DNA of 42,447 nt from an uncultured Helcococcus sp. (lineage in GTDB: Bacteria; Bacillota; Clostridia; Tissierellales; Peptoniphilaceae): positions 1 to 42,447 of the forward strand of contig CAMXYZ010000001.1 in NCBI GenBank assembly GCA_947253305.1, in the 5' to 3' direction. This document shows positions 1 to 42,447 of the stretch, one piece after another (position 1 is the first letter of the stretch; each line of letters opens with the position of its first letter). The notes beneath the pieces were generated by a model that was not told the origin of the DNA, did not search any database, and was given only the letters and a program-made list of their open reading frames with translations. Made by a program: the position numbers and the translations under genes.

Positions 1-48
1 CGAGATTGCCTCTTGTCTCGTGGGCTCGGAGATGTGTATAAGAGACAG
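1..48 (+). other. Illumina Nextera i7 adapter remnant (technical artifact)
   Basis: CGAGAT + 8-nt index TGCCTCTT + GTCTCGTGGGCTCGG + Tn5 mosaic end AGATGTGTATAAGAGACAG (30-48). Confidence 0.99.
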
Positions 49-471
49 CAAACAATGTTCGCAGAATTTGAAAGAGAAGTTCATGCGAAAATTGAAAATG
101 GAGAGGTGTTAACCAAAAAAGATTTTTCAGAAATATATCATCAATTAAATAAAAAATATTTCGGAGATGCAATGATTTCTGATGAAGAAATAGCATATGA
201 ATGGATGAGAATACCACATTTTTATTCTAATTTTTATGTATATAAATATGCTACAGGATTTACAGCTTCATCAATATTAGCTAGAAGAGTATTAGATGGT
301 AAAGAAAATGCATTAGAAGACTATATCAAATTCCTAAGGGATGGAAATAAACATTTCCCAATCGAGCAATTAAAGATTGCTGGAGTAGATATGTCTAAGA
401 GAGAAACTGTAGATGAATCATTAAAAATATTTGCAAATTTAGTAGATGAATTGGATGGTTTAATAAAATAG
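49..471 (+). CDS. pepF: Oligoendopeptidase F (M3B), C-terminal fragment truncated by contig start
   Basis: QTMFAEFE...WMRIPHFYSNFYVYKYATG is the PepF C-terminal signature; the first 12 aa of the ORF-track protein are adapter-derived. Confidence 0.9.
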   Translation, partial: QTMFAEFEREVHAKIENGEVLTKKDFSEIYHQLNKKYFGDAMISDEEIAYEWMRIPHFYSNFYVYKYATGFTASSILARRVLDGKENALEDYIKFLRDGNKHFPIEQLKIAGVDMSKRETVDESLKIFANLVDELDGLIK

Positions 472-497
472 TTAGTAAAAGAATTAAAGGAATTTGT

Positions 498-2321
498 ATG
501 GAGAATATAACTAAGGTAACTCTTCTTTGTACTAGCGATATTCATGGATATTATATGCCTTGGGATTATTCAGCAGACAAAGAATCTGAGCTAGGTGGTT
601 TAACAAGAGTAAGTACGATTTATAAACAAATTAAAAAGGATAATCCAAATACAATAATTATCGATAATGGAGATTTGATACAAGGTAATAATGCAGAATA
701 CTTCATGGATAGGGAAGAATTTCCAGGTATTAAAGCTATAAATAAAATTGGATATGAAATTTATAATATGGGAAATCATGAATTTAATTTTGGAATGCCT
801 AAGTTAATTCATGTGATCAGTCAATTCAATGGCGTTGCTATGATGGGTAATCTTTATAGAAAGAAGAACACCATGCGATTCATGAACGGAGTATATTATA
901 AAAATATAGGAAATATTAGAATTGGTTTTATAAGTTTGAATACTCCTTTAGTTAGAAGATTTGAAGCCAAGAGGGGTAACCTAAAGAATTTTGACGTAAT
1001 AGATGCGGATTTTGAATTATCTAAATTACTAAAAGATGTCGGTGAATGCGATGCGTTAATTGGACTATTTCATATGGGTGATGTCAATGAAAATGATATT
1101 GAAAATACTGGCGTTATAGATTTATTAAATAATGTAGAAGGTGCTGATAAAATAGATGCAGTATTCGGTGGACATATGCATCAGATTAAAAATTATAAAA
1201 TAAATAATACAATATTTTTAGAACCAGGACTACACGGAGAAGCCATAAGTAGATTAGATTTATATTTCGATCAAAATAGACCAGATAAATTAATCGAAAT
1301 AAAACCATCAATAATAATTGTCGATGATAGTATCGAATCCGATCCAGAAATAGAAGAAGTAATTAAACAATCACATAATGAATTAAGAGAAAGAATAAAT
1401 GAGTTTATAGGTTATGTAAGCGATGATCTGACTGAAAAAGATAGTATAGAGGGAATACCAGAAATATTGGTAAGACAAACTAATTTGTCTGAATTTTATA
1501 TAGACATGATTTCAAATTATACGGATGCAGATGTAATTGCAGTTCATTTTGATAATCCATATGCTGAAGTCTATAAGGGAGAAGTAAGAAGAAAACATAT
1601 AAATTCTTCATATGCATATTCTGGTGGAGAAATTTCTGTATTTAAGATTACAGGTAATCAATTGATGAGATATTTGGAATGGAATGCAGAATATTTTAAC
1701 AAATCTAATGTAGGAGATGTAAATATATCATTTAATCCTGAAAGAATTAAATACAAATATATAACTTATGATATATTGGGAAATATTTATTTCGACATAG
1801 ATATAAGAGAAAATAATGGAAATAGAATTAAGAATTTAAGATTCTTAGATGGCAGTGAAATTGATTCAGAGAAAATTTATAAAATTGCAATCAACAAGTA
1901 TAGAATGGATCAATTGCTTTCAAAACATGGTCCATTAGCAGGAGAAAATATTAAATCAATATATTCAACATTAGGAGATGAAAGTCTGGGAGTAAGAGGT
2001 ACGATAAGAAATCTAGCAATGAAGTATATTAGTGAACTGCCTGATAAAACTTATCATCCAAAAACAAGAATCAGATGGAATATATTAACAAATGATTTAT
2101 ACAAAGATTATATCGATATAGCTATAGATCTTGTTAACGAAGCCTCACTTGAATTATACAAGACCAAAAATGGAAAAATCGATTTAAGTAAATCATTAAA
2201 TATTTTTGATGAATTGGAAGAATATCAATTAGACAAATTAAAAGAAAAATACTATATTAATCCTGAAACTAAAATACTTAAGGAAATTATAGATGAAATA
2301 AAGGAGAATTATGAAATTTAA
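498..2321 (+). CDS. Bifunctional metallophosphatase/5'-nucleotidase family protein (CpdB/UshA-like), no signal peptide
   Basis: Calcineurin-like motifs TSDIHG, DNGD, GNHEF, FHMG, GGHMH followed by a 5'-nucleotidase-like C-terminal region. Confidence 0.85.
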   Translation: MENITKVTLLCTSDIHGYYMPWDYSADKESELGGLTRVSTIYKQIKKDNPNTIIIDNGDLIQGNNAEYFMDREEFPGIKAINKIGYEIYNMGNHEFNFGMPKLIHVISQFNGVAMMGNLYRKKNTMRFMNGVYYKNIGNIRIGFISLNTPLVRRFEAKRGNLKNFDVIDADFELSKLLKDVGECDALIGLFHMGDVNENDIENTGVIDLLNNVEGADKIDAVFGGHMHQIKNYKINNTIFLEPGLHGEAISRLDLYFDQNRPDKLIEIKPSIIIVDDSIESDPEIEEVIKQSHNELRERINEFIGYVSDDLTEKDSIEGIPEILVRQTNLSEFYIDMISNYTDADVIAVHFDNPYAEVYKGEVRRKHINSSYAYSGGEISVFKITGNQLMRYLEWNAEYFNKSNVGDVNISFNPERIKYKYITYDILGNIYFDIDIRENNGNRIKNLRFLDGSEIDSEKIYKIAINKYRMDQLLSKHGPLAGENIKSIYSTLGDESLGVRGTIRNLAMKYISELPDKTYHPKTRIRWNILTNDLYKDYIDIAIDLVNEASLELYKTKNGKIDLSKSLNIFDELEEYQLDKLKEKYYINPETKILKEIIDEIKENYEI

Positions 2322-4008
2322 GGATATAGAATATAAAAGACCGGATTTTGAAGAATATTTTAAAACTATCAATGATAAATTAGATTCATTAGAAAAAACA
2401 GATAGTGAAGAAGAATTTTTTAATATATTAAATGAGATTGAAGAAGAGGGTAAAAAATTCTCTCAAGCATACAATATTTCTTATATAAGAAATTCTATAA
2501 ATACAAGAGATGAATTTTATGAGAAAGAAGTTGAAGCTTTTGACGAAGTGCTACCAAGAGCACATGAGCTTTCAAATAAACTTCAAAGAATTAGACTTAA
2601 TTCAAAATTTAGAGAAGAATTTGAAAGAAGATTTGGAACAAATATTACAAATACAGACCAACTTCAATTAGATATATTTAAACCAGAAATAATGGAAGAT
2701 AGAGTAGAAGAAGCTAAATTGAGTAATGAATATCAAAAACTTCTAGGTACCGCTGAAATTGAATATGATGGTAAGAAATTAAATATATCTCAAATGTCAC
2801 CATATCTACAATCAAGAGACAGAGAAGTTAGGAAAAATGCATCTGAAGCTTTCTATAATTGGTTCTCAAAAAATAGTGATGAATTAGATAGAATCTATGA
2901 CGAATTGGTTAGCATAAGACATAGAATAGCTAAGAAACTTGGTTTTGAAAGTTATATTGAAGTAGCTTATAGATCTTTTGGAAGAACTGATTGGGATAGA
3001 AATGACGCTAAGAATTACAGAGATTTAATTAAAAAACATATAGTTCCTCTAACACAAAAATTCTATCAAGAACAGTCTGAAAGAATTGGAATTAAGGATA
3101 TGAAATATTATGATATTTCATTGAAATTCTTATCAGGAAATCCAACACCTAAAGGCGAAAGAGATTATCTTGTAAATGAAGCTCAAAAGATGTATAAAGA
3201 ATTATCTGAAGAAACAGAAGAATTTTTTAATACAATGATTGAATGGGATTTAATGGATTTAGATTCTAAAGATGGTAAAGCACCAGGTGGCTATATGACT
3301 CAATTGGAAGAAATTGGTCTACCATTTATATTTGCAAATTTTAATGGCACAGCTCACGATGTAGATGTACTGACTCACGAAGCGGGACATGCATTCCAAG
3401 GATATCTAACAAGAGATGTATATCCTAGAGCAAATGCAGCTGGATGTATGGAAATTATGGAAACTCATTCAATGAGTATGGAATTCTTTACTCATCCATG
3501 GATGGAAGCATTCTTCAAAGAAGATACTGAAAAGTATTATTATAATCATGTTGTGTCAGCGTTAGAATTCTTACCTTATGGTGCATTAATTGATCATTAT
3601 CAAGAATGGGTTTACGACAATCCAGAAGCTACAGAGGAAGAAAGAAATACTGAATTTAGAAGATTACAAATGGAATATATGCCTCATCTAGATTATGAAA
3701 ATAATGAATACTTAAATGCAGGTAAGAGATGGCATGCTCAAATGCATGTATTCCAAGTTCCATTTTATTATCTAGATTACACCATCGCTCAATTAAATGC
3801 ATTTCAATTCTTTGTATTAGATTTAGAAAATCACGAAGATGCTTGGAGTAAGTATTTAGAATTATGTAAATTAGGTGGAAAATTGGGAACAAAAGAAATT
3901 ATAAAAAATGCAGGACTAAAAGTTCCATTTGAAGAAGAGACATTTGAATTTATTGTTCCTAAATTAGAAGCATATTTGGATTCACTTGATAAAAGTAAAA
4001 TATTATAA
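2311..4008 (+). CDS. M3 family oligoendopeptidase
   Basis: MKFKDIEYKRPD start, GKAPGGY, PFIFANFNGT, HEAGH zinc motif, ETHSMSMEF, PFYYLDY. Confidence 0.92.
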   Translation: MKFKDIEYKRPDFEEYFKTINDKLDSLEKTDSEEEFFNILNEIEEEGKKFSQAYNISYIRNSINTRDEFYEKEVEAFDEVLPRAHELSNKLQRIRLNSKFREEFERRFGTNITNTDQLQLDIFKPEIMEDRVEEAKLSNEYQKLLGTAEIEYDGKKLNISQMSPYLQSRDREVRKNASEAFYNWFSKNSDELDRIYDELVSIRHRIAKKLGFESYIEVAYRSFGRTDWDRNDAKNYRDLIKKHIVPLTQKFYQEQSERIGIKDMKYYDISLKFLSGNPTPKGERDYLVNEAQKMYKELSEETEEFFNTMIEWDLMDLDSKDGKAPGGYMTQLEEIGLPFIFANFNGTAHDVDVLTHEAGHAFQGYLTRDVYPRANAAGCMEIMETHSMSMEFFTHPWMEAFFKEDTEKYYYNHVVSALEFLPYGALIDHYQEWVYDNPEATEEERNTEFRRLQMEYMPHLDYENNEYLNAGKRWHAQMHVFQVPFYYLDYTIAQLNAFQFFVLDLENHEDAWSKYLELCKLGGKLGTKEIIKNAGLKVPFEEETFEFIVPKLEAYLDSLDKSKIL

Positions 4009-4028
4009 TAATAAAAAGTTTAAAACGA

Positions 4029-4060
4029 AAAAGCTGTTGTACTCAAATACAACAGCTTTT
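4029..4060. terminator. Bidirectional intrinsic terminator between convergent genes
   Basis: Perfect 13-bp stem AAAAGCTGTTGTA/TACAACAGCTTTT, 6-nt loop. Confidence 0.85.
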
Positions 4061-4063
4061 GAA

Positions 4064-5035
4064 TTATAATTCTGCTGAACCTAATATAATTGCTATTGCG
4101 ATAACAGCAATTGCATATATTATAAAATAAACATCTGTAAACAATGCCTTTAAGCTACTTTTATCTAATTCAGTCATTTTTAGATTTTCTCTCCTTCTTG
4201 CTTTTCTCTTTGATAAGAAAAGATTCACTAAGGAATATAGCATTAATCCATACATAAATAGTATTGTTATGAGAAGTGGAATAGAAATTGACTCCATTAC
4301 TAATTCGTCAGGTAGAAATTGGCCAATAATCATAGTAAATAAATTATTCGCTATATGAATTATAGCTGCGGCCTTAAATGAATAAGCATATCCTATATAT
4401 GATAAGACTAATCCAATACCTAAGGTTCCAATTCCTTGTAAGAAATTCATATGTGATAATGCGAATATAAAGGCTGAAACAATTACACTCATATATAATC
4501 CATATTTTCTTAAATGATTTACGTAATACCCTCTGTACTGTACTTCTTCTAATATTGGACCTACTATTATTGCGTAAATTGCTATGCTAGGAGACGTAGA
4601 ACTTTGAAGTATTTGGGTCACATCAATTGAAGAAATATTGAAAATATTCATTAAAAATTGTGTGATAATATTAAATACAAAGGATAGTATAAATGTCAAA
4701 CCTAAAAAGAAGAAAAAGTCAGAAATACCAAATTTATATTTATATTCCTTCTTCATCATTGGCAATTTATCTCTACCTATAAAAAATGTAATAATCAACA
4801 TTGATAGAGAAACTATTACAATCATGAGTATACCTTTATCTTGTATATATTTATCAAATAAAGCAGCTAATAAATTAAGAGATAAAAAATATATGACTGC
4901 ACTATTCAAAACTTTCCATAAAGCTTTTTTTCTCTCTTGTTTTAAGCTATCATCATCAAAATTATTAGATGGATCGATTTCTGTTCTTCCAGCATAAGTG
5001 CTTAAAGATTCTTGTTGTCTTTCAAAACCATTCAT
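4064..5035 (-). CDS. CPBP family (Abi/CAAX-like) intramembrane glutamic protease
   Basis: Multiple TM segments; motifs EExxxR (EEVQYRG), FxxxH (FALSH), HxxxN (HIANN). Confidence 0.88.
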   Translation of the reverse strand: MNGFERQQESLSTYAGRTEIDPSNNFDDDSLKQERKKALWKVLNSAVIYFLSLNLLAALFDKYIQDKGILMIVIVSLSMLIITFFIGRDKLPMMKKEYKYKFGISDFFFFLGLTFILSFVFNIITQFLMNIFNISSIDVTQILQSSTSPSIAIYAIIVGPILEEVQYRGYYVNHLRKYGLYMSVIVSAFIFALSHMNFLQGIGTLGIGLVLSYIGYAYSFKAAAIIHIANNLFTMIIGQFLPDELVMESISIPLLITILFMYGLMLYSLVNLFLSKRKARRRENLKMTELDKSSLKALFTDVYFIIYAIAVIAIAIILGSAEL

Positions 5036-5053
5036 AATTAACTCCTATTCTTT

Positions 5054-6154
5054 TTATACATTATGTCTAAAATGGACTACATCTCCATCTTGCATAATAT
5101 ATTCTTTACCCTCTAGTCTTACTTTTCCAGCTTCTCTAGCCTTAGCCATTGAGCCTTCATAATTCATTAATTCATCATAAGATATAACTTCAGCTCTTAT
5201 AAAACCTCTTGATATATCTGAGTGAATTTTACCAGCTGCATCTACAGCTTTTGTGCCTTTTTTTATTGTCCAAGCTCGAGTTTCTATTTCTCCTGTTGTT
5301 ATAAATGACATCAAGCCTAGTAAATCGTAAGAAGCAATGATTAATTTATCAAGTCCAGGACTTTCGAGTCCCATCATTTCTAAATATTCTTCTTTTTCTT
5401 CTTCACTATCTAAATTTGATATTTCAGCTTCAATTTTAGCGGATATAACAACTACAGTTGCATCTTCTGTTTTTGCAAATTTTCTGATCTCATTAACCCA
5501 TTTATTAGAGCTTCCATCATCTGCTACTTCATCTTCAGATACATTAGCTACATATATAATTGGCTTTGAAGATAGCAGAGGATATCCTTTTAATATACTT
5601 TTTTCTTCGTCATTTAATTCTAGTATTCTAGCAGATTTACCTTCTTCTAAAACTGCATGAACTTTTTGCATAAGCTCTAATTCTGCTTGTTTTGACTTGT
5701 CAGCTTTTGCCTGTTTTGTTAGTCTATTGATAACACCTTCAACCATGTCTAAATCGGAAAAAATAAGTTCTAGATTAATTGTTTCAATATCTCTGATAGG
5801 ATCAACTCCACCATCTACATGTGTAACATTTGGATCATCAAAACATCTAAGTACTTCTACAATAGCTTCAGATTCTCTAATATTTGCAAGGAATTTATTT
5901 CCTAATCCTTCTCCCTTGCTTGCACCTCTTACTAAACCCGCAATATCATAAAATTCTATAAATGCAGGAACGATTTTCTTTGAATTACTTATTTCACTTA
6001 ATTTATTTAATCTCTTATCTGGAACATCCACAACGCCAACATTTGGCTCGATTGTTGTAAAAGGGTAATTTGCAGATTCTGCTCCAGCTTTCGTAATAGC
6101 ATTAAAAAGAGTTGACTTTCCCACATTTGGAAGTCCAACTATACCTAATTTCAT
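5054..6154 (-). CDS. ychF: Redox-regulated ribosome-binding ATPase YchF
   Basis: GIVGLPNVGKST, ANYPFTTIEPN, DIAGLVRGASKGEGLGNKFL, C-terminal TGS domain. Confidence 0.97.
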   Translation of the reverse strand: MKLGIVGLPNVGKSTLFNAITKAGAESANYPFTTIEPNVGVVDVPDKRLNKLSEISNSKKIVPAFIEFYDIAGLVRGASKGEGLGNKFLANIRESEAIVEVLRCFDDPNVTHVDGGVDPIRDIETINLELIFSDLDMVEGVINRLTKQAKADKSKQAELELMQKVHAVLEEGKSARILELNDEEKSILKGYPLLSSKPIIYVANVSEDEVADDGSSNKWVNEIRKFAKTEDATVVVISAKIEAEISNLDSEEEKEEYLEMMGLESPGLDKLIIASYDLLGLMSFITTGEIETRAWTIKKGTKAVDAAGKIHSDISRGFIRAEVISYDELMNYEGSMAKAREAGKVRLEGKEYIMQDGDVVHFRHNV

Positions 6155-6335
6155 ATATACCTCAACTTTCTATACCTGTTAATTATAGATTATATTCAAG
6201 TAAAAATAAAGGGATAAAGAATAAAATAGAAAATATTAGATTATTTTAACTATATTAAATATAGGGTATAATTTTATTGATGGTAAAAACTTTTTATTAA
6301 GATGCTGTGTAATTTGAAAATGTAAAGGAAATAAT

Positions 6336-7184
6336 ATGATGAATAAGAAAGACATAAAATATATTGTATTGGATTTAGATGGGACTTTATTGAATGATGA
6401 TTTAGTAATAACAGAAAAAACAAAAAAAGCGCTTAAAAAAGTACAAGATGATGGGATAGATTTAGTAATAGCTTCTGGTAGATCTGTTGAAGGGATAATC
6501 GAATATGCGAAAGAGTTAGGCGTAGATAAACATCATGGATTAATCATAGCTAGCAATGGTACAAGACTGTATGATGTTAAAGAAGATAAAAATATATTTG
6601 AAGAAAAATTAAGCGTTGAAGATACGAAGAAAGTATTAAGACATCTAGAACAATTTGAACTTTATCCATTCATATTAAAGGGTGATGATATGTATGTTGA
6701 TAGTCTAGATAAGGTAAATATAGATACAAATACTCATTTGGGCAAGATAAATATTTTTGAATGGGAAGCAAGTCTCGGAGATTCTAATTTAATAGAAGTT
6801 GACAATTTAAGTGATTTTATAGATTTCCCAGTCTATAAGATAAACTCAAGTGGTGATCCAAAATATATCGATAAACATTTAGATGAATTTACAAAAGGGA
6901 TTGAAGATATAGTTTATAGTGCTAGAACATTAGAATTTTCTGTTGAAATATTAAAATGTGGAGTAAGTAAGGGCCATGCTTTAGAAAAAATAAATGCAAA
7001 GCCGGGAGAGATAATAGCATTTGGAGATAGCATGAATGATTTAGAAATGATTAAGTATGCCAAATATGGTATCGCTATGAAAAATGCAATGGATGAAGTA
7101 AAAGAAAATTCTTTTGAAATTACCGAATCCAATAATGATGATGGAATTTATCATTTCTTAAATAAACATGGGTTCTTAGATTAG
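6336..7184 (+). CDS. Cof-type HAD-IIB hydrolase
   Basis: DLDGTLL, ASGR, SKG, FGDSMND motifs. Confidence 0.92.
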   Translation: MMNKKDIKYIVLDLDGTLLNDDLVITEKTKKALKKVQDDGIDLVIASGRSVEGIIEYAKELGVDKHHGLIIASNGTRLYDVKEDKNIFEEKLSVEDTKKVLRHLEQFELYPFILKGDDMYVDSLDKVNIDTNTHLGKINIFEWEASLGDSNLIEVDNLSDFIDFPVYKINSSGDPKYIDKHLDEFTKGIEDIVYSARTLEFSVEILKCGVSKGHALEKINAKPGEIIAFGDSMNDLEMIKYAKYGIAMKNAMDEVKENSFEITESNNDDGIYHFLNKHGFLD

Positions 7185-7192
7185 GAGTATAA

Positions 7193-8035
7193 ATGACAGA
7201 TATTAAAACAATAGCTTTGGATATAGATGGGACACTATATGACAGGGAACATAATATTCAAGAGAAGACCAAAAAGGCGTTAATTGAACTACAGGATAGA
7301 GGAATCGAAATTATATTAGCATCTGGTAGACCAATTAATGGGATGCTTGAAATTGCAGAAGAATTAGAGATGGATAAACATCATGGAATAATAATTTCCA
7401 ATAATGGAGCAGTAGCTTATGATGTTAGAAATAATAAAACAATATTCGATAGTCCAATAAAGAAAGAGCATATTAAAGAGATATTAGAAAATAATAAAAA
7501 ATATGATATCCCAGCAATGATTCAAAAAGATAATTATATGTTGGTTGAAAATGTATATGATGGAGTAGTTGATTCTGGTGACTTAGGTAAGGGAGTAATC
7601 AATATAATAGAATGGGAAGCTAGAAATGGAAATTTCTTATTGAAAGAAGTAGAATCATTAGTAGATGCTATTGATTTTCCAGTAAATAAAATACTTACAA
7701 TAGTTGAACCAGAATTCTTGAAAAACAATATGAAAGATATAATAAAACCTTTAAAAGGAAAGCTTCATATAGTTCCTACAACTACATTTTATTTAGAATA
7801 CACCAATCTAGGAGTCAATAAAGCAAGTGCACTTAAAAAATTAGGAGTTGATAGAGAAACTTTAATGTCATTTGGGGATAGTTTAAACGATAAAGAAATG
7901 ATCGAGTATGCAAAATATGGAGTAGCTATGTCAAATGGTGCCGAAGAAGTAAAAGAGGTTGCGGATTATATAACTGGAGATAGAGACGATGAGGGGATTT
8001 ATAATGCGTTGAAGCATTATGGATTAATTCACTAA
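7193..8035 (+). CDS. Cof-type HAD-IIB hydrolase (tandem paralog)
   Basis: DIDGTL, ASGR, NKA, FGDSLND motifs; colinear with the upstream paralog. Confidence 0.92.
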   Translation: MTDIKTIALDIDGTLYDREHNIQEKTKKALIELQDRGIEIILASGRPINGMLEIAEELEMDKHHGIIISNNGAVAYDVRNNKTIFDSPIKKEHIKEILENNKKYDIPAMIQKDNYMLVENVYDGVVDSGDLGKGVINIIEWEARNGNFLLKEVESLVDAIDFPVNKILTIVEPEFLKNNMKDIIKPLKGKLHIVPTTTFYLEYTNLGVNKASALKKLGVDRETLMSFGDSLNDKEMIEYAKYGVAMSNGAEEVKEVADYITGDRDDEGIYNALKHYGLIH

Positions 8036-8075
8036 ATAAAAATATTAATAATTTATATTTTAATGAGAGGAAAGA

Positions 8076-8687
8076 ATGGAAGAAAATCATTATAATAAAA
8101 AATCTGTACCCCAAGAATTGCAATTTATTCTTCTTTTAGAAGAGATGAAGAGAATTGAAAGAATGACACCAGTATTAGGTGCAAATAGAAAAGAAAATGA
8201 TGCAGAACATTCTTGGCAAATTGCGAGTATGGCATTATTCTTAAAGGATAGAACTAAATTAAATATAAATATAGATAAAGTTATTAAAATGCTATTAGTT
8301 CATGATATTGTCGAGGTATTTGCGGGGGATACATTTGCTTATGATATTAAAGCGAATGAAGATAAAGAAGAGAGAGAAAATGAATCATTAAAAAAGGTTA
8401 AGGAATATTTAACTTATGAAAATGCTGAGTTATTAGAATCTTTATGGAGAGAATTTGATGCTCTAGAAACTGATGATTCAAAGTTTGCGAATGCTATGGA
8501 TAGATTAGCTCCTTTATTCTTAAATATCCAAACAGGAAATGGTGGAACATGGACAGATAATAATGTTAAATTATCACAAGTTTTAAAAAGAGCGGAACCA
8601 ATAAAACATCTAGATGATAGCATATATGAATATATAGAAAATGAGATATTCAAAGCCTGTGAAAAAGGATTTATAATAAAAGATTAA
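8076..8687 (+). CDS. HD-domain hydrolase (YfbR/HD_3-like 5'-deoxynucleotidase family)
   Basis: ENDAEHSW, LVHDIVE, AGD, MDRL motifs. Confidence 0.85.
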   Translation: MEENHYNKKSVPQELQFILLLEEMKRIERMTPVLGANRKENDAEHSWQIASMALFLKDRTKLNINIDKVIKMLLVHDIVEVFAGDTFAYDIKANEDKEERENESLKKVKEYLTYENAELLESLWREFDALETDDSKFANAMDRLAPLFLNIQTGNGGTWTDNNVKLSQVLKRAEPIKHLDDSIYEYIENEIFKACEKGFIIKD

Positions 8688-8693
8688 TAAATG

Positions 8694-8724
8694 TCCAGCT
8701 ATAAATTAAATGTAGCTGGATTTT
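8694..8724 (+). terminator. Intrinsic terminator
   Basis: TCCAGCTAT/GTAGCTGGA stem followed by TTTT, just after the stop codon. Confidence 0.7.
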
Positions 8725-8810
8725 AATTTAAAATATATTGACAACTGTTGTATAATACTAGTAAGAAGAAAATTAATAAACAAGAATAAAATATTGAGTA
8801 GGAGAAAATT

Positions 8811-10568
8811 GTGGATATTTATGAAAAAATTAGTAGATTAAGAAAATTAATGGATGATAGAGATGTAGATGCATATATAGTTCCTACATCAGATCCTCAT
8901 CAATCAGAATATTTAGCAGATTATTATAAGACCAGAGAATATATTTCCGGATTTACAGGATCTGCAGGTACAGTTGTAGTTACTAGAGACAAGGCTGGAC
9001 TTTGGACAGATGGTAGATATTTTGTGCAAGCAGAGAATGAATTGTCAAATACACCATTTAAGCTATACAGAATGGGAATCGATATAGACTATATTGAATT
9101 TTTAAAAGATGAAGTTACAGAATTTGGGAAAATAGCTGTTGATGGAAAAGTATTGTCACTAGAAAATTATAAAGAATTAAGTGATAAATTAGGAAGAAGA
9201 CTATTAATTACAGATGCAGATTTCATATCAGAAATCTGGAATGATAGACCCAAATTACCTAAATCTGAAGCTTGGATATTTGATGAAGAATATACAGGCC
9301 AATCAGTTCAAGAAAAATTAAAAGTATTAAGATCTATGATGGCTATTAGAGAAGTGGATTATACATTTATAGGAGCCTTAGAAGATATAGCTTATTTATA
9401 TAATTTGAGAGGCGATGATATATTCGCAACCCCTGTATTTTTCTCTTATGCCCTAATAGGAAAAGATGAAGCACATTTATTTGTGGATGATTTTAAGATG
9501 GATGCAGAAGTTAGATCATATTTAAGTGATAATAATATAAAAGTTCACGCATATGATGATGTGCTCAATCATATAAACTCAATAGGTGGAACAAATTCAA
9601 TTTATCTAGATCCTAAGAGAACAAATGTAATGATTTATGAATCAATCAATAAAAATGTAAGAATCATCAGGGGAACAAATCTAACAACTCTTATGAAGGC
9701 TTTAAAAAATGATGTAGAGATTGAAAATATTAAAAAAGCTTTCCATAAGGATGCTATCGCTTTAACTAAATTCTTTAATTGGGTAGAACAAGGAGTTAAA
9801 TCTGGTTCATTGGACGAAGTTTTTGCAGCTAATAAACTTCTAGATTTCAGAAGTGAGCAAGATAATTTTCTTGAGCCAAGCTTTACAACAATATCAGCTT
9901 ATGGAGCAAATGCAGCAATGCCACATTATGATCCAGCGAAAGTGATACCAGCAACTCTACAAAGAAAAGGATTATATCTTGTGGATAGTGGAGCTCAATA
10001 TATTGAAGGAACTACAGATATTACAAGAACTGTGGCACTAGGAGAATTAACAGAAGATGAAAAATATCATTATACACTAGTGTTAAAAGCATTTATCCAA
10101 GGTGTTACAGCTAAATGGAAGAAAGGGTTAACAGGTTCATATATTGATGCAATAGTCAGAAATCCGTTGTATAGGGAAGGATTAGATTTCAATCATGGTA
10201 CAGGACATGGTGTTGGGTTTGTACTTGGAGTGCATGAAGGTCCAATGGTTATCAATAGAATGGACCACAAATTCCCATTACAAAAAGGGATGGTGTTTTC
10301 AATTGAGCCAGGAATCTATATTGAAGGTTCACATGGTATAAGAATTGAGAATATTGTATATGTAAAAGAATCAGAAGAAGAGGGATTCCTAGAAGTTGAA
10401 TCACTAAATTATATCCCACTAGATACAACACCTGTATTGAAATATCTATTAAATGATTTTGAAGTAGATTGGATTAATAATTATAATAAGGAAACTTATA
10501 ATAGATTATCTAAAGAATTAACAGGTTCAGATTTAGAATATCTAGAAAGAATTACAAGAGAAATCTAA
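8811..10568 (+). CDS. Aminopeptidase P family (Xaa-Pro aminopeptidase, M24B)
   Basis: DPHQSEY, SGFTGSAG, WTDGRY, DSGAQYIEGTTDITRT, HGTGHGVG, VHEGP, IEPGIY, GIRIEN; GTG start after an AGGAG RBS. Confidence 0.93.
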   Translation: MDIYEKISRLRKLMDDRDVDAYIVPTSDPHQSEYLADYYKTREYISGFTGSAGTVVVTRDKAGLWTDGRYFVQAENELSNTPFKLYRMGIDIDYIEFLKDEVTEFGKIAVDGKVLSLENYKELSDKLGRRLLITDADFISEIWNDRPKLPKSEAWIFDEEYTGQSVQEKLKVLRSMMAIREVDYTFIGALEDIAYLYNLRGDDIFATPVFFSYALIGKDEAHLFVDDFKMDAEVRSYLSDNNIKVHAYDDVLNHINSIGGTNSIYLDPKRTNVMIYESINKNVRIIRGTNLTTLMKALKNDVEIENIKKAFHKDAIALTKFFNWVEQGVKSGSLDEVFAANKLLDFRSEQDNFLEPSFTTISAYGANAAMPHYDPAKVIPATLQRKGLYLVDSGAQYIEGTTDITRTVALGELTEDEKYHYTLVLKAFIQGVTAKWKKGLTGSYIDAIVRNPLYREGLDFNHGTGHGVGFVLGVHEGPMVINRMDHKFPLQKGMVFSIEPGIYIEGSHGIRIENIVYVKESEEEGFLEVESLNYIPLDTTPVLKYLLNDFEVDWINNYNKETYNRLSKELTGSDLEYLERITREI

Positions 10569-12406
10569 TGAAAAACTTAGAATATGAACTGTCTAGATTA
10601 CCGGATTTGCCTGGTGTATATCTAATGAAAGATAAAAATGACGAGATAATCTATGTTGGAAAAGCCAAAAATCTTAAAAATAGAGTTAGATCATATTTTA
10701 GAAATGAAAAATCAAAATCTCTAAAGGTTATAAAAATGGTCGATAAAATAGATCATTTTGAATTTATAATAGTTGAAAATGAAGTTGAGGCATTAATATT
10801 AGAATCTAATTTTATAAAAGAACATAGACCTCATTATAATATTTTACTTAGAGATGATAAGCAATACCCATATATAATGTTGACGGATGAAGAATTTCCG
10901 AGACTTGAAAAAGTCAGACAAGTTAAACAGGATGGAAATGAGTATTTTGGACCATATCCAAATGCATATGCAGTAAATGATGTTATTAGATTATTACAAA
11001 ATACATTTAGACTAAGACTTAAGAAGAATGAAGTATCGTCAAGCCTTAAAAGACCATCATTAAAACAATTCATGTATCAGTATAAAGATCCAAATTATGA
11101 TTATAATGATGTTGATCAATATAATGAGAATGTAGAAAAAGTTCGCTCATTCTTAAAGGGGAATACAAAAGAATTGACAGATAAATTGGAAGAAAAAATG
11201 CTTGATTTTTCAGAAAATCTTGAATTTGAAAAGGCCATACAATATCGTGACCATATTAATAATATTAATGAATTGATGGAAAGACAGAAGGTTACATCTA
11301 TTAATGCTAAAGATTTGGATATTGTTTCTTTAGCAAAAAAGAGAGGATATGTAACAATTCAAGTATTCTTTTTAAGAAATGGGAAAATTGTAGATAGAGA
11401 ACATTTCGTTGTAAAAGATGAATTTGGTGATACGGATTCAGAAATCATATCTTCATTTATGAAGCAATTTTATTTAGATATGACCTATATTCCAAATCAA
11501 ATAGTGCTTATTGCAATGCCTGAAGATTCGGATGTTATAAAAACTGCATTAAGTAAGAAAAGGGGAAGAAAAGTTGAGCTTATAGTTCCTCAAAGAGGGG
11601 AGAAGCGAGCATTCTTACAACTAGCAACTGAAAATGCAGAAAAGATGATGGATGATTATCTAAAGAAACTTGATAATAGAGAAAAGAATAAAAATCTAGG
11701 ACTAAAGAGATTAGAAAAAACATTGAATATATCACCATTAGAAAGAATTGAAATATATGATATTTCAAATATATCTGGTGTAGATTCGGTTGGATCAATG
11801 GTTGTATATGAAAATGGGAAGAAACAAAGAAAAGACTATAGAAAATTTAAAATTAAAACTGTTGAAGGTCCTGATGATTACTCATCTATAAGGGAAGTAT
11901 TAGATAGAAGATTTAAGAGATATTTTGAAGATAATGAAAATACGAGTTTTGGTAAAAAGCCAGATCTTTTAATTATGGATGGTGGTAAAGGTCAAGTAAA
12001 TATTGCAAAAGAAGTGCTTAAAAAATATGATTTAGATATCGAAACTATAGGGCTTGTAAAAGATTCAAAACATATGACTAGAGGAATAATTCTAAATAAT
12101 GAGGAAATTATACTCGATAGAGATACTGCAATCTATAGATTTTTATATGAGATGCAAGAAGAGGTTCATAGATTTGCAATTAATTATCATAATACTCTAC
12201 GGAGAAAAAATTTGCTTGAGTCAGAGCTTATTAAGGTTCCGGGACTTGGTAAGAAAAGAATACAATCATTATTGAAGCATTTTGGTTCTATGAAGAAAAT
12301 AGAGGAAGCTAGTAAAGAAGAATTGCTAGAATGTGATTTAATATCAGAAAAGATAGCGGATAATATTATAAATTATTTTAAGGAGAGAACTGATGAAAGG
12401 CGTTAA
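10568..12406 (+). CDS. uvrC: Excinuclease ABC subunit C
   Basis: GIY-YIG (PGVY...YVGKAKNL), UVR domain (LEFEKA), RNase H-like domain (YDISN, DDY, DGGKGQ, HRFA), HhH. The Cys-rich motif is absent (see findings). Confidence 0.96.
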   Translation: MKNLEYELSRLPDLPGVYLMKDKNDEIIYVGKAKNLKNRVRSYFRNEKSKSLKVIKMVDKIDHFEFIIVENEVEALILESNFIKEHRPHYNILLRDDKQYPYIMLTDEEFPRLEKVRQVKQDGNEYFGPYPNAYAVNDVIRLLQNTFRLRLKKNEVSSSLKRPSLKQFMYQYKDPNYDYNDVDQYNENVEKVRSFLKGNTKELTDKLEEKMLDFSENLEFEKAIQYRDHINNINELMERQKVTSINAKDLDIVSLAKKRGYVTIQVFFLRNGKIVDREHFVVKDEFGDTDSEIISSFMKQFYLDMTYIPNQIVLIAMPEDSDVIKTALSKKRGRKVELIVPQRGEKRAFLQLATENAEKMMDDYLKKLDNREKNKNLGLKRLEKTLNISPLERIEIYDISNISGVDSVGSMVVYENGKKQRKDYRKFKIKTVEGPDDYSSIREVLDRRFKRYFEDNENTSFGKKPDLLIMDGGKGQVNIAKEVLKKYDLDIETIGLVKDSKHMTRGIILNNEEIILDRDTAIYRFLYEMQEEVHRFAINYHNTLRRKNLLESELIKVPGLGKKRIQSLLKHFGSMKKIEEASKEELLECDLISEKIADNIINYFKERTDERR

Positions 12407-13352
12407 ATTATCAAAATTAGTTGAAGAACTAAATTTAGAAATAATAATGGCTTCTACCGATTATGATGAAATTGAAATAAATAATAAACATGTAAATAGA
12501 CCAGGTATTCAGTTGTCAGGATTTATGGAGGAATATCCATATAAGAGAATTCAAATAATAGGAAATGTTGAGTATCATTTTTACATGCAGATGGATCCTG
12601 AATTAAGATATGAGAGATTTAGAGGTATATTAACTCAAGAAATTCCTTGCTTAATATTTTCATATGATAGAGAGGTAACACAAGACATTATAGATTTAGC
12701 GAGATACTATAATAGAACTGTCCTGATTTCTTCTTATCCAACAACTAGATTAATAAGTAAATTGAGTATGTTTTTAGAAAAAAATCTAGCAGATGAAATT
12801 ACGATTCACGGTGGACTACTAGAAGTATTTGGTGTTGGTGTACTAATAAAAGGTCAATCATCTGTTGGAAAATCAGAAACAGCATTAGATTTAATTACTA
12901 AAGGTCATAGATTGATAGCTGATGATGTTGTAGATATCAAAAAAATAGATGATGTCCTACATGGTTCATGTCCAGAAAATATTAGACATTTTATGGAAAT
13001 TAGAGGTCTTGGAATACTCGATATAAGAAAATTATATGGTGTAGGTTCTATAAAATCCGAAAATGCCATTGATTTAGTTATTGAATTGGAAAACTGGGAT
13101 GATAGTAAGGAATATGATAGACTAGGGCTCGACGATTATTATGATGAAATACTTGGTGTAAAAGTTTCTAAATTAATGGTTCCAGTAAAACCGGGTAGAA
13201 ATATCGCTATGGTTATAGAAGTTGCAGTAAGAAATTTAAGACAAAAGAACTTGGGATTTAATTCAGCTAAATATTTATCTCATAAATTATTTAATGAAAT
13301 GAATCCTGGAATTGAAAAAAGTGAATATATAGATCATTATGAAAATGATTAA
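12393..13352 (+). CDS. hprK: HPr(Ser) kinase/phosphorylase
   Basis: NRPGIQLSG, Walker A GQSSVGKSE, GHRLIADD, MEIRGLGI, YDRLG, PVKPGRN. Confidence 0.96.
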   Translation: MKGVKLSKLVEELNLEIIMASTDYDEIEINNKHVNRPGIQLSGFMEEYPYKRIQIIGNVEYHFYMQMDPELRYERFRGILTQEIPCLIFSYDREVTQDIIDLARYYNRTVLISSYPTTRLISKLSMFLEKNLADEITIHGGLLEVFGVGVLIKGQSSVGKSETALDLITKGHRLIADDVVDIKKIDDVLHGSCPENIRHFMEIRGLGILDIRKLYGVGSIKSENAIDLVIELENWDDSKEYDRLGLDDYYDEILGVKVSKLMVPVKPGRNIAMVIEVAVRNLRQKNLGFNSAKYLSHKLFNEMNPGIEKSEYIDHYEND

Positions 13353-13373
13353 AAGTGGTTTAGAATATAAATC

Positions 13374-13406
13374 AAGCCCCTCAATCCAAAATGTGGTGAG
13401 GGGCTT
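13374..13406. terminator. Probable terminator hairpin between convergent hprK and murJ
   Basis: 10-bp stem AAGCCCCTCA/TGAGGGGCTT. Confidence 0.7.
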
Positions 13407-13418
13407 CTTGTTGAATTC

Positions 13419-14939
13419 TTATTTATTCTTAAACTTTTTATATAACATATTAATTATTTGTTTTAGATGATCAACTTTAAGCATCACGATTACTATTAAG
13501 TAGACTATTATTGAAAGAATAATAGAGATTAATAAACCGATTAAATAATTATATTGTGCAAAATAATTATAACTAAAGTAAGTCACTATTCCCATGATTG
13601 AGCTTGCAATCATGACCTTTATCACACTAGTTATAAATATTTTTAAATGCATTTGACCATATTTCCATCTGAAAAATACTAATGATGCAATCCCACCAAT
13701 AGTTGTTGAAATTGTGGTTGCCAGTGCAAGTCCATTTAATCCCATAATTCCTGATAATATATAGTTTAGAAAAATGTTTAATGCAACTTGTACTAATGTA
13801 ATTGCTATTGGAATCTTAGTATTTTGTAAAGAGTAAAATCCTCTAGTAAATATTTGATTTATTGTTTGTCCAAGTAATGTTGGTATATAGAAGAATAATA
13901 CTCCTGATGTTAATTTTGTAGATTCTACTGTAAAACTTCCTCTTTCAAATATTAACTTAACTAATGGTTCTGACAGTATCATAACTCCAACCATAGCTGG
14001 TACTATCAATATGAATGAGAATATATTTCCATCCATCAATGTCTTTTTAACTTCTGATATATGTCCTAGAGAAGCCTGTTTTGAGATAATTGGATAGATT
14101 ACAGTTGTTATCGAAACAACTATTATACCACTTATTAGGGATAGTAATAATGCTGAATTTCTCATTATAGTAACTCCGCCATGCTCAATTAATTGAGAAG
14201 CAAAAGTTTGATCGGAAATTGTTGACACATCAACTGCAGCAATTGAAATTATTATTGGTATTGTTATTTTTAATAAATCTTGTATATATTCATCCTTAAA
14301 ATTGATATACCAAGTATGCTTGTATCCAGCTTTTCTTATTTCTTTTGGAAATAGTAAATATTTTAAATATTCTGATAAAAAAATTCCTATTGCAATTATA
14401 TAGATATTATCAAAATACGCTGCAACTATAATTGTTGTAATATAAAAGAAATTCATAACTATACCCGGAGATTCTGCAATTAAAAATTTATTTTTAATTT
14501 GCAAAAATCCTATAAATACAGAAGATAGTACTATTCCATATAGTGAAAATGAAAGCACCCTTGTAAAAATTATGGTTATATCTCTTTTTACCCCTTCATA
14601 TCCCGATGCAAATAAAGTAACGAGAGAAGGTGTAATTATAAATATTATAAATATTACGACAGTTGCAACTATAAGTAATATATTAATAAGATTTGAAGTA
14701 AATAGATTTGCTTCTTCTTCGCCTTTTTCGGTATCTATCTTATTATATATAGGAATAAACCCTGCTATAACACTTGCTGTTATAAAACTAAAAATAGTTA
14801 CGGGAATATTTAATGATGTAATATAAATATCATGTGCCATTCCTGTACCTAAATAGTATGCAAATACCTGTTCTCTTATTAATCCTGTAAGTTTTGAAAT
14901 TAATGTAATTATCATTAATGTAATTGTAGCTGTACCCAT
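13419..14939 (-). CDS. murJ: Lipid II flippase MurJ (MviN)
   Basis: About 14 hydrophobic segments; SKLTGLIRE, FIPIY, IFERGSF, RGFYSLQNTKIP, GLALAT. Confidence 0.88.
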   Translation of the reverse strand: MGTATITLMIITLISKLTGLIREQVFAYYLGTGMAHDIYITSLNIPVTIFSFITASVIAGFIPIYNKIDTEKGEEEANLFTSNLINILLIVATVVIFIIFIITPSLVTLFASGYEGVKRDITIIFTRVLSFSLYGIVLSSVFIGFLQIKNKFLIAESPGIVMNFFYITTIIVAAYFDNIYIIAIGIFLSEYLKYLLFPKEIRKAGYKHTWYINFKDEYIQDLLKITIPIIISIAAVDVSTISDQTFASQLIEHGGVTIMRNSALLLSLISGIIVVSITTVIYPIISKQASLGHISEVKKTLMDGNIFSFILIVPAMVGVMILSEPLVKLIFERGSFTVESTKLTSGVLFFYIPTLLGQTINQIFTRGFYSLQNTKIPIAITLVQVALNIFLNYILSGIMGLNGLALATTISTTIGGIASLVFFRWKYGQMHLKIFITSVIKVMIASSIMGIVTYFSYNYFAQYNYLIGLLISIILSIIVYLIVIVMLKVDHLKQIINMLYKKFKNK

Positions 14940-15037
14940 ATTTTTCCTCGCTTAATATAAAAATTATACCATATTATTATGAAAAATCAGCCTTATATAT
15001 TAAAATAAATATAGGAATATTGTAGAAAGAGGATATT

Positions 15038-15415
15038 ATGGAATATAATATAGACATTGTTAAAGAGCTTTTGGATGAAATAATTGATGATATAGACACT
15101 AGACTATTTGAAGGCTTAAATGGTGGAGTAGTATTGCATGAAGATATAAAATATCATCCAGAATCTATAAACAATGATTTAGTAATACTTGGCGAATATC
15201 AAAGACATGGTGTAATGAGAAGAATAAATATATATTATGGTTCAATAGTAAAAATATATCCTCATTATAATATTGATCAAATTAAGGAGAGACTTAAGGA
15301 TTTAGTTGACCACGAATTAAGACATCATGTTGAGTATAAGGCTGGAGTTAATGATTTGGTAATTGAGGATTACGAGTATATAGAAGAATATAAAAGAAAT
15401 AGAGATAATAGATAA
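15038..15415 (+). CDS. Small zincin-like metallopeptidase family protein
   Basis: 125 aa; LGEY, IYYGS and HExxH (HELRH) followed by E; GAGG RBS. Confidence 0.7.
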   Translation: MEYNIDIVKELLDEIIDDIDTRLFEGLNGGVVLHEDIKYHPESINNDLVILGEYQRHGVMRRINIYYGSIVKIYPHYNIDQIKERLKDLVDHELRHHVEYKAGVNDLVIEDYEYIEEYKRNRDNR

Positions 15416-15424
15416 GAGGGAATT

Positions 15425-16867
15425 ATGAATGGATTAATATTGCAAGGTTTTGAATGGTATCTTATAGATGATGGTAATCACTATAATTATATAAAAGAAA
15501 ATTTAGACTATTTGAAATCTTTAGGATTTACAGCTATATGGCTACCGCCGGCTACAAAAGCTACAGGTACAAATGATGTAGGTTATGGAATATACGATTT
15601 ATATGATTTAGGAGAGTTCGATCAAAAAGGTAGTGTAAGAACAAAATATGGAACTAAGGAAGAATTAATATCTTTAATAGATGAGGCTAAGTCGAAAGGG
15701 ATAGCTATATATGCAGACTTTGTTATGAATCATAAAGCCGGAGCTGACGAAGTAGAATTATTTAAGGCTATAAAAGTTAATCCCGATAATAGACTAGAGG
15801 AAATAGGAGAACCAAGGGATATCGAAGGATGGACTAAATTTTACTTTCCAGGAAGACAAGGCAAATATAGCGATTTTAAATGGAACTTCAATCATTTTAC
15901 TGCAGTTGATTTTGATAATAAAACTGGTGAAACGGGAATATTTAGGATAATCGGAGATAATAAAGGCTGGTCTTGGTCGGTATCAGGTGAAAAAGGTAAT
16001 TTTGATTATCTAATGTTTGCGGATATAGACACAAGTCACCCAGATGTTAGAGAAGAATTATTTAGATGGGGAAAATGGTTTATTGAAGAAACTAAAATCT
16101 CAGGCATTAGATATGATGCTCTAAAGCATTTAGATGCAGAATTTATCAATGAATTTACTCAATATATATTAAATGAAGTAGATGAGAACTTCTATTTTGT
16201 TGGAGAATATTGGGAAAATAATTTAGATGACTTACTAAAATATTTAGGAGTGACTTCATCTAATATTGCACTGTTCGATGTGCCTTTACATTTCCAATTA
16301 TATGAAGCTAGTATGCGAGGCGACAGTTTCGATTTGAGAACTATATTTGATAATTCTTTAGAAGGACAGAGAAAGTTTGAATCAGTAACATTTGTAGACA
16401 ATCATGATTCACAAAAAGGACAATCTTTACAATCATGGGTTGATGATTGGTTTAGACAAATTGCCTATGCCATAGTTTTACTAAGAAAAGATGGTTATCC
16501 ATGTGTGTTCTGGGGAGATCTTTTCCAAATCGGTGACGGTAGTCAATATGGGGGGATGAAAGACCAACTAATTCCACTTCTAGAATTAAGAAGAGACTAT
16601 GCATATGGTGAGCAAGAATATTATTTACAATCAAAAAATGCAATAGGTTTTGTTAGATATGGAAATGAAGAACATCCTGGAAAATTAGCGGTAACAATAA
16701 GTAATCATACAGAAGATACTATAAGAATGTTCGTAGGAGAAGATCAAGCTGGAAAACTTTATAAAGATAAATTAGGTAATAATCAAGCTGAAATAATAAT
16801 TGATGATGAAGGATATGGAGATTTCCAAGTATCCCCAGGTAGTGTATCTGTTTGGATTAATATCTAA
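15425..16867 (+). CDS. Cytoplasmic alpha-amylase (GH13_5, AmyA-like)
   Basis: LQGFEWY, DVGYGIYDLYDLGEFDQKG; catalytic RYDALKH, VGEYW, FVDNHD; no signal peptide. Confidence 0.94.
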   Translation: MNGLILQGFEWYLIDDGNHYNYIKENLDYLKSLGFTAIWLPPATKATGTNDVGYGIYDLYDLGEFDQKGSVRTKYGTKEELISLIDEAKSKGIAIYADFVMNHKAGADEVELFKAIKVNPDNRLEEIGEPRDIEGWTKFYFPGRQGKYSDFKWNFNHFTAVDFDNKTGETGIFRIIGDNKGWSWSVSGEKGNFDYLMFADIDTSHPDVREELFRWGKWFIEETKISGIRYDALKHLDAEFINEFTQYILNEVDENFYFVGEYWENNLDDLLKYLGVTSSNIALFDVPLHFQLYEASMRGDSFDLRTIFDNSLEGQRKFESVTFVDNHDSQKGQSLQSWVDDWFRQIAYAIVLLRKDGYPCVFWGDLFQIGDGSQYGGMKDQLIPLLELRRDYAYGEQEYYLQSKNAIGFVRYGNEEHPGKLAVTISNHTEDTIRMFVGEDQAGKLYKDKLGNNQAEIIIDDEGYGDFQVSPGSVSVWINI

Positions 16868-16868
16868 T

Positions 16869-16897
16869 TTGTAATAAAACACTATTAGTGTTATAAT
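16869..16897 (+). promoter_or_regulatory. Sigma-A promoter of the FMN riboswitch leader
   Basis: TTGTAA-17bp-TATAAT with extended -10 TG, ending about 8 nt before the aptamer. Confidence 0.75.
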
Positions 16898-16904
16898 ATA
16901 TACA

Positions 16905-17010
16905 AATCTTCAGGGCAGGGTGTGATTCCCTACCGGCGGTAAAGTCCGCGAGCGAAAGCAGAATCGGTGTAATTCCGATACCGACAGTATAGTCTGGATG
17001 GAAGAAGATA
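16905..17010 (+). ncRNA. FMN riboswitch (RFN element)
   Basis: ATCTTCAGGGCAGGGTGTGATTCCCTACCGGCGGT...CCGACAGTATAGTCTGGATGGAAGAAGAT matches the RFN consensus; lies upstream of ribU. Confidence 0.97.
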
Positions 17011-17054
17011 ATATATAATTGGTGCTATTTATGTACCATGATATGTATAATCAC

Positions 17055-17088
17055 ATGCCCCGAATGATTTGGGGCATATTTATTTTTT
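17055..17088 (+). terminator. FMN riboswitch expression-platform terminator
   Basis: ATGCCCCGAA/TTTGGGGCAT stem plus U-rich tract; its 5' arm (17049-17060) can alternatively pair with aptamer 16913-16927 (antiterminator). Confidence 0.85.
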
Positions 17089-17124
17089 AAATAAAAGCCT
17101 CGAAATATATTTAGGGAGGATTTT

Positions 17125-17727
17125 ATGGAATTAACAAAAAAGGAAAAAGTTGTGAATGTTTCAAAACTTGTAAAGATATCAATGTTGTCAGCTGCGGCGG
17201 GAGTGTTAGCGCTATTTAAGTTTCCAATACCAATTGCACCACCATTCATGACAGTGGATTTTGGAGATGTAGCAACACTGATAAGTGGATTTGCATTAGG
17301 ACCAATATCAGGAATAATAACCGTAGTGATGAAAAATATTATAAATCTATTTTTAAATGGAACAACAACAGCTTATGTTGGTGAATTATCCAATACAATT
17401 GTAGGTTGCGTATTTGTAGGTTCTGCTTCATTTATTTACAGCTACAAAAAAACTAAGAAGAGAGCAGCTATAGGATTAATCGTAGGTGTAATCTTAATGA
17501 CATTGGTAGCAACATTATCAAACTATTATGTGATATTTCCACTTTATGCAAAAGCAATGGGGATTGAGTTGATAGAATTTACAAAGATGATGCCACCAAA
17601 TAATTATATACATAGTTTTTTAGATTTAATACTATTTGCTATAGTGCCATTTAATTTAGTTAAAGGTACACTAAATGCTCTGGTTACATTATTAATTTAT
17701 AAGAAAATTTCACAATTATTAAAATAA
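17125..17727 (+). CDS. ribU: ECF transporter S component, riboflavin-specific
   Basis: FPIPIAPPFMTVDFGDV, FALGP, VGELSN, PFNLVKG; about 6 TM segments; under an FMN riboswitch. Confidence 0.9.
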   Translation: MELTKKEKVVNVSKLVKISMLSAAAGVLALFKFPIPIAPPFMTVDFGDVATLISGFALGPISGIITVVMKNIINLFLNGTTTAYVGELSNTIVGCVFVGSASFIYSYKKTKKRAAIGLIVGVILMTLVATLSNYYVIFPLYAKAMGIELIEFTKMMPPNNYIHSFLDLILFAIVPFNLVKGTLNALVTLLIYKKISQLLK

Positions 17728-17739
17728 TATAAGGAAGAT

Positions 17740-18438
17740 ATGAGAATAGATAAGTATTTATCTAATATGGGCGTTGGTTCTAGAAAAGAAGTCGAAGAAT
17801 ATATAAAACAAGGTTTAATACTTGTTAATGACAAAGTAATTGATAAGCCAACTTTCAAGGTAGATGAAGAAAAAGATACAATTAAATATAAAGATGAGGA
17901 GATAATTTATAAAAAATACATTTATATTATGATGAATAAACCTCAAGGCGTAATCTCAGCTACAAAAGACTATAATGAAACAGTTATAGATTTATTGGAT
18001 AAAAAATATCATAATAAGGGAGTTTTTCCAGCTGGAAGACTCGACAAAGATACAGAAGGGCTTCTATTATTAACTAATGATGGAAGACTTGCTCACGAAT
18101 TATTATCTCCAAAGAAAAATGTATTTAAAAAATACTATGCAAAAGTTGATTCTAAACTAGAAAAAGATGATATAATAAAATTTAAGAATGGTATATTTCT
18201 AACTGAAGAGAACTATTTAACATTACCAGCAAAACTTGAAATAATATCTGATTATGAATGTTATGTCTATATACAAGAAGGTAAATATCATCAAGTTAAG
18301 CGTATGTTAAGAGACTGCGGTAGGGAAGTTATATATCTAAAAAGATTATCAATTGGGGATTTAGAATTAGATGAAAATTTAAAACTAGGTCAATATAGAG
18401 AATTGACAGAGAAAGAATTAGATTCATTAAAGGAATAA
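17740..18438 (+). CDS. rsuA: rRNA pseudouridine synthase, RsuA family
   Basis: S4-like MRIDKYL, MNKPQG, catalytic GRLDKDTEGLLL, EGKYHQVKRM. Confidence 0.88.
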   Translation: MRIDKYLSNMGVGSRKEVEEYIKQGLILVNDKVIDKPTFKVDEEKDTIKYKDEEIIYKKYIYIMMNKPQGVISATKDYNETVIDLLDKKYHNKGVFPAGRLDKDTEGLLLLTNDGRLAHELLSPKKNVFKKYYAKVDSKLEKDDIIKFKNGIFLTEENYLTLPAKLEIISDYECYVYIQEGKYHQVKRMLRDCGREVIYLKRLSIGDLELDENLKLGQYRELTEKELDSLKE

Positions 18439-18441
18439 ATT

Positions 18442-19074
18442 ATGCATAATGTAACGATAATTGGTGTATGTGGTGGTTCTGCATCAGGTAAAACAACGAT
18501 AGTTAATAAATTAAGGAAAAAATACGACAATGATTTAATCGTTCTAGGACATGATTTTTACTACAAAGCTCACGACAATTTAAATTATGAAGAGAGAAGT
18601 AAATTAAATTACGACCATCCTTCTGCTTTTGAAACCGAAAGATTGATAAATGATATAATTCAATTAAAGGAAGGGAAAGAAGTATATAGACCGGTATATG
18701 ATTACACAATTCATAATAGGTCTGATGAAGTAGTTTTAGTTAAGCCTAAGCCTGTCATAGTTGTTGAAGGTATACTCATTCTTGAAAATAAAAAATTAAG
18801 AGATTTAATGGATATCAAAATATTTGTAGATACCGACAGCGATGAAAGAATTCTTAGAAGAATTCAAAGGGATGTAATTGAGAGAGGAAGATCAATCGAA
18901 TCTGTGATTTCACAATATAGAGATACTGTTAAACCAATGCACGAACAATTCATCGAACCAACAAGAAAATATGCAGATATAATCATTCCACACGGTGGAC
19001 GAAACACAATAGCTATCGAGATGTTAATGAACAATATATCCCGTATTGTTAAAAAGAATCTAAAAAGTGAATAG
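18442..19074 (+). CDS. udk: Uridine kinase
   Basis: GGSASGKTT, NYDHP, VEGIL, RRIQRD, PMHEQFIEP. Confidence 0.95.
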   Translation: MHNVTIIGVCGGSASGKTTIVNKLRKKYDNDLIVLGHDFYYKAHDNLNYEERSKLNYDHPSAFETERLINDIIQLKEGKEVYRPVYDYTIHNRSDEVVLVKPKPVIVVEGILILENKKLRDLMDIKIFVDTDSDERILRRIQRDVIERGRSIESVISQYRDTVKPMHEQFIEPTRKYADIIIPHGGRNTIAIEMLMNNISRIVKKNLKSE

Positions 19075-19087
19075 AATAAAATTTATG

Positions 19088-19119
19088 AATACTGCTGGTA
19101 AATGCCAGTGGTATTTTTT
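19088..19119 (+). terminator. Intrinsic terminator after udk
   Basis: AATACTGCTGGTA/TGCCAGTGGTATT stem plus T tract. Confidence 0.8.
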
Positions 19120-19128
19120 GTTTAAAAT

Positions 19129-19152
19129 AAAAAAGAACGTATTAAACGTTCT
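19129..19152 (-). terminator. Probable terminator of the tRNA pair
   Basis: AGAACGT/ACGTTCT stem followed by a T run on the minus strand, right after the tRNA-Leu CCA. Confidence 0.6.
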
Positions 19153-19156
19153 CTAA

Positions 19157-19241
19157 TGGTGCGGATAAAAGGAGTCGAACCTTCACATCCGAAGATACTA
19201 GATCCTAAGTCTAGCGCGTCTGCCAATTCCGCCATATCCGC
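19157..19241 (-). tRNA. tRNA-Leu(TAG)
   Basis: Reverse complement GCGGATATGGCGGAATTGGCAGACGCG-CTAGA CT TAG GA TCTAG-variable arm-GGTTCGACTCC...CCGCACCA. Confidence 0.96.
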
Positions 19242-19242
19242 A

Positions 19243-19318
19243 TGGGGTGAGTAATGGGATTTGAACCCACGATACCAGGAGCCACAATCCTGTGCCTTAC
19301 CACTTGGCTATACCCACC
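19243..19318 (-). tRNA. tRNA-His(GTG)
   Basis: Reverse complement GGTGGGTATAGCCAAGTGGTAAGGCA-CAGGA TT GTG GC TCCTG...GGTTCAAATCC...CACCCCA; encoded G-1 and C73. Confidence 0.96.
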
Positions 19319-19339
19319 AAAAATGTGATTACCTTATAT

Positions 19340-19368
19340 AATATATACTATTTTTTAATTGATGTCAA
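19340..19368 (-). promoter_or_regulatory. Sigma-A promoter for the tRNA-His/tRNA-Leu pair
   Basis: TTGACA-17bp-TATATT on the minus strand, about 20 nt upstream of tRNA-His. Confidence 0.8.
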
Positions 19369-19703
19369 ATTAAAAATAAAGAGAATTTATTAATTTCATT
19401 TTTTGTGCTATAGAACAAGGATTAAAAATAACTTATGTTATGATTTTGATAATCAATACTATTTTTTAGAAAAAAATATTTGCTCATTATCAAAAATAGT
19501 AAATATAAAAATTATAGTGTTAATAAAATGAATTGATATATATTTTTAATTCTCTTCTATAATATATTATAATATAGGCTATAAAATAATATGGTGAAAA
19601 TTGACTTAAAAATTTGAAATATAGGAAAAATTTTTAATCTACTTTTAAATTATTAAATAAATGTAATATTTTTCATATAAAAAACTTTAAATTGTAATAT
19701 AAC

Positions 19704-19732
19704 TTGAAATAATTTTGTTTTTTTAGTATTAT
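19704..19732 (+). promoter_or_regulatory. Sigma-A promoter of the S10 operon
   Basis: TTGAAA-17bp-TATTAT with AT-rich upstream DNA. Confidence 0.65.
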
Positions 19733-19749
19733 AGTCGAGTACTAAAAAT

Positions 19750-19900
19750 TAGCAATGAAGTGAGAGGTTGCTTAAAACGTCACTTCTAAGGCGTTTTGAG
19801 GTAATTCACACAGAGTTAGTTCAAATAAAATTTGGGCGAGGTAGCATCGCTTTTTTTATGTAAAGGTTTAGTACACCCGGAAGCGAGTATGCTACAAAAT
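19750..19900 (+). promoter_or_regulatory. Structured rpsJ (S10) 5' leader
   Basis: Three hairpins (about 19760-19811, 19819-19837, 19841-19895); GAAGTGAGAGGTTGC and ACACCCGG resemble Firmicute rpsJ leaders as recalled. Confidence 0.55.
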
Positions 19901-19912
19901 ATAGGAGGAGAA

Positions 19913-20224
19913 ATGGCAATCAAGCAAAAAATTAGAATTAGATTAAGAGCTTATGATCACGAGTTGATCGACTCATCAGCTCAAAAGATAGTAGAAGCAT
20001 GTAAGAGAAGTGGAGCAGAAGTTTCAGGACCAATTCCACTACCTACAGAAATCGAAAAAATAACAATTATCAGAGCGGTTCACAAATATAAAGATTCAAG
20101 AGAACAATTTGAACAAAGAACACATAAGAGATTAATTGATATTATTAATCCAAATGCAAAGACATTAGACGCTCTAAAGAAACTAAATCTACCAGCTGGT
20201 GTAGATATCGAAATTAAATTATAA
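19913..20224 (+). CDS. rpsJ: 30S ribosomal protein S10
   Basis: [11 protein letters not shown]...GPIPLPT...[11 protein letters not shown]; start reassigned to the ATG after AGGAGG. Confidence 0.98.
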
Positions 20225-20271
20225 ACTTAGTATGATCATGTAATGTGATCCAATGTAAGAAAGGGGAAATG

Positions 20272-20904
20272 ATGAAAGGTATATTAGGAACAAAACTGGG
20301 AATGACTCAGTTATTTGATGAAACTGGTAATGTATTTCCAGTAACAGTAGTTCAAGCTGGTCCAGTTGTTGTAACACAAATTAAAACTGTTGAAAATGAC
20401 GGTTATAATGCAATTCAAGTTGGTTTTATGGAAAGAAAAGAAAAACATGCTAACCAACCAATGAAGGGACATTTTGCTAAAGCTAATGTAGAGTTAAAGA
20501 GATATTTAAGAGAGTTTTTAGTAGACAATGCTGAAGACTTTGAAATAGGACAAGAGATTAATGTTTCTGTTTTTGAAGCGAATGACATGGTTGATGTTAC
20601 TGGAACTTCAAAAGGTAAAGGAACACAAGGTGCAATAAAGAGACATAACTTTAGTAGAGGGCCTGAATCACATGGTTCTAAATCACATAGAACTGCTGGT
20701 GCAAGACAAGCTGCTGCTTATCCTGCAAGAGTGTTCAAAGGAACAAAAGGATCAGGTAAAATGGGAAATGATAGAGTAACAGTTCAAAATCTTGAAATAG
20801 TAAGAGTTGATGAAGAGAACAATTTACTTCTAATCAAAGGAGCTATCCCTGGACCTAAAGGTGGATTAGTAACTGTAAATGAAGCAAAGAAAGCTTCTAA
20901 ATAG
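20272..20904 (+). CDS. rplC: 50S ribosomal protein L3
   Basis: MKGILGTKLGMTQ, DGYNAIQVG, SKGKG; start at 20272 (or 20269) after AAGGGG. Confidence 0.97.
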   Translation: MKGILGTKLGMTQLFDETGNVFPVTVVQAGPVVVTQIKTVENDGYNAIQVGFMERKEKHANQPMKGHFAKANVELKRYLREFLVDNAEDFEIGQEINVSVFEANDMVDVTGTSKGKGTQGAIKRHNFSRGPESHGSKSHRTAGARQAAAYPARVFKGTKGSGKMGNDRVTVQNLEIVRVDEENNLLLIKGAIPGPKGGLVTVNEAKKASK

Positions 20905-20918
20905 GAAGGAGATAGTAT

Positions 20919-21542
20919 ATGCCTAATGTTAATGTATTAGATATAAAAGGTAATAATGTAGGTTCAATTGATTTACCAGAATCACTATTTGGAGCTGAAA
21001 TCAACGAACATATTGTTTATGAAGTTGTAAAAAATCAATTAGCAAACAAGAGACAAGGTACTCAATCTGCAAAAACAAGAGCAGAAGTTAGGGGTGGTGG
21101 TAGAAAGCCATGGAGACAAAAGGGTACAGGTAGAGCAAGACAAGGTTCAATAAGATCTCCACAATGGAGAGGTGGTGGAGTGGTATTTGCTCCAAAGCCA
21201 AGAGATTATTCTTATGCAGTACCAAAGAAAGTTAGAAGAAAAGCATTAAAATCATTATTAACTTCAAAAGTTGTAGAAGAAGAAATAATCGTATTGAACG
21301 AATTAAACTTAGATGAAATTAGCACAAAGAATGCTTTAGAAGTATTAAAAGCAATTAAAGCTGACAAGACAGCATATATTGTAATTGATGAAGCAAGTGA
21401 AAATGTATATAAATCATTTAGAAATATTCCAGGTGTTGAAGTTGTAGTAGTAAACAATATGAATGTATATGACTTAATCAAACACAATTCATTAATTATA
21501 ACTGAAGCTGCAATCAATAAGGCAGAGGAGGTATTCGCATAA
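20919..21542 (+). CDS. rplD: 50S ribosomal protein L4
   Basis: RQGTQSAKTRAEVRGGGRKPWRQKGTGRARQGS. Confidence 0.98.
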   Translation: MPNVNVLDIKGNNVGSIDLPESLFGAEINEHIVYEVVKNQLANKRQGTQSAKTRAEVRGGGRKPWRQKGTGRARQGSIRSPQWRGGGVVFAPKPRDYSYAVPKKVRRKALKSLLTSKVVEEEIIVLNELNLDEISTKNALEVLKAIKADKTAYIVIDEASENVYKSFRNIPGVEVVVVNNMNVYDLIKHNSLIITEAAINKAEEVFA

Positions 21543-21835
21543 TGAAATCACCTTACGATATAGTATTAGCTCCAATAGTATCAGAAAGATCTATGGAACT
21601 AATGGAAGAAAATAAATATGTATTTAAAGTTGATAAGAGATCAACAAAAGCGGAAATTAAAGAAGCTATTGAAAAGATTTTTGATGGTGTTAAAGTAAAA
21701 AAAGTTAACACAATGAATGTTCTAGGTAAAACTACAAGATTAGGTAGAACAGAAGGTAAAAAATCTGACTGGAAAAAAGCAATAGTTACATTAAAAGAAG
21801 ATTCAAAATCAATTGAATTCTTTGAAGGTATGTAA
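21542..21835 (+). CDS. rplW: 50S ribosomal protein L23
   Basis: PIVSERS, KVNTMN, WKKAIVTL; operon position. Confidence 0.97.
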   Translation: MKSPYDIVLAPIVSERSMELMEENKYVFKVDKRSTKAEIKEAIEKIFDGVKVKKVNTMNVLGKTTRLGRTEGKKSDWKKAIVTLKEDSKSIEFFEGM

Positions 21836-21851
21836 TAGTTAGGGGGATAAA

Positions 21852-22682
21852 ATGGCTATAAAAAAATATAAACCAACTTCTGCTGGGCTTCGTTCAATGT
21901 CAGTGTTATCATTTGATGAAATTACAAAGAAAGCACCAGAAAAATCATTGACAGCACCATTAAAGAAATCAGGTGGTAGAAATAACTTAGGTAGAACTAC
22001 TTCAAGATTTAGAGGTGGCGGAACTAAGAGAAGATATAGAATTATAGATTTTAAGAGAGATAAAGAAGGCATACCGGGAAAGGTAGCAGCTATAGAATAC
22101 GATCCAAATAGAACAGCTAATATAGCTTTAATTCATTATGTAGATGGTGAAAAGAGATATATCTTAGCTCCATTAGGATTAAAAGTTGGTGATATGGTTG
22201 AAGCTGGAGAAAATGCTGATATTGTAAGAGGTAATGCTTTACAATTGAAAGATATCCCAGTAGGTACAACAATTCACAATATTGAGATGAAACCAGGTAA
22301 AGGTGGACAATTAGTTAGAACAGCTGGAGCTGAAGCTCAACTAGCTGGTAAAGAAGGAAAATACGGTATCGTTAGATTACCTTCAGGAGAAATAAGAAGA
22401 CTTGATATCAGATGTAAAGCGACAATCGGTCAAGTTGGTAATTTAGAACACGAATTAGTTACACTAGGTAAAGCTGGTAAGTCTAGATACTTGGGTAGAA
22501 GACCTCACGTAAGAGGTTCAGCGATGAACCCAGTAGATCACCCACACGGTGGTGGTGAAGGTAGAGCACCAGTAGGTAGACCACAACCAATGACACCTTG
22601 GGGTAAGAAATCTCGTGGTGTTAAGACTAGAGATATTAAGAAGAAATCAAATAAAGATATAATCAGAAGAAGAACTAAATAG
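21852..22682 (+). CDS. rplB: 50S ribosomal protein L2
   Basis: [24 protein letters not shown]. Confidence 0.98.
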
Positions 22683-22698
22683 ATCCAGGAGGTAAGAA

Positions 22699-22983
22699 AT
22701 GGGTAGATCTCTCAAGAAGGGACCATTCGCTGACGACCACTTAATGAAAAAAGTGGAAGAGTTAAATGAAAAAAATGATAAAAAAGTTATTCAAACTTGG
22801 TCAAGAAGATCAACAATATTCCCAGAATTCGTTGGACATACAATAGCAGTTCACGATGGGAGAAAACATGTTCCTATATATATAACAGAAGATATGGTAG
22901 GTCACAAATTAGGTGAATTCGTATCCACAAGAACATATAGAGGACACGATAAAAATGACAGAACAAGTAAGGTAAAGAGATAG
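22699..22983 (+). CDS. rpsS: 30S ribosomal protein S19
   Basis: [23 protein letters not shown]. Confidence 0.98.
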
Positions 22984-22992
22984 GAGGATAGA

Positions 22993-23328
22993 ATGGAAGT
23001 TAGAGCAGAAGCAAAATACGTACGTATTTCACCATTAAAAGTACATTTTATCTGTAATGAAATAGTTGGTAAAAGCGTTGATGAAGCGCTAAATATCCTA
23101 AGATTTACACCAAAGAAAGGTGCTAAATTATTAGAAGATGTTTTAAAATCAGCTATTGCAAATGCTGAAAACAATCATAATTTAAACAGAGATATGTTAA
23201 TTGTAGAAAAAGCTTGGGCAAATGATGGACCAACCATGAAGAGAATTAGACCAAAAGCAAAAGGTTCAGCTTATCCAATACTTAAGAGAACATCACATAT
23301 CGGTGTTACTGTAAGAGAACAAGAATAG
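22993..23328 (+). CDS. rplV: 50S ribosomal protein L22
   Basis: KSAIANAENN, GPTMKR, KRTSHI. Confidence 0.97.
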   Translation: MEVRAEAKYVRISPLKVHFICNEIVGKSVDEALNILRFTPKKGAKLLEDVLKSAIANAENNHNLNRDMLIVEKAWANDGPTMKRIRPKAKGSAYPILKRTSHIGVTVREQE

Positions 23329-23337
23329 GAGGAATAA

Positions 23338-24054
23338 ATGGGTCAAAAAGTTAATCCACATGGTATGAGAGTTGGGATTATCAAAGATTGGAATTCCAAA
23401 TGGTTCGCAGATAAGAAAGACTTTGCTAGCTTATTAGCAGAAGATAATAAAATTAGAACTTATGTAAAAAAATCACAATATCAAGCAGGCGTATCAAAGA
23501 TTGATATTGAAAGATCATTAAATAGAATTAAAGTAACAATTTATACAGCAAAACCAGGTATGATAATAGGTAAGGGTGGAGCTGGTGTAGATTCACTAAA
23601 AAACAAATTAGAAAAGATGACTAATAAACAAGTTATCGTAAATATTGAAGAAGTAAAAAACACAGCATTAAATGCTCAACTACAAGCAGAAAAAATTGCT
23701 GAAGACTTAGAAAAGAGAATTACATTTAGAAGAGCTATGAAACAAGCTATCCAAAGAACTATGAAATCAGGGGCTAAAGGTATTAAGACAATGGTTTCTG
23801 GTAGATTAGGTGGAGCTGATATGGCTAGATCTGAAGGGTATTCAGAAGGTAATATTCCTCTACAAACTTTAAGAGCAGATATCGACTATGGATTTGCTGA
23901 AGCAGATACAACATACGGTAAAATTGGTGTTAAAGTTTGGATTTATAAAGGTGAAATACTTCCTGGACAAGATTCTGTTGAAGAACCAAGACCAGCTAGA
24001 AGAAATAGAAACCAAAGAGGAAGAAACAATAGATCAAATGATAATAGAAGATAA
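23338..24054 (+). CDS. rpsC: 30S ribosomal protein S3
   Basis: [30 protein letters not shown]. Confidence 0.98.
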
Positions 24055-24101
24055 GAGATTTTATACACCAATTAATGTAATTGGTTAAAGGAGGAATAGT
24101 T

Positions 24102-24533
24102 ATGCTAATGCCTAAAAGAGTAAAGCGTCGTAGAGTTCATAGAGGCAGAATGAAAGGTAACGCTCACAGAGGTAATCATCTTGCATATGGAGAGTATGGA
24201 TTACAAGCATTAGAACCTTCATGGATAACTTCAAATCAAATTGAAGCTGCCAGAAGAGCAATGACAAGATATGTTAAAAGGGGTGGTAATATCTGGATTA
24301 AGATTTTCCCAGATAAACCAGTTTCAAAGAAACCTGCAGAAGTAAGAATGGGTTCCGGTAAAGGTGCGCCAGAATATTGGGTAGCAGTTGTAAAACCAGG
24401 AAGAATCATGTTCGAAATGGGTGGTGTTGCTGAAGATGTAGCAAGAGAAGCTATGAGACTAGCTAGTGCAAAGTTACCAATTAAAACAAAATTCGTAACT
24501 CGTACAGGTCCAGGAGAAAGTGAGGGCAACTAA
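24102..24533 (+). CDS. rplP: 50S ribosomal protein L16
   Basis: [20 protein letters not shown]; start reassigned to the ATG after AGGAGG. Confidence 0.97.
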
Positions 24534-24535
24534 TA

Positions 24536-24742
24536 ATGAAAGCAAAAGAAATTAGAAAATTATCCGATCAAGAACTTGAGAATAAATTAGCTAGCTTAAA
24601 AGAAGAATTATTTAACTTAAGATTCCAAGCAGCTACAGGACAAATCGAAAGTATGAATTCAATCGGAGCGATTAAACAAGATATAGCAAGAGTTAAAACA
24701 ATACAAACAGAAAGAAAATTAAATTTAAATAGAGGAGCTTAA
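24536..24742 (+). CDS. rpmC: 50S ribosomal protein L29
   Basis: [13 protein letters not shown]...IARVKT. Confidence 0.97.
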
Positions 24743-24744
24743 TT

Positions 24745-24999
24745 ATGGAAAGAAATCAAAGAAGAACCATGATTGGCATGGTGGTTTCTGATAAAATGGA
24801 TAAAACTATTTCTGTAGAAGTTTCAAGATCAGTTAAGCATCCACTTTATAAGAAATTTATAACAAGAAGTAAGAAGATTAAAGCACACGATGAAAACAAC
24901 GTGGCTAAAGAAGGCGATAAAGTATTAGTTATGGAAACAAGACCTTTATCTAAAACAAAAAGATTTAGACTTGTTGAAGTACTAGAAGAAGCTAAATAG
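24745..24999 (+). CDS. rpsQ: 30S ribosomal protein S17
   Basis: [24 protein letters not shown]. Confidence 0.98.
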
Positions 25000-25028
25000 A
25001 CTTTTATTTCTGGAAGAAGGAGGATCAG

Positions 25029-25397
25029 ATGATTCAAACAGAGACACGTATGAAAGTTGCAGATAATTCAGGTGCAAAAGAGCTACTAGTTATAAAAGTT
25101 TTAGGCGGATCAAAGAGAAAATACGCTAACATTGGTGACGTAGTAGTGTGTTCAGTAAAAAGTGCTACTCCTGGTGGGGTGGTTAAGAAGGGTTCTGTTG
25201 TTAAGGCAGTAATTGTAAGAACAAAATCTGGATTAGATAGAGCTGACGGTTCATACATAAAATTTGATGACAATGCAGCAGTTATTGTAAAAGAAGATAA
25301 AAACCCAGCTGGTACACGTATATTTGGACCTGTAACAAGAGAACTAAGAGCAAATGGTTTTATGAAAATCATTTCTTTAGCTCCAGAAGTTTTATAG
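25029..25397 (+). CDS. rplN: 50S ribosomal protein L14
   Basis: [28 protein letters not shown]. Confidence 0.98.
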
Positions 25398-25406
25398 GAG
25401 GAAAAT

Positions 25407-25718
25407 ATGCATATAAAGACTGGTGATAAAGTACAAGTAATTAAAGGTAAAGATAGAGGGGAAGTAGGTAAAGTATTAGCAACTTTTCCATCTGAAAATA
25501 AAGTAATAGTTGAAAAGGTAAATATTCAAATAAAACATCAAAAACCAACTTCAGCTGTTCAACAAGGTGGTATAGTAGAAAGAGAAGGAAAAATACATGC
25601 ATCAAATGTTCTATTATACGATGAAAAGCTAGGTAGAGGGGTAAGAACAAGAACAGATATTATCGATAATAAAAAAGTTCGTGTATCTACTAAATCTGGC
25701 GAAAAATTAGACAAATAG
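25407..25718 (+). CDS. rplX: 50S ribosomal protein L24
   Basis: KOW motif GDKVQVIKGKDRG, IHASNV. Confidence 0.97.
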   Translation: MHIKTGDKVQVIKGKDRGEVGKVLATFPSENKVIVEKVNIQIKHQKPTSAVQQGGIVEREGKIHASNVLLYDEKLGRGVRTRTDIIDNKKVRVSTKSGEKLDK

Positions 25719-25730
25719 AAGGGGGATAAT

Positions 25731-26273
25731 GTGACTTCTAGATTGAAAGAATTATACAAAAATGATGTTTTACCTGCATTAGTAAAAGAGTTTGATTATG
25801 ATAATGTTATGCAGGCACCAAAGCTTGAAAAGATTATTGTAAATATCGGTTTAGGTGAAGCAAAAGACAATCCTAAATTATTGGAATCAGCTGTAGAAGA
25901 AATTAGAACAATAACAGGTCAACAACCAGTTATTACTAAAGCAAGAAAGTCAATTTCTAACTTCAAACTTCGTGAAGGCCAACCAATCGGTTGTAAAGTA
26001 ACTTTACGTGGTAGAAAGATGGAAGATTTCTTTGATAAATTAGTTAATATTGCATTGCCAAGAGTTAGAGACTTCAGAGGTGTTCCAACAACTTCATTTG
26101 ACGGTAGAGGAAATTACGCTTTAGGAATTAAAGAACAATTAATTTTCCCAGAAATCGTATTTGACAATATTGAACAAATAAGAGGTATGGATATCATTGT
26201 TGTTACTACAGCTCAAACTGACGAAGAAGGAAGAGCATTACTAGAAAAACTTGGAATGCCTTTCAAGAAGTAG
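25731..26273 (+). CDS. rplE: 50S ribosomal protein L5
   Basis: [25 protein letters not shown] start. Confidence 0.98.
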
Positions 26274-26286
26274 GTAAGGAGATAAT

Positions 26287-26472
26287 ATGGCAAAAAAATC
26301 AATGATTGCAAAACAAAAAAGAAAACAAAAATTCTCATCAAGAGAATATACAAGATGTAACTTATGCGGAAGACCACATTCAGTTTTAAGAAAATATGGA
26401 ATTTGTCGTATATGTTTTAGAGAACTTGCATACAAAGGTGAAATTCCTGGTGTGAAAAAATCAAGTTGGTAA
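26287..26472 (+). CDS. rpsZ: 30S ribosomal protein S14 type Z (Zn-binding, C+)
   Basis: 61 aa; CxxC...CxxC (RCNLCGRP...ICRICFR). Confidence 0.96.
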
Positions 26473-26489
26473 GAAGGGGGTAAATATTT

Positions 26490-26882
26490 ATGATGACTGA
26501 TCCAATAGCAGATATGCTATCAAGAATTAGAAATGGAAATATGGCAAGACACAAATCAGTAGAAATCCCTGCATCTAACATAAAAAAAGACCTTGCACAA
26601 ATCTTATTAGACGAAGGATATATTAAAGGTTTTTACGTAACAGAAGATGACAAACAAGGAATTATAACAATAGACTTAAAATATGTAGATGATGAAAGAG
26701 TTATTACAGGATTAAAGAGAATTTCAAAACCTGGACGTAGAGTATATGTTTCAGCACAAGATGTTCCACAAGTACTAAATGGGCTAGGAACAGCTATCAT
26801 ATCTACATCAAAAGGAGTTTTAACTGATAAGAAAGCAAGAAAAGAATCAGTTGGTGGCGAGGTTATCTGCTACATCTGGTAA
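26490..26882 (+). CDS. rpsH: 30S ribosomal protein S8
   Basis: [26 protein letters not shown]. Confidence 0.98.
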
Positions 26883-26903
26883 TATTCCAACAAGGAGGAG
26901 AAT

Positions 26904-27440
26904 ATGTCAAGAATTGGATTAAAACCAATACAAATCCCTGCTGGAGTTGAGATTAAAGTAACAGATGGACTAGTAGAAGTTAAGGGTCCAAAAGGAACTT
27001 TATCACAAGATATTAGTAGAGATTTCGTATTAAATATTGAAGAAAAAGAAGCAGTTTTACAAAGACCTTCAGATTCAAAAGAACATAGATCATTACACGG
27101 ACTATATAGAACATTAATTGAAAATATGGTTATTGGTGTTACAGAAGGTTATAAAAAACAATTAGAAATTGTAGGTACAGGATACAGAGCTCAAAAACAA
27201 GGAAATAAATTAAATCTAAGCCTTGGTTTTTCACATCCTTTACTATTAGAAGATCCAGAAGGTATCACAACTGAAGTACCTAATGAAAGAACAATCATCA
27301 TTAGTGGTATAGACAAACAATTAGTTGGTAATTATACTGCAAAGATTAGAGGATATAGACCACCAGAACCATATAAAGGTAAAGGTGTTAAGTATTCAGA
27401 TGAACACATTAGAAGAAAAGTTGGTAAGACTGGTAAATAG
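26904..27440 (+). CDS. rplF: 50S ribosomal protein L6
   Basis: MSRIG, KGPKG, RPPEPYKGKG. Confidence 0.98.
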   Translation: MSRIGLKPIQIPAGVEIKVTDGLVEVKGPKGTLSQDISRDFVLNIEEKEAVLQRPSDSKEHRSLHGLYRTLIENMVIGVTEGYKKQLEIVGTGYRAQKQGNKLNLSLGFSHPLLLEDPEGITTEVPNERTIIISGIDKQLVGNYTAKIRGYRPPEPYKGKGVKYSDEHIRRKVGKTGK

Positions 27441-27453
27441 AAGGGAGTGATTT

Positions 27454-27816
27454 ATGTCAAATATAAATAAAAGTGCAAATAGAAAAGCAAGACATTTAAG
27501 AGTTAGAAGAAAAATTAGTGGTACTCCTGAAAGACCAAGATTAAGTGTATATAAAAGTAATGCGAATATATATGCTCAAATTATCGATGATGTTAATGGT
27601 GTAACTTTAGCAAGTGCGTCAACATTAGATAAGACTTTTGCAGAAGATAATCTATCTTCAAATAAAGAATCAGCTAAAAAAGTTGGTGAATTAGTAGCAA
27701 AGAGAGCAATCGAAAAAGGTATTGATACAGTAGTATTCGACAGATCAGGTTATATATATCACGGCAAAGTAAAAGAACTAGCAGAATCAGCAAGAGAAGC
27801 TGGTTTGAAATTTTAG
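27454..27816 (+). CDS. rplR: 50S ribosomal protein L18
   Basis: [26 protein letters not shown]. Confidence 0.98.
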
Positions 27817-27828
27817 TCGGGAGGAAAC

Positions 27829-28332
27829 ATGGCAAGAGATAATGTAAGAAACAAATCAGAATTTGAAGAAAAAGTTGTTCATATTTCCAGAGTTACAAAG
27901 GTAGCTAAGGGTGGTAGAACAATGAGATTCTCAGCACTTGTAGTAGTTGGAAATAGAAAAGGTACAGTTGGTATCGGTATAGGTAAAGCTAACGAAGTAC
28001 CAGAAGCTATTAGAAAAGGTGTTGAAGATGCAAAGAAAAATGCCGTTGAAATTAACATAGTTAATGGAACAATCCCACACGAAATTTATGGTGAAAAAGG
28101 CGCTGGATTAGTACTATTAAAACCTGCAGGAGAAGGGGTCGGTGTTATTGCCGGTGGTGCAGTAAGAGCTGTTTGTGAATTAGCTGGTATTACAAATATC
28201 AGAGCTAAGTCATTAGGTTCAGCAAATCCTAAGAGTGTTGTTAATGCAACATTAGCAGGTCTAACAAGTGTTAAAACAGTTGAAGAAGTAGCTAGACTTC
28301 GTGGTAAAAGTGTTGATGAAATACTAAACTAG
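27829..28332 (+). CDS. rpsE: 30S ribosomal protein S5
   Basis: [25 protein letters not shown]. Confidence 0.98.
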
Positions 28333-28341
28333 GAGGGAAAG

Positions 28342-28524
28342 ATGGCTAAATTAGAAATTAAACTTGTAAGAAGTACAATTGGTAGATTAGACAAACATAA
28401 AAAGACAGTTGAAGCACTAGGACTAAAAAAAGTTGGACAAACAGTTGTTAAAGAAGACAATCCAGCAATAAGAGGTATGGTTAATTCAATCGACTTTATG
28501 TTAGAAGTTAAAGAAGTTGAATAG
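28342..28524 (+). CDS. rpmD: 50S ribosomal protein L30
   Basis: LVRSTIG, ALGLKK, PAIRGM. Confidence 0.97.
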
Positions 28525-28534
28525 GAGGTGTTCG

Positions 28535-28984
28535 ATGAAATTACATGATTTAAGACCGGCACCAGGTGGAGAAACTAAAAGAAAGAAAAGAGTAGGACGT
28601 GGACATGCTTCAGGATGGGGTAAAACATCAGGACGTGGTCACAAAGGACAATTAGCTAGATCCGGTGGAAAGACAAGACCAGGATTTGAAGGTGGTCAAA
28701 TGCCTCTATTCCAAAGATTACCAAAAAGAGGTTTCACCAATGTTTTTGCAAAGCAATTTGCAGTAGTTAATCTGGATCAATTAAATAGATTCGAAGATGG
28801 TACAGAAGTAACACCAGAATTATTATTTGAATCTGGATTAGTTAAAAAATCAAAAGCTAAAGATGGAATTAAGATTTTAGGTTCTGGAGAACTAGAAAAG
28901 AAATTAGTTGTTAAATCACATAAGTTCTCAAAATCTGCTCTAGAGAAAATTAATTCTTTAGGGGGAAGGGCAGAGGTGATCTAA
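28535..28984 (+). CDS. rplO: 50S ribosomal protein L15
   Basis: [20 protein letters not shown]; start reassigned to the ATG after AGGAGG. Confidence 0.97.
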
Positions 28985-28985
28985 A

Positions 28986-30275
28986 ATGTTAAGAACATTT
29001 GCTAATGCTTGGAAAATTGAAGATTTAAGAAAAAAATTATTATATACATTAATGATCGTAGTAATATTTAGACTTGGTAATGCATTGCCATTACCATATG
29101 TAAAACCAGAAGTTGTTAAGGCTATCTATAATGGAGCAGCAGGAACAATTTTAGGTTTACTTAATCAGATTACTGGTGGTGGTTTAGCCAGTTTATCTGC
29201 ATTCGCTTTAGGGGTAGGACCTTATATTACATCATCAATTGTAGTTCAATTGTTAACTTATGCAATCCCTTCTTTAGAAGAATTATCTAAGCAAGGTGAT
29301 CAAGGAAGAAAGAAAATTCAAAAAATTACAAAGTACTTGGCATTTGTTTTAGCAATATTGCAAGCTTATGGTATCGTACAAGGTATATTCGGAAGCGCAA
29401 TTCAAATAGCTGAAGGTGATGGATTCTTACCTAAATTCATTGTAATAACAATATTAGTAGCAGGTTCACATTTTGTTGTGTGGCTTGGAGAATTAATTAC
29501 TGAAAAGGGAATTGGTAATGGTGTATCTATTATAATTTTCTTAGGTATTATTTCAAGATTACCAGAAACAGCTGTTGCATGGATAAAAGGAATAATCTCA
29601 GGTGCAGAAGGTTTCCTATGGTGGAAAGGTTTAATTATTGCATTAATCACTTTATTATCTGTAGTATTCGTAATATTACTAACAGAAGGTGAGAGAAGAA
29701 TTCCAGTACAATATGCGAAAAGAGTTGTTGGTAGAAAGATGTATGGTGGTTCATCAACACATATTCCAATTAAGGTTAATATGAGTGGTGTTATGCCAGT
29801 AATTTTTGCATCATCAATATTAGCATTACCACAAACTTTAGCATTGATAATACCATCAATGAGAGGTTTTGTAGAAAAATACATGACACCTACTTCAACA
29901 ATAGGAGTTTTAGTATTTATATTAATACAAACAGCATTAGTTATACTATTTGCTTATTTCTACAATTCTATACAATTCAACCCATATGAATATTCTAAAA
30001 ACTTACAACAAAATGGTGGATTTATTCCAGGTATTAGACCAGGAAAGCCTACCACAGATTACTTAGGTACAATAGTAAGTAGAATAACATTAATTGGTGC
30101 TATAGGATTAGGTATTATAGCAGCGGCTCCAAGACTATTCGGTCACTTCTTAGGTGCGAACTTAGTATTGGGTGGTACATCTATAATAATTGCTGTAGGT
30201 GTAATTGTTGAAACTACAAAACAATTAGAAGCAATGATGCAAATGAGACATTATAAAGGTTTCTTAAATAAATAA
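28986..30275 (+). CDS. secY: Preprotein translocase subunit SecY
   Basis: About 10 TM segments; ALGVGPYITSSIV, GIGNGVS, FIPGIRPG, GGTS. Confidence 0.98.
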   Translation: MLRTFANAWKIEDLRKKLLYTLMIVVIFRLGNALPLPYVKPEVVKAIYNGAAGTILGLLNQITGGGLASLSAFALGVGPYITSSIVVQLLTYAIPSLEELSKQGDQGRKKIQKITKYLAFVLAILQAYGIVQGIFGSAIQIAEGDGFLPKFIVITILVAGSHFVVWLGELITEKGIGNGVSIIIFLGIISRLPETAVAWIKGIISGAEGFLWWKGLIIALITLLSVVFVILLTEGERRIPVQYAKRVVGRKMYGGSSTHIPIKVNMSGVMPVIFASSILALPQTLALIIPSMRGFVEKYMTPTSTIGVLVFILIQTALVILFAYFYNSIQFNPYEYSKNLQQNGGFIPGIRPGKPTTDYLGTIVSRITLIGAIGLGIIAAAPRLFGHFLGANLVLGGTSIIIAVGVIVETTKQLEAMMQMRHYKGFLNK

Positions 30276-30289
30276 TAAGGGGCTAATAT

Positions 30290-30931
30290 ATGATATTGAT
30301 TTTATTAGGACCTCCGGGAGCAGGTAAGGGTTCTCAAGCAAGTAAACTTATTAAAGAATACGGAATTACTCATATTTCTACAGGTGATATTTTTAGAAGA
30401 AATGTCAAAGAACAAACAGAATTGGGTAAAAAAGTAAAAGAGATTATTGAATCAGGATCCTTAGTATCAGATGAATTAACAAATGAATTAGTTTTTGATA
30501 CACTTTCTAAGGAAAGCAATCCAAATGGATTTATGTTGGATGGTTATCCTAGAAATCTAAATCAAGCATGTGCTTTCGACAAATGGTTAGAAGATAATAA
30601 TAAAGAATTAGATGAAGTTGTATATATAGGAGCGTCAGTTGATACTCTAATTTCTAGAATATCTGGAAGAAGAGTATGTAAGAACTGTGGCGCAACATAT
30701 CATGTAACTAATCTACCACCAAAAGTAGAAGGTGTTTGTGACATCTGTGGTGGAGAACTATTACAAAGACCAGATGACAATGAAGAGACCGCAAGACAGA
30801 GAATTGAAATTTACGAAAATGAAACATCTCCTTTAATCGAATATTATAAAAAATCCGATAAGTTGAAAAAATACGATGGAAACAAAGATATTGAAGATGT
30901 TTTTGTAGAAATAAAGAAATCTCTAGAGTAG
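30290..30931 (+). CDS. adk: Adenylate kinase (Zn-lid type)
   Basis: GPPGAGKG, HISTGD, LDGYPR, CxxC...CxxC lid. Confidence 0.97.
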   Translation: MILILLGPPGAGKGSQASKLIKEYGITHISTGDIFRRNVKEQTELGKKVKEIIESGSLVSDELTNELVFDTLSKESNPNGFMLDGYPRNLNQACAFDKWLEDNNKELDEVVYIGASVDTLISRISGRRVCKNCGATYHVTNLPPKVEGVCDICGGELLQRPDDNEETARQRIEIYENETSPLIEYYKKSDKLKKYDGNKDIEDVFVEIKKSLE

Positions 30932-30936
30932 TTCAT

Positions 30937-31242
30937 ATGAGTTTTAAAAAAGACAATATATACAATTTTTCGGTAGGCCAATTTTGTATATCAAAGTCGG
31001 GAAGAGATAATGGTATGATTTATGTCATATACAAAATTATTGATCAAAATTATGTTCTACTTGTAAACGGAAAAGAAAAAACAATTACTAATCCAAAGAG
31101 GAAAAATGTAAAACATTTACAAAAAGTAAATGATGGAATAGTTAATTTTGAAAAAGACATAAATAGTGGCAATATAAACGATTTAGATATAAAAAGATTT
31201 ATTAAACTAAAGACATCAAAGGAGGCTAAGTTTGTCAAATAG
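30937..31242 (+). CDS. KOW-domain RNA-binding protein (eL14-like, YbzG-type)
   Basis: GQxxxSKSGRD...[10 protein letters not shown]; typical position upstream of infA. Confidence 0.8.
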
Positions 31243-31450
31243 TGATGTTATAGAAGTAACTGGTAAGGTAGTTAAAGCTTTACCGAATACAATATTTTTA
31301 GTGGAATTAGAAAACGGTCACGAAATAAGAGCTCATATCTCAGGAAAATTGAGAATGAACTATATTAAAATTCTACCAGGCGATGTGGTTACAGTTGAAA
31401 TGTCTCCATATGATTTAACAAAGGGTAGAATTACTTGGAGAAAGAAATAG
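31232..31450 (+). CDS. infA: Translation initiation factor IF-1
   Basis: [33 protein letters not shown] start. Confidence 0.97.
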
Positions 31451-31458
31451 GAGGGTTT

Positions 31459-31572
31459 ATGAAAGTAAGACCATCAGTAAAAAAAATGTGTGAAAAATGT
31501 AAAATTATCAGAAGAAAAGGTAAAGTAATGGTAATTTGCGATAATCCAAAACACAAACAAAGACAAGGTTAA
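31459..31572 (+). CDS. rpmJ: 50S ribosomal protein L36 (absent from ORF track)
   Basis: Read directly from [49 protein letters not shown]. Confidence 0.98.
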
Positions 31573-31584
31573 GGAGGCTAAACT

Positions 31585-31926
31585 TTGGCAAGAATATCAG
31601 GAGTTGATTTACCAAGAGAAAAAAGAGTTGAAATTGGTTTAACTTACATCTTTGGTATCGGTAGATCAAGATCAAATGAAATATTATCAAATGCTGGAGT
31701 AAATCCTGACACAAGAGTTAAGGATCTTACAGAAAGCGAATTATCAGCAATAAGACAAGAAATTGATAAGTACACTTTAGAAGGTGACTTAAGAAGAGAT
31801 ATCAGCATGAATCTTAAGAGATTACGTGAAATCAACTCATACAGAGGTAAGAGACATAGAGCTAATTTACCAGTAAGAGGACAAAACACTAAGAATAATG
31901 CTAGAACTCGTAAAGGTAGAAAGTAA
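31585..31926 (+). CDS. rpsM: 30S ribosomal protein S13 (short C-terminal tail)
   Basis: [36 protein letters not shown] start. Confidence 0.97.
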
Positions 31927-31938
31927 AGGAGGTAAGAT

Positions 31939-32349
31939 TTGGCAAAAGCAAAGACAAATACACGTGGTAAACAAGCACGTATTAGAAGAAGAGATAGAAA
32001 ACAAATCGAACAAGGCCAAGCTTATATTAACTCAACATTTAACAATACAATGGTTATGTTGACTGACATGAATGGTAATGCTATCTCATGGTCATCAGCA
32101 GGTCAATTAGGATTTAAAGGTTCAAGAAAATCTACTCCTTTCGCAGCGCAACAAGCAGCAGAAGAAGCAGCTAAAAAGGCTATGGAACACGGATTAAAAA
32201 CAGTTGAAGTTTACGTTAAAGGTCCAGGTTCAGGTAGAGAGTCTGCAATCAGAGCTTTAGAAACAGAAGGCTTACAAATCGTAAGAATTAAGGATGTTAC
32301 ACCAATACCACATAATGGATGTAGACCACCTAAGAAGAGAAGAGTATAG
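31939..32349 (+). CDS. rpsK: 30S ribosomal protein S11
   Basis: [35 protein letters not shown] start. Confidence 0.98.
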
Positions 32350-32363
32350 GGAGGATATATAAT

Positions 32364-32951
32364 ATGGCAAAATATAACGGACCAGTACTTAAAAGAGCAA
32401 AATCTCTAGGTGTATCACCACAAGTATTAGGTATCAATAAAAAATCAAGAAGAAATCCTAGTTCAAATAGAGGTAAATTAAGTGAGTATGGTTTACAATT
32501 ACAAGAAAAACAAAAAGCTAAATTTATCTACGGCGTTTTAGAAAAGCAATTTAGAAAAATCTATAAAAAAGCTGATAAAATGTCAGGAATTACAGGTGAG
32601 AACTTATTACAATTATTAGAATTAAGATTTGACAATGTAGTTTATAGAATGGGATTTGCTAAAACAAGAAATGAAGCAAAGCAATTAATTTCTCATGGAC
32701 ATTTCCTAATTAATGGAAAGAAAGTAGATATTCCTTCATATGTAGTATCAGAAGGTGATGTAATCTCAGTTAGAGAAAGATCAAGAAGAAATGGTATCTT
32801 CAAGAATACAGAAGACAAAGTTTGGAATCAAGCTAAATGGGTGAGCGTTGATACTGAAAAATTAGAAGGTAAAGTAGAAACTAGACCACAAAGAGAAGAT
32901 ATAGACTTTGAAATAAATGAACAATTAATAGTAGAGTTGTATTCAAGATAA
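32364..32951 (+). CDS. rpsD: 30S ribosomal protein S4 (cysteine-free)
   Basis: SEYGLQLQEKQK, TGENLL, LELRFDNVVYR, IVELYSR. Confidence 0.97.
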   Translation: MAKYNGPVLKRAKSLGVSPQVLGINKKSRRNPSSNRGKLSEYGLQLQEKQKAKFIYGVLEKQFRKIYKKADKMSGITGENLLQLLELRFDNVVYRMGFAKTRNEAKQLISHGHFLINGKKVDIPSYVVSEGDVISVRERSRRNGIFKNTEDKVWNQAKWVSVDTEKLEGKVETRPQREDIDFEINEQLIVELYSR

Positions 32952-32976
32952 TAGTTAAAGCACAGGAGGCTAATCC

Positions 32977-33939
32977 GTGATAGAAAATCTAAATACAAAA
33001 ATAGAAATTTTAGAAATAGATGAGAACAACAATCTTGGCCGTTTCGTAATTTCTCCATTAGAGAGGGGTTACGGAACAACTCTAGGAAATAGTATGAGAA
33101 GAGTTTTGCTATCCTCATTACCAGGTACTGCGATTTCAAGTATTAAATTTGATGAAGAAGTACTACATGAATTTACATCTGTAAAAGGCGTAATTGAAGA
33201 TGTTCCTGAAATGATATTAAATATTAAAGGAATTGCAATTAGAAGACACTCAGACAATAATGATCCAGTTAAATTAAGATTGGATGTTAAAGGGCCAAAA
33301 ATTGTTACAGCAGGTGATATAAGCGAAGATGTTGATATAGAAATTACAAATAAAGATCACTATATCGCAACAGTTAATGACGAAGGTGAAATACATATGG
33401 AATTAACTGCAATAGATGGAAGTGGTTATTCTGTAGCAGAACAGAATAAAATTGAAGATGCACCTATTGGATTAATAGCAATAGATTCATCATTTACACC
33501 AGTTAAAAAAGTGAACTTTATTATTGAAAAAACAAGAGTTGGACAAACAATAGATTATGATAAATTAATACTTGAAGTCACAACAAATGGAACTATATCA
33601 CCACAAGAAGCGGTTTCTGAAGGTGCGCAAATTCTTATGAATTATCTTAACTTCTTTACAGAACTACCAAATTTAAAACAAGAAGAGATTGTTGAAGAAA
33701 TTGAAGAAGAAGTTGATGAATCTGATGAATCATTAGATTTAACAATTGAAGAATTAGATTTAAGCTTAAGAGCATTTAATTGCTTAAAGAGAGCTGGTTT
33801 AGATACAGTTGGACAAATTATTGAAGTTCCAGTGTCTGAATTAACAAATATTAAGAATTTTGGTAGAAAATCATTTGCAGAAGTTAAAGAGAAAATTGAA
33901 AATTTAGGTTTAGAACTTAAAGACGATGAGGAAGAATAA
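32977..33939 (+). CDS. rpoA: RNA polymerase alpha subunit
   Basis: PLERGYGTTLGNSMRRVLLSS, LHEF, LSLRAFNCLKRAG, NFGRKS; GTG start. Confidence 0.98.
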   Translation: MIENLNTKIEILEIDENNNLGRFVISPLERGYGTTLGNSMRRVLLSSLPGTAISSIKFDEEVLHEFTSVKGVIEDVPEMILNIKGIAIRRHSDNNDPVKLRLDVKGPKIVTAGDISEDVDIEITNKDHYIATVNDEGEIHMELTAIDGSGYSVAEQNKIEDAPIGLIAIDSSFTPVKKVNFIIEKTRVGQTIDYDKLILEVTTNGTISPQEAVSEGAQILMNYLNFFTELPNLKQEEIVEEIEEEVDESDESLDLTIEELDLSLRAFNCLKRAGLDTVGQIIEVPVSELTNIKNFGRKSFAEVKEKIENLGLELKDDEEE

Positions 33940-33951
33940 TTAGGAGGCAGT

Positions 33952-34293
33952 ATGTCAAATTTAAGAAAATTAGGTAGAAGAACTGACCACCGTAATGCAA
34001 TGTTAAGAAACCTTACTCAATCAGTATTAGAAAATGGAAGAATTATAACATCTGTAACAAGAGCAAAAGAAGCTCAAAGATTAACAGATAAGATGATTAC
34101 ATTAGCTAAAAAAGGTGACTTACATTCAAGACGTCAAGCAGAAGCTTTTATCTATAAAGATGAAGTTGTAAAAAAATTATTTGACGAAATAGGACCAGAG
34201 TATAAGGATAGAAATGGTGGCTATACAAGAGTGTTAAAACTTGGGCCAAGACGTGGCGATGCTACAGAAATGGCAATTTTAGAATTAGTTTAA
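33952..34293 (+). CDS. rplQ: 50S ribosomal protein L17
   Basis: [26 protein letters not shown]. Confidence 0.98.
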
Positions 34294-34300
34294 TCTATTC

Positions 34301-34331
34301 AGGACAGCAAAACATGTTGTCCTTTTTTTTT
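34301..34331 (+). terminator. Intrinsic terminator of the ribosomal superoperon
   Basis: AGGACAGCA/TGTTGTCCT stem followed by a long T run. Confidence 0.9.
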
Positions 34332-34445
34332 ACAAATAATTATTATTAAAATATCAATAATGTGGTATAAATATTAAAATAAATATACATTTTTAATTGA
34401 TTATATATGGTATAATTATTCTATGTAATTATAAAGGGAGGAATT

Positions 34446-35855
34446 ATGACTAAATCCAAGAAAAAGCCTGTAATGATTATATTGAGTTTATTATTAATAA
34501 TTTATTTAGCAGGTTCAATATACTTTAATTACTATAGTTTTCCAAATACAGAAGTTAATGGAGAAGATAAGTCTTTTATGAAAAAAGAAGATATATTAAA
34601 TCCATCTTCAGAAAGCTATATTTTAAATATTAAAGGAAGAGATAATAAATATTTTGAATTAAAAAGCGAAGATATAAATTTAGAATTTTTAATTGTTGGA
34701 GAACCTAATTTTAATCAAAATAATTGGTTATGGCCAATTGAAGTTTTCAAAAAACATGAACAATCCTTTGATTTAAGAAGTGAATACAATAGTAATAAAT
34801 TAGTAGATTTAGTAGAAAAATCAGATTTATTTAATAATATCACAGAGCCTGTAGATGCGCATGTTGAAAAAACAGATGAAGGCTATGTAATCAAAGAAGA
34901 AGTGAAAGGTAATAAATTAGATGAAGAACAAGTATTAATTTCAATTAGTGAGGCTTTAGAAAAATCACAAAAAGAATTAATATTGAAAGACGAATATATC
35001 AATCCTAAATTATATGCAAATGATGAAAAACTAAAAGATAATGTAGATAAGATGAACCAAATCTTTAATAGCTCATATTTATTTGATTTTGTAGATAGAA
35101 AATGGGAGCTTAAAGGTGACGAATTATTAGCGATGTTTGATGAAAAAGACAATGAATATGTGTTAAATGAAGATAAATTATATAATTATATTAAAGATAT
35201 AGCTATAGAAACTGACACATACAATACACCACATCAATTTAATGCTACTGGAATTGGTGAAATAACAGTTCCAGGTGGAATATATGGATGGCAAATGAAT
35301 GTTTCTGATACTATGGAAAATGTATTAGAAATGATAAATGAAAAAAAAGATGGATCAGTAGAAATTGAATATAATCAAGAGGCTCTTCATAGAGAAATAG
35401 ATGATATAGGAAACACCTATATTGAAATAGATCTTTCAAGACAACATATGTGGTTCTACAAAGATGGAGAATTAGTAGTTGATACTCCTGTAGTAACAGG
35501 ACATGCGGTAAGACATGCTGCAACACCTACTGGTGTTAATAAAGTTTGGTCGAAAGAAGAAGGTAAGAGTTTAGTTGGGGAGAATGCATTAAGTGGAGTT
35601 CCTTATACTTATCCAGTAAAATATTGGATACCTGTTGGCTGGACAGGTTCAGGAATTCATGATTCGCATGATAGAGTTCAATTTGGTGGAGATATCTATA
35701 AATATGCTGGTTCAAGTTCATGCATTAATACACCAGAAGATGCAATGAGAAGAATATTTGAAAGTGTACCTATCAATACTGCTGTAGTAATATATGAATC
35801 AACTACAAACTATTCTCCAACAGAATTTGAAAAACAAGAAATGCAAAGAGATTAG
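34446..35855 (+). CDS. Membrane-anchored L,D-transpeptidase family protein (Ldtfm-like: PG_binding_4 + YkuD)
   Basis: N-terminal TM anchor, GGIYGW, TYIEIDLSRQH, VVTG, TPTG, YW, GIHD...SSSCIN. Confidence 0.88.
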   Translation: MTKSKKKPVMIILSLLLIIYLAGSIYFNYYSFPNTEVNGEDKSFMKKEDILNPSSESYILNIKGRDNKYFELKSEDINLEFLIVGEPNFNQNNWLWPIEVFKKHEQSFDLRSEYNSNKLVDLVEKSDLFNNITEPVDAHVEKTDEGYVIKEEVKGNKLDEEQVLISISEALEKSQKELILKDEYINPKLYANDEKLKDNVDKMNQIFNSSYLFDFVDRKWELKGDELLAMFDEKDNEYVLNEDKLYNYIKDIAIETDTYNTPHQFNATGIGEITVPGGIYGWQMNVSDTMENVLEMINEKKDGSVEIEYNQEALHREIDDIGNTYIEIDLSRQHMWFYKDGELVVDTPVVTGHAVRHAATPTGVNKVWSKEEGKSLVGENALSGVPYTYPVKYWIPVGWTGSGIHDSHDRVQFGGDIYKYAGSSSCINTPEDAMRRIFESVPINTAVVIYESTTNYSPTEFEKQEMQRD

Positions 35856-35875
35856 TAATAACGAGGCAAAGTTAA

Positions 35876-36685
35876 ATGATAAAATTGGAAAATGTATGTT
35901 TTAAATATGATACAAATTCAGAAGATTTAATATTAAAAAATATTAATCTAGAAATTAATAAAGGAGAATTCGTATCTATATTAGGACGAAATGGATCCGG
36001 GAAATCTACAATGGCAAAATTATTAAATGCACAGATTTTCCCAACAGAGGGTGATGTTTCAATATTTGGACAAAATACCAAGACCAGTGATATTTGGAAA
36101 ATTAGAGAACAAGTAGGCATGGTATTTCAAAATCCGGATAATCAGATAGTTGCGACAGTCGTTGAAGAAGATGTTGCCTTTGGTCCAGAAAACATGGGAA
36201 TACCAAATCCAGAATTGAGAAAGAGAGTGGACTCTTCTCTGAAAACGGTTGGTATGTTGAAGTATGCAAAGACAGCACCACATATGCTATCTGGTGGACA
36301 AAAACAGAGAGTAGCAATTGCAGGAGTGCTCGCAATGAATCCAGAGGTAGTTGTATTTGACGAACCTACCGCTATGCTTGACCCAAATGGAAGAAAAGAT
36401 GTAATTAATCATGCGATTAAATTAAATAAAGAACAAGATAAGACAGTAATTAATATAACTCATTATATGAACGAAGCTGTATTATCTGATAGAGTGATCG
36501 TTATGGAAAAGGGGCAAATAGTATTAGATGGAACACCGAGAGAAGTGTTTTCTCAAGTTGATAAGATTAAAAAATATGGATTGGATGTTCCTCAAGTTAG
36601 TGAATTAGCCTTTTTATTAAGAAGTGAAGGAATTAAGATAGATTCAGATGTATTAACAATTGAAGACTTGGTAAATGTATTATGA
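35876..36685 (+). CDS. ecfA1: ECF transporter ATPase EcfA1
   Basis: [29 protein letters not shown]. Confidence 0.93.
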
Positions 36686-37557
36686 GTATAATTTTAGAAA
36701 ATGTTAGTTATAGCTATGGGCAAAATGGAGGAGAACAAGGTTTTGCCCTAAAAAATATAAATTTACAAATAAATAAACAAGAATTTATTGGTGTAATAGG
36801 TCATACAGGTTCTGGTAAGTCAACATTGATGCAATTGTTCAATGGGCTTTTGTATGCAAGTAGTGGTGAGGTTACAGTTGACAATCAGAAAGTTTCTGAA
36901 GATACTAAAACTCAATTAAAAGCTATTAGACAAAAAGTTGGACTAGTATTTCAGTATCCAGAATATCAATTATTTGAAGAAACAATTGAAAAGGATATTG
37001 CATTCGGGCCTAAGAATTTAGGATTGGATGAAGAAGAAATTAAACGCAGAGTAAAAGAGTCTATGGAACTAGTAGGTCTAGATTATGAAAAATTCAAAGA
37101 TGAATCCCCTTTTGAATTATCAGGTGGTCAAAAAAGAAGAGTAGCGATTGCGTCCATATTAGCAATGAAGCCTTCATATTTAGTACTTGATGAGCCTACA
37201 GCAGGACTTGATCCTGTCGGAAGAGATGAAATTCTAAATGAGATTAAAAATATTTATAATAAATCTGATGAATTGACAGTAATAGTCGTTTCTCACTCTA
37301 TGGAAGATATTGCAAAGCTCGCAGAAAGAGTAATTGTACTTGATGGAGGAGAGATATTTGCTGATGATTTACCAGAAAACATATATAGTCGTGGCGAAGA
37401 ATTAGAAAAAATTGGACTTGATGTTCCTCAAATTACAAAAGTGACAGAAATTTTAAAGAAAAAAGGATATCATTTTGATAAGACTATAATTACTGTTGAG
37501 GAAGCGTATGAAGAGTTAATTAATCAATTAAAGAGCAAAGGAGATAATCATGAATAA
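36682..37557 (+). CDS. ecfA2: ECF transporter ATPase EcfA2
   Basis: [40 protein letters not shown]. Confidence 0.93.
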
Positions 37558-38347
37558 TATGACTTTGGGACAATATATCCCAGGAGACACTATAATTCAT
37601 AGACTAGATCCTAGAGTGAAAATTTCATTAGTGTTTCTTTATATGATTACATTGTTCTTTGTTGATAATATATATATGTTTATTCCTCTATTTTTATTTG
37701 TTTTACTAACATTAAAAGTAGCAAATTTAAGTTTTTTTAAGACATTAAAATCACTAAAATCTATTATATTTATATTGATATTTACTACATTGATACATAT
37801 ATTTTCAACCCCTGGAGATGTGCTTGTATCTTTTTGGAAGTTAAATATAACATATCAAGGTATCGATAGAGCGATTTTTATAGGAGTAAGATTGATATTA
37901 CTTGTTATAGGAACAACATTTTTAACTCTTACAACAAGTACAACTAAGCTGACAGATGGACTTGAATCTTTAATGAGTCCATTAAAGGTGATTAAATTCC
38001 CAGCTCATGAACTAGCTATGATGATATCAATAGCTTTAAGATTCATTCCTACACTGTTTGACGAAGCTAATAAGATTAGAAAATCCCAATTAGCGAGAGG
38101 AGCTGAATTTGATTCAGGAAATATATTTGCAAGAGCGAAGGCTATGATACCATTATTAGTTCCATTATTTATAAATTCATTTAGAAGAGCTTACGAATTA
38201 GCTATTGCAATGGAAGCAAGGGGATATAGAGGATCAGAAGGAAGAACTAGATTAAATCCTTTAATAATGGATAAAAAAGACTATATTATACTATTCTCAG
38301 TTATAGTATTTTTTGCGATTATTATTTCAACAAGATATATATTATGA
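37550..38347 (+). CDS. ecfT: ECF transporter transmembrane component
   Basis: LGQY, HRLDPRVK, IALRFIP, and two ARG motifs (QLARG, MEARGY). Confidence 0.93.
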   Translation: MNNMTLGQYIPGDTIIHRLDPRVKISLVFLYMITLFFVDNIYMFIPLFLFVLLTLKVANLSFFKTLKSLKSIIFILIFTTLIHIFSTPGDVLVSFWKLNITYQGIDRAIFIGVRLILLVIGTTFLTLTTSTTKLTDGLESLMSPLKVIKFPAHELAMMISIALRFIPTLFDEANKIRKSQLARGAEFDSGNIFARAKAMIPLLVPLFINSFRRAYELAIAMEARGYRGSEGRTRLNPLIMDKKDYIILFSVIVFFAIIISTRYIL

Positions 38348-39075
38348 AAAATATAAGATTAGATATTGCCTATGATGGAAGCGGATTTTACGGCTCACAA
38401 AGACAACCAAATCTAAGAACTGTTCAAGGCGAGATAGAGAAGGCTTTGTATAAGTTATTAAAAGAAGATATTACACTAGTATTTGCCGGTCGTACAGATC
38501 GAGGCGTACATGCTAGACATCAGGTAGTTAATTTTAAGACAGACAATCCATTTCCTGCAGTAAGCTATAAGCATTTACTAAGAAAATACTTACCAGATGA
38601 TATTTTGATTTTAGATTCAAAAGAAGTTGATGATAATTTTAATGCTAGATATGATGCGAAAATCAAGAAATATAGATATATTATAAAGAATACAAAGATA
38701 TTCTATCCTGATCATAATAATTATATGCTTCATATAAAATATAGACTTGATGTTGAAAAGATGAAAGAGGCAGCAAAATTATTAGAGGGAGAGCATGATT
38801 TTTCAGCATTTATGAAATTAGATGACGATTATAAGGATCCAGTCAGAAAAATTGATAGTATTGAAGTCTTTACTCATGATGATGATATATATATTGAGTT
38901 TGAAGCTAAGAGTTTTCTATATAATCAAATACGAATTATGGTAGGATTATTAATTGATATTGGAAGAGGATTTAGAGAAGTAAATTATGTAAATGAAATA
39001 TTCGAACAAAAGATTTTAAGAGCAGCAAAAAACTATGCTCCACAAGGATTATATTTGTTAGAAATTAAGTATTAA
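38344..39075 (+). CDS. truA: tRNA pseudouridine(38-40) synthase
   Basis: AYDGS, AGRTDRGVHA, GEHDFSAF, FLYNQIR, GLYL. Confidence 0.96.
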   Translation: MKNIRLDIAYDGSGFYGSQRQPNLRTVQGEIEKALYKLLKEDITLVFAGRTDRGVHARHQVVNFKTDNPFPAVSYKHLLRKYLPDDILILDSKEVDDNFNARYDAKIKKYRYIIKNTKIFYPDHNNYMLHIKYRLDVEKMKEAAKLLEGEHDFSAFMKLDDDYKDPVRKIDSIEVFTHDDDIYIEFEAKSFLYNQIRIMVGLLIDIGRGFREVNYVNEIFEQKILRAAKNYAPQGLYLLEIKY

Positions 39076-39078
39076 AAT

Positions 39079-39107
39079 TTGACTTTTATATCTAATTTTA
39101 GTATACT
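39079..39107 (+). promoter_or_regulatory. Sigma-A promoter of rplM-rpsI
   Basis: TTGACT-17bp-TATACT immediately after the truA stop. Confidence 0.8.
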
Positions 39108-39111
39108 TATT

Positions 39112-39250
39112 GAGTATCTTTAAGAGAATCTCGATTCTTTTTTAGATATCTACGATATGAAATCGCAGCGTCGATGTGCGATTAAGAAATCGTCGAATAT
39201 ACAAAATCCGCTACCTCAATCGGCGGGGTCTAAATAGATGAGGCGAAGAT
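39112..39250 (+). promoter_or_regulatory. Structured rplM 5' leader (two hairpins plus possible pseudoknot)
   Basis: Stems visible by complementarity (see findings); locally GC-enriched. Confidence 0.55.
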
Positions 39251-39275
39251 ATTAAAAAAAGAAACGGGAGGAAAA

Positions 39276-39704
39276 ATGAGTACATTTTTAGCAAAACACA
39301 ACGAAGTTGAGCGTAAATGGTATCTTGTTGATGCAACAGATAAAGTACTAGGTGATGTGGCAACAAAAGTGGCTTCAATTTTAAGAGGTAAACATAAGCC
39401 AATATTTACACCTCATGTAGATACCGGTGACTATGTAGTTATAGTTAACGCAGAAAAGATTAGAGTAACAGGTAATAAGGCAGAGCAAAAAGTATATAGA
39501 AGATATACAGGATACGCTGATGGTTTAAGAGAAACTCCTTATGCAGAAGTTCTAGCAAAACACCCAGAAAGAATCTTAGAACATGCAATCAAAGGTATGT
39601 TACCAAAGAATACATTGGGTAGACAAATGTATAAGAAATTATATGTTTATGCTGGACCTGATCACAAACACGAAGGTCAAAAACCTGAGTTACTAGAATT
39701 ATAA
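39276..39704 (+). CDS. rplM: 50S ribosomal protein L13
   Basis: [31 protein letters not shown]. Confidence 0.98.
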
Positions 39705-39715
39705 GGGGAGGTATC

Positions 39716-40105
39716 ATGAGTAATCAATATTACGGTACAGGAAGAAGAAAAACATCTGTAGCAAGAGTAAGACTTTTACCAGGACAAGGTACATTCACAA
39801 TTAATGGAAAAGATATTGAAGAGTACTTTGGTTATGAAACATTAAAAGAAGCAGCAAAATCTCCTTTAAAATTAACAGAAAAAGAAGGACAATTCGATGT
39901 AATTGTTAATGTTAAAGGTGGTGGATTTACTGGACAGGCTGGAGCAATTAGACACGGTGTGTCAAGAGCTCTATTAGAATTTGACGAAGAATTAAAACCA
40001 GTATTAAAGAGAGCAGGATTCTTAACAAGAGATTCAAGAAAGAAAGAAAGAATGAAACCTGGTCTAAAGAAAGCAAGAAAAGCTTCACAATTTTCAAAGA
40101 GATAA
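39716..40105 (+). CDS. rpsI: 30S ribosomal protein S9
   Basis: [31 protein letters not shown]. Confidence 0.98.
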
Positions 40106-40119
40106 AAACAATTTATTAC

Positions 40120-40155
40120 AAGCGCTTTTTGGTTTATACCAACGAGTGCTTTTTT
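40120..40155 (+). terminator. Intrinsic terminator after rpsI
   Basis: AAGCGCTTTTTGGT/ACCAACGAGTGCTT imperfect stem plus T run. Confidence 0.75.
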
Positions 40156-40201
40156 ATTGTACAAAATGAAAATAGAAAAATAAATAATTATAAAAATATA
40201 T

Positions 40202-40230
40202 TTGCAATATGTAAAATTTGATGTTATAAT
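40202..40230 (+). promoter_or_regulatory. Sigma-A promoter of the metal ATPase leader
   Basis: TTGCAA-17bp-TATAAT with extended -10 TG. Confidence 0.8.
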
Positions 40231-40277
40231 AAATTTGTAAAAACTTAATAGTTTATTTATTTTAGTTTTTGAAATAA

Positions 40278-40373
40278 ATACAAATCTGAGCAAGCGGTAG
40301 AATAATCTATGCAGCCCGGCTACGAAAGATGTAGCAGCAGAAAGCGAATTTAAAGCGCACTGTGAGACAGTAA
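40278..40373 (+). ncRNA. NiCo (czcD)-class metal-sensing riboswitch aptamer, variant
   Basis: Blocks CTGAGCAAGC / TGCAGCCCGGC / GCAGCAG / CTGTGAGACAG in NiCo order; stems GTAGA/TCTAT, GCTAC/GTAGC, CAG/CTG; lies upstream of a metal exporter. Confidence 0.82.
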
Positions 40374-40400
40374 CAACTGTCTTATAGTGCGCATTTTTTT
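40355..40400 (+). terminator. Riboswitch-overlapping terminator (attenuator)
   Basis: 17-bp stem GCGCACTGTGAGACAGT/ACTGTCTTATAGTGCGC, 4-nt loop, T7; its 5' arm is the aptamer's 3' strand. Confidence 0.9.
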
Positions 40401-40430
40401 ATAGATAATTATTTTAATAGGAGGGGGACG

Positions 40431-42263
40431 ATGTTAGAATATATAATTAAACAAAGGCAAGGAAGATATTTAGTATATGGAATAATATTCATTATCATTG
40501 GATTTGTATTGTCCTATTATGGAATAGAATTAAGTAGATATGCATTTTATCTTTCAATTTATTTTTTAGGATATTATGCAACAATAAACGCGGTAGTTGA
40601 CACAATTGAAAATAGAAAATTTAATGTCGACTTATTAATGATTTTGGCGGCACTTGGTGCGGTATTAATAAATTATGAGTCAGAAGGTGCAATGCTATTA
40701 CTAATATTTGCGGGTGCAGAGGTATTAGAAGATGTAGTATCTCAAAAATCAAGTAATGCAATATCAGAATTGATGAAGCAAGTTCCAGATGAAGCAAAAT
40801 TACTTCAGACAGATGGAAGTACAATTACTGTTAAGACAGAAGAGTTAAAAATAGGCGATATAGTTTTAGTTTCAAAAGGAGACCAAATTCCAATTGATGG
40901 ATATAGTGATAGAGATATAGTTGTAAATGAAGCATCCTTGACAGGTGAATCAGAACCAGTTACTAAGGAATCTGGCGAGGAGGTATTTGCGGGTACTATT
41001 AATGAAGGAGATTCATTTAGATTAGAAGTAAGTAAAGAAAAGAAAGACACAGTATTTTCAAATATTATAAGAATGGTTGAAGAAGCTCAAAGTAAACCTT
41101 CTAATAGAGAAAGATTTATAAATAGACTTGAATCTAAATATGTAACCGTAGTTTTAATAGCTGTTCCTATTTTTATAGCTGTATTATACTTCTTAAGATC
41201 ATATAGCTTTAATGAAGCATTTTATAGAGGAATGGTATTGTTAACAGTAGCTAGTCCATGTGCTTTAGTTGCATCAGCAACACCAGCAACATTAAGTGCA
41301 ATTTCTAATAGTGCGAAAAATGGTATTTTATTTAAAGATGCACAAGCATTAGAGTTGATGAAAGATTTAAAATATTTAGCAACAGATAAGACTGGAACTT
41401 TGACTTATGGTGAATTTGAAGTAGTTGATTATGAAATACCTGAAGATATACTTAAAAAAGTAGTTTATATTGAAAACAACTCAAATCATCCAATTGCAAA
41501 GAGTATAGTTAAAAAATTTAGCGATGTAGATTTATCAGATGTAGAAGATAGTAATATCGAAGAAATTGCCGGAGCAGGCTTAAAAATGGGAGATATTATA
41601 ATTGGTAAGCCAGGTATATTTAAAGATTATAAAGATCCAAATGGATACTTATCAATGGGAGAAAGTGTAAATACAAAATCTATCGTTGCTGAAGGAAATA
41701 CAATTGTTGGATGTATTCTTTTAGTGGATACAATTAGAGAATCAGCTAAGGAAGCGATTAATAATTTCAAAAAAGAAGACGTTTTAGTGGAAATGTTAAC
41801 TGGTGACAATGAAGCTGTTGCTACTAAAGTGGCAGAAAAACTTGGATTAGAACATTATAGATATAATTGTTATCCAGAAGATAAGATGAAATTTATTGAA
41901 GAAAAGCAAGCTCAAAATCATATCGTTGCTATGATTGGAGATGGTATTAATGATGCTCCAGCTTTAGCTAATGCAGATATAGGAATAGGAATGGGTGATG
42001 GGAGCTCCATAGCAATGGAATCTTCAGATATGGTTGTAGTGAAAAATAATCTTAATAAAATATACTTCACTTATGGATTGAGTAAAAAATTAAGTAAAAT
42101 AGTAAAACAAAATATTTTTTTCTCAGTATCTGTTATAATAACATTGATAATAGTTAATATATTAGGAATATTAGATTTACCTTCAGGAGTAGTTTTCCAC
42201 GAGGGTTCAACTATACTAGTTATATTAAATGGATTGAGATTATTGTACTATAAAGGCGAATAA
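40431..42263 (+). CDS. Heavy-metal-translocating P-type ATPase, P1B-4 subgroup (PfeT/FrvA/CoaT-like)
   Basis: TGES, SPC in the TM segment, DKTGT, HP, TGDN, GDGIND, HEGST; no N-terminal CxxC metal-binding domain. Confidence 0.92.
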   Translation: MLEYIIKQRQGRYLVYGIIFIIIGFVLSYYGIELSRYAFYLSIYFLGYYATINAVVDTIENRKFNVDLLMILAALGAVLINYESEGAMLLLIFAGAEVLEDVVSQKSSNAISELMKQVPDEAKLLQTDGSTITVKTEELKIGDIVLVSKGDQIPIDGYSDRDIVVNEASLTGESEPVTKESGEEVFAGTINEGDSFRLEVSKEKKDTVFSNIIRMVEEAQSKPSNRERFINRLESKYVTVVLIAVPIFIAVLYFLRSYSFNEAFYRGMVLLTVASPCALVASATPATLSAISNSAKNGILFKDAQALELMKDLKYLATDKTGTLTYGEFEVVDYEIPEDILKKVVYIENNSNHPIAKSIVKKFSDVDLSDVEDSNIEEIAGAGLKMGDIIIGKPGIFKDYKDPNGYLSMGESVNTKSIVAEGNTIVGCILLVDTIRESAKEAINNFKKEDVLVEMLTGDNEAVATKVAEKLGLEHYRYNCYPEDKMKFIEEKQAQNHIVAMIGDGINDAPALANADIGIGMGDGSSIAMESSDMVVVKNNLNKIYFTYGLSKKLSKIVKQNIFFSVSVIITLIIVNILGILDLPSGVVFHEGSTILVILNGLRLLYYKGE

Positions 42264-42289
42264 TCTATATAAGCTATTATTCAATATAA

Positions 42290-42308
42290 TATATCCGTTT
42301 TGGGTATA
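42290..42308. promoter_or_regulatory. Candidate CsoR/CstR-family operator
   Basis: TATATCC-GTTTT-GGGTATA, one mismatch from the ATACCC-N5-GGGTAT pseudo-palindrome, directly after TATAAT. Confidence 0.5.
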
Positions 42309-42339
42309 AGTAATTTATACAAAATTAAAAGGAGATTAT

Positions 42340-42401
42340 ATGAAAGTAGTAGTAATTGGAGGGATAGCTGCAGGGGCATCTATCGCATCAAAAGCAAAAA
42401 G
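42340..42401 (+). CDS. FAD-dependent pyridine nucleotide-disulfide oxidoreductase (CoA-disulfide reductase/NADH oxidase-like), N-terminal fragment
   Basis: AGGAG RBS; MKVVVIGGIAAGASIASKAK is a GR2-type FAD-binding start; truncated by the adapter. Confidence 0.75.
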
Positions 42402-42447
42402 CTGTCTCTTATACACATCTGACGCTGCCGACGACTCCTTACGTGTA
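42402..42447 (-). other. Illumina Nextera i5 adapter remnant (technical artifact)
   Basis: CTGTCTCTTATACACATCT + GACGCTGCCGACGA + index CTCCTTAC + GTGTA. Confidence 0.99.

Follow-up and report, generated by a model that had tools for sequence, protein, structure and literature searches.

The window, by which we mean the whole analysed stretch of 42,447 nucleotides from an uncultured Helcococcus sp., harbours downstream of rpsI (called by Pfam Ribosomal_S9, E 5.7e-50) a leader with a riboswitch aptamer, an intrinsic terminator and a ribosome binding site, followed by the gene of a heavy-metal P-type ATPase (Table 1). With its 88-nt aptamer, its clean terminator and its single gene, this unit represents a compact and defined example in an otherwise ordinary locus. 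It is parted from the ribosomal-protein operon by a terminator-like hairpin, the fold of which (calculated for 40106-40165) amounts to -17.2 kcal/mol with a z value of -5.10 and is equalled by none of 200 shuffles. A first-pass annotation of this DNA had proposed a promoter and a ribosome binding site for the unit. The latter is confirmed, with the start codon at 40431. As to the promoter, the TTGCAA-17-TATAAT element including its TG is indeed present, but such sites are no commoner in the window than expected by chance (18 found versus 15.5 +/- 4.3 in shuffled sequences); from its position we regard the assignment as plausible.

Table 1. Features of the riboswitch-ATPase locus (positions of the window).
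Feature	Position	Strand	Basis
Terminator-like hairpin and U run after rpsI	40120..40155	+	fold of 40106-40165
Candidate sigma-70-type promoter TTGCAA-17-TATAAT	40202..40230	+	10/12 matches, TG at 40222-40223
NiCo-AnGGAG (RF03164) aptamer, four-way junction, 88 nt	40283..40370	+	Rfam cmscan
P1	40286-40288 with 40368-40370, plus C40291-G40366	+	CM alignment, constrained fold
A9 equivalent, retained	40289	+	consensus mapping
Variant base 1: A for G13 (CAGGC -> CAAGC)	40293	+	RF03164 uppercase A, unpaired
P2	40294-40301 with 40306-40315	+	CM alignment, constrained fold
Variant base 2: C for G40 (GCCcGG)	40317	+	RF03164 consensus lower-case g
G41 and G42 equivalents, retained	40318..40319	+	consensus mapping
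P3	40319-40323 with 40331-40335	+	CM alignment, constrained fold
G of GCAgCAG, no variant base; G.U with U40363 in P4	40337	+	RF02683 consensus
P4	40337-40340 and 40344-40346 with 40356-40358 and 40360-40363	+	CM alignment, constrained fold
J4/1 strand GAGA	40364..40367	+	GAGAC uppercase in RF03164 versus GGGAC in RF02683
Intrinsic terminator: 17-bp stem 40355-40392, seven U 40394-40400	40355..40400	+	fold, site scan
Ribosome binding site AGGAGG, 6 nt before ATG	40419..40424	+	read from sequence
P1B-4-type heavy-metal P-type ATPase, 610 aa	40431..42263	+	Pfam, TIGR01525, motifs

Rfam cmscan of the whole window identifies the aptamer as a member of RF03164 (NiCo-AnGGAG), a catalogued variant family of the NiCo/czcD riboswitches within clan CL00122, with 67.8 bits (E 3.3e-13) over model positions 1-89 of 89. 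The curated gathering score of this family is 64.5 bits, which leaves a margin of just 3.3 bits. A local rescan of the window retrieved RF03164 again (E 2.4e-15), and in clan competition it was kept over one weaker overlapping match of the same clan, the score of which stayed hidden; the covariance model of the standard NiCo/czcD family, RF02683, has a cut-off of 37 bits. The first-pass annotation had placed at 40278-40373 an aptamer of the NiCo/czcD type whose four-way junction carries altered bases, and had suggested a covariance-model search as a check. This search yields a match above the cut-off, albeit to RF03164, which corroborates the nature of the aptamer and shows its span to have been drawn a few bases too wide (model match 40283-40370). 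The further proposal of a candidate new system is not supported since RF03164 is already present in Rfam and its curated cut-off is passed. The locus is a fresh example of a known variant and constitutes no new regulatory system. A literature search by the names NiCo-AnGGAG and AnGGAG revealed no paper on RF03164 and no report of binding or read-through; the main text of Weinberg 2017 (NAR) names NiCo once and AnGGAG never, and in the passages found in reviews from the Breaker laboratory NiCo variants are not discussed.

The ligand positions of the standard class were mapped onto the window via the consensus lines of RF02683 and RF03164, applying the nucleotide numbering of bioRxiv 10.1101/2025.08.02.668262. 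According to that study, A9 is a ligand of the site-3 metal, which is also bound by N7 of G40, a base engaged in a sheared pair with A12, while G41, G42 and G82 provide N7 ligands of the two-metal pocket. In the window, the six metal-contacting positions (40289, 40317, 40318, 40319, 40365 and 40366) read A-C-G-G-A-G. The family name AnGGAG presumably spells the letters at these very positions, and the window fits it. The standard-class ligand set A9/G40/G41/G42/G82/G83 is therewith incomplete: C40317 takes the place of G40 and A40365, the third variant base, that of G82, while the other four ligands, including G40366 (G83), are retained. The first variant base, A40293, is located opposite C40316, whereby the G13-C39 pair which closes P2 at the junction, and which is annotated in RF02683, is lost. 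CAaGC and GaGAC both consist of uppercase RF03164 consensus letters. Of the four departures from the NiCo consensus which had been claimed, three (CAaGC, GCCcGG and GaGAC) stand; GCAgCAG does not, as the RF02683 consensus itself reads GGCAgCaG. Alterations at metal-contacting positions, likewise claimed, are found at two of them (G40 to C and G82 to A). We reject the supposed new Watson-Crick pair between C40317 and G40337: within P4, G40337 forms the usual G.U pair with U40363, and a G in this place, the RF02683 consensus letter, is frequent among standard NiCo aptamers. Given that two of the six metal-contacting bases are changed, the standard metal response is not to be assumed.

Relatives were collected by a pattern scan of genome contigs yielding at least 119 loci; as the pattern fixed most junction letters, the resulting counts are no census. 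Among the 119 listed loci, 53, mostly from high-GC genomes, lack the 5' junction motif and were taken as chance matches. The 66 true aptamers among the matches listed are divided by their bases at positions 13 and 82 into 51 G/G, ten A/A and five A/G aptamers, with no G/A aptamer. A/A variants recur in at least ten other species (Helcococcus, Facklamia, Streptococcus, Marinilactibacillus, Amphibacillus and a Bacilli MAG), and the complete A-C-G-G-A-G combination is shared, among the matches listed, by the window, Helcococcus kunzii, two Facklamia, an Amphibacillus MAG and a Bacilli MAG. C at the G40 position occurs in five of the ten A/A loci and in none of the 56 other true aptamers among the matches listed. 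In the 64 aligned aptamers among the matches listed, the first variant base position is occupied by A in 16 cases, and the G41/G42 equivalents, both demanded by the scan pattern, are invariant (64/64). Of these 64 aptamers, 46 have G.U and 18 have A-U as the pair corresponding to 40337-40363, the G being present in 34 of the 51 G/G loci listed. The cut-off of RF03164 is missed by nine of the ten related variants among the matches listed; routine annotation would hence file them as ordinary NiCo, and the altered core would be overlooked.

Support for the helices comes from compensatory changes, which are observed at 9 of the 17 predicted pairs in the 64 aligned aptamers among the matches listed, all of them chosen by their junction motifs only. 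In P2 and P3, up to 31 of these 64 aptamers have both partners of a pair exchanged; P1 and proximal P4, partly fixed by the scan pattern, are invariant among the matches listed. Within P4 of the window aptamer an internal AAA/A loop is present, where the covariance-model alignment marks three non-canonical pairs. P1, which had been described as very short, is indeed limited to three Watson-Crick pairs plus C40291-G40366, but this is no peculiarity of the variant since standard-class aptamers from Carnobacteriaceae share the same CUG/CAG P1.

The terminator recruits for its 5' arm the 3' strands of P4 and P1 together with J4/1, 16 nt (40355-40370) being common to terminator and aptamer. The stem of 17 pairs, eight of them G-C, encloses a loop of four nucleotides, is followed by the tail ATTTTTTTAT and folds with -29.8 kcal/mol (z -7.86; equalled by none of 200 shuffles); one terminator-type site was found versus 0.6 +/- 0.8 expected. 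Constrained folding of 40283-40402 gives -42.3 kcal/mol for the terminator conformer versus -17.7 kcal/mol for the P1-enforced conformer. Both the fold and the overlap bear out the 17-bp terminator built on the 3' strand of the aptamer that had been noted before, and the overlap supports the ligand-ON logic proposed with it. Among the matches listed, an overlapping terminator is present in all 11 A/A aptamers, the window included; a crude, unrefined test was passed by 24 of the 51 G/G and three of the five A/G aptamers listed, which permits nothing firm to be said on those classes. In four of the 11 A/A aptamers (L016, L056, L104 and L107) A82 is bulged from the terminator. Terminator pairing is therefore no explanation for the conservation of this base.

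The ATPase gene starts 61 nt 3' of the aptamer. Its product is recognised by Pfam as E1-E2_ATPase (1.6e-42), Hydrolase (1.8e-26) and Hydrolase_3, while no heavy-metal-binding (HMA) domain was found by Pfam, and it matches TIGR01525 with 541.8 bits (cut-off 346.25), the ATPase core model beginning at residue 66. The catalytic motifs of P-type ATPases are present as TGES (171-174), DKTGT (319-323) and GDGIND (503-508). The best solved relative is sCoaT (7qbz, E 1.1e-98, residues 19-608), with whose ASPCAL and HEGST motifs SPC (275-277, within VASPCAL) and HEGST (590-594) are aligned. The P1B-4 subclass is defined, in the passages available from an eLife paper (PMC8880997), by SPC on M4 and HEGxT on M6 together with the lack of a classical HMBD. 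Judged by these sequence features, the protein is a P1B-4 ATPase and a predicted metal exporter, as the first-pass annotation had recognised.

The survey of homologs and their downstream genes which had been recommended there shows all ten A/A loci among the matches listed to precede an ATPase of the window's family, encoded by full-length ORFs in five cases and by fragmentary ones in the other five. Nine G/G loci among the matches listed precede an ATPase of this family too. In addition, an RF02683 aptamer (60.1-63.7 bits) lies upstream of an ATPase 58-59% identical to that of the window in all three plasmid loci retrieved, Listeria pLM5578 included. Among the matches listed, A/A- and G/G-associated ATPases belong to a single family sharing 53-63% identity with the ATPase of the window, with SPC in all 16 and HEGST in 15 of the 16 aligned sequences; the exception, L016 (A/A), reads HELST. 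These sequences reveal neither a separate clade nor a distinct metal site for the ATPases associated with the variant, SPC and HEGST failing to split the classes. In the ATPase tree, which was obtained by a quick method from 16 rows with L016 on a long branch, the A/A label needs two changes and mostly tracks taxonomy, so that inheritance from a common ancestor, as opposed to function, could account for part of the shared gene association. Within Aerococcaceae, related pumps are located behind both classes (L060, G/G; L076, A/A).

With a probability of roughly 80%, we consider the leader (about 40238-40430) to be a NiCo-AnGGAG transcriptional ON riboswitch which controls the P1B-4 metal-exporting ATPase. 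Transcription would start at the unit's own promoter, beyond the rpsI terminator. In the absence of ligand, the far more stable terminator (40355-40392 plus U7) would form and transcription would stop before the ATPase gene. Binding of divalent transition-metal ions in the four-way junction would hold P4, J4/1 and P1 in the aptamer and thus sequester the terminator 5' arm, enabling the polymerase to read through and the exporter to be made. As regards the variant bases, the exchange of G13 for A opens the junction-closing pair of P2, that of G82 for A places an adenine in the two-metal pocket, and that of G40 for C, restricted among the matches listed to the subgroup which includes the window, takes away one ligand of the third site. 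The signal is probably an excess of Fe2+/Co2+/Ni2+-type metal, as for standard NiCo, with threshold or stoichiometry probably altered; the occurrence of the same ATPase family under variant and standard switches speaks for a metal signal of the same kind. Passages of Xu and Cotruvo 2022 (PMC9389577) give a Kd of ~0.5-2 uM of standard czcD aptamers for Fe2+, Co2+ and Ni2+ and describe a riboswitch-regulated P1B4 ATPase from a Listeria plasmid that rescues iron toxicity in B. subtilis.

It appears improbable that A13, C40 and A82 retune the junction to another metal, such as Mn2+, Zn2+ or Cd2+, which the ATPase would then export, although several observations point in this direction. Two of the substitutions strike published N7 ligands, G40 at site 3 and G82 in the two-metal pocket; A13 and A82 co-occur, as the distribution of the classes among the matches listed shows, and C40 is seen there in A/A aptamers only. 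The retention of A82 even where it is bulged from the terminator indicates selection on the aptamer, and the cargo range of P1B-4 ATPases is, in the passages available from PMC8880997, the broadest among the P1B subclasses. Against a changed selectivity stands the finding that one ATPase family is located behind A/A and G/G aptamers, all G/G-associated copies possessing SPC and HEGST, and that the Aerococcaceae pumps are related across the classes. Moreover, N7 is present in adenine too, and the standard class already employs an adenine, A9, as a ligand. The discoverers of RF03164 reportedly found no alternative ligand. A narrower proposal, namely that the A-C-G-G-A-G subgroup is a natural two-site NiCo derivative of different metal preference, affinity or cooperativity, is tentative and in our estimation rather unlikely. 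If true, it would offer a natural experiment on how an RNA discriminates Fe2+ from Co2+/Ni2+ and would provide the first assigned ligand profile for the unvalidated family RF03164.

We regard it as highly improbable that the leader is decayed or ligand-independent, its hairpin acting as a constitutive attenuator or under the control of another factor. Two altered ligand positions, an RF03164 score barely above the family cut-off and a terminator whose stability exceeds that of the aptamer conformer by ~25 kcal/mol would be in line with this idea. So would the fate of the Sensei RNA, a NiCo look-alike from Haemophilus ducreyi with diverged metal-site bases which had been claimed to be Fe2+-specific in a paper since retracted, and which was shown, in the passages available from PMC9389577, to respond to neither Fe2+ nor Co2+. 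The Sensei RNA, likened to the window by description and not by sequence, also serves as a warning that altered bases by themselves do not justify the assumption of a new specificity. Yet the variant letters, the compensated helices, the overlapping terminator and the pump recur together in at least ten other species, and decay would not leave the junction strands invariant over such a spread.

The riboswitch reading of the locus bears on a current dispute, as the metal sensed in cells by standard NiCo/czcD riboswitches, be it iron or cobalt/nickel, is still argued in the available parts of PMC11672702 (Chem Rev 2024) and PMC9389577. Natural variants that differ at metal-contacting bases but still regulate the same pump lend themselves well to tests in this debate. 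With RF03164, the window has in common a full-length match, the CAAGC and GAGAC motifs, the four junction helices and a downstream cation-transporter gene; it differs by its C where the consensus shows a lower-case g and by the AAA/A loop in P4. The standard RF02683 class, represented by crystal structure 4RUM and responsive to Fe2+, Co2+ and Ni2+ (according to passages in PMC9389577), exhibits the same fold and helix order, the same switching strand with a terminator competing with P4, J4/1 and P1, the same ON logic and the same regulated P1B-4 ATPase family. The window retains A9, G41, G42 and G83 of this class but deviates from it at G13 (A), G40 (C) and G82 (A), and scores better under RF03164.

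As to the pump, sCoaT from Sulfitobacter (PDB 7qbz, 7qc0) resembles the window's ATPase in having ASPCAL and HEGST and in the absence of a classical heavy-metal-binding domain, but it is only distantly related, the alignment showing many substitutions; we know of no riboswitch control of sCoaT. Closer is WP_003728476.1 of Listeria pLM5578, which shows 58.2% identity to the ATPase of the window over 100% of its length. This gene and the pump assayed in the available passages of PMC9389577 both derive from a Listeria plasmid, by which exact identity is not implied. A NiCo-clan aptamer is located ~130 nt upstream of the pLM5578 gene as well; unlike that of the window, it belongs to the standard class (RF02683, 60.1 bits). 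The pLM5578 gene is plasmid-borne and flanked by transposase genes, while the copy in the window follows rpsI.

At curated cut-offs, an Rfam scan of the entire window yields four matches, namely the FMN riboswitch, the two tRNAs and the NiCo-AnGGAG aptamer RF03164, whose gathering score is 64.5 bits (see the table below). A permissive rescan of 40150-40450 provides no further match of note; one same-clan match of lower score, presumably the standard NiCo family RF02683, is suppressed beneath RF03164. The covariance-model match sought for the putative NiCo element thus exists, but it belongs to RF03164, where it exceeds the curated cut-off. Since this family is catalogued in Rfam, the element, which the first-pass annotation had considered a candidate for a new system, is of a kind already known, and the locus is an added member of RF03164 from a relative of Helcococcus. 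A literature search at main-text level retrieved no paper for the name NiCo-AnGGAG.

Features annotated in the window
Feature	Position	Strand	Details
FMN riboswitch (RF00050)	16902-17013		117.1 bits
ECF-transporter S component	17125-17727		Pfam ECF_trnsprt, E 5.9e-34
Two tRNA genes, back to back	19160-19317	-	64.8 and 58.7 bits
Candidate promoter, TTGCAA-17-TATAAT with TG extension	40202-40230
NiCo-AnGGAG riboswitch aptamer (RF03164)	40283-40370	+	67.8 bits, E 3.3e-13, model positions 1-89 of 89
Terminator	40355-40392, then seven U	+	17 pairs, 8 G-C, 4-nt loop
Ribosome-binding site AGGAGG	40419-40424		ATG at 40431
P-type ATPase ORF	40431-42263	+	610 aa

The RF02683 consensus line, taken from the strong standard member L022 (72.6 bits), reads cuGAgCAGGC ... 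GCCGGGCC ... GGCAgCaG ... CuGcGGGACag, and that of RF03164 cuGAaCAAGC ... AGCCgGGcc ... CAgCaG ... CuGuGAGACag. Three of the four departures from the NiCo consensus noticed at first reading are real: A40293 (GCAaGC) and A40365 (UGaGACAG) both match an uppercase A of the RF03164 consensus, while C40317 (GCCcGGC) occupies the position of a weakly conserved g. The fourth, G40337 (GCAgCAG), is not a change, G being the consensus base of both families; its pair in P4 is G.U in 46 and A-U in 18 of 64 aligned aptamers. According to the consensus-line mapping, A40293 replaces G13, which breaks the RF02683-annotated G13-C39 pair, C40317 replaces G40 and A40365 replaces G82. In a simulation study of 4RUM, the two-metal pocket is formed by N7 of G41, G42, G82 and G83 and a third site by N7 of A9 and G40, the latter base pairing with A12 (bioRxiv 10.1101/2025.08.02.668262). 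At the six metal-contact positions the window has, in order, A, C, G, G, A and G. We infer that the name AnGGAG may record exactly this pattern, in which case the features caught at first reading had already been noted by the discoverers.

A scan of genome_contigs accepting A or G at two positions matched at least 119 loci. Sixty-six of the 119 matches listed are true aptamers, recognised by the motif of the 5' junction; it is missing from the remaining 53, which look like chance matches. Classified by the base at the G13 position in J1/2 followed by that at the G82 position in J4/1, the 66 listed aptamers comprise 10 A/A, 5 A/G and 51 G/G, counts which, owing to the pattern-biased sample, do not represent frequencies in nature. 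The listed A/A loci stem from Helcococcus kunzii, H. massiliensis, two Facklamia, Marinilactibacillus psychrotolerans, Streptococcus minor, S. moroccensis, a Streptococcus MAG, an Amphibacillus MAG and a Bacilli MAG. Related sequences are non-independent observations, and the 11 A/A aptamers, that of the window among them, probably come from some five lineages. Among the matches listed, C at the G40 position is present in 5/10 A/A loci versus 0/56 others. The mixed A/G aptamers are L020, L040, L070, L081 and L092, whereas the opposite G/A mix occurs in 0/66 listed, a distribution that suggests an order of substitution with J1/2 changed first.

An Rfam rescan of 20 of the 66 listed aptamers assigns all ten A/A members to RF03164 (56.8-73.8 bits), all five rescanned G/G members to RF02683, and the five A/G members to RF03164 (three) or RF02683 (two). 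Only H. kunzii exceeds the cut-off among the A/A loci; the remaining nine (L012, L016, L056, L061, L076, L085, L088, L104 and L107) reach 56.8-62.6 bits versus the required 64.5. Annotation at Rfam cut-offs would call these nine ordinary NiCo, masking the altered metal-site bases. Compensatory changes occur at 9 of 17 predicted pairs (64 distinct aptamers including that of the window), which shows that the helices are under selection.

The P4 3' strand, the J4/1 strand and the P1 3' strand together make up the terminator's 5' arm (40355-40371), so that aptamer and terminator are mutually exclusive, as had been proposed at the outset. The terminator fold amounts to -29.8 kcal/mol (z -7.86), and one terminator-like site is found in 40000-42447 versus 0.6 +/- 0.8 expected. 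Folding of 40283-40402 gives -42.3 kcal/mol for the terminator conformer versus -17.7 for the best P1-enforced structure. As the former is far more stable, termination is the predicted default, from which a ligand-stabilised aptamer would give read-through. According to the simulation paper, the standard NiCo riboswitch uses the same switching strand (bioRxiv 10.1101/2025.08.02.668262). The terminator overlaps J4/1 in 11/11 A/A aptamers; since in 4/11 the variant A forms a bulge in the terminator stem, pairing there does not explain the conservation of this base. The promoter recognised at first reading is present as a motif, but similar hexamers are as frequent in shuffled sequence, so it is only plausible. 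Upstream, rpsI ends at 40105 and is followed by its own terminator-like hairpin.

In the 610-aa protein Pfam identifies domains of the E1-E2_ATPase and HAD hydrolase types but no HMA domain, and NCBIfam classes the protein with the heavy-metal P-type ATPases (TIGR01525, 541.8 bits). Its best solved relative is sCoaT (7qbz, E 1.1e-98), followed by CopA and ZntA structures (about 1e-78). Both motifs reported initially are found, SPC at residues 275-277 and HEGST at 590-594; the sCoaT paper describes P1B-4 pumps as having both motif types and no classical metal-binding domain (PMC8880997). The closest named proteins are from H. kunzii (66%) and H. ovis (63%), and H. massiliensis shares the gene order rpsI, aptamer, ATPase.

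All ten listed A/A loci, which carry both junction substitutions, precede the same ATPase family. Pfam was run on 47 of 65 downstream ORFs; the other 18 belong to G/G loci where the ORF was short or the locus a duplicate, and one further locus has no ORF. Among the matches listed, 5/5 full-length A/A ORFs encode P1B-like ATPases of roughly 607-617 aa, and the five A/A fragments match N-termini of this family (E 2.4e-9 to 4.8e-39). The 32 G/G loci tested comprise nine ATPases of the same type, 12 P-type ATPases with Cation_ATPase_N, eight CDF transporters and three others; the A/G loci comprise three CDF transporters, one ATPase and a fragment matching the ATPase. When 16 such ATPases are aligned, SPC occurs in 16/16 and HEGST in 15/16, the sole exception being HELST at the A/A locus L016, and identity to the window ATPase is 53-63% irrespective of aptamer class. 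In a quick ATPase tree the aptamer classes group largely by taxonomy, related pumps in Aerococcaceae standing behind both.

The same pump, 58-59% identical to that of the window, occurs in 164 plasmid records (72 Listeria, 60 Enterococcus), with a standard NiCo aptamer upstream in 3/3 plasmid loci examined. Standard aptamer and P1B-4 ATPase behave as a mobile module (L031, L042, L077, L024/L025, L120-L122). The module is near-identical in Jeotgalibaca, Enterococcus malodoratus and Marinilactibacillus piezotolerans (duplicate aptamer, branch lengths <=0.0034), is present twice in Desemzia and is adjoined by IS6 transposase genes on pLM5578 and pLGUG1. On the Carnobacterium maltaromaticum plasmid pL21581-2 (L121) the NiCo-controlled ATPase adjoins a gene annotated as iron export ABC permease FetB, a neighbour that would fit an iron-efflux role. 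The pLM5578 aptamer (L120, 464-572) contains GCAGCUGGG, in which the C39 equivalent is U and the junction-closing pair is kept as G.U; by its sequence, this would be a milder form of the effect of the variant A.

We know of no alternative ligand for the RF03164 family. Xu and Cotruvo report that Fe2+, Co2+ and Ni2+ are bound by standard czcD aptamers at about 0.5-2 uM, and that the P1B4 ATPase of a Listeria plasmid, itself under riboswitch control, rescues iron toxicity (PMC9389577). On the simplest account, the variant would respond to the same type of metal excess as the standard class and switch on the same pump. A shift in threshold, stoichiometry or preference could still result from the altered core, most of all in the C40 subgroup, devoid of one third-site ligand. 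The retracted Sensei claim (PMC9389577) cautions that changed bases by themselves do not establish a new specificity.

Elsewhere in the window, the last 46 bases (42402-42447) resemble an Illumina Nextera adapter that was left untrimmed, with the transposase mosaic end leading into an adapter tail. They truncate an ORF beginning at ATG 42340, and an assembly artefact probably accounts for this end of the contig. The tRNA pair lies just ahead of a ribosomal-protein gene cluster on the + strand. The FMN riboswitch is located directly upstream of the ECF-transporter S component, with which it probably constitutes a riboflavin uptake unit.
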